Assembly: GCA_031416075.1 (NCBI GenBank)
Contig: JANOSY010000089.1
Span: forward strand, 1 to 64,000
Source of the DNA: Candidatus Tenderia sp.
Lineage (GTDB): Bacteria; Pseudomonadota; Gammaproteobacteria; Tenderiales; Tenderiaceae
Length of the DNA stretch: 64,000 nucleotides
Reading direction: 5' to 3'
Shown here: positions 1 through 64,000 of the stretch, piece after piece
Position numbering within the stretch: position 1 is the first letter of the stretch
Layout: every line of letters starts with the position of its first letter
Notes under the pieces: model-generated
Seen by the model: the letters and a program-made list of their open reading frames with translations, nothing else
Databases searched by the model: none
What the model was told of the DNA's origin: nothing
Made by a program: the position numbers and the translations under genes

Positions 1-145
1 TTCCGCTACGACAACAGCGATGAAATTCTTGGCGTTCTTCTTCTGTGAGTGAGATAGCAACGGGGACAGGCATAGTCAGCGCACCAGAAAATAAGGAAGG
101 AGTAGCGCTATTATATATGATCACACTATTTGTTACAGTACATTA
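1..145 (-). mobile_element. Left end of a probable IS630-family element (transposase N-terminus 73->1, runs off window)
   Basis: Minus-strand ATG at 73 gives MPVPVAISLTEEERQEFHRCCRSG, matching the I.LT.EER..L..RS start typical of IS630 transposases. The putative end TA|ATGTACTGTAAC at 145-132 fits a TA target. Confidence 0.55.
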
Positions 146-186
146 GCGTCATTAAAATCCATTAAAATCAATGTGATAAAAAATTA

Positions 187-2643
<2,457 letters not shown>

Positions 2644-2742
2644 TTAAAAATAGTTAACAACATCAATCCGTTGTTACATCTTATTTTTTTATTCATACTG
2701 TTTATTGATTATACAAGTTTATAGTTACCTAGTCTCCCATTA

Positions 2743-3804
2743 CTAAATAATGGTTCCCTGTTTCACGTGGAACACTTTTATATCGTCATAGTCTAGTAGA
2801 TTAAGTAACGAAAGATCTGTAGTGGTTATAAACACCTGCCCCTTTGTTGAATACATCATATCTAACAATGCTTTACGGTGCTTTTCATCTAATTCGGCAG
2901 GTAAATCATCAACCAATAAAGTACAAAACTTATTAAGTTTTCTAGAATAGAGCCGTGCTTGCGCTAAATACAGAGCACACGCTGCAAGTTTTATCTGTCC
3001 ACCTGAAAGATACTCACTTGCTGAATGACCATTTATCTGCATAGTTAAATCAGCACGGTGGGGACCTCTCTGAGTAAAACCAGCTTTGATATCAGTTTCA
3101 ATATGCAAATTCAAAGATTCTGCAAAGGTTTGGCCTTTATTCCAACCAGGTAAATATTCAAATGTAACTGATTCAATATTAGTTAACTCTTTAAAACAGA
3201 TTTGTGCCATTTCTGCCAATTGATTTGCATATTGTTGTCTTTGTGTATTTAGCTCATTACCAACATCAATAAGCTGCTTATTCCAGGTCGATAGTTGTGT
3301 TGTACTTTGTCTTAAAGCAATATTTCTTTGTATAAGTATGCGATTGTAACGTTGCCATATTTCAAAAAAACAATGTTCCACGTGAAACAAACCCCAATCA
3401 AGAAATCTACGTCGTTGACGTGGACTACCCTTTATGAGCTTATCGCCATCTGGAGTTATTAATAACAATGGAACATAAAGGGCAAGATCTGATGATTTTT
3501 TTAAAAATTGGCTATTGAGTTTGGCTTGAAATTGACTGTTTTGAATTTGAATACGAAGATGATTACTAGTATCAGCCTCTTTTGATTGACTAAAAATAAA
3601 CAGTAGCTCTTCACCGCTACGAATAATTTTTTTATTATAAGCAGAACGAAAGGTACGACCTCGTCCTAAAATATAAATTGCTTCTAGGATAGAGGTTTTG
3701 CCACTGCCATTTTCGCCATAAATAACATTGAATCTAGAGTGCGGTTCCAGATTCATGTCAATAATGTTTCGAAGATTTTGAATAGTGAGTGAATTAAGAC
3801 TCAC
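2743..3804 (-). CDS. recF: DNA replication/repair protein RecF
   Basis: Walker A GENGSGKTS, GPHRADL, LSGGQ, LLVDD; lies between dnaN and gyrB. Confidence 0.97.
   Translation of the reverse strand: MSLNSLTIQNLRNIIDMNLEPHSRFNVIYGENGSGKTSILEAIYILGRGRTFRSAYNKKIIRSGEELLFIFSQSKEADTSNHLRIQIQNSQFQAKLNSQFLKKSSDLALYVPLLLITPDGDKLIKGSPRQRRRFLDWGLFHVEHCFFEIWQRYNRILIQRNIALRQSTTQLSTWNKQLIDVGNELNTQRQQYANQLAEMAQICFKELTNIESVTFEYLPGWNKGQTFAESLNLHIETDIKAGFTQRGPHRADLTMQINGHSASEYLSGGQIKLAACALYLAQARLYSRKLNKFCTLLVDDLPAELDEKHRKALLDMMYSTKGQVFITTTDLSLLNLLDYDDIKVFHVKQGTII
2759..2774. promoter_or_regulatory. parS centromere site (within recF)
   Basis: TGTTTCACGTGGAACA, 1 mismatch from consensus TGTTTCACGTGAAACA; parAB present in window. 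Confidence 0.9.
3374..3389. promoter_or_regulatory. parS centromere site (within recF)
   Basis: TGTTCCACGTGAAACA, 1 mismatch from consensus. Confidence 0.9.
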
Positions 3805-3857
3805 TTTTGATTGCCCAACTATCTGTTATGTAAAAACTGTTTGAGAATGTAATAAAT

Positions 3858-4958
3858 TTAAAGCCTCATTGGCATTACAACGTATTTACATGCTTCGGAA
3901 TCAGGCTTTCTAATCAAACAACAGCTATTTTGATCAGTTAATTCTAGTAGTACTTTGTCTGTTGTAAGGGCACTTAATGCATCAAGTACGTAGGTTGCGT
4001 TAAAACCTACTTCTAATCCAGGGCCTTCATAATCCACTTGAACCTCTTCTTCAGCTGTTTCTTGTTCCGGATTGTTAGCGACTACCTGAATTATTCCAGA
4101 ACTTAAGGTAAACCGTACGCTGCGGTATTTTTCATTTGATAAAATTGAAGCTCGACTTAAAGCCTGACGTAAAACAGTACGATCAGCAATGACAATTTTA
4201 TCACCACCTTGAGGAACAACACGCTGATAATCAGGGAAACGTCCATCTATCAGTTTTGTGATAAAGCTCATTTCATTTGTAGATAATCTAATGTGATTAC
4301 TGCTTAGCTCAATAGTAATAGGTGTTTCACTGTTATCTAAAAGACGTGCAAGTTCCATTACCGCTTTACGTGGCACAATAATTTGTTGTAATTCAGATGC
4401 TTGAATTTCTGCTGCAACATCACATAACGCAAGTCTATGGCCATCTGTTGCAACTGCTCGTATTTGATTTTCAGAGAACTCTAGTAAAAGCCCATTGAGA
4501 TAATATCTTACATCTTGTTGCGCCATTGCAAAATGTGTTTGATCTATAAGGGTTTTTAAATCTGATTGAGTAATTTTGAACTTTAAAGAAGACTCAAAAT
4601 TATCAATATTTGGAAACTCTGTTGCTGGTAATGTTGAAAGTGTAAAGCGGCTCTTTCCTGAACGGATAGTGGCCCGTTCTCCTTCTGTTTTGATTGTAAT
4701 TTGGGCTGCATCAGGTAGTGCTTTACAAATATCCATCAGTTTTCGTGCTGGAAGAGTTATTTCTCCAGTGTCACTTTGAGGCAATAGTAAATGGGTCACC
4801 ATTTCAATCTCAAGATCAGTTGCTGTAATAGAAAGTTGATCCTTTTTTATTTTAAGCAATACATTACCTAAAATAGGCAATGTTTGACGGCGTTCAACAA
4901 CGCCAATAACCATTTGTAGTGGTTTTAAAAGCGATTCTCGATCGATCTTGATTTCCAT
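3858..4958 (-). CDS. dnaN: DNA polymerase III beta sliding clamp
   Basis: RQTLPILGN, ATDGHRLA, C-terminal YVVMPMRL. Confidence 0.99.
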   Translation of the reverse strand: MEIKIDRESLLKPLQMVIGVVERRQTLPILGNVLLKIKKDQLSITATDLEIEMVTHLLLPQSDTGEITLPARKLMDICKALPDAAQITIKTEGERATIRSGKSRFTLSTLPATEFPNIDNFESSLKFKITQSDLKTLIDQTHFAMAQQDVRYYLNGLLLEFSENQIRAVATDGHRLALCDVAAEIQASELQQIIVPRKAVMELARLLDNSETPITIELSSNHIRLSTNEMSFITKLIDGRFPDYQRVVPQGGDKIVIADRTVLRQALSRASILSNEKYRSVRFTLSSGIIQVVANNPEQETAEEEVQVDYEGPGLEVGFNATYVLDALSALTTDKVLLELTDQNSCCLIRKPDSEACKYVVMPMRL

Positions 4959-4964
4959 GGTTAT

Positions 4965-5185
4965 CCTTACACATTAAATAATATATATAGTTTTAGTACT
5001 TTTGTTGTTGTTATTGTTAAGTAAGGCATTTTTTGTGCGTAACTAAAAAAAAATTATATTTTTCAAAAAGATACATTGATAAATCTCAATTTTAACTTGC
5101 GTATAAAGGGTCTGTTTAATCTGATTATGCTGTGGATAAATAGCCTATTTATCCACAGCTAAAATTTATCCACAGATTTTATACA
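4965..5185. other. Probable oriC (dnaA-dnaN intergenic): AT-rich unwinding region plus DnaA boxes
   Basis: Perfect DnaA boxes TGTGGATAA 5131-5139, TTATCCACA 5149-5157 and 5166-5174. Degenerate boxes near 5034 and 5098. Very AT-rich 4975-5095. Confidence 0.75.
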
Positions 5186-6586
5186 TCATGTTGATAGTAT
5201 TCTTAACAGGTTTTGATGATCTTCATTCATTCGTACGTCAGCGTCTCGTAACTCATTGATTTTTTTACATGCATGAAGCACTGTCGTATGGTCTCTGCCA
5301 CCAAAAGCATCTCCTATCTCAGGCAGACTATGGTTAGTTAACTCTTTAGCTAAGGCCATTGCAAGTTGGCGTGGACGTGTTATTGAACGTGAACGTTTTT
5401 TTGAATGGAGGTCAGCCACACGGATTTTATAATACTCGGCAACGGTTTTTTGAATATTTTCAATAGTCACTTGTTTATCTTGAGCGGCTAACAGATCACG
5501 CAAAGCATCTTTTGTAAAATCCAGGGTGATGGGTTTTGCCATAAATCGAGAGTTGGCTATTACACGACGTAAAGCCCCTTCTAATTCACGCACATTAGAG
5601 CGTACCCGCTTGGCGATGAAAAATGCCACTTCATGGGGGAGTATAATTTGCATCTGTTGTGCTTTATTCATCAAAATAGCTACCCGTGTCTCTAACTCAG
5701 GTGGTTCAATGGCAACAGTTAAGCCCCATCCAAACCGTGATTTAAGCCGTTCTTCCAGCCCATCAATCTCTTTTGGATAACGATCACAACTGATAATTAT
5801 CTGCTGATGACCTTCAATTAAGGCGTTAAACGTATGAAACAACTCTTCTTGGGAACGATCTTTTCCGGCAAAAAACTGAATATCATCAATAAGTAAGGCG
5901 TCAACAGAGCGATAGTATCGTTTAAAATCACTCATGGAGTTATGTTGTAGGGCTTTTACCATATCGCCCACAAAACGTTCAGAGTGAACGTAAACAATTT
6001 TAGAGCTATGGTTTTTTTGTAACATTAAGTTACCCACAGCATGCATTAGATGGGTTTTGCCTAAACCAGCCCCACCATAGATAAACAATGGGTTATAAGC
6101 AACGCCTGGGTTTTCACCTATTTGAACCGAAGCCGCTTTGGCTATTTGGTTAGATTTACCTTCAACAAAACTAGAAAAGGTATATTCATCACGTAAGTTA
6201 CTAACATGTTTTAAGGTGTTAGTATCATCGCGACGACGAAAAATAGGTGTGCCAGCGTCTGCGATAGCTACTGCCTTTATAGTTGCTTTTTCGTCGGTAA
6301 TGTTTCGAATAGTTGGTGAGATGGCCGTTACTGTTGAAGTAGGTTTTTGAATAGAGCCAATTTCAAGGGTGACACGATGATACTCACCATTACGAAGCTT
6401 GCTTATAATTGATTGAATATTATCGAAAAAACGTTCATTAACCCAGTCAAGAACAAAACGATTGGGGGCTAATAAGCGTAGTGCGCCATTATCCTCTACT
6501 GCTTGCAGAGGACGAATCCAGGTATTGAATTGTTGAGCGTTCAATTGACTTTCGAGTTGTTCAAGACACTGTTGCCAAAGTGACAT
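5186..6586 (-). CDS. dnaA: Chromosomal replication initiator DnaA
   Basis: [36 protein letters not shown]. Confidence 0.99.
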
Positions 6587-6662
6587 ACTTGCCTGTACCT
6601 CTGGTTGGCGTGTGATTATTGCAAAGCTGGGAAGCAGGTAAGTCTATACTGCTTCATCTTAG

Positions 6663-6707
6663 TTATCCACACCGCTATCCACAATTTTATACACAAGCCG
6701 ATACACA
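6663..6707. promoter_or_regulatory. Tandem DnaA boxes upstream of dnaA
   Basis: TTATCCACA 6663, CTATCCACA 6675, TTATACACA 6687, CGATACACA 6699. Confidence 0.85.
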
Positions 6708-6714
6708 GTGGTTA

Positions 6715-6744
6715 TTGACAGCGGCCAGGGATAACGAATATCCT
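6715..6744 (+). promoter_or_regulatory. Putative sigma70 promoter of rpmH
   Basis: TTGACA 6715-6720, 18-nt spacer, TATCCT 6739-6744. Confidence 0.45.
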
Positions 6745-6818
6745 TGCGGGCTTTCGCTGGGATGGGCGAGTCCCCGTCGTGGCTGAATATTTTTTAAACA
6801 CAATTGAGTGATTAGGCA

Positions 6819-6953
6819 ATGAAAAGAACATTTCAACCCAGTAATTTAAAGCGTAAACGTGTTCATGGATTCCGCGCACGTATGGCTACCCCAGGTGGTC
6901 GTAAAATTCTAAACAATCGTCGTGCAAAAGGTCGTAAACGTCTGGCCGTATAG
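6819..6953 (+). CDS. rpmH: 50S ribosomal protein L34 (missed by ORF track)
   Basis: Manual translation [44 protein letters not shown]. Confidence 0.98.
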
Positions 6954-6970
6954 TTTTTGCGAGCTGGCTC

Positions 6971-7333
6971 TTGAACGCCTGCCAACAGGGGTTTCATAAA
7001 GACCTCAGATTGACGTCGGCGGGTGAGTTCGACCACGTGTTTGCTAATCCAAGTCGATCTGCAAATCGTTGTTTTACGATTTTAGTTAGGGAAAATGGTC
7101 GTGCTTATCCTAGGTTAGGATTGATTATTTCCAAACGTTGCGCCAAGTCATCAGTTCAGCGAAACAGGCTTAAGCGTTTGATTCGTGAAAGCTTTCGGCA
7201 TAATCAGCAGGCTCTTTCCAGTTTTGACGTGGTTGTGATTGGCAAAAATATAGCGGTTGAGAAAACTAACCAAGAGCTATTTACGTTGCTAAGTCGACAA
7301 TGGAAGGAGCTGCAGCGGTGCAAAGGATCCTGA
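6971..7333 (+). CDS. rnpA: Ribonuclease P protein component
   Basis: PRLGLIISKR, SVQRNRLKRLIRESFR motif; follows rpmH. Confidence 0.97.
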   Translation: MNACQQGFHKDLRLTSAGEFDHVFANPSRSANRCFTILVRENGRAYPRLGLIISKRCAKSSVQRNRLKRLIRESFRHNQQALSSFDVVVIGKNIAVEKTNQELFTLLSRQWKELQRCKGS

Positions 7334-7542
7334 TTCTGGCAGTAAAAGCCTACCGGCTACTGCTGAGTCCCTTTCTTGGCAATAACTGCCGTTATTACCC
7401 CACTTGTTCCGAATACGCAGTAATAGCTATTGATCGCCACGGTACCGTCAGGGGAAGTTGGTTGGCGGTTAAGCGTATCGGTCGTTGTCATCCCTGGCAT
7501 TCGGGGGGTATAGACCCGGTGCCTGAACAGTTGGACAAGTAA
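7300..7542 (+). CDS. yidD: Membrane protein insertion efficiency factor (start may be GTG 7318)
   Basis: CRYYPTCSEY, RCHPWHSGGIDPVP. Confidence 0.95.
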   Translation: MEGAAAVQRILILAVKAYRLLLSPFLGNNCRYYPTCSEYAVIAIDRHGTVRGSWLAVKRIGRCHPWHSGGIDPVPEQLDK

Positions 7543-7552
7543 GAAAATAATC

Positions 7553-9229
7553 ATGGATAATCAACGATTAATACTTTTTTTTGGACTTGTTCTCGTATCT
7601 TTTTTGATGTGGGAAGCCTGGACACAGGATTATGCTCCAAAACCTGCAACAATCTCGGCCAATAAAACTGTCACTCCTCAGATGCCTGCAGCTCCGGGTG
7701 ATGTCCCAGCGACACAACGTTCTGCACTCAATGAATTAGCGCCGCGTATTGCCTCAGAATCAGAAGCTGTTGCTGCCGATGTAGCCAGTAGCCAGCGTAT
7801 TCGAGTTAAAACGGATACGCTTGAGATTGTCATCGAAAGTCGTGGTGGTGATATTCGTGAAGTTGATCTGCTCAAATATCCTGCGGCTAGTAGTGAACCG
7901 GGTAATCCGTTCCAATTGATGAAAGATACGCTGCCTAACTTATTTGTGGCGCAAAGTGGCCTACTCTCTACAGCGGAGGCACCTGACCATTACGCACTGT
8001 TCAGTGCAGAGAAGAGTGAGTATCTGTTGGCTGAAGGCCAAAATGAGTTGCGTGTTCCACTGGTATGGCAGGGGGATAATGGTATTAAGGTGACTAAAAC
8101 CTTGGTATTCAGCCGTGGCAACCACTTTGTTGATATAGAACAGCGTGTTGAAAATGGTTCTGCAGAGCCTTGGAGTGGCAGTCAGTATCGCCAACTTCAG
8201 CGCAGTCTGCCGGATGGTAGTAACAGCTCATTTTTCATTCATACCTATACAGGGGGTGTGATTTACAGCGAAGCCGAGAAATATGAAAAGATCGATTTTG
8301 ATGATATGGCTACGGCTGATCTGAATCGTGAGATTACGGGTGGCTGGGCCGCAATGATCCAGCACTATTTTCTGGCAGGATTTATCCCCGCTCAAGATGA
8401 GATCAATAAGTTTTACACCAAGGTAGCAAGTGCTGACCGTTATGTCATTGGATTGGTCTCACCGGTTAAGGTTGTTCAGCCGGGCCAGAGTGATAGCTTT
8501 AGCAGTCGTCTTTATGTGGGGCCAAAAGAGCAGGAGACTCTGGCGGATTTGGCTCCTGGCTTAGAGCTGACCGTTGATTATGGGATGTTGACTGTTATAG
8601 CCAAACCGTTGTTTTGGGTAATGAACTGGTTTCATGGGCTGGTAGGTAATTGGGGTTGGGCAATACTGATGGTAACGTTGGTGATCAAGCTGATCTTTTT
8701 CCCCCTTTCTGCGGCCAGTTACCGTTCGATGGCCAACATGCGTAAGTTTGCACCTAAGATGCAGCAGCTTAAAGAGCGTTATGGCGATGACCGTCAGCGG
8801 ATGAGTCAGGCGATGATGGAACTCTATAAAAAAGAGAAAATCAATCCGTTGGGCGGTTGTTTGCCGATGATTGTGCAGATCCCAGTCTTTATTGCGCTGT
8901 ATTGGGTGTTGCTTGAGAGTGTAGAGCTACGCCAAGCCCCTTTTATACTTTGGGTTCAGGATCTATCGATTAAAGACCCATACTACATATTGCCGCTTTT
9001 GATGGGCGTTAGTATGTTTATTCAGCAAAAATTGAATCCGGCGCCGCCTGATCCAATACAAGCCAAAGTCATGATGGCCTTGCCAATTATCTTTACACTC
9101 TTCTTTGCGTTTTTCCCGGCAGGTTTAGTGCTTTACTGGTTGGCCAACAGCGTATTGTCAGTGGCACAACAATGGTATATAACCGCTAAAATAGATAAAG
9201 CGACCGCAGCGGCAGCGGTTAATAAATAG
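7553..9229 (+). CDS. yidC: Membrane protein insertase YidC
   Basis: MDNQRLIL, GWAAMIQHYF, NPLGGCLP, PAGLVLYW. Confidence 0.98.
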   Translation: MDNQRLILFFGLVLVSFLMWEAWTQDYAPKPATISANKTVTPQMPAAPGDVPATQRSALNELAPRIASESEAVAADVASSQRIRVKTDTLEIVIESRGGDIREVDLLKYPAASSEPGNPFQLMKDTLPNLFVAQSGLLSTAEAPDHYALFSAEKSEYLLAEGQNELRVPLVWQGDNGIKVTKTLVFSRGNHFVDIEQRVENGSAEPWSGSQYRQLQRSLPDGSNSSFFIHTYTGGVIYSEAEKYEKIDFDDMATADLNREITGGWAAMIQHYFLAGFIPAQDEINKFYTKVASADRYVIGLVSPVKVVQPGQSDSFSSRLYVGPKEQETLADLAPGLELTVDYGMLTVIAKPLFWVMNWFHGLVGNWGWAILMVTLVIKLIFFPLSAASYRSMANMRKFAPKMQQLKERYGDDRQRMSQAMMELYKKEKINPLGGCLPMIVQIPVFIALYWVLLESVELRQAPFILWVQDLSIKDPYYILPLLMGVSMFIQQKLNPAPPDPIQAKVMMALPIIFTLFFAFFPAGLVLYWLANSVLSVAQQWYITAKIDKATAAAAVNK

Positions 9230-9232
9230 GTT

Positions 9233-9257
9233 AAAAGGGCACCTTTGGTGCCCTTTT
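9233..9257 (+). terminator. Intrinsic (bidirectional-type) terminator after yidC
   Basis: AAAAGGGCACC-ttt-GGTGCCCTTTT. Confidence 0.8.
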
Positions 9258-9280
9258 CAATAACAGCTATTTTTATATCT

Positions 9281-10633
9281 ATGCATCTTCAAACAGACAC
9301 CATAGCAGCAGTGGCTACTCCCCCTGGGCGTGGTGGGGTTGGCATCATCCGTATTTCAGGTCCCAATGTACGTGAAATTGCAGCGGCTGTTTTGGGACGT
9401 TGCCCGCCACTGCGTGAGGCAACGTATCTCCCTTTCTGTGATAGCGACAGAACCACTATTGATCAAGGCATTGCCATTTTTTTTAAAGCGCCATTTTCAT
9501 TTACCGGTGAAGATGTATTAGAGCTGCAAGGTCATGGTGGACCGGTAGTGCTTGATCTATTGCTGGCGCGTGTTGTTAAGCTAGGGGCCCGCCTGGCGCA
9601 ACCGGGAGAGTTCTCACAGCGCGCTTTTCTTAATGACAAGCTAGACTTAGCCCAGGCGGAAGCCATTGCTGATCTCATCGACAGTTCAACAGTTGAGGCG
9701 GCACGTTCTGCGTTGCGTTCACTGCAGGGTGAGTTTTCTGCCCATATTCAAACGTTAGTTGAGTCCTTAATTAGATTGCGAATCTATGTCGAGGCTGCAA
9801 TTGACTTTCCAGAAGAGGAGGTCGATTTTCTGGCCGACACTATCATTGTGGAACAGCTGCAAGCGATCATTGTTAATTTAAAAAACATTCTTGCTCAGGC
9901 GCAGCAAGGGTGTCTATTACGGGAAGGGATGAACGTAGTCATTGCTGGGCAACCAAATGTGGGTAAATCGAGTCTCTTGAATCGATTGGCGCAACGTGAA
10001 CTGGCTATTGTGACCGATATTGCGGGTACAACCCGCGATACACTGCGTCATGAACTGAGTATTGATGGATTGCCGATTCATATTATTGATACCGCAGGAT
10101 TGCGTGAAAGCAGTGATACCGTTGAACAGATTGGTATTCAGCGGGCATGGCATGAGATTCAACAGGCGGATCAGATTCTTTTGCTGGTGAATGATATCAG
10201 CGGTATTACCGCTGAAGACCAAAAAATTATTGATCGTTTGCCGGCCAACATTGCTGTTACTGTTATTCGTAACAAAATTGATCTGAGTGAGAGTAGTGCT
10301 GGCAGTAGCGATGGCCCGCTGGGGAAAGAGATTTCTCTCTCGGCAAAAACAGGCTGTGGATTTGAATTGCTTATTCAACATTTAAAAGAGTCTGTTGGAT
10401 ATCGGCATGTTGGTGAGGGTAGTTTTACGGCTCGCCGCCGCCATGTGGATGCACTGCAACGTGGGCTTGATTTGGTTTTACAGGGAGAGCAGCAGTTACT
10501 ATTGCATCGTGCAGGAGAGCTTCTGGCTGAGGATTTACGTCATGCACAAGAGTGCCTCAGTGAAATCACCGGTGAATTCAGCTCCGATGATCTCCTGGGA
10601 CGGATATTCAGTTCATTTTGTATCGGGAAGTAA
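9281..10633 (+). CDS. mnmE: tRNA modification GTPase MnmE/TrmE
   Basis: [29 protein letters not shown]-terminal FCIGK; ATG 9281 preferred. Confidence 0.98.
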
Positions 10634-10708
10634 TATCAAAAATCGTTCATCTTTTTAGAGTGGCACTCATTATTTCTTACTGTTCATTACGTAGATAAGG
10701 CTCGACGA

Positions 10709-11014
10709 TTAAGAGTCTACCTCTTCCAGATCATCATCCATATATTTTTTCATCTGTTCCAACTCGGTGCGGGATAGATGTTTACGCTGAACCTCATCAA
10801 GTTTGACGGGGTCACGGATGATAGCACCCACGGCATGAATCCACTGATCCAGTACTGGGTCCTGAAAACGGTAATCGTTAAATGTAAAATTTAGCCAACC
10901 AGCTCCATCCTGGGCAGCAAAAATCTCTGGTTCTATATCGATGGGAAAAACGTCTTTAACATTAGCTTCCATGGTTGCACTGGCATAAGGTAATTCTGTT
11001 TTTTGATTGGTCAT
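10709..11014 (-). CDS. Small hypothetical protein
   Basis: 101-aa ORF with AAGGA RBS, downstream of the transglutaminase gene. Confidence 0.6.
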   Translation of the reverse strand: MTNQKTELPYASATMEANVKDVFPIDIEPEIFAAQDGAGWLNFTFNDYRFQDPVLDQWIHAVGAIIRDPVKLDEVQRKHLSRTELEQMKKYMDDDLEEVDS

Positions 11015-11051
11015 GATGAATCCTTTTTATACAAATTTGTGGCGGCGGGTA

Positions 11052-13010
11052 CTATGGTTTAAAGTGGGCCACCTCTTCTCTTAGCTGTAGCAGTAATTGT
11101 GGCGTGCTGGTAGGACCATAGCGCAGTTGTGAATATAATTGTGTAATTAATAGAGTTGGAGCAGCTAGATCAGGGCACGTATTGATTGTACGCTGTGCAA
11201 ATGCGCTGGCATTTTCATGAGGAGCACGTATCAATCCACGACGCGATAGCTTATGACAAAAAATAAGATATTGTTGTTGAACTGGGTCAATGGTTGGTTG
11301 GCGTTTAGCAAGTATGAGCAGTGCAATAACGGTGAATAGTCCACCCACGGCTATTGCCATAGCCCATGCTAACTGTTTCCATGATTTTATATCAAGCCCT
11401 AATTTGTGTAGAAACCGTTCCTGTTGTTCCGGGCCATAACCAAGTATCCACTGATTCCAGTTGTTATTGATCGCGTCTATATTTTTTTTAAGTTGCTGTA
11501 GTAAGTTAACTATATTTTGATTATGGGCCATGGTGAATAGCACTGTTCCGCTGTTTCTGCTGGCACTGATATCGATTCCTCGCTCGATACGTTCGGGGGC
11601 AACCGCAGCGGTTGGGTCAACCCGTACCCATCCTCTCCCTGATAGCCACACCTCTGCCCATGCGTGAGCATCCCGCTGACGGATCACAAAATAATTTCCG
11701 ATCTCATTTAACTCTCCCCCTTGATACCCGGTAACAACCCGTGCCGGTATGTTTGCAGCACGCATGATCATTACAAAACTTGAGGCATAGTGTTCACAAA
11801 ACCCACGGCGACTCTGAAATAGAAACTCATCTGTTGAGTCTTTACTGAGTAATAGGGGCGGTTCAAGTGTGTAGATAAAGGGTTGATTGCGATAGATAGA
11901 AAGTGTTTGTTGAATGATGGCTTCATCATTGTGATAGTCACGTCGTAATGTACGGCCCAATGCAACGGTTTGTGGATTAACAGAGGTTGGCAATTGTAGT
12001 GATAAGTGGTGTAAAACAGGTGATATATCACCGGTATTATATTCTGGATAAGAGGCCATCTCATAGCGGACTCGTTGTGTAATATTATTGGCAGCAATAA
12101 ATTGATACTCAGTGCTGATCTGACCATGTTCATTACCATTAGCAGGTAAATCTAGGGCAAGCAGCCATTTTTTATTATGTGGTTCTAGTGTCAGGGTGTA
12201 GTTAATTGGGTTTCCGTGCCATTGGGCTTCTACACTATTAATGTAGGTTGTTGGAATGGGTCCCCAGTTACGCCCATCAGTCAGTGTCAACACTGGGCCA
12301 CGCCAATAACGTTGTTGTGGCGGTGGAACGGTATCTTTGAAACTAACACGAAATGCAATAGCATCGGATTGACTTAGACTGCTGATATTACCGGGGCTCA
12401 TGGAGTCACTCAGTCCGGTCATTCCCGAATAGGCATCTTTAGGTAGGCTCCATATTGGACCAGGCAAACGTGGGAATAGTATAAATAGCACGAGCATGAG
12501 TGGTAATGCCTGACCAAATAGCTGTGTGGATATTTTTAGGCTTGATTTTAAATGTGCAGAATGGTGATGTGTGAGGTGAATGTGTAAGGCAATTAATCCC
12601 CAACTCATGGTAAAAACATATAACGCAACGAAAATCGTTTGATGATATAAAAAATGTGTTATCAGTACAAAATAGGCCATAAAAAGGATAACTAATAGAT
12701 CGCGCCGTTGACGTAGCTCAATCAACTTTAGCGCCAACATAGCAACAAGCAGAGCAATGCCAGCATCACGTCCCGCGATACTTCCATATTGTGCAACGAT
12801 TGCACTAATCACAAGAGCGATAAGCAATACGCGGAGTAAGGCACCGGGCAAGCGCCAGCCCAATCGCGATGCTTGCCAGCGCCAGATGCCAATAATAATA
12901 ACGAGGGCGCTTTCCCACCATGGCAGTGTTAAAAAATGTGGTGCTAATATTAATAACATCATTAATAAAAGCAGGGTGATAGAGCGTTGACTGAGTATAT
13001 TCATACTCAT
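11052..13010 (-). CDS. DUF3488/transglutaminase TgpA-family membrane protein
   Basis: N-terminal TMs, GFCEHYAS catalytic Cys, ARVVTGYQGG, HAWAE, WVRVDPT. Confidence 0.93.
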   Translation of the reverse strand: MSMNILSQRSITLLLLMMLLILAPHFLTLPWWESALVIIIGIWRWQASRLGWRLPGALLRVLLIALVISAIVAQYGSIAGRDAGIALLVAMLALKLIELRQRRDLLVILFMAYFVLITHFLYHQTIFVALYVFTMSWGLIALHIHLTHHHSAHLKSSLKISTQLFGQALPLMLVLFILFPRLPGPIWSLPKDAYSGMTGLSDSMSPGNISSLSQSDAIAFRVSFKDTVPPPQQRYWRGPVLTLTDGRNWGPIPTTYINSVEAQWHGNPINYTLTLEPHNKKWLLALDLPANGNEHGQISTEYQFIAANNITQRVRYEMASYPEYNTGDISPVLHHLSLQLPTSVNPQTVALGRTLRRDYHNDEAIIQQTLSIYRNQPFIYTLEPPLLLSKDSTDEFLFQSRRGFCEHYASSFVMIMRAANIPARVVTGYQGGELNEIGNYFVIRQRDAHAWAEVWLSGRGWVRVDPTAAVAPERIERGIDISASRNSGTVLFTMAHNQNIVNLLQQLKKNIDAINNNWNQWILGYGPEQQERFLHKLGLDIKSWKQLAWAMAIAVGGLFTVIALLILAKRQPTIDPVQQQYLIFCHKLSRRGLIRAPHENASAFAQRTINTCPDLAAPTLLITQLYSQLRYGPTSTPQLLLQLREEVAHFKP

Positions 13011-13993
13011 TGATGAATACCAAAAATAGCCAGTTGCCGCAGGCAGCGTTGTTGTTGTTCAGGCCCGAGAGCAGGGGCTATTTCAATATTGGGAAGCCTT
13101 AATCCATAATGTTTTTGACGCTGTTCAGCATCAATAATCCAGCGGCAAAGCTCACTTAATTGCTCTTCAATATTGTTACCATGAGTGTCCTGCCACTCGA
13201 GCCATAATTCGTGTGATTGATGGCGTTTAAACTGTTTTGTCATTAGTCCCCGTTCCCGTGCGTAAGCCTTCCAGTCGATATGTCTCATAGAGTCACTGGG
13301 CTGGTAAATACGCAGGCCATGAAAATCATCACTGCCAGATTCTGATGTTGCCATACCATCACCCGTGGTATTGATAATGGGTGGCGAGGTATTGTGTTTG
13401 CTTGGGGCGGGATAAATAAGGGAATGGCCTTCAATATTGACATAAGACCAGGCATGAAAAAGACCAAAGGGATAGCGTGTTGTTACAGTGATTTTTCCTA
13501 CGGTTAATAAACCACGCTGCACTGCCGGTACTATTAGTGATGCATGATTATAATCGTTTACCGTTATGTTGATTACATCGTTATTGTTAGAAATGGTAGA
13601 GCCTATTTCGATATCATAACGTTGTCGTTGTGTATTATTGCAAACCTCTATTACAAATATAGATTCACCACCTACAAACGCGTTGTGCACTTGTGATAAA
13701 CGTATTTTTAGACCCACCAGATTACGATAGGTATGTAAAACAGACACAAACAGAATGCTGCTAAACATAAAGGTTAGTGCAAAGGCCATGTTATTGCTGT
13801 AATTGGTTGCGCCGAGTAACATGACAAGCAGTAATAAAAGAAATATCAGCCCTTGTTTGGTGGGCAAGATGAATATTCGCTTTCCCAAAAGCGTTGCTGA
13901 CTGGTGTATGGAGGCAGGATGGTAATGCATACCACGTGGGCGTAATTTTAATGGTAAAAATTCAATCCAGCGTTTAACTATTTTTTTCATCAC
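13007..13993 (-). CDS. DUF58 domain protein
   Basis: RYPFGLF, DDFHGLRIYQPSDSMRHIDWKA. Confidence 0.92.
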   Translation of the reverse strand: MMKKIVKRWIEFLPLKLRPRGMHYHPASIHQSATLLGKRIFILPTKQGLIFLLLLLVMLLGATNYSNNMAFALTFMFSSILFVSVLHTYRNLVGLKIRLSQVHNAFVGGESIFVIEVCNNTQRQRYDIEIGSTISNNNDVINITVNDYNHASLIVPAVQRGLLTVGKITVTTRYPFGLFHAWSYVNIEGHSLIYPAPSKHNTSPPIINTTGDGMATSESGSDDFHGLRIYQPSDSMRHIDWKAYARERGLMTKQFKRHQSHELWLEWQDTHGNNIEEQLSELCRWIIDAEQRQKHYGLRLPNIEIAPALGPEQQQRCLRQLAIFGIHQ

Positions 13994-14019
13994 GAATAGT
14001 TGATGTTATGACAGAGACA

Positions 14020-15006
14020 TTATGGAATGGGTACAAGTGCCAAACGAGCAGCGAGCCCTTCCGGACTCTGGCCACTATATTCATTTCTCCCTTGTAGGCG
14101 GTGACCGGTTACCACCGGTAAAATTGTCTGAATATCCTCAGGCAACAGATGATCTCGCCCATGCAGGAGCGCCCATGCCTGTGCTGCACGTAATATTGCC
14201 AATCCTGCACGTGGTGAAAGTCCCATCATAAACTCAGATGTCTGTCGACTGAATATCAGTAGCGCTTGTAGATAATCGAGCAACGGTTCTGCTACATGCA
14301 CTTTTGTTACCAGAGTCTGGATTGTGAGTAGTTGTATGCCAGAGAGTTGTGGTTTTATCTGAGGAATTAATTCACGTCGATTATGGCCAATCAGTAATTC
14401 ACGCTCTGCTGCATGATCAGGATAACCCATCGTTAATCGCATTAAAAAACGGTCCAGTTGTGATTCAGGCAGTGGGAAGGTACCAATTTGATGCAAAGGA
14501 TTTTGTGTTGCGATAACAAAAAATGGTAACGGGAGTGGATACGTTTCACCTTCTACAGTGACCTGACGTTCTTCCATAGCCTCTAACAAGGCACTTTGAC
14601 ATTTTGGTGTCGCACGGTTGACTTCATCTGCAAGTAATAGCTGTGTAAAAATCGGGCCATGATGGAATGTAAAATGGTTTGAGTCACGGTTATAGATAGA
14701 TGATCCAATAATATCCGCAGGTAAAAGGTCAGAGGTAAACTGCAAACGTTGGAACTCTAATCCCAGTACCTGAGCAAGCATATGTGCAAGCGTGGTTTTC
14801 CCCATTCCTGGTTGATCTTCAATCAGAAGATGTCCACGCGCCATCAAACAGGCCAGGGCTAAACGTAATTGATGCTCTTTACCTAAAATTATCCGGTTAG
14901 CTTGTTGTAAGATATTGTCAATAAGATTGGCCACCTGTTTTGAACTAATATCAGTAGTGGTATTTTGTGTAATAAAATTTTCTGGATTTTTGCTCATAAC
15001 GTCCAT
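14020..15006 (-). CDS. MoxR-family AAA+ ATPase
   Basis: HLLIEDQPGMGKT, LLADEVNRATPK, ATQNP, LPESQLDRF. Confidence 0.95.
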   Translation of the reverse strand: MDVMSKNPENFITQNTTTDISSKQVANLIDNILQQANRIILGKEHQLRLALACLMARGHLLIEDQPGMGKTTLAHMLAQVLGLEFQRLQFTSDLLPADIIGSSIYNRDSNHFTFHHGPIFTQLLLADEVNRATPKCQSALLEAMEERQVTVEGETYPLPLPFFVIATQNPLHQIGTFPLPESQLDRFLMRLTMGYPDHAAERELLIGHNRRELIPQIKPQLSGIQLLTIQTLVTKVHVAEPLLDYLQALLIFSRQTSEFMMGLSPRAGLAILRAAQAWALLHGRDHLLPEDIQTILPVVTGHRLQGRNEYSGQSPEGLAARLALVPIP

Positions 15007-15348
15007 ATGATCAAATTGAGTTACAATGTGTGATGATACAGGGTAGCGACAGCGATGGTGGTTAACTTTATTGGGATAGTGCGGGTCAATTCTACTGATA
15101 TTAAGTTCCTTATAGAGATTGGTACTATACGTTATTGATTGTGATTGTTTCCCGGTTTTTGTTCGATACGCCCATAATAAATAGTGGATTTATCGGCTGA
15201 TTTATTGTGAAATTTTAATCATTAATAGTTGATTTATAAAGTATGGCTATTGAGTAAATGTTACTGATGTTAAACATTTTTTAATTATGTAAATTAATAT
15301 CTCATGTTAAGATCAATAAGTTAACTAACAATCATGACGAGGTGGTTT

Positions 15349-15723
15349 ATGAAAAATAGAGCTATTTATTTCCCCATGGGTTTCGCCGTTATGATGTTGA
15401 CGGGTTGCGCCAGCGCGCCTAGCAGCACCGCAGATTTTATGCGTGGTAATGTTGCTGAGCAACAAGAGCAAATACAGCTGAAAAAAGAGATCGCCAATGA
15501 ATGGGACCGTGGTGCATCGCTGGTAAAAGCGGGTGAGAAGCTGGTAAAAAAAGGTGAAGAGCAGATTAAGTCCGCTGAAGAAGAGCTCCAAGAGGGAAAA
15601 GTGGATGTTGAGCAAGGTAATGCAAAAATTACCGAAGGCACTAATATAATGCAGGATAGTGAGAAGCGCTTTTATGAAAGCTTTCCCGCTATCGAGTTAA
15701 ATCCTGATATGATTAAAAAATAA
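15349..15723 (+). CDS. Small coiled-coil lipoprotein
   Basis: GAGG RBS, lipobox LTGC, charged helical body. Confidence 0.75.
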   Translation: MKNRAIYFPMGFAVMMLTGCASAPSSTADFMRGNVAEQQEQIQLKKEIANEWDRGASLVKAGEKLVKKGEEQIKSAEEELQEGKVDVEQGNAKITEGTNIMQDSEKRFYESFPAIELNPDMIKK

Positions 15724-15777
15724 TACGTCTACAGGACAATAGGATTGGCTGGTATATACCAGCCAATCCTGCTTGCA

Positions 15778-17292
15778 TTAGATTTCAAATTTAATTCCTT
15801 GTGCCAGTGGCAGTTGATCACTCCAGTTGATCGTATTTGTTTGGCGGCGCATATAGTTTTTCCAGCAATCAGATCCTGCCTCTCTACCCCCGCCCGTCTC
15901 TTTTTCGCCACCAAATGCGCCACCTATTTCAGCGCCTGATGTACCAATGTTGACATTGGCGATACCGCAATCAGAGCCGCGTGATGAGAGAAATAGTTCT
16001 GCATGTTGAATAGAGTTGGTGAAAATGGCAGATGAGAGTCCTTGTGGAACATCATTTTGCAGATGTATTGCACCCTCGATGTTGCGATAGGGGATGATGT
16101 ACAGAATGGGTGAGAAGGTCTCATTTTTAACAATGACATACTGCTTGTTAACACAAGCGATAGTCGGCTCTACAAAATAGCCAGGGCCTTTTAAGACGCG
16201 GCCACCAAACATGATTTTTCCGCTCTTGGCTTTAATTTGGGCAATGGCCTCCTGGTAATCATTGACGGCATGTTTGTCGATAAGTGGTCCCATCAATGTA
16301 TTGAGTTCAAGAGGGTTACCAATTCGTATCTGTTTGTAGGCATTGACCAGCTGTTTAACAAGGGTGTTGTGTATGGAGTTATGTACAATCACTCGCCGTG
16401 TAGAGGTGCAGCGTTGGCCAGCGGTACCCACGGCACCAAAAACGATGGCGCGTATTGCAAGATCGAGATTGGCAGTCTCATCAACAATGATGGCGTTATT
16501 GCCACTGCACTCCAACAGGTAGCGCCCCATCCGTTTTGATACTGCTTTGGCAATATTGTGGCCGGTGTGGCTGGAGCCGGTAAAAGAGAGCTGTGCAATC
16601 CGTTTATCGTTAACAAAACGTTGTGAGATGGTGCGGTCAGGTGGCACAAAGAGTGAAAAAATTCCTGGGTAGCCCACCCGTGTCAGTACTTCATTGCAGA
16701 TATGTTGTACCGCAATGGCACATAGGGGGGTTTTTGAGGAGGGTTTCCAGACAACAGTGTTGCCACCGATGGCGGCGATGAATGCGTTCCAGGCCCAAAC
16801 AGCCACAGGAAAATTAAAGGCGCTGATGACACCCACCACACCCAGTGGATGCCACTGTTCATACATGCGATGTTCAGGGCGTTCGCTGTGCATGGTACGG
16901 CCATACAACATACGGGCCTGACCGACGGCGAAGTCGGCAATATCGATCATCTCCTGTACTTCACCATCACCTTCAGCCTTGATTTTCCCCATTTCTGTGG
17001 CGATTAACGTACCGAGAGCATCTTTGTGTTCCCGTAGTGCATTACCAATCTGGCGTATTACCTCGCCACGTTTTGGGGCAGGTACCATTGCCCAGGCCTT
17101 TTGTGCAGTAACGCTGGCGCTGACGACGGTTTCATAATCATCCACCGAGCAGGTGTAGACTTTGGCGATTAATTTTTCTGTCGCAGGGTTAATGGAATCG
17201 ATGGTTGATGCATCATGGGTGTCGACCCAGCCAGTTGTAGTGTAGGTTGATGGGTTAAAGTCGCTGAGTCCGACAGTTTTGAATATGTCCAT
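15778..17292 (-). CDS. ALDH7-type aldehyde dehydrogenase (piperideine-6-carboxylate/aminoadipate-semialdehyde dehydrogenase)
   Basis: [54 protein letters not shown] signatures of family 7; start 17292 with AAGGA RBS. Confidence 0.93.
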
Positions 17293-17302
17293 GCCTGATT
17301 CC

Positions 17303-18397
17303 TTACGCGTAATATTTGCCAAAACGGTTATTCACCACATCCCCTAAAGCAATACGCTCCTGGGTGATAAAGCCATGAAACTGATTACGGTTATTGAGCA
17401 CAATCTCCATAACACTGCATATGCCAGCGGCGGTGGTGATCTGGATTGAGGACCACTGCTTGCCAGCGACCATTTGAGGATATACTTTTTTTACATAGTT
17501 TTCCTCTACAAACTCCCCCGCTTTATAGCCGGTGACGGCGACATAAATGAGCACAACATCCTGTTTGCTTTTGGGAATGGCAGTTTCAAGAATCTTTTTA
17601 AGCGTGGCGCGGTCATCATTGAGTCGCAGATCATTCATCAATAAGCGAATTGCATCACAATGGCCCGGATAGCGCATAGTCTTATAGTTCATAGAACGGA
17701 TTTTTCCAGCATAACTTTCAGCCAGGGTGCCGAGGCCGCCAGAGGTATTAAAGGCTTCATAAAGCACACCATCCAAAGTGATGGTTTCATGGCCCTCTAA
17801 CGGTTGTAGCGTGGTCAAAACCCCCTCTTCAATGCCATAACAGAGGTTGCCATACTCATTTATCAACCCATCGGTAGACCAAGTAAGGGAGTACTTCAGT
17901 GCATTGTTGGGATTGACTGGCAGTGCACCAACGCGCATTTTTACACTATCAAGCGCATCAAAATGGCGCATCAGCTCATGGGTAGCAATGCTGATAAAGC
18001 CAGGTGCCAAGCCACATTGGGGCATAAAAATAGTTTGAGAGTGGGCGCTTATCTGTTGCACATGGCGTGTTACCTCAACATCCTCTGTCAGATCAAAATA
18101 GTGGATGCCATAACGGGCAGCAAGATCGGCCACCAACGGATTACAGTAATATGGCAGACATGAGATGACGGCTTCGTAAGGATGACTCTGCATCACTATA
18201 CTCAGGGCCTTTTCATCCGTTACATCCAGCAGAAAGGCGTTTACATCACAAAGCCCTGTTTCGCGGCACAGTGACTGAGCCGCCTCGGTATTAAGACTGC
18301 CCACATGTACGTCATAATCGCCGGACTCTGCCAACATACAGGTGATTAGTGAGCCTATTTTACCGGCACCAAGTAATAAAACTGTGCGTTTAGTCAA
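17303..18397 (-). CDS. Saccharopine dehydrogenase-family / lysine 6-dehydrogenase
   Basis: GAGKIG Rossmann motif, [34 protein letters not shown]; TTG start with AAGGAG RBS. Confidence 0.9.
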
Positions 18398-18490
18398 AAT
18401 TTTCTCCTTTATGCCGATCTACATTTATAACTATTAGCATCGTCCGTACTTAAAACGGTGCCTTCGTATTAGAATTACCGGGAGGCCACT

Positions 18491-19654
18491 ATGGTTTTAC
18501 GCCATCACTCAAGCTTTGCCACCAAGATCGCCAAACAGCTGCTGGCGACCGATTGTTCTTTTAAACCCGGTGAAGAGCCATCCCAGATCCATATAACAGG
18601 TAACGAATCGGCAATCTTTAAACTGGATATGACGCCATTTATTGCCACACCTTCAGAACCAACAGCACACCATTTTTTTGAAGGTATCCACACAGTCATA
18701 GAGCTGTTATCGGCCTACCATGCTGCAAAGAGTAGTATGCCCTTTGAAGTTGATCTACCCATGGCGTGTGAATCGGTTTCAGATTATTCGGATCACTTTC
18801 TATCTGCTTCGTTTCAGCATGCAATCACAGTGTTAACCAACAGCCAGGCAATATTGATTGCCGAGTGGGTGAAAAACCTGGATGTCTACTGTGCTGTTAA
18901 AGCCGTTGAATCATTTTGTTATAGCCAGGCAGATCTGAAAATATTAGAGATAGCCACCAGGTATGGTTGGAATGTTGTATATGACCACATGGCAATTCGT
19001 TGCGGAAGCCAAGCGCATCAGGATGCAGAACGTATCTCACAGTTTTTAATTGATGAACATGGATATCAACCAAGTCAGCGCCCAGATGAGGCGTATTACC
19101 AATTTACAGATGGCTGGAATGCCTATCCACTCTATAAAATTTTAAACAATGGTCAGGTATTGCGGCTCTTTATAGATCAATCAGATGCCGCTGACAAACT
19201 ACAGATTATTCAGCATTGGAACCATGTTTATGGTTACACCGCACACCATGTTGGTATCCGTGCAACCAAACTGATCAATGGTGTGCGCCTGTCAGTATCC
19301 TTGGATGACTTAATGCATGCACTAATAAAAGAGGGGATAAAAATCATGACCCCCACCGGCCATTACACCCATGGCCTACTATTACAAGTATTTACACAGC
19401 CAGAAAAAAACAGAAATATTCCAAAATCGTTAAAAAAAGAGATAGCAGCACACTCGCCACAACTGGAAAAAGGGATAGAAAATGCAAAGCTTCTGGAACT
19501 GGTCTCACGCCGAGAAATGGAACCACGATTTGCCTGGGATTACTTCAAACTCTACGGTTTAAAATATGAACCAACGAACCCACTACACTCCGCACCTTAC
19601 TACCAATATTTTCTGCCAGCACAGGCAGCGCATGTGATTAAAACATCTCAATAA
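18491..19654 (+). CDS. Hypothetical protein with C-terminal VOC/HPPD-like metal-binding domain
   Basis: GGAGG RBS; DHMAIR..HHVGIR..LLQVFT..LELVSRR pattern resembles the His-His-Glu triad of HPPD/DUF1338 enzymes. Confidence 0.7.
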   Translation: MVLRHHSSFATKIAKQLLATDCSFKPGEEPSQIHITGNESAIFKLDMTPFIATPSEPTAHHFFEGIHTVIELLSAYHAAKSSMPFEVDLPMACESVSDYSDHFLSASFQHAITVLTNSQAILIAEWVKNLDVYCAVKAVESFCYSQADLKILEIATRYGWNVVYDHMAIRCGSQAHQDAERISQFLIDEHGYQPSQRPDEAYYQFTDGWNAYPLYKILNNGQVLRLFIDQSDAADKLQIIQHWNHVYGYTAHHVGIRATKLINGVRLSVSLDDLMHALIKEGIKIMTPTGHYTHGLLLQVFTQPEKNRNIPKSLKKEIAAHSPQLEKGIENAKLLELVSRREMEPRFAWDYFKLYGLKYEPTNPLHSAPYYQYFLPAQAAHVIKTSQ

Positions 19655-20147
19655 CGGTACAGCCGTCACCTCCATTATTTAACTGATACAGAGTAGGCCC
19701 CAGGGGCACGTGAATCCATGAGAATTTTTTGGATAATATTTATACGTAAAGAGGACCTGAATAAGTCCGTTTTCCCTGCGGCTGCCAAAGGGATGGTGAT
19801 GTAATACATTGATCGTTAAGCATCCTACATTAATGCGTCGACAGGCTCGCCACGAAGATCTTACCCCACGAAGTGCTTTGGGCACGGAAGATATATTCAG
19901 AGATTCTGCAATGAAATTATTCTTAGATACAGTGAGTAATTAAGGTCAAAATTTAAAGGTTCTGTACAAATCGTTTATCAAGCCGCGTTAGTGCTTTAAG
20001 TTGGGGTAACTACACTCGTAAATAGTGTGTTTGTAACATTAATAGTTTTGAGTCTGCTCCGCAAATGGTCCGGCAAGATCTATAAGATGCTGCCGTTGGC
20101 AAAAAATTTACTGCTATATTCAATTCTCACACAAGAGCAGTTGATAT

Positions 20148-22712
20148 TTATTGCGTCACTGACATAAATAAAGGTGCATTAACGATAATGATGTCATTGC
20201 TTGTGCGAATGGCCAAACCAGTATCTCCCCATTTCGTTAAAGCCAAAGGATAGTCGGTAAGTTTCGAGGTCATCAGAGTCTCCTTAAGCAAATAAGTGCT
20301 CGATTCATATGAACGTATCTTCCCTGGGCTACCACCATTACTCCAGTCATATTCAAACGTTACAAAATAGACCCTTCCATTTTCCGTATCAGGAGTCATA
20401 CGAGAGCCAGAATCAAAACTCTGGTTAAGAGATGGCTTGAAGGTTCCAAGCAAGGTACCGGAAGTAAAATCAAACACTCTGCCAAAAATGGTGTACATGA
20501 ATCCATTGCTGAGTATTATTTGGTCAGTATTATTAATGTAGGCTGAGCTTAATATTGTGGTGTTAGTGATGCCTGTTCCATCAATTGACAGTTTTGAGAT
20601 CGTTGAATATCCAAAGCCATATAACGTACTCGAGGAGTCAGTGAACTCAATGTTTGAAAATGAGTACGGCTGAGAGCTGTTCTGCCGGGCGACATCATTG
20701 TCATAAATGGTCACATATCCATATTGTTGCAATATGGCGATGGTTTCCGGATTGCCTGGCATGACTGCCATATCGATAACAGAGGTCGTACTAAATGACA
20801 ATGGTTGATTTACCGCGAACTGTAGTCCCGCAGTTTGCGTTGCAACATTAAAACGACGTATAGACGACGCTCCATTTAATACTACATATAGATATTGACC
20901 ATCATCTGACAGGGCCAGCTTGCCAGGCTCACTGCCTATAAATACTGAACGCTCAATGCGAGCAGTGGCGGGGTCAATAATAGTGATGCTGTTACCGATA
21001 GTTCCGCCAGCGCTGGGGACTGAGGCGTAGAGCTTTTTGCTATAAGGATCATAAATCATGTCATTGGTGGGAAGTGACAGTTTTGTGATTTGATCAATAG
21101 TAACAGTAACAGTGGCGTTATTCGTAACGCCATTGCTTGAAACTGTAATGGTTGTATCACCAGGTGCCACCGCCGTGATCAGGCCGGTACTGTCCACTGA
21201 TGCGATGGCGGGATCGCTGGATTCCCAAATTAAACTCGGATCATATATCGGCATTGCGTCTAGATAAGCAGTGGCCAAAATCCGCCGCGCCTCGCCTGAA
21301 GGCAAGGTAACAACCTTTGTGGATAACTCAATGCGAGTAATCGGTTGAGGTGGTTGTGGGTCATATGAAGGAAGTGGATGAACAACAACTGAAACTTTAA
21401 TCGAATCGTTTGAAAGATTAATATCCGAGCTGTTTTTGGCAAATTCGGCCGTTATTTGGCTGATGCCAGCCGCCGTCGCTCGGAAGGAGAAATGAAGATA
21501 GATGTATTCACCTGGATTGATGGTATTTAATGAACATGTTAGCCCATTAACAGCTGCACAATAGCCATAATCTTCATAGAGTGTCGGCAACTCTATGCCA
21601 ATGGTTTTAAGCGTGAGCGTTACATCATGGGCGGCAACAGCGCCTTGATTAATAACTCTTAGTGATCCATAAATAATATCGCCAACCGTCCCATTCCAGG
21701 ACCGGTAGCTATCTGATAGTGTTAAATCTGGTCCTTGGCTGGTTAAAGCCACCATGCCTTGGTCAACGCCTTCAATGGTGAGCTTAGCAAAGCCACATCC
21801 CGTTGAGGTTAATTGATAACTCATCGTTGCAATGTTATTACCAGTCAAGACAAGGCTTCCCCCAACAGGGGTATGGCAAACCACAGACGTAGAAAAGTTA
21901 TCTAGATCAAATTGAAGATCATTGAACGTAATCTGGGTAGTTTGTCGGTCTGCGTTTATATAGGTTCCGTTGCCATTTATCGTTTCGATGTCGCTATTTT
22001 GGCTGCTGGTAACGGTAGCCGTATATTTAATCGACTCTATTTTTCCACTGTTATCACGAGCACTTAGTGCGATATCCCAATGCTCAAGCGTGGGCGATTC
22101 AATATGTACCTTCGAGGACCCCGAGACCTGTTGACCGTTAACGGTGTAATTTTCGTATGCAATATCGCTGTTGGCGGAGATTATCCCACCACTAACAAGC
22201 ATATAGACATCACTTACTTTAATGGTGATTTTTCCGCTACGACTTATGCCATCTAGTGAATCAACACAGGAGGATCCGTAATCAATAATAATCGAATAAC
22301 CTTTGCTGCTGACAAGATTAGGTTGTGTGATAACAGGGCATCCACTATAGGCCGATGTCTGTGGAGTACGTATGGATCTTAAATTAGCGTCACTGGTTAC
22401 CGACGCATCAGTGACAAATGCACCAGATGGGTAAGCGGCTGGGCGTAACTTACCGTCCAATACCATGCCGCCTCGTGCGATGCGCATAACATCTGTGACT
22501 AAATTGATTGTACTAATACTGCTCTGAGTGGCTGAGTCAGCTGTGAATTGAATGGGTTGAACGGGAGGTGGTGTTGTAGAGGGTGAGCCACTATTTTCTA
22601 CCAAACCACAACCTGCCAGAAAAACTGCCAATATTATTGCCAGTGAGTATTGGGGTTTTTTGAACAACAGACGAACATCAACCCAAAAATAGGCCGAGAA
22701 TGAATTAAGCAT
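20148..22712 (-). CDS. Large lipoprotein with Ig-like (DUF11/Big_2) domains and C-terminal beta-propeller
   Basis: Lipobox LAGC; WESSDPAIASVDSTGLITAVAPGDTTITV (Big_2); repeated LYASV/LYVVL propeller blades. Confidence 0.8.
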   Translation of the reverse strand: MLNSFSAYFWVDVRLLFKKPQYSLAIILAVFLAGCGLVENSGSPSTTPPPVQPIQFTADSATQSSISTINLVTDVMRIARGGMVLDGKLRPAAYPSGAFVTDASVTSDANLRSIRTPQTSAYSGCPVITQPNLVSSKGYSIIIDYGSSCVDSLDGISRSGKITIKVSDVYMLVSGGIISANSDIAYENYTVNGQQVSGSSKVHIESPTLEHWDIALSARDNSGKIESIKYTATVTSSQNSDIETINGNGTYINADRQTTQITFNDLQFDLDNFSTSVVCHTPVGGSLVLTGNNIATMSYQLTSTGCGFAKLTIEGVDQGMVALTSQGPDLTLSDSYRSWNGTVGDIIYGSLRVINQGAVAAHDVTLTLKTIGIELPTLYEDYGYCAAVNGLTCSLNTINPGEYIYLHFSFRATAAGISQITAEFAKNSSDINLSNDSIKVSVVVHPLPSYDPQPPQPITRIELSTKVVTLPSGEARRILATAYLDAMPIYDPSLIWESSDPAIASVDSTGLITAVAPGDTTITVSSNGVTNNATVTVTIDQITKLSLPTNDMIYDPYSKKLYASVPSAGGTIGNSITIIDPATARIERSVFIGSEPGKLALSDDGQYLYVVLNGASSIRRFNVATQTAGLQFAVNQPLSFSTTSVIDMAVMPGNPETIAILQQYGYVTIYDNDVARQNSSQPYSFSNIEFTDSSSTLYGFGYSTISKLSIDGTGITNTTILSSAYINNTDQIILSNGFMYTIFGRVFDFTSGTLLGTFKPSLNQSFDSGSRMTPDTENGRVYFVTFEYDWSNGGSPGKIRSYESSTYLLKETLMTSKLTDYPLALTKWGDTGLAIRTSNDIIIVNAPLFMSVTQ

Positions 22713-22896
22713 GATCCCCTCAATCTTATATTTAGTTATAATTTTTATAAATTTATTTTGTGGCGTTTATCGCACCATTAATATGGTAATTATAAGACAT
22801 GGGCACTGTAAACGCTATTTATACCGCTGTCCGGTAATCCATGCATAAAATAGGATATATGGTCGAAAGAGTACCCAAAAAAACTTCAGTGATATA

Positions 22897-23718
22897 GGTT
22901 CTGTTGACGTTTCCCAAGTTTAGTAGAATCTACCGTTTTAGGTTGGCATGGACAGAACCAAATTAAGGGATAGCGAGTGGGTGCGTATATTGCCTGAATT
23001 GACAAAATTGACTGACGTGCATCTCGGATCGCTCGATAAATGCAGGCGATTTATTGGCGCATCATTGTGGATATTGCGCACAGGCGCGCAGTGGCGAACG
23101 CTGCCGCCAGAGCATGGCAAATGGAATAGCGTCTTCAAGCGATATTCACGTTGGTGCTCGAACGGTGCCTGGGATAAGTTGCCCAACTGTTTTTCTGAAC
23201 ATGCTGATTTACAAGATGTTTCTATTGATGGAACGGTGACGAGAGCGCACGCCTGCGCCGCAGGCGCTGTGGGCAGTTCGGCTGAAAAAGAGGCGCTTGG
23301 GCGCTCCAAAGGCGGGTTTAGCAGCAAGATTCATGCGGCCTGTGATGCGATTGGAATGCCGATTAAGTTCATACTGACGGGTGGTCAAGCGGCTGAGTGC
23401 ACGGTGGCCATGCCGTTGCTGGACGGTATCCAAACATCAGCACTTCTGGCAGATAAAGGCTACGACACAAACGAGTTGCGCACGTGGTTAAAGGCGCATG
23501 GGATAGAGGCTGTGATTCCGCCGAAATCGAACCGAAAAGAGCACATTGACTGCGATTTTTGGCTTTACAAGGAGCGGCACGCCGTCGAATGCATGTTTGG
23601 CAAGCTCAAGCATTATCGTCGAATTGCCACTCGTTATGAGAAAAAAGCTATTAATTATATGGGGATGCTGTCTTTTGCGTCGGTGCTTCTATGGCTGAGA
23701 TGAAACGTCAACAGAACC
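22897..23718 (+). mobile_element. Intact IS5-family insertion sequence (822 bp)
   Basis: Perfect 17-bp TIRs GGTTCTGTTGACGTTTC (22897-22913 / 23702-23718), each flanked by TA. Confidence 0.93.
22948..23703 (+). CDS. IS5-family transposase
   Basis: LRTGAQWRTLP, SIDGT, LGRSKGG..KIH, ADKGYD, YKERHAVECMFGKLK..RRIATRYEK. Confidence 0.95.
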   Translation: MDRTKLRDSEWVRILPELTKLTDVHLGSLDKCRRFIGASLWILRTGAQWRTLPPEHGKWNSVFKRYSRWCSNGAWDKLPNCFSEHADLQDVSIDGTVTRAHACAAGAVGSSAEKEALGRSKGGFSSKIHAACDAIGMPIKFILTGGQAAECTVAMPLLDGIQTSALLADKGYDTNELRTWLKAHGIEAVIPPKSNRKEHIDCDFWLYKERHAVECMFGKLKHYRRIATRYEKKAINYMGMLSFASVLLWLR

Positions 23719-23780
23719 TAATATAGCTTATTCATCGGGGAATATGTTTGGTTCCGATATGTTGGTTTTTAAACAGCCTG

Positions 23781-24662
23781 TTAATTGGCAAAAGGTGTAA
23801 CCTTCAGCGCTTTTAACGCAGCTTCCAATTTATCCAAACTGATGGGTTCTACAAAACCATCAATGCCAGCACTTTTAGCTGCGGCGTCATCTGATTTAAG
23901 TGCCAAAATAGCGGCTTTTACCTTTGCTGCCAGATCCGCTGGTGTGTTTTTGGAGGAGACCAGAAACCATTCTGGGTACAGATCTGTACTATGTGCTAAT
24001 GGCAACTCATCTTTTTTCTCATCAACGATAGTAAAGTCACTAACAGATAGTTTCCCTTCTTTCTGCATTGCCTCCAGCACACCGCTCCGAATAAAACCAA
24101 CGTCTATCACACCCGCTTTAACCGATAACGGAATATCATCCTGCTTTTTAGACTCTATAAATGATGCAAATTCCGATGACTTAACACCGGCCTGCAAAAC
24201 GTGGCTGGTCTGGAATAACCAGGCACCGGCAGAGACGCCAAATTGATAGCCCATGACATGTTTGCCTTTCAGATCCGTGGATTTATTAATGCCGCTACCA
24301 CTTTTAGAGATAATCACCCCGGCAAACTTTGTTGCCCCTTTGGTTTTCATCGTGGCCATGGGCTTGGCTCCCAATTGCTTAATGACAACAGCCGCTAAGA
24401 CGGGATTCACCAGGACAAAGTCAACCTCACCTTTTTCCACCGCGTCGTCTATCTTTTCGGCCAGCAGTGGTACCAGCTCAATCGGTTTTCCCGCCGCTGT
24501 GCTCATGTATTCTGTTAATGCCTCCCATTTTTTTGCCTCCAGTGGTCCACGGGGTGCATTGACACCAAAACGTAAGTCGGCAGCATGGCCCGCCACAGAA
24601 AACAGCAATGCACCAACGCCCACTGCCCTTAACCAGATACTTTTACGCATAGATACCTTCAT
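23781..24662 (-). CDS. PhnD/phosphonate-binding-family periplasmic protein, stand-alone
   Basis: Signal peptide, VDFVLVNP, DVGFIRSGVLE, STDLYPEW; no ABC permease nearby. Confidence 0.8.
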   Translation of the reverse strand: MKVSMRKSIWLRAVGVGALLFSVAGHAADLRFGVNAPRGPLEAKKWEALTEYMSTAAGKPIELVPLLAEKIDDAVEKGEVDFVLVNPVLAAVVIKQLGAKPMATMKTKGATKFAGVIISKSGSGINKSTDLKGKHVMGYQFGVSAGAWLFQTSHVLQAGVKSSEFASFIESKKQDDIPLSVKAGVIDVGFIRSGVLEAMQKEGKLSVSDFTIVDEKKDELPLAHSTDLYPEWFLVSSKNTPADLAAKVKAAILALKSDDAAAKSAGIDGFVEPISLDKLEAALKALKVTPFAN

Positions 24663-24831
24663 ATACTTACAGTAATTATTCGGCGCTTATTAACAAAACT
24701 GAAACAAGCAACATTCATCACTAGGGAGTAACGGCGGTAGCAGGTTTTTTCTTTAAACGGGGAGAGGCTGTTTGTATTACAGCGCTAACAGGTCTGTTAT
24801 GGCGAGGTATCAACTAGTGGATGGGGGCTAA

Positions 24832-25290
24832 GGAACCTCTGAATAATCCCCACAATCTGGCATAATTATCACCGTTAATCCAGCGAGATAAAAAGATGAC
24901 TCAACTGACTTTGGCCGAAGCAGAGTATGCCCACAAAAGACACAAAACACGCCGTGAGCTGTTGCTGGCGAAAATGGATAGGTTGATCCCCTAGACCAAG
25001 TTGGAAAAAAATTGCACCCTATTACCCCAAGGCCGAGAACGTCCGTCCGCCCTATCCATTACCCACCATGCTGCGCGTACACAGCCTGCAATTATTTTAC
25101 AATCTAAGTGATCCTGCCATGGAAGACGCATTGTATGAAATCGAATCCATGCGCCAATTTGTCGGTTTGCGGTTATCCGAACGTCTGCCAGATGAGACCA
25201 TGATACTAAACTTCCGCCACTTTCTGGAACAACACAACCTGGGCAAAACACTATTCAACACCATCCATCAACATCTATCCGAACAGCTCC
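24832..25290 (+). pseudogene. Truncated IS5 (IS5 subgroup) transposase remnant
   Basis: CTAA|GGAACCTCTGAATAA left end; ATG 24896 MTQLTLAEAEY..KTRRE..IP* premature stop; downstream [34 protein letters not shown], then truncated. Confidence 0.88.
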
Positions 25291-25322
25291 GTAGGGTGGG
25301 CACGTCTTCTGTGCCCACGCGG
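25291..25322 (+). repeat. GTAG-type REP element
   Basis: GTAGGGTGGGCAC-gtcttct-GTGCCCACGCGG. Confidence 0.75.
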
Positions 25323-25345
25323 AACAATGGAATATTACACATCCA

Positions 25346-25849
25346 ATGACGCTCTCTGTTAACACCAAACACCATTTCCACAACATCACCACGCTCGGCA
25401 TCATCAGCGATACTCACGGTCTGTTACGTGATGAGGCTAAGGCTGCATTGCAAGGGAGTGATCTGATTTTTCATGCCGGTGACATCGGCACCCGTGCTGT
25501 TCTTGATAAGTTGCAGCAGATTGCGCCGACCATCGCGGTGCGCGGTAACATCGATAGTGACCGTTGGGCGGAGGCATTGCCGGAGGTTGTAACTGTGTCG
25601 GTGAATGGTATGAAGTTTCTGCTGCTGCACAACATCAGGGATCTGACTATTGATCCGGCGGTGCTGGGTTATCGGGCGGTGACCTATGGCCATTCACACA
25701 AGCCGCACAACGAACTGAAATCGGGTGTGCTCTTTTTTAATCCCGCCAGTGCCGGGCCGCGCCGTTTTTCGCTGCCGATTGCGGTGGGAAAGATTGTTTT
25801 AACGGCTGACGAGTTGCAGGCGCAGATTGTTGAACTCGATTGTGGTTAG
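25346..25849 (+). CDS. YfcE-like metallophosphoesterase
   Basis: SDTHG, HAGD, VRGNID, GHSH, NPAS motifs. Confidence 0.92.
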
Positions 25850-25852
25850 TGG

Positions 25853-26347
25853 CTACAGCACAATCGGTCTGTTGGGTAGTTCATTAATGTTGTTGGTGGC
25901 GGCCGGAAAGTGTTGTGTCAGCAGCTTGCTAATGGCGATAATTCCATCGATCACACCCGCCTCAAACTGTTGCTGACGGAACCGCTGTTCCATCTGTTGG
26001 CAGATGGCTTCCCAGGTCTCATTGCCAACGTGCTGATGGATGCCTCGGTCGGCGATGATTTCGATGTCACGATCGGCCAGCAGTAGATAGATCAGTACAC
26101 CGCTGTTCTGTTCGGTGTCCCAAACCCGCAGTTGTGAAAAGAGTTCGATGGCCCGTTCACGGGCGCTCATCCGGCGCATAAGTGCGTTAAAGCTGAGGTG
26201 TGTCTCCACTACAAAACGTAACTCACCGTGGTGATGTGTCTCGCTATCGGCGATGGCCGCTTCAATGTTATCCAGCATTGATATTGGTAGTGTGCGTTGT
26301 CGCCACCAATTGGGTATTAGCAGGTGTCTTATCAGTCGTTTTATCAT
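25853..26347 (-). CDS. TPM domain protein
   Basis: WDTEQNSGVLIYLLLADRDIEIIADRGI, NELPNRP; start MIKRLIRH at 26347. Confidence 0.9.
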   Translation of the reverse strand: MIKRLIRHLLIPNWWRQRTLPISMLDNIEAAIADSETHHHGELRFVVETHLSFNALMRRMSARERAIELFSQLRVWDTEQNSGVLIYLLLADRDIEIIADRGIHQHVGNETWEAICQQMEQRFRQQQFEAGVIDGIIAISKLLTQHFPAATNNINELPNRPIVL

Positions 26348-26348
26348 T

Positions 26349-27230
26349 TCACCACCGTCCTGATGCGCCGCCGCCACCAAAGCCACCACCACCACCGCCA
26401 AAACCGCCGCCGCCAAAGCCACCACTCCGCCCCATGCCATTGCCACCCATTCCACCAAAACCACCACCGCCGTGCCCACCACTGGCCAGGGTGAAGATAA
26501 AGACGAAGATAGCGGCGATCAGCGTAAATATCAGTGAGCTGAAGAGTAACCAGGTGGCGACGCCGATGATGGTGCTAACGATGGTGGCACCGAGTAGCTG
26601 GCCAAAGAGTGCCCGCATCATACCTGTCAAGACAACGGTGGCGACTATGAGTGCGATGAGTGTATTGCCCGCACCATCGGCACTACCATTTTGTTGCGAC
26701 TTTGGTTCTGGTAGCGGTTCACCTTCGATCAGGCGCGCCAAACGATCAACGCCTGCCACCAGTCCGGTGTAGTAGTCGTTGTCACGAAAATGGGGCAGCA
26801 TGATTTCGTTGATTACCCGTTTGGCGATGGCGTCGGGTATCACCCCTTCAAGGCCATACCCCACTTCGAGTCGCGTGGCGCGATCTTGCAGTGCGACCAG
26901 AATCAACAGGCCATCATCTATCCCTTTGCGTCCCAGTTGCCACTGCTCTGCTACACGGATTGCATATTGCTCGATGGTTTCAGGTGCGGTGGTGGGCACT
27001 AACAGGATGGCAATCTGGCTCCCTTTGTTGGTCTCCAGTGCACGCAGTGTTGCGTCCAGTTGTGCCAGTTGGTTTTGTGAGAGTGTGGCGCTGAGATCGG
27101 TGATGCGTGTTTTGAGCGGCGGCACCACAATCTCTGCTGTTGCTTGCAGGGTAGTGAACAGTAGCAGACAGAGCAGCCACCAGCGCCAGACTGGTGCTGC
27201 GCTATCGGTTATTGATGTGTGTAGTGGCAT
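26349..27230 (-). CDS. TPM domain (YgcG-like) membrane protein
   Basis: RLEVGYGLEGVIPD, Gly-rich tail GGGGFGGGGASGRW. Confidence 0.92.
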   Translation of the reverse strand: MPLHTSITDSAAPVWRWWLLCLLLFTTLQATAEIVVPPLKTRITDLSATLSQNQLAQLDATLRALETNKGSQIAILLVPTTAPETIEQYAIRVAEQWQLGRKGIDDGLLILVALQDRATRLEVGYGLEGVIPDAIAKRVINEIMLPHFRDNDYYTGLVAGVDRLARLIEGEPLPEPKSQQNGSADGAGNTLIALIVATVVLTGMMRALFGQLLGATIVSTIIGVATWLLFSSLIFTLIAAIFVFIFTLASGGHGGGGFGGMGGNGMGRSGGFGGGGFGGGGGGFGGGGASGRW

Positions 27231-27233
27231 CGA

Positions 27234-27836
27234 TTAATTGGCCGGTGTTGTACCAAAATCAACTTTGGGCGGGGTTGAAATCTCTTTTTCGTTTTCAACG
27301 GCAAAGTTCGATTTTACTTTGGCACCGGTGACCATGGCGGTTAAGTTGCTGGGGAATGAACGTACGGTGATGTTGTAGGCCTCAACTGCTTTGATGTATC
27401 GGTTGCGGGCAACGGTGATACGATTTTCGGTCCCTTCCAGTTGCGCCTGCAAGTCACGGAACAGTCCGTCGGCTTTTAGTTGTGGATAGTTTTCAGCCAC
27501 TAACATTAAACGTGATAGTGCGGAGGAGAGTTGGCCCTGGCTGGCTTGAAATCTGGCAAACGCTTCAGGGTCATTAATTAATTCAGGGGTTGCCTGCATT
27601 GAACCTACTCTGGCACGCGCTTCGGTCACGGTGGTGAGCACTTCCGATTCATGGGCAGCATAACCTTTAACGGTATTAACAAGATTGGGTACCAGGTCGG
27701 CGCGCCGCTGATATTGGTTGAGCACTTCAGACCAGCTGGATTTGATCTGTTCATCGGTTGCTTGCAGTGTGTTGTAGCCACAGCCGCTGAGCAGCAGGCT
27801 GATGATCAATATTAAATAAGGTGTTAAATGGCGCAT
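27234..27836 (-). CDS. lemA: LemA family protein
   Basis: GCGYN, QYQRRADLVPNLV, YPQLKA, LEGTENRITVAR. Confidence 0.95.
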   Translation of the reverse strand: MRHLTPYLILIISLLLSGCGYNTLQATDEQIKSSWSEVLNQYQRRADLVPNLVNTVKGYAAHESEVLTTVTEARARVGSMQATPELINDPEAFARFQASQGQLSSALSRLMLVAENYPQLKADGLFRDLQAQLEGTENRITVARNRYIKAVEAYNITVRSFPSNLTAMVTGAKVKSNFAVENEKEISTPPKVDFGTTPAN

Positions 27837-27893
27837 GGTATCGCTCTCCTGGTAATCATGGTTAACCAATGTTTTATGGGGCGTGATGCCCAG

Positions 27894-28895
27894 CTATTTT
27901 TTTATGGCCGGTTCTGGTTTTGTGGAAAAGTCTAACACACTGTTGCGTAGTGTCTCCGACAGGATAGTATTGGTATCGTCCAGCAGTCGCTGGCGTGTCT
28001 GTTCGATGGTAGTGGCAGATACTTTGAGTGGCCAACGTTTTATTCCAATATCCTTGCCGTTACTATCTCTCATGTTTAGCTCCAGTGTGCCTCGCAGCCA
28101 GTACCATCCCCGTTGCATGACCAGCGGGTCGAGTGTGGCGCTGATGTTGAGTGTGTAGTCAGGGCTCTCTTCGCTGAGAAAAAACCCGGCGGCTGATGCT
28201 GCACTGCTCAGTTGATGTTGCAGATCATCCTGCATCTCGCCACGGGCGCTGGTGGCGATTTTTGTTTTATTGATGATTGCGTCACGGTTGTGTTGTAACT
28301 CAGAGAGTGCAGTGGTGGATGGAGTTATGTTAGGGGCATTTTCATCAATGACCTGTAGTGCACTCTGTGCCATATTGCGTTGTTGTTGTAGTTCGATGGC
28401 CTTTTGCAGCAGCGCTGCTTTTGCCAGCGGCAGGGTGGCTAGCTCTAGCTGTTTCAGTTGTTGTGCGGTAGCGTTGTCAAGACGAGCGATATCCTGTTTG
28501 AACTGCTGTTGTGCACGGTTGCGTGATAAGACCGCCAGCACATGGTGGCGCTTGTTGGTTTTATCGTGCCACATGCCACCAATCTCAATGCCTTGCAGTG
28601 TACGTGATGTATAGCGGTTGATGTTGCTGGATGTCTGTCCTATAGAATCGCCTTGATTTTGTTGGCTGTGTGTTTGTATGGCGTCTCCAAGCTGCGTGGC
28701 TATCTCGCTGCGTGCAATATCTTTAGCACTGTTTAGATCGGCGGCACTGCCGTGACCAGTGAAATAGAGTGTGGGTGGAAATTTTATACTGCTGCCCGTT
28801 ACCCATTCAGGCTCGGGTACTTTTACGGGCATAAGGCTGCAAGCATTTAGAAGGAGTATGGTCAGTGTAATGAGGGTTGTGTAGATGATTTTCAT
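27894..28895 (-). CDS. LPP20-family lipoprotein
   Basis: Lipobox LNAC, PEWV, GHGSA..AKDIARSEIA. Confidence 0.75.
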   Translation of the reverse strand: MKIIYTTLITLTILLLNACSLMPVKVPEPEWVTGSSIKFPPTLYFTGHGSAADLNSAKDIARSEIATQLGDAIQTHSQQNQGDSIGQTSSNINRYTSRTLQGIEIGGMWHDKTNKRHHVLAVLSRNRAQQQFKQDIARLDNATAQQLKQLELATLPLAKAALLQKAIELQQQRNMAQSALQVIDENAPNITPSTTALSELQHNRDAIINKTKIATSARGEMQDDLQHQLSSAASAAGFFLSEESPDYTLNISATLDPLVMQRGWYWLRGTLELNMRDSNGKDIGIKRWPLKVSATTIEQTRQRLLDDTNTILSETLRNSVLDFSTKPEPAIKK

Positions 28896-30196
28896 CAGCG
28901 TGGTCTCGTGCCGGTAGCGTTGGAGTTGGCCCAGTGCCAGGAGATAAAGTGTAGTGTATCTTTGGTGATCTTTACATCAGGCCATAATTTTGAATATTGG
29001 TTATCAAGTTTAAGTTCAATGTCATATTTGTCCGGCAGCAGTGTGGTGCGGGCGATTAAAATGTTTTGTGGCAGTGTATTCCAGGCGCGGGTATCGGCCT
29101 GCTCGCTAACAAAGGTGGCAATGTTGAGGGCGATCCCGAGTAGCGGAGATTGCCCGCTGGCATTGTCTACCAGTTTGTTTTTAACACTGACTCGGGCAAC
29201 GGTGCGGGCAATAATCGCGGGCATCTGGGCGCGCAGATTGGCATTGGCGTGTTGATCAAGTTGATCAATTAATTCGGCCTGACTCCGCTGGCCAGCGGCC
29301 AGCAGTGTGATGCTGTGAATCTGGGGTATCCGTGTTTCATAAAATGGAACGGATATACGGTGCAGTTGGCCATTGTTGAATGAGGCGGCACTGATGGCTT
29401 GGCTATGTTTGCGGGGTATCAGACCATTGAAGATAACGGCTACTATCTGGCCCTTCTGTTTTAGTTCGGCCTGTGTCGGCCACTCTTTGAGTTGAAACTC
29501 GTCTTGATATTTTTTCTGTTCGTCATGGATGCCAAGATGTTCACTGAGCCTTAACAGGTCTTGCTGTAACAGTAATGGAATTTTTGTGTTGTTGGCACGG
29601 TAATCGTTATAGGTTTGGCGATAGGCGATCATTGCATCATCAAGTTCGTCGTTGGCCTCAAAGATCAGGCCGATGATGTAATGGGCAAAGGGCAGCTGAT
29701 TGTTGTCGTTGTTCTGTTTAAGCAGTTCGTTGAGTTGCAACGCCTCAACACGTGCACTGTTGTTTTCACCCAGCTCCAGATAGTTGAGCGCCATGATAGT
29801 GTGTAACATGGCCCGTTCAAAAAGCGGTGGCAGATAGCTACGCATGGCGTCATTAACAGAGATGGCGGCGGCCTGTTCGCGCAGGCTGAGGGCATCCAGT
29901 GTTTCAATGATGGGTTTGGCCTGTTCCAAGGCTGTGTTGCTTGCCTGCAACTCTCCCTGCATACGCAGCAGTATCCCTTTGTTGAGATGATAAAGAACTT
30001 TATCGCGATCACTCAGTTTTTGATCATCAAGGGCCTTCAGCGCTTTTTCTGGCTGTTGCAACATCAGATGTTTTTCTAATACATCCTGTTGATAGGTAAA
30101 GCTGACGCAGCCACTGCTGATCAGTGTGATCGTTAGAATAAAAACGAGAGAGACCGCCCGGAAGGCGGCCTCTTTACTGCCATGCCTGTTTTTCAC
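28895..30196 (-). CDS. COG3014-family TPR-like lipoprotein
   Basis: SSGC lipobox, EQADTRAWNTLP motif; typical LpoB neighbour. Confidence 0.8.
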   Translation of the reverse strand: MKNRHGSKEAAFRAVSLVFILTITLISSGCVSFTYQQDVLEKHLMLQQPEKALKALDDQKLSDRDKVLYHLNKGILLRMQGELQASNTALEQAKPIIETLDALSLREQAAAISVNDAMRSYLPPLFERAMLHTIMALNYLELGENNSARVEALQLNELLKQNNDNNQLPFAHYIIGLIFEANDELDDAMIAYRQTYNDYRANNTKIPLLLQQDLLRLSEHLGIHDEQKKYQDEFQLKEWPTQAELKQKGQIVAVIFNGLIPRKHSQAISAASFNNGQLHRISVPFYETRIPQIHSITLLAAGQRSQAELIDQLDQHANANLRAQMPAIIARTVARVSVKNKLVDNASGQSPLLGIALNIATFVSEQADTRAWNTLPQNILIARTTLLPDKYDIELKLDNQYSKLWPDVKITKDTLHFISWHWANSNATGTRPR

Positions 30197-30205
30197 GTCG
30201 GTTGT

Positions 30206-30817
30206 TTACCAGCGTAGTCCAGGACGTTTGACAAGTTTTTTGATCTTTTTCTGTCCGACCCAAACTTTACGATTGTCGGCCATGCTGATCAGGGTGAGGT
30301 CGATCTGATAGTAACGGACTTGAGTTTTGCCGTCGGTATCGAGGATGGAGTTGATGGTCCCTTTGAGCATAAAGTCAGCACCAATCTCCTGACCCATGGC
30401 GTTAATGGTACCAGTGCGGGCGTTGAGATCCTGATCACGGCGCTCATCACGGACTTCGTTACGTTCGCTGCGGGAGGCAACAAACTCAATTTTGCTGGCG
30501 TTAATCAGTTCACGCTCCATGTCGCCTACAAAGGTGGCAACGTTGATGTGCTCGTGACTCAGGTTTTTAATATCGCCAACAATGACGGTGGGTACTTTCT
30601 GTTTTTGGCTTTGAAAGTCGGTGATCCATGCCCGTGACAACACATCGCGAATCATCTCCTCTGATACCAGTCGTGAGTCGGTGTCGTTCCAGTCACCGCT
30701 CAGGTCACTGCTCTCCTCTACGGCCATACGTTCAACGCTGGTGGTGCAGCCACTTAACAGACCGCCACCCAATGTCAGCGCCAACAGCGTTGTGCCTGTG
30801 ATCAATTTACGTATCAT
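30206..30817 (-). CDS. lpoB: Penicillin-binding protein activator LpoB-like lipoprotein
   Basis: LSGC lipobox, DLSGDWNDTDSRLV, GADFMLKGTI, IKKLV. Confidence 0.8.
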   Translation of the reverse strand: MIRKLITGTTLLALTLGGGLLSGCTTSVERMAVEESSDLSGDWNDTDSRLVSEEMIRDVLSRAWITDFQSQKQKVPTVIVGDIKNLSHEHINVATFVGDMERELINASKIEFVASRSERNEVRDERRDQDLNARTGTINAMGQEIGADFMLKGTINSILDTDGKTQVRYYQIDLTLISMADNRKVWVGQKKIKKLVKRPGLRW

Positions 30818-30976
30818 TTTTCTATCTCCTGCCAGTCGGCCAAAAACGGTTGTCTAGCTTGTGCTGTTTATTCGGATCTATTTTGCCACCCACACCATCG
30901 GTTTGCCGGGATGGATGGTGTGGCGATGTTGATGAGCTGCCCTATTATGGTGGGATTGTTAGCGCTGCGCCAGCGG

Positions 30977-31714
30977 TTAGCTACCGCAACCAAAGGCGGC
31001 ACTACAGCCAAAACGGTACTGCAGGGCGCTGGCATGGGCAGTTTTGGCCCATTTTAGGACATCAACGATGGTGCCAGCATTGCCGCAATCATCGGGATTA
31101 AACAGTGGCGTTTCAAGATCCTCCTCCAGCTCCGTTAGGCGCTCGATCTCCAGTGCAGAGAGCTGTTGCAGTGTCGGCACGCTGCTGTTGATACAGGGGG
31201 CGCATTCACCGCTGAGTTGAGCTGGTGGTGTCAGCCCGGTGTGTTGTAACAGCGCGTTGAGTCTCTCATCATCACTGTTATAAAGCGGTTGCCAGACTTT
31301 GCGGTTGCCATGAAATTCGCAGCAGTCGATAAACTCAGTCGCTGGATTTTCGCTGTTTTGATCGGCGTTGCGGCGTGGTAACAGTACGATGGCCTGGTTC
31401 TCGGGGTCATATTGTTCGACCCAGTTTAAAAAGGGGATGCCCTTAAGATGCAGGCTGCACCACTGGTAGCGGCGGGTGGGGAACCCCTGTTTCATCAGCA
31501 TCAACTCGGTAAAGGGTTTGTTGGTTTTGAGGTGTACGGTCTTAAAACCGAGCGTCCGGACCCATGTCTCATAGTGCGCCACCTGGGCGAGCCACCCCTC
31601 GGCGGCCCAGCCGGTATCAACATAGACGACGGTCACATCGGCCAGTTGCTGCTCACTGGCCCACTGGATCAGGGCGATGGCGTTACGGCTGTAGTTACTG
31701 CGGAGTATGTACAT
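30977..31714 (-). CDS. PAPS-reductase-like (adenine nucleotide alpha hydrolase) Cys-rich protein
   Basis: VVYVDTGW, GFP..QWCSLHLK, ECAPCIN, C-terminal GCSAAFGCGS; start 31714 or 31750. Confidence 0.7.
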   Translation of the reverse strand: MYILRSNYSRNAIALIQWASEQQLADVTVVYVDTGWAAEGWLAQVAHYETWVRTLGFKTVHLKTNKPFTELMLMKQGFPTRRYQWCSLHLKGIPFLNWVEQYDPENQAIVLLPRRNADQNSENPATEFIDCCEFHGNRKVWQPLYNSDDERLNALLQHTGLTPPAQLSGECAPCINSSVPTLQQLSALEIERLTELEEDLETPLFNPDDCGNAGTIVDVLKWAKTAHASALQYRFGCSAAFGCGS

Positions 31715-31838
31715 AGGATTGGCTGGGTAGTTGTGGTGGTGTTTAACCATATCCTAAAAACGGTGGCTATAAAATAGCCACCATTGGCCCTAATGGCGGA
31801 AGTAAAGTAAAATGGCCGCCCTTCTGGAGTATGCCGCC

Positions 31839-33743
31839 ATGTCTCAATCCATCCTGTACCAAGAAAAATTTGACGTTATTGTTGTGGGTGGCGGCCACGC
31901 CGGGACTGAGGCGGCGCTGGCGGCGGCACGCATGGGGTGTAAAACCCTACTGCTGAGTCATAACATCGAGACCCTTGGCCAAATGAGCTGCAACCCCGCC
32001 ATCGGTGGTATCGGCAAAGGCCATCTGGTGAAAGAGGTGGATGCGCTGGGCGGTATCATGGCCCACGCCGCCGATCTGGGCGGTATCCAGTTCCGCACAC
32101 TCAATGCCCGTAAGGGGCCAGCGGTACGGGCTACTCGCGCCCAGGCCGACCGTACTCTATATAAAGCAGCAGTACGTGAGGCGCTGGAGAACCAGCCCAA
32201 CCTAGCGCTGTTCCAGCAGTCAGTGGACGACCTGATCGTCGAGAATGGCCGGGCCGTCGGCGTAGTAACCCAGATGGGGCTAAAGTTTCACGCCAAGGCG
32301 GTGGTGCTGACGGTGGGTACCTTTCTCGGTGGTTTGATCCACATCGGCCTGCAAAATTATGAAGGGGGTCGTGCCGGTGATCCCCCTTCCAACGCCCTCT
32401 CCCGCCGTCTGCGTGAGCTCCCCTTCACGGTGAGCCGCCTCAAGACCGGTACCCCGCCGCGCCTCGACGGCCGCAGCATCGACTTCAGCCAGATGGAGGA
32501 GCAGCCGGGCGATTCACCGATACCGGTATTCTCTTATATGGGGCGGGCGGCGCAGCATCCACGTCAGATCAGCTGTTACATCACCCATACCAATGCCCGC
32601 ACCCACGAAATTATTCGTGGCGGCCTTGACCGTTCACCCATGTACACCGGCGTGATCGAGGGGGTCGGGCCGCGTTACTGCCCCTCCATTGAAGACAAGA
32701 TCCACCGCTTTGCCGACAAAGATTCCCATCAACTCTTTATGGAGCCGGAGGGGTTGACCACCCACGAGATCTACCCCAATGGCATCTCCACCAGCCTGCC
32801 GTTTGATGTGCAGCTCGATCTGGTGCGTTCCATCAAGGGGCTGGAAAACGCCCGCATCACCCGCCCCGGCTACGCCATCGAGTATGACTTTTTCGACCCG
32901 CGTGAGCTGAAGAGCAGCCTGGAGACCAAACATATGGCGGGCCTCTTTTTTGCCGGTCAGATCAACGGTACCACCGGTTATGAAGAGGCGGCGGCCCAGG
33001 GGCTGATCGCCGGTATGAACGCCGCGTTGCAGGTACAGGAGAAAGAGGCGTGGTCGCCGCGCCGCGACGAGGCCTACGTCGGTGTACTCATCGACGACCT
33101 CATCACCCGTGGCACCCAAGAGCCGTACCGCATGTTCACCAGCCGTGCCGAGTACCGCCTGCTGCTGCGTGAAGATAATGCCGATCTGCGCCTCACCGAA
33201 CATGGCCGGCGTCTCGGGCTGGTAAATGATCTCCGTTGGGCTGCTTTTGAGGCCAAACGTGAGGCGGTAGTGCAGGAGCAGCAGCGGCTGACAGGCCTCT
33301 GGCTGCGCCCGACCCATCTGCCTGAGAGCGAGGCTGAGCGGGTATTGGGGGTAAAACTGACCAAAGAGCAGCGTGCCAGCGATGCCCTGCGCCGCCCCGA
33401 AGTGACCTATGAAACCCTGATGACGCTGGAAGGGATCGGGCCGGGTGTTGCCGACCCCGCTGTTGCTGAGCAGGTGGAGATCCAGGCCAAATATGCCGGT
33501 TACATCGGCCATCAGTTGGAAGAGATCGAACGCCACCGCAGCTATGAAGAGACACAGTTGCCGGAGAGTATCAATTACGCCGAGGTGGGCGGACTCTCCA
33601 ATGAAGTGCGACAGAAACTCACCCACCAGCGTCCCGCTACTTTGGGTCAGGCAGCCCGTATCCCTGGCATCACCCCAGCGGCAGTATCGTTGCTATTAGT
33701 CCATCTGAAAAAAATCGGTGGCAAGTTGTCGAGGTCGGCGTGA
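31839..33743 (+). CDS. mnmG: tRNA uridine 5-carboxymethylaminomethyl modification enzyme MnmG/GidA
   Basis: [48 protein letters not shown]. Confidence 0.99.
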
Positions 33744-34396
33744 TGGGGATGGACGACCGCGCCTGTTTGCGCGATGGCGCTGCTCGTATGGGCATCGTCC
33801 TGACCCCGGCTCAGGAGACGTCGTTGCTTCACTATCTGGCGCTGCTGCTGAAGTGGAACAAGGTCTACAACCTGATCTCTCGCCGTGCCAATGACAATCT
33901 GCTGGCCCTGCATCTGCTCGACAGTCTGTCGGTGTTGCCGTACATTAACGGCCCCAGCGTAGTGGATGTAGGCAGCGGTGCCGGTCTGCCCGGCATACCG
34001 TTGGCTATTATGTGTCCCGATTGCCACTTTACCCTGCTTGATAGCAACAGCAAAAAAGGGGGGTTCCGTACTCAAGCGGCAATCGAGCTGGGGTTGAAAA
34101 ATATAACGGTTATCAGCGCTCGGGCGGAAGAATTTCGGCCAGAACAGGGGTTTGGTCAGGTCATATCACGCGCCTTTGCCACCATTACAGACATGTTGGC
34201 AGTGGCAGGCCATCTGGCCACGCCAAATGGGCGATTTTTAGCCATGAAGGGGCTCTATCCCCATGACGAGCTAGCCGAACTGGCCGAATTGGCTAAAACA
34301 GCGCCGATATACCGGCTCGACACGGTACATGAACTGAAGGTCCCCGATCTCGGGGCGGAGCGGCATCTGGCCATTGTGGCCCGGGTCGCGGATTGA
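33740..34396 (+). CDS. rsmG: 16S rRNA m7G527 methyltransferase
   Basis: [24 protein letters not shown]. Confidence 0.97.
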
Positions 34397-34424
34397 TTGT
34401 GAACAGATAAATAGCGACTAGCTC

Positions 34425-35213
34425 ATGGCCAAGATCATCGCAGTAACCAACCAAAAGGGTGGCGTTGGCAAAACGACCACTAGCGTTAACCTGTCAGCAT
34501 CGTTGGCCGCCACCAAACGTCGAGTCTTGCTGGTGGATCTGGACCCACAGGGCAACGCCACCATGGGGAGCGGTGTCGACAAGGCGGAGATCGAAGGCAG
34601 TAGCTGTGAACTGCTGTTAGGCGAAGTGAATATCAAGACAGTGATCGTTGATGCCAGCGCCGCGGGTTACCATCTGATCCCTGCCAATGCCGACCTGACG
34701 GCGGCTGAGGTGGGTTTGATGGCACTGCCTGAGCGCGAACTGCGGCTCAAACATGCGCTTAATGAAGTGGCGGATAGTTATGATTTCATCCTGATCGACT
34801 GCCCTCCTTCCTTAAACATGCTGACGGTGAATGCCCTGGTGGCGGCTAAGTCAGTATTGATTCCGATGCAGTGTGAGTACTACGCACTGGAAGGGCTATC
34901 GGCCCTGATTGAGACCATCGAACAGATTCGACTGACCAGCAACCCCGATCTGCATATCGAAGGATTGTTGCGCACGATGTACGACGCCCGCAATAATCTT
35001 GCTGTGGATGTCTCAGAACAGCTTGCCAGCCACTTTGGTGATAAGCTCTATCGCACAGTGATACCTCGTAACGTCCGTCTGGCCGAGGCCCCAAGTCACG
35101 GTTTGCCGGTGATCATCTACGACAAGGCCTGTTCCGGAACAATGGCCTACCTGGCGTTGGCGGGAGAGGTTTTGCGTAGACAAAATCAGGCCGAAATAGC
35201 GCAAACCGCCTGA
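34425..35213 (+). CDS. parA: Chromosome partition ATPase ParA/Soj
   Basis: NQKGGVGKTT, DLDPQGNAT, IDCPPSL, IPRNVRLAEAPSHG. Confidence 0.98.
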   Translation: MAKIIAVTNQKGGVGKTTTSVNLSASLAATKRRVLLVDLDPQGNATMGSGVDKAEIEGSSCELLLGEVNIKTVIVDASAAGYHLIPANADLTAAEVGLMALPERELRLKHALNEVADSYDFILIDCPPSLNMLTVNALVAAKSVLIPMQCEYYALEGLSALIETIEQIRLTSNPDLHIEGLLRTMYDARNNLAVDVSEQLASHFGDKLYRTVIPRNVRLAEAPSHGLPVIIYDKACSGTMAYLALAGEVLRRQNQAEIAQTA

Positions 35214-35236
35214 GCAATTTAGAGAGTTAGAAGATT

Positions 35237-36151
35237 ATGGCAACAAAAAAACGGGGATTAGGGCGTGGCTTGAATGAGCTGCTGGCCAGTGCCAAGTCAG
35301 CGCCCGTTGCGCTGGCAGAGCTGCAAACCCCAGAGCTGGAGGCAGGCCAGCCGATTAATACTGGCGAGCCGGGTGCCGCCGTGCTGAAAAAACTGCCAGT
35401 TGATCTGCTGCAGCGTGGTAAATATCAGCCGCGCCACGACATGCACCCCGAAACCCTGCAAGAGTTGGCAGACTCCATCAAGGCCCAGGGCGTTGTGCAG
35501 CCGATAGTGGTCCGCCCCATCGATGGCAAACGCTACGAGATCATCGCCGGAGAGCGGCGCTGGCGCGCCTCGCAGATGGCGGGACTGCACGAAATCCCCT
35601 GCATTATCCGTGATGTACCGGATCAGGCCGCGATGGCCATGGCCCTGATCGAAAACATTCAGCGCGAAGATCTGAACCCCATGGAAGAGGCCTCGGCGCT
35701 GCAGCGGTTGATTCAGGAGTTTGAGTTGACCCATCAACAGACCGCCGACGCTGTAGGCCGCTCCCGTGCTGCCGTCTCCAATCTGTTGCGTCTGCTGGAG
35801 CTGGAAGACGAAGTCAAAACCATGCTCGAACATGGCGATATGGAGATGGGCCACGCCCGCGCCCTGCTCGCCCTGTCTGGAGAACAGCAGCGGAGTGCCG
35901 CACGCACAGTGGTCTCTAAGGGGATGTCAGTGCGTGAGACTGAGCGGTTGGTGCGCCAGTTGCAGGCAGAATCGGCCGGACAGAAGACAGTAACCCGTGA
36001 AGACCCCAACATTCGCCAGCTTCAGGATGAGCTGTCACAACGCATTGGTGCGGCGGTCAAGTTTCAGCATGGGGCCTCAGGTAAGGGGAAATTAGTGATT
36101 AAATACAATACGTTGGATGAGCTGGATGGGATCCTTGCCCATATTAAATAG
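35237..36151 (+). CDS. parB: Chromosome partition protein ParB/Spo0J
   Basis: LGRGL, IIAGERRWRA, ENIQREDLNP, HTH. Confidence 0.98.
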   Translation: MATKKRGLGRGLNELLASAKSAPVALAELQTPELEAGQPINTGEPGAAVLKKLPVDLLQRGKYQPRHDMHPETLQELADSIKAQGVVQPIVVRPIDGKRYEIIAGERRWRASQMAGLHEIPCIIRDVPDQAAMAMALIENIQREDLNPMEEASALQRLIQEFELTHQQTADAVGRSRAAVSNLLRLLELEDEVKTMLEHGDMEMGHARALLALSGEQQRSAARTVVSKGMSVRETERLVRQLQAESAGQKTVTREDPNIRQLQDELSQRIGAAVKFQHGASGKGKLVIKYNTLDELDGILAHIK

Positions 36152-36213
36152 CCTAATCTCCCCTAGGCTCAGTAAAAGCCCCTGATATTCGTCCCCTTTT
36201 TAGTGAGGGGGCG

Positions 36214-36242
36214 TTGACCCACCGGGCAGTTGTCTTTATACT
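36214..36242 (+). promoter_or_regulatory. sigma70 promoter of atp operon
   Basis: TTGACC-17 nt-TATACT. Confidence 0.7.
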
Positions 36243-36328
36243 TCGCGGCGACTGTAGGAAGCTGGTTTGCACAGGCAACGCTGATTAACGCGCCGGGCCG
36301 CACAAGAACAACAAAAGCAAATCCCCCT

Positions 36329-37560
<1,232 letters not shown>

Positions 37561-37617
37561 TCTGCACTTACCGGTTTATAACTTTGTAATTTTTAAACTT
37601 TAACTTTTAGTAAATAG

Positions 37618-37875
<258 letters not shown>

Positions 37876-37935
37876 TCGGGTAGTGTTGGATAACCATATC
37901 AAACATCCATCGGACAAGCTTATTAAGGTTCTGTC

Positions 37936-38406
37936 ATGAACATAAATGCAACCCTGATAGGGCAATCTATCGCTTTTTTCCTGTTCGTCTGGTTCACCAT
38001 GAAGTTTGTGTGGCCACCGATCATGGCTGCGCTGGAAGCGCGCAAGAAGCTGATTGCTGACGGTCTTGCTGCTGCCGAACGTGGTAAGCATGAGCAGGAG
38101 CTGGCTGAAAAGGCCGCAAAAGAGAAATTAATCGAAGCTAAGCAACAAGCAGCGGACATTATCGCTCTGGCACAAAAACGTGCTAACGATATTGTTGATG
38201 AATCGAAAGATAAGGCCCGTACAGAGGGTGAACGTCTTTTGGTTGCTGCTAATGCGGAGATCGATCAAGAAGTTAATCGTGCCAAAGAGCAGTTGCGTGG
38301 ACAGGTGGTAAACCTGGCTGTTGCAGGTGCCGGGCGCATCCTTAATAAGGAGATCGATGCTAAGGCGCACGAGAACCTGATTAAGGATTTAGTTACACAG
38401 ATATAA
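37936..38406 (+). CDS. atpF: F0 subunit b
   Basis: [16 protein letters not shown]. Confidence 0.98.
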
Positions 38407-38416
38407 GGTCTCACAA

Positions 38417-38965
38417 ATGGCCGAAAATACCACAATCGCACGACCCTATGCCGAGGCAGTCTTCAAGCTTGCCCAGGAGCAAGGGGATTTGAAGGGCTGG
38501 TCAGACAAATTGCAGCTGGTTAGTGCAGTGATTGCGTCGCCAGATATGAGCGCACTTATTGGCAACCCCAAGATAAGTAAAGGGCAGCTGTCTCAGTTGA
38601 TCCTCGAAAGCTGTGGTGATGTTGGCGGTGCTCAGTTTAATGCAGAAGGAAAAAATCTTGTCACCCTCTTGGTTGAGAATGGCCGTATTGGCGTGGTGGC
38701 TGAAATTTTTGCGCTGTATGAGCTGTGCCGTGCTGAAGCTGAGGGCAGCGTCGTAGCAGAGGCTATCTCTGCCATGCCGTTGACCGATGATCAGCAGAAG
38801 GCAATTGCTACCGCACTCACACGCCGTCTTGGACGCAATGTGGAGCTGGTTTGTAAAGTCGACGAAAGCCTGTTGGGCGGTGCGATTATCCGTACCGGCG
38901 ACTTGGTGATCGATGGCTCTGCCGCTAGCCGTCTGACGCAGCTTGCCAAAGCAATGCTGCCCTAA
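38417..38965 (+). CDS. atpH: F1 subunit delta
   Basis: TIARPYAEA, LLGGAIIRTGDLVIDGS. Confidence 0.97.
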   Translation: MAENTTIARPYAEAVFKLAQEQGDLKGWSDKLQLVSAVIASPDMSALIGNPKISKGQLSQLILESCGDVGGAQFNAEGKNLVTLLVENGRIGVVAEIFALYELCRAEAEGSVVAEAISAMPLTDDQQKAIATALTRRLGRNVELVCKVDESLLGGAIIRTGDLVIDGSAASRLTQLAKAMLP

Positions 38966-38992
38966 ACCGAATCGATATAGAGGACGAACGTT

Positions 38993-40534
38993 ATGCAACT
39001 CAATCCCGCAGAGATCAGTGACCTGATCAAATCGCGCATTAAGAGTTTCGAAGCTGTGACTGAGGCCCGTACTGAAGGTACAGTGGTCAGCCTGATGGAT
39101 GGTATCGCACGCATCCACGGTATGTCGGATGTCATGTCCGGTGAAATGCTTGAGTTCCCAGGCAACACCTTTGGTATGGCCCTTAATCTGGAGCGTGACT
39201 CCGTGGGTGCCGTTATTCTGGGTCCGTATCAGCACATTGCTGAGGGTGACACCGTCAAGTGCACCGGCCGTATTCTTGAAGTTCCAACCGGTCCGGAGCT
39301 GTTGGGGCGTGTGGTTGATGCCTTGGGTAACCCCATTGATGGTAAAGGCCCGATCAATACCAAGTGCACCTCTCCTATTGAGAAGGTTGCTCCGGGTGTA
39401 CTCTGGCGTAAGTCTGTTGATCAGCCAATGCAAACGGGTCTGAAGGCCATTGATGCAATGGTTCCGGTTGGCCGTGGTCAGCGCGAATTGATTATCGGTG
39501 ACCGTCAGACCGGTAAGACAGCCGTTGCGATCGATGCGATCATCAATCAGAAGGGCACGGGTGTTAAGTGCATTTACGTTGCCATCGGCCAGAAGGCCTC
39601 TTCTGTTGCTAACGTTGTTCGTAAGCTTGAAGAGCATGGAGCCCTGGCACATACCATCATTGTTGCTGCAACAGCCTCTGACTCTGCAGCACTGCAGTTT
39701 ATTGCCCCTTACGCCGGTTGCACCATGGGTGAGTACTTCCGTGACCTCGGCGAAGATGCACTGATTGTTTATGATGATTTGACCAAACAGGCATGGGCTT
39801 ACCGTCAGGTTTCCCTGCTGCTGCGCCGTCCACCAGGCCGCGAAGCGTATCCTGGCGATGTTTTCTACATCCACTCACGTCTGCTTGAACGTGCCGCTCG
39901 TGTAAACGTTGACTATGTTGAAAAACATACCAATGGCGCGGTGAAGGGCAAGACCGGTTCTTTGACCGCGCTGCCAATCATTGAGACTCAGGGCGGTGAC
40001 GTCTCTGCGTTTGTACCAACCAACGTAATTTCAATCACTGATGGTCAGATCTTCCTTGAGACTGACCTGTTCAACTCGGGTATTCGTCCTGCGATCAACG
40101 CCGGCCTGTCTGTATCTCGTGTGGGTGGTGCAGCCCAGACCAAAATCATCAAGAAGCTTGGTGGTAGTGTGCGTCTGGATCTGGCCCAGTATCGCGAACT
40201 GGCGGCATTTGCCCAGTTTGCTTCTGACCTGGATGAAGTCACACGTAAACAGATTGAACGTGGTCAGCGTGTAACGGAGTTGATGAAGCAGAAGCAGTAT
40301 AGTCCGCTCTCTACTGCTGAAATGGGCTTCTCACTGTTTGCCGCTAACCAGGGCTTCCTGGATGATGTGGATGTGAAAAAGGTTGTTGATTTTGAAGCAG
40401 CCCTGCACTCCTACATCAATGCTAACTGTGTTGAGTTGGTGAAGCGTCTCAACGATACCGCTGATTACAACGATGAAATCGCTGGTCAGATGCGTAGCGC
40501 CGTGGAGAAGTTTAAGTCCACCAGCACTTGGTAA
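38993..40534 (+). CDS. atpA: F1 subunit alpha
   Basis: [21 protein letters not shown]. Confidence 0.99.
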
Positions 40535-40547
40535 CGGGAGCCTAGTT

Positions 40548-41411
40548 ATGGCAGTTGGTAAAGAGATTCGCACGAAGATCAAAAGTATTCAAAATACTAA
40601 AAAGATCACCCGCGCGATGGAGATGGTAGCAGCAAGTAAGATGCGTAAAGCGCAACAGCGCATGCAGGCATCCCGTCCTTATGCACATAAAATTCGTGCG
40701 GTAATTGGACATCTTGCACAGGCCCATCCTGAATATCGTCACCCTTATCTGCAGGAGAGGGGTGCGGTCAAACGTGTTGGTTTGATTGTTGTGACTAGCG
40801 ACCGTGGCCTGTGTGGTGGTTTGAACACCAATCTGTTCAAGGCAACTGTTGGTGCGATCAGGGATTGGCGGAATAAGGGCGTTGAAGTTGACCTGTGCCT
40901 GATTGGCCAGAAAGGCATCTCCTTCCTTAAGCGTCTTGGTAACGTTCGCGCTTCTGTCGGCCATCTTGGTGATGCGCCTGGTATTACTGATCTGATTGGT
41001 AGTGTCAAGGTGATGCTGGATGCGTTTGACAGCGGTGAGATTGATCGTATTGATGTGGTCTACAACCAATTTGTAAATACCATGACCCAAAAGCCATCCA
41101 TTGAGCAGTTGTTGCCTGTTCAGTCGGATGTGATTGATAACGAACTTCAGCATAGCTGGGACTACCTCTATGAGCCAGATGCCAAAGAGGTGTTGAATGA
41201 GCTGTTGGTCCGTTATGTTGAATCACAGGTTTATCAGGGTGTGGTGGAAAACATCGCTTGTGAGCAAGCAGCCCGTATGGTCGCGATGAAAGCCGCTTCC
41301 GATAATGCAGGTGATCTCATTAACGATCTGAAGCTAGTGTATAACAAGGCTCGCCAAGCGGCGATTACTCAGGAAATTTCCGAGATCGTCGCTGGTGCTG
41401 CGGCAGTTTAG
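40548..41411 (+). CDS. atpG: F1 subunit gamma
   Basis: [33 protein letters not shown]; ATG 40548. Confidence 0.98.
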
Positions 41412-41482
41412 TCGCACCAAAGCCGGTTTGTAGCGGAATTTAAAAGATTTAATATTGCTTTAATATTCTCAAGAGGAACTGA

Positions 41483-42874
<1,392 letters not shown>

Positions 42875-42893
42875 TCTCTGTTAGGAGGATTTT

Positions 42894-43313
42894 ATGGCAA
42901 TGACCGTACATGTCGACATCGTAAGCGCAGAATCAGCGATCTTTTCCGGGACCGCAACGATGGTATTTGCGTCGGGTGTGGCGGGGGATTTAGGTATTCT
43001 TCCACGCCACAGCCAACTGTTGACCAAGCTCAAGCCCGGTGAAATCCGTGTTGATCGGCCTGATGGCAGTGAGGAGTTTTATTACGTCTCAGGCGGCATG
43101 TTAGAGGTTCAGCCACACTGCATCACTGTGTTGGCCGATACCGCTATTCGTGCAAAAGATCTGGATGAGGCGTCAGCGCTTCAGGCTAAAGAGCGTGCTG
43201 AGCAGCTGTTGAAGGATCGGGGTAGTAATTTCGATCTGGCTCAGGCTGAGCGTGAACTGGCTGAGGCTGTTGCCCAGCTCCAGGCGATTCAGAAGTTGCG
43301 TAAAAAACGTTAA
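42894..43313 (+). CDS. atpC: F1 subunit epsilon
   Basis: [25 protein letters not shown]. Confidence 0.98.
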
Positions 43314-43340
43314 GAGAGGCCTTCAGGCTGGCTCTTTTTG

Positions 43341-43373
43341 AAGGGGAAAGACCGTTGGGTCTTTCCCCTTTTT
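43341..43373 (+). terminator. Intrinsic terminator of atp operon
   Basis: AAGGGGAAAGACC-gttg-GGTCTTTCCCCTTTTT. Confidence 0.88.
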
Positions 43374-43478
43374 GTTTATTGGGTGTTCTGGTTCAACAGG
43401 GGGTGGACCTGATAGTGATCAATAGTTGTTACACTGGATGCCGTCCAACCCTCGATTAAACAGGTAGGCTTAAAAACT

Positions 43479-44843
43479 ATGTTGAGTGTCATCATACTTG
43501 CGGCAGGTCAGGGGACACGGATGCGTTCCGCGTTACCCAAAGTATTACATGTCCTTGCTGATCGACCACTGTTGGAGCATGTGATCGATACAGCGGAGCA
43601 GATTGGTGCTGACGATATTCATGTGGTCTATGGCCATGGTGGTCAGGTAGTGCCCACTACCCTTGCCCATCGCACGGTTGCCTGGGTGATGCAGGCGCAG
43701 CAGTTGGGTACCGGTCATGCGGTTGCCCAAGCCTTGCCCGATATTAAGCCGGGCAATCAAGTCTTGATACTTTATGGTGATGTGCCACTTGTTTCCGTTG
43801 AGACCCTGGAAACGCTTTTAAAAAGCGCCGCCAACGACGGTTTTGGGCTGCTAACGGTGACGTTGACTGATGCGAGCGGTTATGGCCGTATTATCCGTGA
43901 TAAGAGTGGTGCTGTGACACGGATTGTTGAGCATAAGGATGCCACTGAGCAAGAGCGTCAGGTGAACGAGGTGAACACAGGCATTCTTAGTGTCTCGAGT
44001 GATCGGCTGAACGTCTGGCTTAAACGGCTCGATAACAATAATGTTCAGGGCGAATACTACCTTACCGATATTATTGCCATGGCGGTGCAAGAGGGTTTAA
44101 CAATTAGCACTGTATCATCTGGTGATGAGAATGAGGTGCTGGGTGTGAACAACAAACGTCAGTTGGCAACGTTGGAGCGTTATTATCAGCAGTTGCAGGC
44201 AGGTCGTTTGATGGATGCTGGCGTGACACTTCGTGATCCGCTGCGCTTTGATCTGCGTGGTGTTATTGAGTGTGGGTGGGATGTGATTATCGATGTGAAT
44301 GTTATTCTGACGGGCAACGTTACATTAGGTAATAACGTTAACATCGGTCCTAATTGTATGATTAGTAATAGCACGATTGGTGATGATGTCACCATCCTTG
44401 CTAACAGTGTTATTGATGAAGCGGTGGTGGGCAGTGGCAGCCGTATTGGCCCGTTTGCCCGCTTGCGTCCTGAAACAGTGCTGGCCGAAGAGACCCACAT
44501 TGGTAATTTTGTTGAGATTAAAAAGGCGACCATTGGCAAAGGCTCCAAGGTGAACCATCTGAGTTATGTGGGTGATGCACGTGTTGGCAAGGGCGTTAAT
44601 ATTGGTGCAGGTACTATTACGTGTAATTACGATGGCGCAAATAAATATCTGACAGAGATTGGCGATAATGTCTTTGTTGGCTCTGATACACAGTTGATCG
44701 CCCCGATTAAAATTGGTGATGGCGTCACCATAGGTGCAGGCTCCACCATTACTAAAGATGTTGAGCCTGATGTGCTGACTTTAAGCCGTAGCAAACAGCA
44801 GACCATTACCGGCTGGAAGCGGCCGGTTAAGAAAAATAGATAG
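43479..44843 (+). CDS. glmU: Bifunctional UDP-GlcNAc pyrophosphorylase/acetyltransferase
   Basis: LAAGQGTRM, hexapeptide repeats, NYDGANK. Confidence 0.99.
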   Translation: MLSVIILAAGQGTRMRSALPKVLHVLADRPLLEHVIDTAEQIGADDIHVVYGHGGQVVPTTLAHRTVAWVMQAQQLGTGHAVAQALPDIKPGNQVLILYGDVPLVSVETLETLLKSAANDGFGLLTVTLTDASGYGRIIRDKSGAVTRIVEHKDATEQERQVNEVNTGILSVSSDRLNVWLKRLDNNNVQGEYYLTDIIAMAVQEGLTISTVSSGDENEVLGVNNKRQLATLERYYQQLQAGRLMDAGVTLRDPLRFDLRGVIECGWDVIIDVNVILTGNVTLGNNVNIGPNCMISNSTIGDDVTILANSVIDEAVVGSGSRIGPFARLRPETVLAEETHIGNFVEIKKATIGKGSKVNHLSYVGDARVGKGVNIGAGTITCNYDGANKYLTEIGDNVFVGSDTQLIAPIKIGDGVTIGAGSTITKDVEPDVLTLSRSKQQTITGWKRPVKKNR

Positions 44844-44855
44844 GGACATAAAACC

Positions 44856-46688
44856 ATGTGTGGAATTATTGCAGCGGTAGCAGAACGTGATGTTGTCCCC
44901 ATTCTGGTCGAGGGGCTGCGACGTCTTGAGTATCGCGGTTACGACTCGGCCGGCGTTGCCATTATTGATGCTAACGGCGTTATCGATCGTGTCAGAACTG
45001 TTGGTAAGGTTAATGAACTGGCCGCGGCTATAGAGACTAATCCAATCCGTGGTTTTACCGGGATTGCCCATACCCGCTGGGCCACACACGGCAAACCATC
45101 ACAAGCCAATGCCCATCCACACATCTGTCGCAAAACCGTGGCAGTAGTGCATAACGGCATTATCGAAAACCATGAAGCACTGCGTGCACAGCAGCGCGAG
45201 CATGGATATGAATTTACCTCAGAGACAGATACTGAAGTGGTGGTGCATCAGGTGTATCACTATCTGGATCAAGGGAAGGATCTGCTGGCCGCAGTCACCG
45301 CAACAGTGGGGGATCTGCAGGGTGCTTATGCGCTAGGTGTTATCACCAGCCAGGAGAACGGTCGGATAGTGGCTACACGTCGTGGCAGCCCACTGGTGAT
45401 TGGTGTGGGTATTGGCGAACACTTTATCGCCTCCGATGTGGCGGCGCTGTTACCCGTGACACAACGGTTTATCTTTTTACAGGATGGCGATATCGCCGAT
45501 ATCCGTAAAGATAGCCTGACGATCTATGATGCTGACGGCAATGTGGTTGAGCGTCCCTTAACGGTCAGTGAGCTGAGCGCCGACGCCGTAGAGCGTGGCC
45601 AGTATCGCCACTACATGCTCAAAGAGATATTTGAACAGCCACGCGCCATCGCCGATACCCTTGAAGGTCGCCTCAGTGGTGACCGCGTCCTGGAAGAGGC
45701 GTTTGGCCCCGGCGCCAGCGACATATTTAATGGCGTTCAAGGGGTACACATTATCGCCTGCGGCACCAGCTTTCATGCCGGTTCGGTTGCCAGATACTGG
45801 TTTGAATCGCTGGCGCGCATCCCCTGTTCAGTTGAAGTGGCCAGCGAGTTTCGTTATCGCAATCCCGTTGCACGTAAAAACTCATTAGTCATTGCCATCT
45901 CCCAGTCAGGCGAGACCGCCGATACACTCGCCGCATTGCACGAGGCCAAGCGGCTGGGTTTTGGTCACTCTATGGCAATTTGTAACGTACCCGAAAGCTC
46001 CATGGTGCGAGAGACCGATCTCTGCCTGATGACACGGGCCGGCCCGGAGATTGGTGTTGCTTCCACCAAAGCATTTACCACCCAGCTCACCGCATTAATG
46101 TTGCTGGTGATTGTACTGGGTCGGCGTCACGGTATGGCAGCCGCCACAGAAGTGGAGTTGGTTAGACAACTTCGCAGTCTGCCAGCCGCAGTTGAACATG
46201 CATTAGAGTTGAATGGTGAAATTGAAGCGCTGGCACAGTTTTTTGCCGATAAAGAGCATGCACTTTTTCTCGGGCGTGGAGCACAGTATCCTGTGGCAAT
46301 GGAGGGCGCACTTAAACTCAAAGAGATCTCCTATATTCACGCAGAGGCGTATCCTGCCGGTGAATTAAAACATGGCCCATTGGCACTGATTGATGCCGAA
46401 ATGCCGGTCATCTCCGTTGCGCCTAATAACGCGCTACTCGAAAAATTAAAATCCAACCTGCAAGAGGTACGTGCGCGTGGTGGGGAGTTGATTGTATTTG
46501 CGGATGAAAAATCAGGCGTAGAGACAGAGGCCAATGTGCGGGTCATTAAAGTTGCCGCCACCGATGACCCGATAGCACCGATTATTTTTACCATTCCGTT
46601 ACAACTACTCTCCTACTACGTAGCTGTGCTTAAAGGTACGGATGTTGACCAGCCTAGAAATCTGGCAAAATCGGTGACGGTGGAGTAA
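44856..46688 (+). CDS. glmS: Glutamine-fructose-6-phosphate aminotransferase
   Basis: [23 protein letters not shown]. Confidence 0.99.
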
Positions 46689-47071
46689 CTCCTCTCTGTT
46701 GTTTCTGACTCCGACAAATAAAATTCGTCGGGGCGGGAACGGATTTTGACATTAGCGTTCAGCAGTCTGCTAATCTCCAAATCCAATTGAATCTTTGAAT
46801 CGCCTTGGGGTTCGCTGAGATTGTGCCCCAAAGAGCGACTGCTTTTGAGCGTTTATATTTCTGAATGATGAAATCGTGATTGACCTAAGGGTGTAGCCAG
46901 ACAGGGCAATGACTCTAATAGGAAGCGCAGGTGGATTGTGGCGAACGACTCATCTTGGGCCATAACAGCCGGTAGCGTTTGCTCCTGTAAATGGCCGGTG
47001 TTTGGAGTGGATATGACGGCTATCGACCCAAAGGGGACATCCCATCTATGAATGGAAATGTGGTCTGTCCC

Positions 47072-47182
47072 CAATGCTGTTCATTTAGCGAATCTCCGTT
47101 CGTCCTGAGCCTGTCGAAGGACTCTGGATGAGTGGCTGGTGGTTCGACAAGCTCACCACGAACGGCTAAGTGAACAGCATTG
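47072..47182. mobile_element. 111-bp MITE with IS4-like ends
   Basis: TIR CAATGCTGTTCA(T/C)TTAGC 17/18; perfect 10-bp TSD GGTCTGTCCC at 47062-47071 and 47183-47192; internal 23-bp-arm hairpin. Confidence 0.85.
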
Positions 47183-47331
47183 GGTCTGTCCCCTATTACG
47201 ACCAAGAAAAAAACTAGGGTATAAAACGCCGGCCAAATTAGTGGCGGAACATATGGCTGCAATTGCAGCTTAGGTGGTTATGCACTTCGGGGTTGAATCT
47301 GCCTGGCCCCTTTAATTCATGAGATGACTTT

Positions 47332-49599
47332 ATGAGCGCCGACGCCACACTCTTGCCAAAAGAAGTAGCAACATTGGTTCATCACATCGAGCTGAATCGC
47401 TCGGGTTGGTGGGACAAAGTGGTTCAACGGCTCGCGTTAGCCGCCGTGTGGTGGTCCGACCACCCGCCGAGTGCCGATGAAATCAAGAACACTCTGTCAC
47501 AGGAGTTCAAGCTGTCGTTGAGCCATGACAAACTGCGCACAGTGCTCAATGCCCTGGAGAAGCAAAACCTCTTGGTTGCGCTTCAGGAAGGGCGGTATCG
47601 CATTCCGGATGTACAACGTTTAGTGTTTGAGCAGGATATCTCAGCCGCTGAGAAGGTTGAATCAAGTGCGCGCGAGTTCTTTTGCAAGCTTGCGAAAGAG
47701 CTTTGCGCGGGCCTCGACGAAATTACTGTCTGGAGCGCATTCCAAACAAAGTTTCTGACGCCACTCATTAAAGATCTTGGTGCTAACGCATACCACCTTA
47801 TTACTGGAGAAAAGCTGAGTGTAGACCGTAGTTTAGTTGACTGTTTCTTGAAAGAATTTAAGCCTGAATTTCATTCTGGCTTAAGAGGGCTTGTAACCAG
47901 TTTTCTGGATCCGAAGAAAGACGAAGTGCGCGCATATGTCAGCCGCATGCTGCATGCACGCTTTTGCGTGGAGGCCGGGGGGCTACCAGAATCGGCTATT
48001 CAGAAATTAAGTGAGACTGTCAGCAAACAAGCCAAGTTTCGGATATTCGTAGACACAAACTTCTTGTTTTCGCTGCTTGAATTGCACGAGAACCCTTCGA
48101 ACGCCGCCGCACGTGAGCTTCTTGAGCTGATCACGCAGCTCAAATCTAACCCCAAGGTGCAGTTATACATTGTTACAAAGACGATCGGAGAAGCAAAAAC
48201 GTCGATTACTGCGGCGAAGCGTCGCCTCTCAGGGATTCCTGATAGTGGAAACTTTACTCAAGCCGCCTTGAATGTCGGGGTCTCGGGGATGACGGAGAGG
48301 TTCCTATCAGAGCGACTGCGCCGTGGCGGAAAGCTGACTGCCGAAGACTGGTTCGACCCGTATCTTACTGACTTCGTGGCGATCGCCCGAGGGAAAGGGG
48401 TGGAATTCTTTAATGAAAGCCTTGACTCATATGCAATACGGCAGGATGTTATTGATGACATTATTTATGTTCAGGAGTTTGAGAAACGTCTAGACGAAAG
48501 CAGGAAAAAGTCTTACCAGAAAGTAGCGCACGACATGATCCTGTGGCACTTTGTTAGTGACCAGCGCCCCGCCTACATTGAGTCCCCAATCGATTCTCGG
48601 GATTGGATACTCACCGTCGATTACCGACTGATTGGTTTTGATGAATACAAACAGAAGAACTCGGGATCGAAGATACCTCTTTGTCTCCACCCAACCTCGC
48701 TAATTCAGTTTCTACAGTTTTGGGTGCCCCGTACCAAAGAGTTTGAGGAAGCCATGCTTGGTAGCATGGTCCTCCCATTCCTGTTTCAAAAACTTGACAC
48801 TGAGGGAGAACGCACCAGCTTAAGAATCCTCAAGGGTCTTGGGCGATTCGAGGGGCGCGACGATATTTCCGCGCAAACGATAACCCACGTTATCCTCAAT
48901 GACGGATTGCGAGCTCGTCTTCAGTCCAACAAAACGGAGGACGGGGAAGCCGAGATTGCTTTGATACGCGATGCTCTGGTCGAAGAGATGAATACACGTG
49001 CTGCCGCTGAAGTTGATAAGACGCACCAGTTGCAGACTATTGTGAACGAAAAAGAAGCGGCACTAAATGCACTTGATCGGTCGAAAGAAGTGGAAGTCAA
49101 TATATTAAACGAGAAGATTGCAGCGGAAGAGACGCGAGCGAAAGCGGCAGATGAAAGACTCACCGTACAAGGCGCAGAAATCGAAGAACTGAAAGCATGC
49201 TTGAAACGTACTGAGGAGGACAAGAAGCAGCGCTCCGCCCTATTCAACTATCTTTGGTGGCTCATTTTGGTGCTGCTGGTGTCAGGTGTTTCCGCATGGC
49301 AAGGAGATCGTTTGTTTCCCGATTGGGCCAAATTTATCGGTGCATATCTCTTCAGGGGGCTGGTGGGTGCTCTCGTGTTCATAGTTGGGCACCTGCTGCT
49401 GGAGTGCTGGGCGAGAAGAAATCAGTGGATGGCGCGGCTCTGGCCCTTGAAGCAGATCAGAAGGTTTAGGAAGTGGTTGTGGGCATTGGTAGTTGTGAGC
49501 CTTGTGGTTGGGGTGATCGGCAACCTATACGCCAATCGGATACAGAAACAGATTGATCTGGAGTCGAGTGCTCCGTCCAGTTCCGAACGTAGGTATTAA
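47332..49599 (+). CDS. PIN-like nuclease domain protein with N-terminal wHTH-like region, coiled coil and C-terminal TM helices
   Basis: IFVDTNFLFSLL, TIGE, AHDMILW, WILTVD acidic PIN pattern; three hydrophobic segments at C-terminus. Confidence 0.75.
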   Translation: MSADATLLPKEVATLVHHIELNRSGWWDKVVQRLALAAVWWSDHPPSADEIKNTLSQEFKLSLSHDKLRTVLNALEKQNLLVALQEGRYRIPDVQRLVFEQDISAAEKVESSAREFFCKLAKELCAGLDEITVWSAFQTKFLTPLIKDLGANAYHLITGEKLSVDRSLVDCFLKEFKPEFHSGLRGLVTSFLDPKKDEVRAYVSRMLHARFCVEAGGLPESAIQKLSETVSKQAKFRIFVDTNFLFSLLELHENPSNAAARELLELITQLKSNPKVQLYIVTKTIGEAKTSITAAKRRLSGIPDSGNFTQAALNVGVSGMTERFLSERLRRGGKLTAEDWFDPYLTDFVAIARGKGVEFFNESLDSYAIRQDVIDDIIYVQEFEKRLDESRKKSYQKVAHDMILWHFVSDQRPAYIESPIDSRDWILTVDYRLIGFDEYKQKNSGSKIPLCLHPTSLIQFLQFWVPRTKEFEEAMLGSMVLPFLFQKLDTEGERTSLRILKGLGRFEGRDDISAQTITHVILNDGLRARLQSNKTEDGEAEIALIRDALVEEMNTRAAAEVDKTHQLQTIVNEKEAALNALDRSKEVEVNILNEKIAAEETRAKAADERLTVQGAEIEELKACLKRTEEDKKQRSALFNYLWWLILVLLVSGVSAWQGDRLFPDWAKFIGAYLFRGLVGALVFIVGHLLLECWARRNQWMARLWPLKQIRRFRKWLWALVVVSLVVGVIGNLYANRIQKQIDLESSAPSSSERRY

Positions 49600-49653
49600 G
49601 CGATGGCGCATGTAAAACAGCCACCACCTGATCAAACGAATGGAAAACGGCAT

Positions 49654-50183
49654 ATGCCCACTATCGTCGCGCCTTTATTCCCGGTGGCACATGGTTTTTT
49701 ACCGTCAACCTATTGGAGCGACATGGCAATAATCTTCTAATACGTGAGATTGATCTGTTTCGTCAGGTTGTCAGCAGAGTTAAGCAGGCACACCCGTTCC
49801 ACATCGATGCATGGGTGGTATTGCCTGAACATATGCACCGTCTCTTCACGCTACCGCCAGGAGATAGTGACTTCAGCCTGCGCTGGCGATTGATTAAATC
49901 AGGCTTCTCCCGCGCCTTACCAATAACCGAGAGGCGTTCGCCGGTGCGCATAGCCGCTGGCGAGCGGGGACTATGGCAACGCCATTTTTGGGAACACGCG
50001 ATTCGTGATGACGATGATTATCAACGTCATGTGGATTATGTTCACGTTAACCCCGTGAAGCATGGTTTAGTGGCGCGTGTGAGGGATTGGCCATATTCCA
50101 CCTTTCACTGTTACGTCAAACTGGGCATCTACTCTTTGCATTGGTGTGGTGATCCAGGGATGACTGTTGAGGGGTATGATTGA
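49654..50183 (+). pseudogene. REP-associated tyrosine transposase (RAYT/TnpA-REP), frameshifted just after the start
   Basis: ATG CCC ACT ATC GT.. is one base short of MPNYRRAFIPGGTWFFTVNL; HMH HUH motif, WQRHFWEHAIRD, YVHVNPVKHG. Confidence 0.85.
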
Positions 50184-50190
50184 CATGCGT

Positions 50191-50218
50191 GCGATTACGC
50201 TGCGCTAATCGGAGCTAC
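50191..50218 (-). repeat. GTAG-type REP downstream of RAYT
   Basis: Reverse complement GTAGCTCCGATTAGCGCAGCGTAATCGC. Confidence 0.7.
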
Positions 50219-50470
50219 GCGCTTATGACTATGACCCACAATATCTTCAAAATACATCGATACGCCTGGAATGGGGTATAAATAAGGTCACATACGACGT
50301 CATATTAGTAAAATGTAAAGCAGATTGCTTATGGGAAAAATATCCGGTCAAATGAGCGTTGATTAAAACAACGGATATTGAAATGAGTGCTGCAGATTCT
50401 TAGACGGGGGTTTCTACAGGCTCGTTATGCACTAAAACACCCGGATAGCGTTAGATAAAAGGAGAGTCTA

Positions 50471-51337
50471 ATGATAAGTATAAAGCCGCTTAGTATTGAT
50501 GGAACAATGGCGTTTTGGCAGACAATTAGAACTGCTATATCAACTTCAAAAATGGGTGTTTTTTCCGACAATGGACTCATATATGTCGCAATGAGTGACA
50601 AAACAAGAATGGTCCCCTTTATCAGGAAAAAGGAAGAGCTGTTTAGTACAACTATAAAAAATCAATCGAAAAAATATCGAGTTATTATTAATGGTCAATT
50701 CTATGGAGTATCGAAAACAGGTATTGCTGATGCGATGTGGGGGAACGATCCTGTAGACCCATCCCATACGACTCCTGAGGGGAAGATTATAAATAATGGA
50801 AAGATGATTGGGGGGCGATCCGCGCCGTTAATGTTTTATATCGCAAATCATTGGGAAACTACTCCGAGATATACATTCAATTCGGGGGTTGTACCAGCGA
50901 AGTCTAGTTCTGCCATAGGTGGGTGTGGTCCGGTTATAGTTAACGGTATGCCATATGGTGAGATTAATAATTATTCTGGTGGTGTTCCTGGAAAAAAAAG
51001 GGGTGAGCCGATCCTTAAAAACAGGCCTTATTTAACACAAAGAAGTAACAATACGTTTTCTGCATATTTGAAAAGACCCCCTTATACTGGAAAAACTATT
51101 ATCGCCCATAGTTCATTATACAATGTACTGCTTGCACTGGTTCTGCCTCACGGTGCTTCTGGCATCTCTCTTTCTCAGGTTAGGGATAAGTTGAATAAAT
51201 CTAATTTTAATAATGCAGTATTTTTAGATGGTAGCGACTCGTCCTTATTGGTTGTTGATGGTGAGTTCATTGCCAAGGCTGGAGAAGATAAAGACGAGAC
51301 TAATGTGGTGGGAGTAGGATTTGAGTTTGGTATTTAG
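50471..51337 (+). CDS. Phosphodiester glycosidase (NAGPA/DUF2233)-like hypothetical protein
   Basis: AAGGAG RBS; INGQFY, GGCGPVIV, AVFLDGSDSS resemble INGGFF, GAGP, ALNLDGGGS; low GC. Confidence 0.6.
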   Translation: MISIKPLSIDGTMAFWQTIRTAISTSKMGVFSDNGLIYVAMSDKTRMVPFIRKKEELFSTTIKNQSKKYRVIINGQFYGVSKTGIADAMWGNDPVDPSHTTPEGKIINNGKMIGGRSAPLMFYIANHWETTPRYTFNSGVVPAKSSSAIGGCGPVIVNGMPYGEINNYSGGVPGKKRGEPILKNRPYLTQRSNNTFSAYLKRPPYTGKTIIAHSSLYNVLLALVLPHGASGISLSQVRDKLNKSNFNNAVFLDGSDSSLLVVDGEFIAKAGEDKDETNVVGVGFEFGI

Positions 51338-51338
51338 C

Positions 51339-51806
51339 ATGAGAAAAATAACATTTTTCATATTTTTTTTATTATATTCAGTACTCATAGTCTTTTTAAG
51401 TTCAGAATATTTTCTTATTGGAGGTAGTAATGTTATAGAGTTCGTTTACTCACTAGCTATGTCTGTAAAAATAGCGGTCATATTTGGGCTGTTTGTATTC
51501 GGATATATGTCATTTTTCACAAAAAACAATAGTCTCTTTGTCAGAGTAATGTTTACATTGGTTGTTTTTCTTTCTTTTGTATCATCACAAAGTGTGGTGT
51601 ACTCCGGGAAAAATAATACCATTGAATATTATATTTATGGTTTTTCTGTTAATAAAATAAACTTATTGCCATCAAAGGGTGAAAATGTGATTGTCGATTC
51701 AATAGTTCCAGGTTTGGTTAGAATTTCGAGTGGAGATGTCTCTTTAACATACGTGTCTTTATTTTGCCCATTCTGCTTGGATGCTTCTGAACTTCAAGAT
51801 TTTTAG
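51339..51806 (+). CDS. Small membrane protein (3 TM), very AT-rich
   Basis: ATG 1 nt after upstream stop; hydrophobic N-terminal segments. Confidence 0.7.
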   Translation: MRKITFFIFFLLYSVLIVFLSSEYFLIGGSNVIEFVYSLAMSVKIAVIFGLFVFGYMSFFTKNNSLFVRVMFTLVVFLSFVSSQSVVYSGKNNTIEYYIYGFSVNKINLLPSKGENVIVDSIVPGLVRISSGDVSLTYVSLFCPFCLDASELQDF

Positions 51807-51810
51807 GGCC

Positions 51811-51927
51811 GTAGGGCGGGTTATCATAGCGTAATCCGCCGCATGTTTTTTTACCGGGTAAGTAATTAATTGTTACTGCGACGCTTGGTGGATTACAAAA
51901 TAAAAGGCCAGTTTTAATCCACCCTTG
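51811..51927. repeat. Degenerate REP pair (REPIN/BIME-like)
   Basis: GTAGGGCGGGTTA..TAATCCGCC and GGTGGATTA..TAATCCACCCT. Confidence 0.6.
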
Positions 51928-52318
51928 AAGTCGGGATCCTGACTGATGGCTGTCTCGACCCATTGCAAGCTTCAGCCTAGCCGCCGGGAATGGTGTCTCT
52001 GCAGCGGGAGCGGGCTAAACAATACCAAAGCATGGTTGGAATCCATTGCTTAAGTGGATGCGGCCGGTTGGCTATCAAGATAGATTTTCAGGTCAGTCAC
52101 CTGTAATTGCTCACCGCACTACAAATCACGGCTGAATTGATCCGACGGACTTAATTTTTACTACGATGCTCGCCTCTCGCATGAGCTGCTCTGCGACGGA
52201 CATTGGCTCTGTGCGTGGGTTCAGCTGAATCAATAGATTACCGTATACATTATCGACGAATTTTATTTATCGGAGTTATCTGTTGTAGCATCCTTCGTCT
52301 GCTATCAGGCGGGTGACC

Positions 52319-53095
52319 TCAGAATTTATCCTGATGTTGGCGTAGCGCCTGTTCTGCCTTACGTGAGCGTTCGATATCTTCATTTAACTGTTGATTCAGT
52401 TTTAGCAGTTCACTGTTCATGGCCGCATAAGTACGGGTAAATACGCGTACAAAAGGGAACGCCAGCCCCAGCATAAGAATAGCAATGATAATCACTGCCA
52501 ATACACGCTCCCTTAGAGAGCGTTTGATGATTGATATCTCCATGTCTGCCCCAGCGACATAGTCATTCCCTGTGGGGGAACGAAAATGAATCATAACACT
52601 GCGAAACGTACCCCAGCGATCGGTGGAGGTATCAAACACTGGTTTATCTGATTGTATGGCAGTTAAAAATACTGGACTTGCTTCCGGGTAATCCGTCCAG
52701 TAGCGCGATACAATATTGTATTTAGTGTCATTAGCCGAGTAGCTGCTGGCGGTGAAATAAGCGGTGTTATTCTGAATAACGTAAGTATAGAGATAGGCAA
52801 AACCACCGGTCACAGCATGGTTTGATAATTCATTGAGATTGGCTTCATCTTCAGCGTGGTCGATGCTGTCGGCAGCAATGGCACGATCATGAAAATCAGC
52901 TGCCAATATCTTTGGCAGGTTCTCTGCGGCAGCGATTAACCGCGTGTCGATTTCGGCGATATAGTCCTGGCGGCTGACGATATAAGTGATTGAGGCAATC
53001 ACCAGCACACCAATAAAATAGATAATTAGTGCTAATAACAGACTGGGCGTATCTGGTTTATTTTTTTTGATCGATAATGCCACGACTGACTCCAT
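52319..53095 (-). pseudogene. Truncated membrane sensor (TM-periplasmic-TM-coiled coil, output domain absent)
   Basis: Two TMs, Cache-like DRWGTFRS..VAGAD, ends mid coiled coil (EDIERSRKAEQALRQHQDKF*). Confidence 0.6.
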
Positions 53096-53351
53096 TGATT
53101 AATAACATCGTTTGTGAGTGGTGCTGCCAAGTGAGATGAGATTGTGCAGTAAATTTCAGTTATGTTGTTTTTATGTGATGTTATCGATCGCCGATTTAAT
53201 AAACTGACTGGGTGATTTTACTGTTTTTAGTGGCGAATGTTTTGATTTGCGATGAATATCGTCTAAAGTGATGTGGGTGGTGAGCTAGGTTAGCCAGCTT
53301 TTCGTTTCATTACAAAAAAATCGCCAATAGATAAAACCGAAAGGAACAATA

Positions 53352-54014
53352 ATGACCTATTCAGTTTTAATTGTAGAAGATCAGGAGCCTGTGGCGCAGC
53401 GCCTATGCCAAGCAGTAATAGACCATCCTCAACTTGATTTATTTGGTGTAGCACCGACGTTGGCACAGGCACGTATATTAATAGAATCTGGAGAACCCAA
53501 TGTGCTGCTGGTTGATATCGGTTTGCCAGATGGAAATGGCACGGCGTTGATTCGAGAAATTTATCAACGGGGGTATCGGACAGAGGCGATGGTGATCACC
53601 GTTTTTGGTGATGAACGACATGTAATATCTGCCTTGGCAGCAGGGGCTACAGGTTACCTGTTGAAAGATGAACGTCTGGATAGAATAGCTGAATCTATTA
53701 TGCAGTTGATCAGGGGTGAGTCGCCGATGAGTCCCTCTATAGCCCGGTATCTGCTGAACCGTTTTATCTCCATTGAAAAGAGTGCAACAGTTAAAATTTC
53801 TACCGGTATCTGTCTCACAGTGAAAGAACAAGAGGTTTTACATTATATTGCAAAAGGTTTTACAGGGGCTGAGATTGCGCAGTTAATGAATGTCTCACCT
53901 CATACGGTTATGACACACACTAAACATATCTATCAGAAGCTTGCGGTACATTCACGGACAGAGGCTGTGTATGAGGCAACTCAGCGGGGAATTATTGCAA
54001 TGAGTGAGCCGTAA
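53352..54014 (+). CDS. NarL/LuxR-family response regulator
   Basis: VLIVED, VDIGLPDGNG, GATGYLLKD, LTVKEQEVL..IYQKL HTH. Confidence 0.95.
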   Translation: MTYSVLIVEDQEPVAQRLCQAVIDHPQLDLFGVAPTLAQARILIESGEPNVLLVDIGLPDGNGTALIREIYQRGYRTEAMVITVFGDERHVISALAAGATGYLLKDERLDRIAESIMQLIRGESPMSPSIARYLLNRFISIEKSATVKISTGICLTVKEQEVLHYIAKGFTGAEIAQLMNVSPHTVMTHTKHIYQKLAVHSRTEAVYEATQRGIIAMSEP

Positions 54015-54025
54015 CGGTGGCTGTT

Positions 54026-55888
54026 TTAATCTTGTTCGAGAGTCTGTCGTCTCTGTAGGGGGATTTTTAAACGTATGTGTGTCCCTTCTGCGCTTGATAT
54101 TACTTCGAGCGTTCCTCCTAAATCGTTGGCTCGTCCAGTCATGGTTTTCATGCCCCGTCCAGAATAAGTCTCGATGTTGATTCCTACTCCATCATCAATA
54201 ATTTCAATAATGGCGATCTCATTGTCATTGTCTTTAGGACCGTTGTCGCGATATCCACGGATTGTCACAGTTTGTGCAGATGCATGTTTTATAATATTGG
54301 TGATGGCCTCCTGCATGATCCGCAATATTTGCAAAATCTGCTGTGGGTTAAAAATAAGATTGCACGGTAAGTCGTCTAAAGACCAGCGTAGCTCTATCTG
54401 TTGCGACTGTAGGCAAGCGTTGACACATGGTCGTAAAGAGATGAGTGCCGTGGAGAGGTCATTATGTGAAGGGTCCAGTGAATCGAGAATTAATCGCAGA
54501 TCATTCAAGGTCGCACGTAGATGTTCTGCAAGCGCTTGATTTGTATATTGACCACTTTCAAGCATGGCCAATGCTGAGACCAGTTGCCCCCCCACGCCAT
54601 CATGCATATCTCTTACCATGCGTTCACGTTCTGCTGAAAGTACCTGTGCCCGTTCCAGAGTTCGCAAACGTTCGTTTTGTTCGCCCAACTCAACCGTACG
54701 TAGCTGTGCATTAAAAGTCAGCCCCTCATTCAGTGTTTGTGAATCTTGTAGTGAGTGTATGTACTTGTTAATGAGTGTGATTGCAACGACGATCTGTAGC
54801 ATCGGGATGCTGAGATATAAAAAATGATAACTTTCAATATCCACCAACTCTACAGAGATGAACCACTCATAAAGGGCTAATAGAGTAGTGGTAGAGAGTG
54901 TGATTAACATTAACGCATTGATTGGTGTATGAGAACGGCGATAACGGTGCCAGACAAACCCGCTGCTATAGAGTGTCGCCATGACAAGTGCCAACTGGAA
55001 TGGCCACAGTGGTAGGTTTGTGGAGATCTCTGATGGTAACGCGATGATAAACGTGGCACAAAGTATTGCCACAAAAAGCAGAGTACGTTCCAGCAGGCGG
55101 TGCTGTACTTGGTAATAGCGGTGTATGAACAGTATCAAACAGAGCGAAAATCCGATCAAGCCAACCCATATTGCCCACCTCTCTTGCCATACGGCACCAT
55201 TGATAAGATCAACCGTATACATCGTCCAGAACAGGGTGGCAGCGACGAGCCAGAGATAGTGATGTTGGTGGCGATTTTTTAGCCACACTATAATGAAACA
55301 CAGGCTCGCTAGCAGTGTGGTGATCAGTACTGTAGTAGGTATGTTGATGCGCCAGAACATACGCTTCCCAAAGCGCTCTTTTAACAGAATTGCCGCACCT
55401 ATATAAATACGGCTGGTAAAAACAGGTAGAGGCTGAATCGGATTTAGCTGGATATACAATCTATTTGAGCCAGCAAGCAACAGCCCTATGGGGATTTGTA
55501 GATAAAGTGGCCTGCTTGCCAGCGGTGAATATTGATTATCGTAACGAATGCCGTGTCCTAATAGCTGGCCATTGAGAAATACGGCAGCAGTGACCGCCAC
55601 CTCAGGCAGATAGAGCCCCCACACAGAGTCTGGTGTTGTCTCAAGTTCAAATTCAACTCTATACCAGCCACCACTGTTTTTTTGAGGAGTCAATAGCCGG
55701 TCTGGCAAAGTGCGTTGTACTCCATTAAGTTCCTCTGCAGAAAGTGGTTTTTTGAAAGTTGTATATAGAAGATATGCTTTATCAATGACGTAAACAGTGT
55801 CTGTTTCCGATGTGGCTTTCTCGGCGAAGATTAATAACCAAAAAATAGAGGAGGCAATCAACAGATGTTTGATTGTGTATGGCCACAT
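54026..55888 (-). CDS. 7TM-DISM-type sensor histidine kinase (HisKA_3)
   Basis: Extracellular beta domain (GWYRVEF, VFLNGQLLG), multiple TMs, ERERMVRDMHDGVGG, QEAITNIIKHA, DDGVG. Confidence 0.92.
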   Translation of the reverse strand: MWPYTIKHLLIASSIFWLLIFAEKATSETDTVYVIDKAYLLYTTFKKPLSAEELNGVQRTLPDRLLTPQKNSGGWYRVEFELETTPDSVWGLYLPEVAVTAAVFLNGQLLGHGIRYDNQYSPLASRPLYLQIPIGLLLAGSNRLYIQLNPIQPLPVFTSRIYIGAAILLKERFGKRMFWRINIPTTVLITTLLASLCFIIVWLKNRHQHHYLWLVAATLFWTMYTVDLINGAVWQERWAIWVGLIGFSLCLILFIHRYYQVQHRLLERTLLFVAILCATFIIALPSEISTNLPLWPFQLALVMATLYSSGFVWHRYRRSHTPINALMLITLSTTTLLALYEWFISVELVDIESYHFLYLSIPMLQIVVAITLINKYIHSLQDSQTLNEGLTFNAQLRTVELGEQNERLRTLERAQVLSAERERMVRDMHDGVGGQLVSALAMLESGQYTNQALAEHLRATLNDLRLILDSLDPSHNDLSTALISLRPCVNACLQSQQIELRWSLDDLPCNLIFNPQQILQILRIMQEAITNIIKHASAQTVTIRGYRDNGPKDNDNEIAIIEIIDDGVGINIETYSGRGMKTMTGRANDLGGTLEVISSAEGTHIRLKIPLQRRQTLEQD

Positions 55889-56342
55889 TATTGCGGATTT
55901 AGATTTTGTCTAAACAAAACTATTGAAAATCAAGGGGAGGAAATATCGGGTAGGTTAGGAATCTCTCCACCATAAAAAAACATTGATTAAGTATTTTCAA
56001 ATGGCCATCATTTTTTTGTCCTATAGAGTTGCCGTCGATATTTAGCACAATAGCCTCATGTGATCGTCCTTTATATAGATACTAGTCTGTTTACATAGCC
56101 GATGTACATACTGTTTAGTAGCTCATTTTTATATTGTCAATTTTTATTATTGTTACTTAGTCTATTAATTGGAGTTGTCGACGGATTAGCAGCTTAATAA
56201 GCGTTCAGTAATATTAAAAATCCCTTGTTTAGGGGATGCGCTAACGTTTGCATGTTGCCATAGTCGTTTACGCCACAGGCATGGGGCACGCTGGCTGAAA
56301 AACAGATATGTATATATCTCGATAACAGAGGATTGGGGCAAT

Positions 56343-57788
56343 ATGTTTTCGAGTCCAATGACATTATCAACATTTGTTACGGTATTGGTTTTTGGCAGTC
56401 TAAATAGCACGTTATCTTTTGCCCAGCCAAAAGGGTTGGTGCCGGTGGGTGATATTGTGATGCCCAATGTATTGCCCAATAATCGCGCCTACCTGGTCAA
56501 TCCCAATAGCCAGCAAAATTTCTATTTTGGTAAATGGGAGATTGGTGTTGATGGCAGACCGGTTGGCCAAGCTTTACCCAGCGGATTAACGGGCAGCAAC
56601 GCACTTCAGGATGTTGGTTTTTATCAGCGCAACATAGAAGATCCCACCACAGGGGAACGTTACATACAACAGATTGTGACGGATGCCGCTATTGCTGGCG
56701 ATACTTTTAGCAAGGTTGGTATGTTCTCTGAAAGCTACGTTAAAACAAATGGTCAAAATGGCGGGGTCTCTGTTCTTCAAGGGATGAATTGTGGTCTACA
56801 TAATGGAAAATGTCTGGCACCGGATGAAGGTACTTACATGAATGGACAGACGGCCACCTCCATTGAGTTTTTAAATAAGATTCGCACAGGATCGTTTGAG
56901 GATCCTCAAGAGAAGGTACGGCTAAAGCAGTTGATCTACGAAACAGATGATCCCAGCAAGTGGGCAGATGCCACACGAAATACTACTGGCACTACTTTTT
57001 ACAGTGACATATGGCGAGCTTCTTACGAGTATCAAGGGGTGCAGCTGGGTGACTTTGTTAATACAGTAACAAAATCATTAGATATTGACCCGCTCTACAG
57101 CTATGCAACATTAACGGCAGAGATGCGTTTTGATTACGACGCACGTGATCTTGAAGTCGCGCAGCGGGAGGGGATCACCGTAGGTGTAGATCCACAGGAG
57201 AATGTTGATATCTACCTGCTATCAGAGGCAGATAAACTTCGGAACAACTTTAGCAGCAGTTTTAGCAGTGGCCAGAAGGGGCTAATAGAGGCCCGCGACT
57301 ACATTAAAAACTATATTCAATACAGGGCCATTGCTCAGGAGGGGTGGCATGCCCCCGATGCCGGGTTGGTCAGGTATGAGATGTTCCAGGCTGAAATGGT
57401 CGGCGCACTGGTTAAGGCCGGCAATATTGAATACCAGAAAAAATACAAAGATATTGTAATTGATGCCAGTTGGATCGATGGAGCAAAAATCAATGCTTAT
57501 GGCACCAATCAAGACATGGGGTTCCAGCAACAGGGGCATGAACAGGTAACACCGGATAGATGTGAGAATGATAAAACATTTAAATTAGAGGCCGATCGTG
57601 TAATGTGCGGCTCTGTAGTCCGTTATGAGTTTGCTACTACTGATGTTTACAAGCTTATTAACGAACCGCGTAATTATGGTGCAGGGGTAGGTGACCAATT
57701 TAAAATTGAAAATAATATTGACTATGTTGACCCATTCAATCCTTTTTCAACAGTGCCTCATCTGCCAGACCCAGCTACAGTCAGATAG
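56343..57788 (+). CDS. Secreted hypothetical protein (481 aa)
   Basis: Signal-peptide-like N-terminus (..LSFA|QP), long unbroken ORF, two Cys pairs. Confidence 0.75.
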   Translation: MFSSPMTLSTFVTVLVFGSLNSTLSFAQPKGLVPVGDIVMPNVLPNNRAYLVNPNSQQNFYFGKWEIGVDGRPVGQALPSGLTGSNALQDVGFYQRNIEDPTTGERYIQQIVTDAAIAGDTFSKVGMFSESYVKTNGQNGGVSVLQGMNCGLHNGKCLAPDEGTYMNGQTATSIEFLNKIRTGSFEDPQEKVRLKQLIYETDDPSKWADATRNTTGTTFYSDIWRASYEYQGVQLGDFVNTVTKSLDIDPLYSYATLTAEMRFDYDARDLEVAQREGITVGVDPQENVDIYLLSEADKLRNNFSSSFSSGQKGLIEARDYIKNYIQYRAIAQEGWHAPDAGLVRYEMFQAEMVGALVKAGNIEYQKKYKDIVIDASWIDGAKINAYGTNQDMGFQQQGHEQVTPDRCENDKTFKLEADRVMCGSVVRYEFATTDVYKLINEPRNYGAGVGDQFKIENNIDYVDPFNPFSTVPHLPDPATVR

Positions 57789-57935
57789 TATGGGTAATTA
57801 ATAGTTGAAGAAGATTGTGTGGAGCAGCTGCTGTTTTTTCGGTCTCTGTTTTTGTATCTGTTCCAAGATTGTGAGCTCTGCCTAGGTATTGTTGTTTGAT
57901 GGTGATATAACGGAAAAATTGATCAAAGCACCCTT

Positions 57936-57970
57936 AAAAAGGAGCCCCATAATAAGTGGGCTCATTTTTT
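57936..57970 (+). terminator. Probable intrinsic terminator
   Basis: AAAAAGGAGCCC..GGGCTCATTTTTT. Confidence 0.55.
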
Positions 57971-58320
57971 ATTTACGTTGATACTACGATCTATTTAATG
58001 TTGTTGTCTATTTTGTGGATATAAACGTCGCGCTGAGGGAAAGGGATGCAGCCGCCGACCTCCAGCCCCTCTTTGCAGCGTTGAATGATTCACTTGTTGA
58101 GTCCGATACCGGTTAAACGTACTGAACGCCAGCGCTGGAAAGGGGCTATCTGCTTTTCCTGGAAGAGTCTGTGGTCCTGGCAGCAGATTCGTCAACGCTT
58201 TGATCTGTGCTCGTCCAATAGTGTGTTACGGCGGCCGTGAGTCGGCGGGGCAAAATATTAAGCATTGCCTCTATACTAAACGGTCGCGACTGTTGGGTGG
58301 TAGCGAACTATTATAGTGGT

Positions 58321-58599
58321 TCAGTGTGAAGGGCTGAGCGCTTTATTTGTCTGTTGTGCTGTGATAATGAGTTGCTGTTTTTCATTGCGACTCAATTTTT
58401 TAATGGCAGCTTCACGCCTGCTGGCGCTGCTGCGATCGTGGCCATTTTCAATATAAACCACGGACGCTGGCTGGCGGCCACGAAAATATTTTGCCCCACG
58501 TTGTGTGGTGTGTTGTTTAATACGTCGTTCGAGATTGTTGGTAATGCCGGTGTAGAGTGTGTTGTCGCTGCAGTGGATGATGTAGACAAGCCAGTTCAT
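58321..58599 (-). CDS. GIY-YIG nuclease (UPF0213/YazA-like)
   Basis: VYIIHCSDNTLYTGITNNLERR..H, REAAIKKL. Confidence 0.92.
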   Translation of the reverse strand: MNWLVYIIHCSDNTLYTGITNNLERRIKQHTTQRGAKYFRGRQPASVVYIENGHDRSSASRREAAIKKLSRNEKQQLIITAQQTNKALSPSH

Positions 58600-59336
58600 C
58601 GCCCTGATCCCCAGCCAAAGTGGTTAATAATCTGCTGATAGCTGGCATCGAGCGGCGCTTGAATCAACAGTTGCTGGCTTGTAATGGGATGGACAATCTC
58701 CAGCTCTGTGGCGGCAAGCAGGAGCCGGTGACAGTTAAATTGCTGCCGAAAAAAATCGTTCTGTTTGCCATCGCCATGGCTGGTATCACCAACGATGGGG
58801 TGAAAGATATGTTTCATGTGGCGACGTAGCTGATGTTTACGCCCCGTACGTGGCGTGAGCCGCAGCAGTGAGTAGCGTGCGGTATCGTAACGCCCCACAG
58901 CATAGGGAAGCTCGACGGTAGCAAGACGGTGATACTCAGTAACCGCCGATTGTGCCGGTTTGTTCTGTTCTGCTTTGCCGTCACTCATCTTGTCCAGCTC
59001 TTCTTTTAGTGGATAGTCGATCACCGCCGCCTCTTCACTGTAGCCACGGACCACGGCGAGATAACGTTTGTGTACGGTGTGGTTGATGAACTGTTCCATC
59101 ATGCGACGTGCAATGTCAGGGCTGAGTGCAAACAGCAATACCCCGGCCGTGGGTTTATCAAGCCGGTGCAGCGGGTAGACGTGTCGGCCAATCTGGTTGC
59201 GTACTAGCTGAATGGCAAAGCGGGTTTCATGGCGATCTATATTACTTCGGTGTACCAATAGACCGGCGGGTTTGTTGACAGCGACTAGCGCTTCATCCTG
59301 ATAGAGGATGGGCAGGTTATCGTCGGCCAGGCTCAT
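58596..59336 (-). CDS. truC: tRNA pseudouridine(65) synthase
   Basis: [29 protein letters not shown]. Confidence 0.93.
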
Positions 59337-60019
59337 GGTGTCTTCTGGTTAATGTTGTTGAGCTGTTGTTTGAGTTGGTTGACCTCGTCAAACAGCTCCA
59401 TCACCCACTGCTCCAGCTGGGCGATGCGGGCATCGTCTTCATTTATTTCGCTTCTGATGTTAACGTCGGTGCTGCGGGTGGTTGCCTCCACCTCACCACA
59501 AAAGAGGTGGGCATAGCGTGATTCACGTTTGCCCGGTTCGCGTGGCAGTCGTGTGACGTAAGGGCCATCGTCACGGTCCATCATATGTTGTAATGCCGCT
59601 TCAACCGCATTGACCTCTTTAAACTGGCAGAGGCGCTGGCTACGGGTGCGGATTTCACCGGAGGTTTGTGGGCCGCGCAGGAGCAGGATGCAGGTGATGC
59701 CCAGCTCTTGTGCTGAAAAGTGGCGGCCGCCAAATTCGCTGTTGAAAAAGCGGTGCTGATATTTGACCACACGGCTGCCAAAGCCCGATTTTTCACTGAC
59801 CAGATGTTTTTTCACCAAACCGTCCAGTGTCTCCTGTACCGTGACCTCATCCAGATCAAGCACCGGTTCGCGGTTGCTCTTTTGGTTGCAGGCGTTGGTG
59901 AGGGCGTTGAGCGAGAGTGGATATTGCTCGGGTGTAGTCGCCTCCTTTTCAATCAGGCAGCCAATCACACGTGCTTCATGGGGGGTGAGTAGAGTATCCA
60001 CAACAGTATCCTTTAACAT
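59333..60019 (-). CDS. yceH: YceH/DUF480 family protein
   Basis: [34 protein letters not shown]. Confidence 0.92.
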
Positions 60020-60169
60020 CGGTTGAGTGGGGAACTTATCCTACACCAAAGCTTTAGTACAAATAACGCTTAGGGTGATACATTAAGCCTATCGCCAGTG
60101 ATGGGAGGTCGATATAGTCTGCGCCCCATTTTACATAACATCTATTTACACAACATAAGGAACCTTGCC

Positions 60170-60580
60170 ATGGAACTGTTTCGCCGGATTACCAAGCCTG
60201 TCAGTCTGGTCGTTACTGCGGGAATGCTCGCTCTGAGCCTGCAGATGCCGATGGCCAACGCCGCCATGGTCAGTACTGCTGAGGTGGTGCAGTCACTTCA
60301 GACACAGCAGGATATCAGCCGTATTCATGAAGCGCTTAATCGTGATGAGGTTAAGAGCCAGCTGAGCCAGATGGGTGTAGATCCGGCGCTGGTGCAGGCG
60401 CGTGTTGATGCGCTGAGCGACAGTGAGGCCCAGCAGTTGGCCCAGCAGCTCGACCAGATGCCAGCGGGCAGTGGTGTTGTGGGGGCGTTGCTGTTTATCT
60501 TTATCGTGCTGCTGGTTACCGACCTGCTGGGGCTGACCAGCGTCTTCCCCTTCACTAAAAAGGGTTCGATGCACCCCTAA
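60170..60580 (+). CDS. PA2779-family protein
   Basis: Signal peptide, GVDPALVQARVDALSD, PAG + C-terminal TM (VLLVTDLLG). Confidence 0.85.
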   Translation: MELFRRITKPVSLVVTAGMLALSLQMPMANAAMVSTAEVVQSLQTQQDISRIHEALNRDEVKSQLSQMGVDPALVQARVDALSDSEAQQLAQQLDQMPAGSGVVGALLFIFIVLLVTDLLGLTSVFPFTKKGSMHP

Positions 60581-60586
60581 AGCGGC

Positions 60587-61555
60587 GTGACTGTTGGTCT
60601 GATGGTGATTGATAAAAGTGCCCGACAGCGTTCGGGTATTTTTTCGTTGCTGCTGTTTATGGTGTTGCTGACGGGGTGCGCAACCCCGCAGACGCGCCAG
60701 TTGTTGAACTCCACGTCCCCGCTGCCACGATCCGTGGAGCTGACCGAGGTGCCATTTTTTCCTCAAGAGGAGTATCAGTGCGGGCCAGCGGCGTTGGCCA
60801 CGGTGCTGACCGAGAGCGGTGTAGCGATCACCCCTGACGAACTGGTGCCACAAGTCTATCTGCCTAAACGTAAAGGTTCGCTACAATTTGAGCTGTTGGC
60901 ATCAAGCCGTCGTCATGGTCGTATCCCCTACCTCCTGCAACCAGAGCTGACGGCGCTTATGACAGAGGTGGCGGCAGGAAACCCGGTGCTGGTACTGCAA
61001 ACCCTGGGTTTATCTATCTTCCCCTTTTGGCACTACGCAGTGGTGGTGGGGTTTGATCTGGACCAGGGTCACGTTATTTTGCGCTCTGGTGCTGACGCAC
61101 GTCGTATCACCCCCTTAAATACCTTTGAACATACCTGGCGTCGGGGTGGTTACTGGGGAGTGGTGGTATCAGCGCCAAACAGATTGCCACAGACGGCGGC
61201 GGAGTTGCCTTATCTGGAGGCGTTATTGGTGATGGAGAGGCTGCAAAAATGGCCCGAGGTTGCAGTCGCCTATGAACAGGCGCTGGAGCGCTGGCCGCAG
61301 AGTTTAGGTGTGGCGATGGGGCTGGGCAACAGCCTGTATGCCCTTCATGACCTGAGTGGGGCCGAAGCGGCATTTCGTATGGCCACCTTGCGCCACCCAG
61401 AGGCGGCAGTGGCGTTTAATAATCTAGCCCAGGCCCTGGCTGAACAGCAGCGCTGGCAAGAGGCGGAGGCTGCGGCAGAGCGTGCCGTTGCACTGGGGGG
61501 GAGTCATAGTGCCCTGTTTAGCCAGACATTGACGCAGATTCAACAGCGACCGTAA
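60587..61555 (+). CDS. PA2778-family C39-like cysteine peptidase lipoprotein with TPR
   Basis: LTGC, FFPQEEYQCGPAALA, WHYAVVVGFD, C-terminal TPR. Confidence 0.88.
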   Translation: MTVGLMVIDKSARQRSGIFSLLLFMVLLTGCATPQTRQLLNSTSPLPRSVELTEVPFFPQEEYQCGPAALATVLTESGVAITPDELVPQVYLPKRKGSLQFELLASSRRHGRIPYLLQPELTALMTEVAAGNPVLVLQTLGLSIFPFWHYAVVVGFDLDQGHVILRSGADARRITPLNTFEHTWRRGGYWGVVVSAPNRLPQTAAELPYLEALLVMERLQKWPEVAVAYEQALERWPQSLGVAMGLGNSLYALHDLSGAEAAFRMATLRHPEAAVAFNNLAQALAEQQRWQEAEAAAERAVALGGSHSALFSQTLTQIQQRP

Positions 61556-61729
61556 TATCGAACATGGCACAATAATAAAGTCCCTCAATATGTTAGCGGT
61601 TTAGCTTGTGGTTGAACTGACGATATAGTCTAGTAGATCCTAGGGCAGCTTAGCCACCGCAGAGGGGCTGGTTGTTAGTGGGAACAGCCATTAAACGGGG
61701 ATCGCCCCAGTTAACAGAGCATATACAAG

Positions 61730-63352
61730 ATGACTCCAGCACCTATTAAGGCCGGGGAAGATGAACGACTGGCTGCTCTGCGTCGATATGAAGTGCTTGA
61801 TACTGCGGCGGAAGCTGAATTTGATGACGTTACACGTCTGGCTGCACAGCTGTGTGGCACGCCCATAGCCCTTATCTCACTAGTGGATGCCGATCGGCAG
61901 TGGTTTAAAAGCCGGGTAGGACTGGATGCGCCGGAGACACCCCGTGACATCTCTTTTTGCGGCCATGCGATTTATGAGGATGAGCTGTTTGAGATCTCGA
62001 ATGCGCTGAATGACCCCCGATTTCAGGACAACCCACTGGTCAGTGGCCAGCCCGGCATCCGTTTTTATGCCGGCGCACCACTGATCACTCCCGACGGTCA
62101 CGGAATCGGCACCCTCTGTGTTATCGATATGATCCCCCATACCCTGGATGAACAGCAGCGGGATATATTGGCAACGTTGGGCCGGCAGGTGGTGCGGCAA
62201 CTGGAGCTGCGCAGCGCCTTGAAACGTGAGCAGCAGCTGAACGATGAACTCACACGGTTATCAATTTTTCAGAAGACGCTGTTTGACAGCGCCGCCATTG
62301 CCATCATCTCGACAACCGTCAAAGGGGTGGTGACCAGCTTTAATCCAGCCGCTGAGCGGCTATTGGGATATACATCCGCTGAGCTGGTGGGCAAACAGAC
62401 CCCTGGTCTTTTTCATGATGGCGCAGAGGTGGTGGCACGTGCGGCAGAGCTGAGCCAGACGCTGCAGCGCAAGGTTGAACCAGGGTTTGAGGTGTTTGTT
62501 ACCAATGTGCTTACCGAGGGTTCAGAAACCCGCGAATGGACCTACTGTGCTAAAAACGGTGCGCGGATCCCCGTCATCCTCACGGTATCGGCGGTACGTG
62601 ATGCTAATGGTGCGCTGGTGGGGTATGTGGGCATGGCTCGCGACATCAGCGCACAGAAACATGCAGAGCGGGTTAAAAGCGAATTTGTCTCTACCGTCAG
62701 CCATGAGCTGCGAACCCCACTCACTTCAATCAGCGGTGCGCTGGGGTTGATTACAGGCGGTGCGGTGGGTGAGGTCTCTGACAAGGTCAAAGAGCTGCTT
62801 GATATCGCCTACAAAAACAGCAAAGGCCTGACGGCGCTTATCAATGACTTGCTTGATATAGACAAACTTGCGGCAGGCAAACTCCGTTTTGATATGGAGC
62901 ACCAGCCGTTATTGCCACTACTGGAGCAGGCACTGGTGCAAAACAGCGCCTATGGTGATCAGTATCAGGTCCGTTTTGAGCTGAGTGAGTGCAGTGGTGA
63001 ACTTAATGTAAACGTGGATAGCGACAGGTTGCAGCAGGTATTGGCAAATCTGCTCTCTAATGCGGCCAAGTTTTCACCGCCCGGCGGTGTTGTGAACATT
63101 GCGGTGAGGGTGGATGAGATACGGGTGCGGGTGACGGTTACAGATCAGGGTAAGGGGATTCCGGCGGAATTTCGTGAACGTATCTTCCAGAAGTTCTCCC
63201 AGGCGGACTCTTCCGATTCACGTCAACTGGGGGGGACAGGGCTGGGGCTGGCCATTAGTAAAGAGTTGATTGAACAGATGCACGGTACCATTGGGTTTGA
63301 ATCGGAGGAGGGAAAGGGTGCTAGCTTCTATTTTGAGCTGTTTCATGGGTAA
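61730..63352 (+). CDS. GAF-PAS sensor histidine kinase
   Basis: ERLAALRRYEVLDT, FCGHAI, FNPAAERLLGY, SHELRTPL, NLLSNAAKF, GGTGLGL. Confidence 0.95.
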   Translation: MTPAPIKAGEDERLAALRRYEVLDTAAEAEFDDVTRLAAQLCGTPIALISLVDADRQWFKSRVGLDAPETPRDISFCGHAIYEDELFEISNALNDPRFQDNPLVSGQPGIRFYAGAPLITPDGHGIGTLCVIDMIPHTLDEQQRDILATLGRQVVRQLELRSALKREQQLNDELTRLSIFQKTLFDSAAIAIISTTVKGVVTSFNPAAERLLGYTSAELVGKQTPGLFHDGAEVVARAAELSQTLQRKVEPGFEVFVTNVLTEGSETREWTYCAKNGARIPVILTVSAVRDANGALVGYVGMARDISAQKHAERVKSEFVSTVSHELRTPLTSISGALGLITGGAVGEVSDKVKELLDIAYKNSKGLTALINDLLDIDKLAAGKLRFDMEHQPLLPLLEQALVQNSAYGDQYQVRFELSECSGELNVNVDSDRLQQVLANLLSNAAKFSPPGGVVNIAVRVDEIRVRVTVTDQGKGIPAEFRERIFQKFSQADSSDSRQLGGTGLGLAISKELIEQMHGTIGFESEEGKGASFYFELFHG

Positions 63353-63456
63353 ACAGTGGGTCGATTGCGGGCCATTCCGGTAATCCGTCAAGATTTTTCG
63401 GGCTAAATCCACTACCATATGCCCCCCTCGCCAGTAGCAGTATGGAGTCGCGCGTG

Positions 63457-64000
63457 ATGCAAAATTATCTCCCCGGTCAGCGTTGGATCAGTGACGCGGA
63501 ACTACAGATGGGTTTGGGCACAGTGCTCTCCTGTGATCAACGCACCGTCACGGTGGTCTACCTTGCCACGGGTGAGACCCGCCTCTACGCCACGGCCACT
63601 GCGCCGCTGCGGCGCGCCCTGTTTGCGCTGGGCGATAGTGTCCTGAGCCACGAAGGGTGGCAACTGCGTATCGAGTCGGTGCGCGAAGAGAGCGGTCTGA
63701 TCACCTACCTCGGCAAACGTGACGATGGCACCTTGGCGGAGCTGGCCGAAGGCCATCTCGACAACTTCATCCAGCTCAACCGCCCCAGCGAACGGATGCT
63801 CAGCGGTCAGATCGATGCCAACAAACGTTTCGAACTGCGCTACCGCACCCTGCAACACGCCAACCGCCTCGGCCACTCCGAGCTGCGTGGCCTGACTGGC
63901 GTACGCACCAGCCTGATCCCACATCAGCTCTACATCGCCCACGAAGTGGCGGGCCGCTATGCGCCACGGGTGCTGCTGGCCGATGAGGTGGGGCTGGGCA
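63457..64000 (+). CDS. rapA: RNA polymerase-associated protein RapA (5' part, runs off window)
   Basis: Manual translation MQNYLPGQRWISDAELQMGLG..SLIPHQLYIAHEVAGRYAPRVLLADEVGLG; GGAG RBS. Confidence 0.95.
   Translation, partial: MQNYLPGQRWISDAELQMGLGTVLSCDQRTVTVVYLATGETRLYATATAPLRRALFALGDSVLSHEGWQLRIESVREESGLITYLGKRDDGTLAELAEGHLDNFIQLNRPSERMLSGQIDANKRFELRYRTLQHANRLGHSELRGLTGVRTSLIPHQLYIAHEVAGRYAPRVLLADEVGLG

Follow-up and report, generated by a model that had tools for sequence, protein, structure and literature searches.

The right end of Tn7 carries overlapping sites and the left end spaced sites, with the att site outside the right end, and some Tn7-like groups have non-TGT ends (as described in PMC11406308). 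In A. baumannii, Tn7-like insertions at glmS were reported in 54 of 203 genomes and predicted to be functional in 21 of the 203, while insertions without essential tns genes or complete ends were described as Tn7-derived glmS islands, with a reported size of 1.9-25.2 kb (PMC11014353). Here we analyzed a window of 64,000 nucleotides from Candidatus Tenderia sp. (genome G000, whose assembly is 99.98 % complete; C-numbers denote its contigs) and focused on a 5.6-kb island, which falls inside this size range. Positions 46706-52278 probably represent a relic Tn7-family transposon island that has lost its tnsABCD-type genes and kept its cis-acting ends (Table 1). All three marks of such a relic were found, namely the glmS attachment site, Tn7-type ends and the absence of essential tns genes. 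Like the described islands, it lies 3' of glmS with its Tn7-type ends kept and its transposition genes missing; unlike them, it resides in an environmental host from a different lineage of the same GTDB class, and its end subfamily has no autonomous member found.

Table 1. Features of the glmS island and its borders, in window coordinates
Feature	Position	Strand	Remarks
glmS	44856..46688	+	stop codon 46686-46688; SIS and GATase domains (Pfam); its 3' end serves as attachment target
glmS-proximal end (Tn7 right-end equivalent)	46706..47001	+	tip TGAC at 46706; conserved non-coding tail to about 47001
Imperfect 16-nt inverted repeat, 12-nt spacer	46741..46784	+	overlaps the TTGACA and TAATCT of the original prediction
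MITE-like inverted-repeat element, inserted inside the island	47060..47198		arms 47070-47089 and 47165-47184
IS fragment	47202..47303		98 % identity to C45:75556-75657
Cargo, 755-aa protein	47332..49599	+	hydrophobic segments at the C-terminus
RAYT (REP-associated tyrosine transposase)	49632..50183	+	170 bits for NF047646 (cut-off 80); listed ORF 49713-50183
REP-like repeat	50183..50219		inverted partner 51810-51846; many genomic copies
Cargo, NAGPA-like phosphodiester glycosidase	50471..51337	+	Pfam PF09992, 30.9 bits
Cargo, 161-aa membrane-like ORF	51321..51806	+	second gene of the low-GC pair
glmS-distal end (Tn7 left-end equivalent)	51937..52278	-	tip TAAC instead of TGAC; 3 spaced inward sites
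TCTGTTGT direct repeat, 8 nt	52279..52286	+	partner 46695-46702; differs from a canonical 5-bp duplication
First gene beyond the island, 258-aa membrane protein	52319..53095	-	similarity to the congener G001 begins at its stop codon

The island had been predicted as a unit bounded by transposon ends at the glmS attachment site, and this view is upheld by its borders. The proposed 23-bp inverted repeat is real: the arms at 46708-46730 and 52254-52276 are 96 % complementary (22/23 bases), they are the only two matches in the window at up to 3 mismatches, and none of 100 shuffles contained any match. Comparison with seven further ends added two bases to the repeat, which then reaches 46706 (TGAC) and 52278 (TAAC, reverse strand). 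TGAC begins 8 of the 9 ends compared, the exception being the distal end in the window, and TG lies just outside the tip in 2 of the 9, which can be read as TGTGAC. Across the 3.49-Mb genome, a search allowing up to 5 substitutions returned 4 copies, which form paired, differentiated ends and do not reach the tens to hundreds of a REP. Each copy caps a homologous non-coding block of 286-340 nt belonging to one of two end types, the glmS-proximal end resembling contig C25 (86.4 % identity over 286 nt, C25:1464-1179) and the distal end resembling contig C26 (91.2 % over 340 nt, C26:35520-35181). The roughly 300 bp inside each end, described earlier as stop-riddled, proved to be non-coding, as the two genomic copies show 37 and 28 differences without codon periodicity (15/11/11 and 10/9/9 by codon position) and the longest open frame spans at most 63 aa.

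We further examined the sites within these ends. We counted 5 occurrences of the motif AWRTYCGTCG in the window, compared with 0.74 expected (5 was reached in 0 of 100 shuffles), and 4 of the 5 sites fall within the two ends, all pointing inward. Three of them are spaced along the distal end (52254-52263, 52194-52203, and 52143-52152), and the same arrangement, with sites at the tip, about +60, and +111-115, is shared by the window, C26, and all three metagenome loci (L060-L062). Proximal-type ends carry two sites with a 20-nt period in C25, in G258 (a genome of another family in the same class), and in a Diaphorobacter plasmid, whereas the window has retained a single inward site (46721-46730) and lacks the second packed site. 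The end layout of the family thus reads as that of Tn7, with packed sites proximal to glmS and three spaced inward sites distal to it. The promoter-like signals proposed for the proximal end stand as letters, with TTGACA at 46746-46751 and TGCTAATCT at 46768-46776, but the spacer between TTGACA and TAATCT is 19 nt and a consensus scan of 46500-47400 returned no promoter-like site. The inverted repeat that covers them recurs in C25 and G258, and may be an operator or a weak inward promoter.

A 17-nt spacer (46689-46705) separates the glmS stop from the element tip in G000, and the proximal end of G258 begins 16 nt after the stop in the same orientation, which is the fixed-distance placement, right end proximal, of the glmS-targeting Tn7 clade. 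In G364, G196, and G407, tnsA-adjacent right ends beside glmS begin 24-25 nt past the stop, and these ends share with those of the window family an interval of 11 nt between the terminal T and the first site's A-rich core. The island therefore resembles the tnsABCDE elements at glmS in its packed proximal and spaced far sites, its orientation-specific placement, and its tip-to-core distance; it differs from them in having no tns genes, no 5-bp duplication around the window copy, a stop offset of 16-17 nt, and TGA...TCA tips in place of the TGT...ACA that typically ends their 8-bp terminal sequence. The original prediction had classed the island as non-Tn7 and as an independent user of this hotspot, a reading not supported in view of the Tn7-family end layout, the alignment with tnsA-adjacent right ends, and the fixed glmS distance in two unrelated genomes. 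The lack of tns genes in an island at glmS does not point to a new, independent occupant of the Tn7 hotspot, as the ends here appear to mark Tn7 derivation, and loss of transposition genes is a known fate of Tn7-type elements there.

The flanks were also inspected for target duplication. The sequences CTGTTGTTT (46696-46704) and CTGTTGTAG (52280-52288), earlier taken for an eroded 9-bp duplication, are present as described, but the TCTGTTGT repeat is flush with the right tip and 3 nt off the left tip. At 5 bp, the window copy shows GTTTC on the left versus TCTGT on the right. No empty glmS site was recovered, and G003, G001, and G004 each carry different DNA 3' of glmS.

Autonomous Tn7-like elements contain tnsB, tnsC, and a TniQ/TnsD selector, often together with tnsA. 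Domain and profile searches of the island proteins found no tns gene, integrase, or DDE gene, confirming the predicted absence of tnsABCD, integrase, and DDE transposase. Genome-wide in G000, neither the TnsA N-terminal domain nor TnsD was found (the same search found TnsD in the positive controls G364 and G407), and TnsA and TnsB of G121 as queries gave a best E of 1.1. The sole Mu-transposase C-terminal domain (Mu-transpos_C) is part of a Mu-like prophage located on C67, and no other tniA-like gene was found in the genome. TniB matches were marginal, scoring 21.3 and 20 bits alone and 24.2 and 25.9 bits with their neighbours (cut-off 22.4; the control matched in 13 of 14 genomes), and the control for the TniQ search matched in no genome. 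At the loci seen with these ends, no tns gene is linked to them and no autonomous element was found, so that the link to TnsB, TnsC, and TnsD is confined to cis-sequence likeness and position. Having no transposition genes of its own, the island either decayed or depended on enzymes in trans, as had been anticipated.

On the decay reading, a TnsD-type pathway would once have inserted the element 3' of glmS so that the packed-site, right-type end adjoined the gene, and TnsB/TnsC/TnsD-type machinery would have moved it. The tnsABCD-type genes would subsequently have been lost while the cis-acting ends survived, and the interior would now consist of cargo (the 755-aa protein and the low-GC NAGPA-like pair) and later invaders (MITE, IS fragment, RAYT, and REPs). 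We infer that the window copy is no longer able to move, because one packed site has been lost, the distal tip has changed from TGAC to TAAC, and flanking 5-bp repeats are absent.

The other two ends, on C26 and C25, have undamaged TGAC tips and all of their sites, and this C26...C25 copy occupies a site that stands unoccupied in the congener G001. Its two flanks lie on one G001 contig, 935 nt apart. Similarity of G001 to C25 starts at 1496, the base directly outside the tip; on the C26 side it breaks off 18 nt short of the tip, where G001 contains 935 nt that are absent from G000. The 4 nt CTAT occur at both tips of this copy in G000 and once in G001, so just 4 nt are duplicated and not 5 bp. 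Because the interior of the copy is unassembled, C26 and C25 might instead each hold a separate half element.

These observations bear on how far the relic reading should be extended. The four ends could belong to an undescribed Tn7-family lineage (TGA...TCA tips, insertion 8 nt nearer glmS than in the compared Tn7-like elements) that survives for the most part as 'mini' elements without tns genes, swapping cargo and moved in trans, with C26...C25 still mobilisable, although we regard this proposal as rather unlikely. We likewise think it unlikely, and slightly more so, that both copies are natural non-autonomous 'mini' Tn7-family elements that have always been free of tns genes, or shed them long ago, and were moved by TnsABCD in trans, C26...C25 being mobilisable still and the autonomous relative that supplied TnsABCD no longer being in this genome. 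Such elements would be expected to leave what is seen here, namely two copies that differ in cargo, no tns gene found in so complete an assembly, well-preserved C26 and C25 ends, and conserved non-coding sequence that reaches past the site arrays. However, the two copies differ by 9-14 %, which exceeds the 4-6 % difference between the glmS genes of G000 and G003 and argues against recent movement in this genome. Moreover, both ends of the window copy are damaged, the interior of the second copy is unassembled, the IS and MITE debris of the window copy is consistent with decay, and decay has been documented as the origin of Tn7 islands at glmS that lack tns genes (PMC11014353).

Ends with terminal inverted repeats and repeated subterminal transposase sites are also a property of Tn5053/Tn402, the targets of which are res sites. 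We considered whether the ends belong to another multi-site DDE family (Tn5053/Tn402-like, Tn552-like, or Mu-like) and not to Tn7 proper. Multi-site ends and TG...CA tips are common to these families (covered in part by PMC11406308, which treats the tniABQ elements Tn5053/Tn402 as Tn7 relatives with a sole TniQ choosing targets), and the lack of a linked tns gene at every locus seen would fit them too. This origin is nevertheless highly unlikely given the orientation-specific placement at a fixed distance past the glmS stop in two unrelated genomes and the register shared with tnsA-adjacent right ends beside glmS. In addition, the target here is glmS, no tni genes were identified, the only tniA-like gene being the Mu-like one, and the C67 prophage contains no exact match to a short form of the site motif.

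The original prediction had allowed for a dispersed hairpin, such as a REP or terminator, lying 3' of two convergent genes, in which case the island would not be a unit; this is scarcely credible. The 23-mer is indeed a near-palindrome, and a gene end lies 17-111 nt upstream of each of its four genomic copies, but the stem is A/T-rich and drew no call from a terminator scan, each of the few copies marks the border of an extended homologous block, of which there are two types, and the same ends recur with ordered site arrays in a member of another family, a plasmid, and metagenomes. A RAYT gene and REP-like repeats inside the island recall REP/RAYT systems and are passengers; unlike in such systems, the bounding repeat has four copies, forms paired differentiated ends, and sits at glmS in another family. 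The proposed decayed insertion sequence, its ends now bracketing captured genes, has terminal inverted repeats and non-coding subterminal DNA in its favour and is just as improbable, since the ends are differentiated over about 300 nt with ordered site arrays, no flanking duplication is flush, and no transposase remnant turned up, the subterminal DNA giving neither a family match nor a coding signal.

Under the preferred reading of a relic Tn7-family island, the end architecture offers a practical recipe by which such relics may be recognised from their ends alone. It also puts on record a subfamily of ends whose tips read TGA and which are set 16-17 nt off glmS. This subfamily occurs in the present genome, in G258, in the Burkholderiales (Diaphorobacter) plasmid, and in three metagenome contigs. 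'Mini' elements of the proposed tns-less lineage would escape surveys seeded with Tns proteins, as the survey in PMC8649781 was; if tns-less copies are mobilisable in trans, protein-seeded surveys would undercount Tn7-family mobile DNA. Defence-type cargo is carried where the subfamily occurs in the metagenome contigs.

Within the island, the 755-aa protein had no family match in Pfam, NCBIfam, or PADLOC and no PDB relative, its nearest Atlas clusters being unnamed hypothetical proteins. The MITE-like element shares 99 % identity with C76 and 96.5 % with C74, with more partial copies in the genome, and the C45 match of the IS fragment adjoins an rve-domain frame (C45:75172-75429). The RAYT gene, further copies of which lie on C36, C87, C55, C15, and C24, is probably damaged, because its conserved N-terminus extends 5' of the listed ORF without an in-frame start. 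Both the RAYT gene (49713-50183) and the IS fragment (47202-47303) had been overlooked previously. The NAGPA-like pair (50471..51806) has a GC content of 38-39 %, compared with 52.8 % for the genome.

We further compared the inverted repeats bounding the island after glmS with the whole genome assembly (G000; 3.49 Mb, 95 contigs, 99.98% complete, 52.8% GC). The predicted inverted 23-mers at 46708-46730 and 52254-52276 were borne out (96% complementary), and they are the only matches in the window at up to three mismatches, with no match at all in 100 shuffles. With five substitutions allowed, the assembly holds four copies: the two in the window, C25:1471-1493 and C26:35181-35203, the latter two on other contigs. 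Each copy edges a long homologous block, which disposes of the alternative in the original prediction that the repeat is a dispersed hairpin; Rfam gave nothing above threshold in 46400-52600. The block shared with C25 (C25:1464-1179 vs window 46717-47001) is 86.4% identical over 286 nt, and that shared with C26 (C26:35520-35181 vs window 51937-52276) is 91.2% identical over 340 nt, indicating two end types with one pair of each in the genome. The subterminal DNA, originally noted as stop-riddled, is non-coding: between the two genomic copies, one end type shows 37 differences and the other 28, neither set with codon periodicity, and no open frame exceeds 63 aa. The proposed flanking strings, the TTGACA (46746) and TGCTAATCT (46768) are all present, but a consensus scan called no promoter in 46500-47400. 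End divergence between the two genomic copies (9-14%) exceeds that of glmS between G000 and its nearest relative, G003 (4-6%), and neither end was found in G003, from which we infer that the copies are old or stem from separate acquisitions. In the distal end, 78 nt (52106-52183, third site included) are identical in the window and C26, vs about 9% difference overall, which suggests constraint or gene conversion.

The internal sites of the ends were counted with a short motif, AWRTYCGTCG, which occurs five times in the window vs 0.74 expected, a count reached in none of 100 shuffles. Four of the five sites sit in the island ends, all directed inward, and the three minus-strand motifs give the distal end three spaced sites. 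This layout recurs in C26 and in all three matches of a metagenome scan (L060, L061 and L062). The glmS-proximal type has two sites with a 20-nt period in C25, in a Diaphorobacter plasmid and in G258, a same-class genome of a different family; in the proximal end of the window, one 20-nt unit has been lost and one site is left. In the account of Tn7 in PMC11406308, the right end carries partially overlapping sites and the left end spaced ones, with the att sequence lying beyond the right end, and the island-family ends match this packed-right, spaced-left layout. For Tn7-like elements, the same account gives an 8-bp tip, typically ending TGT/ACA, and a 5-bp duplication. At two metagenome loci (L062 1-240 and L061 5290-5350), the distal end abuts the packed-site end of another element, inverted and a few bases apart, as expected from tandem insertions into a single attachment site.

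Features of the island in the window
Feature	Position	Strand	Remarks
Proximal-end site	46721-46730	+	AWRTYCGTCG
Distal-end sites	52254-52263, 52194-52203, 52143-52152	-	AWRTYCGTCG
MITE-like element	47060-47198		20-nt inverted arms
IS fragment	47202-47303
755-aa ORF	47332-49599		C-terminus hydrophobic, coiled-coil-like
RAYT gene	49632-50183		REP-like repeats at 49607-49717, 50183-50219, 51810-51846

Position at glmS is shared with G258, the sole match among 400 further same-class genomes (25-mer, up to three mismatches). There, 16 nt separate the glmS stop from the proximal end (17 nt in the window), the end is oriented as in the window, and it resembles C25 and the window over about 110 nt. 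Because the core genes recG, ubiCA, kdsDC, lptCAB and rpoN lie beyond it, the G258 end is a scar. A search for the TnsA domain matched 18 of 401 same-class genomes (counting the unpublished G157, on which no other result depends) and gave nothing in G000; in three of the 18 (G364, G196 and G407), tnsA directly follows glmS, and the glmS stop is followed at 25, 25 and 24 nt by the right end of the element. In these three ends, as in island-family ends, the A-rich core of the first site stands 11 nt from the terminal T, and this common register fixes the island-family tip at TGAC; beyond the tip, the bases are variable across the nine ends under comparison. None of the remaining tnsA-adjacent ends had the island-family site type in a check of 22 of 23 tnsA-match loci, L094 of G157 being left out, and of a Methylobacter plasmid locus. 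The end subfamily with TGA tips and a 16-17-nt glmS offset is a minor variant. Within 48 kb downstream of glmS, G407:C2:619400-667600 holds two TnsA matches and two TnsD-bearing frames, probably a tandem array of Tn7-like elements. In the window, an 11-nt palindrome (46682-46692) contains the glmS stop codon; joined to the stop, its second half reads TAACTCC, as do the seven outermost bases of the mutated distal tip, perhaps by chance.

We also looked for an unoccupied site. No empty glmS site was found among the draft relatives; what follows glmS in G003, G001 and G004 is in each case other DNA. In G003, identity of 94-96% runs up to the glmS stop and other DNA follows; that contig ends 836 nt later, and synteny resumes only at about window 57881-58364. 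To the right of the island, the genes at 52319-57880 encode a 258-aa protein, a LuxR-type response regulator and a histidine kinase; G003 lacks them, so the region variable against this closest relative is larger than the island, and G001 has them twice. Directly after the homologue of the 258-aa gene in G001:C66 (L038, about 11985-12025) stand two tandem A-rich units of about 22 nt, and debris of IS66 and a group II intron comes next; the units might form an end of some other element.

The second copy is known from its two ends, its interior being unassembled between C26 and C25. C26 reads Alpha-E gene, terminator, distal-type end and an interior with a Y1-transposase-like gene and a 2480-aa RHS/teneurin-like ORF reaching near the contig end, and C25 reads DUF2126 gene, terminator, proximal-type end and an interior with a PEP-CTERM protein. 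In the congener G001, the site is unoccupied by the element: a single contig (L106) carries both flanks, 2-2340 matching C26:32801-35139 at 84% and 3276-3833 matching C25:1496-2043 at 88%, with C25:1496 as the first base outside the tip. CTAT stands at both tips in G000 and once at the corresponding point in G001, so that four bases are duplicated, not five. On the C26 side, likeness to G001 ends 18 nt before the tip, and between the flanks G001 carries 935 nt absent from G000.

Judged from its sequence, the window copy looks immobile. One of its two packed sites is gone, and the last two right-end sites of Tn7 must overlap for function according to PMC11406308. With TAAC as its distal tip, the element would have a transferred strand that does not end in CA, and the five bases outside the tips (GTTTC vs TCTGT) do not match. 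Beyond the two tips stands an 8-nt direct repeat, TCTGTTGT (46695-46702 and 52279-52286), which adjoins the right tip directly and is separated from the left one by 3 nt; it is not accounted for by a 5-bp Tn7-type duplication.

The originally noted lack of tns, integrase and DDE genes in the island stands, but a RAYT gene (NF047646, 170 bits) and the IS fragment had been overlooked. The RAYT gene has relatives on C36, C87, C55, C15 and C24, and it may be damaged, as no in-frame start codon occurs in the conserved N-terminal part upstream of its listed TTG start. The MITE-like element is 99% identical to C76:6610-6727 and 96.5% to C74:1101-1215, with inner parts on about ten contigs. The 755-aa protein had no family in Pfam or NCBIfam, no PDB relative and no PADLOC defence model, and the Atlas clusters closest to it consist of unnamed hypothetical proteins of several phyla. 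An NAGPA-like pair in the island has 38-39% GC.

No TnsA domain was detected in G000 or four congeners, and no TnsD in G000, the same TnsD search being positive in G364 and G407 and negative in the fragmented G196. TnsA and TnsB of genome G121 as queries returned nothing better than E = 1.1 in G000; a TniQ search, whose own control matched nowhere, was not used in this absence claim. The only Mu-transposase C-terminal domain in G000 belongs to a Mu-like prophage (C67:6000-24000, L074), where it stands beside an AAA_22 protein and DUF3164; the prophage, which also has an HTH repressor-like gene, is unrelated to the island ends, and no exact match to a shortened site motif occurs on C67.

Searches for the ends elsewhere found the proximal end in none of 40 relatives. 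Among 12 genomes of G258's order, only G258 and one two-mismatch match, taken for chance, were recovered. A 20-mer pattern gave 14 loci in public genome contigs, which were rejected as chance matches since likeness ended at 20-28 nt in all. Viral contigs gave no match. Plasmids gave none to the distal ends and two short ones to the proximal end (Diaphorobacter and Acidithiobacillus); the Diaphorobacter match is a real end, with no tns genes nearby in its gene table, which is incomplete. None of the relatives, same-class genomes, public contigs, plasmids or viral contigs yielded an autonomous element with these ends, and assignment to the Tn7 family thus rests on cis features and position. The boldest reading, that the ends mark a lineage of mini-elements mobilised in trans, seems rather unlikely.

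Tn7 reportedly forms genomic islands, according to an earlier paper. Tns-less Tn7-derived islands at glmS are an already documented kind, with which the window island belongs. In Acinetobacter baumannii, PMC11014353 reports an insertion at glmS in 54 of 203 genomes, predicted functional in only 21 of 203, with islands of 1.9-25.2 kb. The metagenome elements carry an RtcR-like CARF regulator, type I restriction-modification genes and OLD/AAA_15 proteins, a defence-type cargo that fits the survey described in PMC8649781, which was seeded with Tns proteins and records IS elements in about 30% of transposons.
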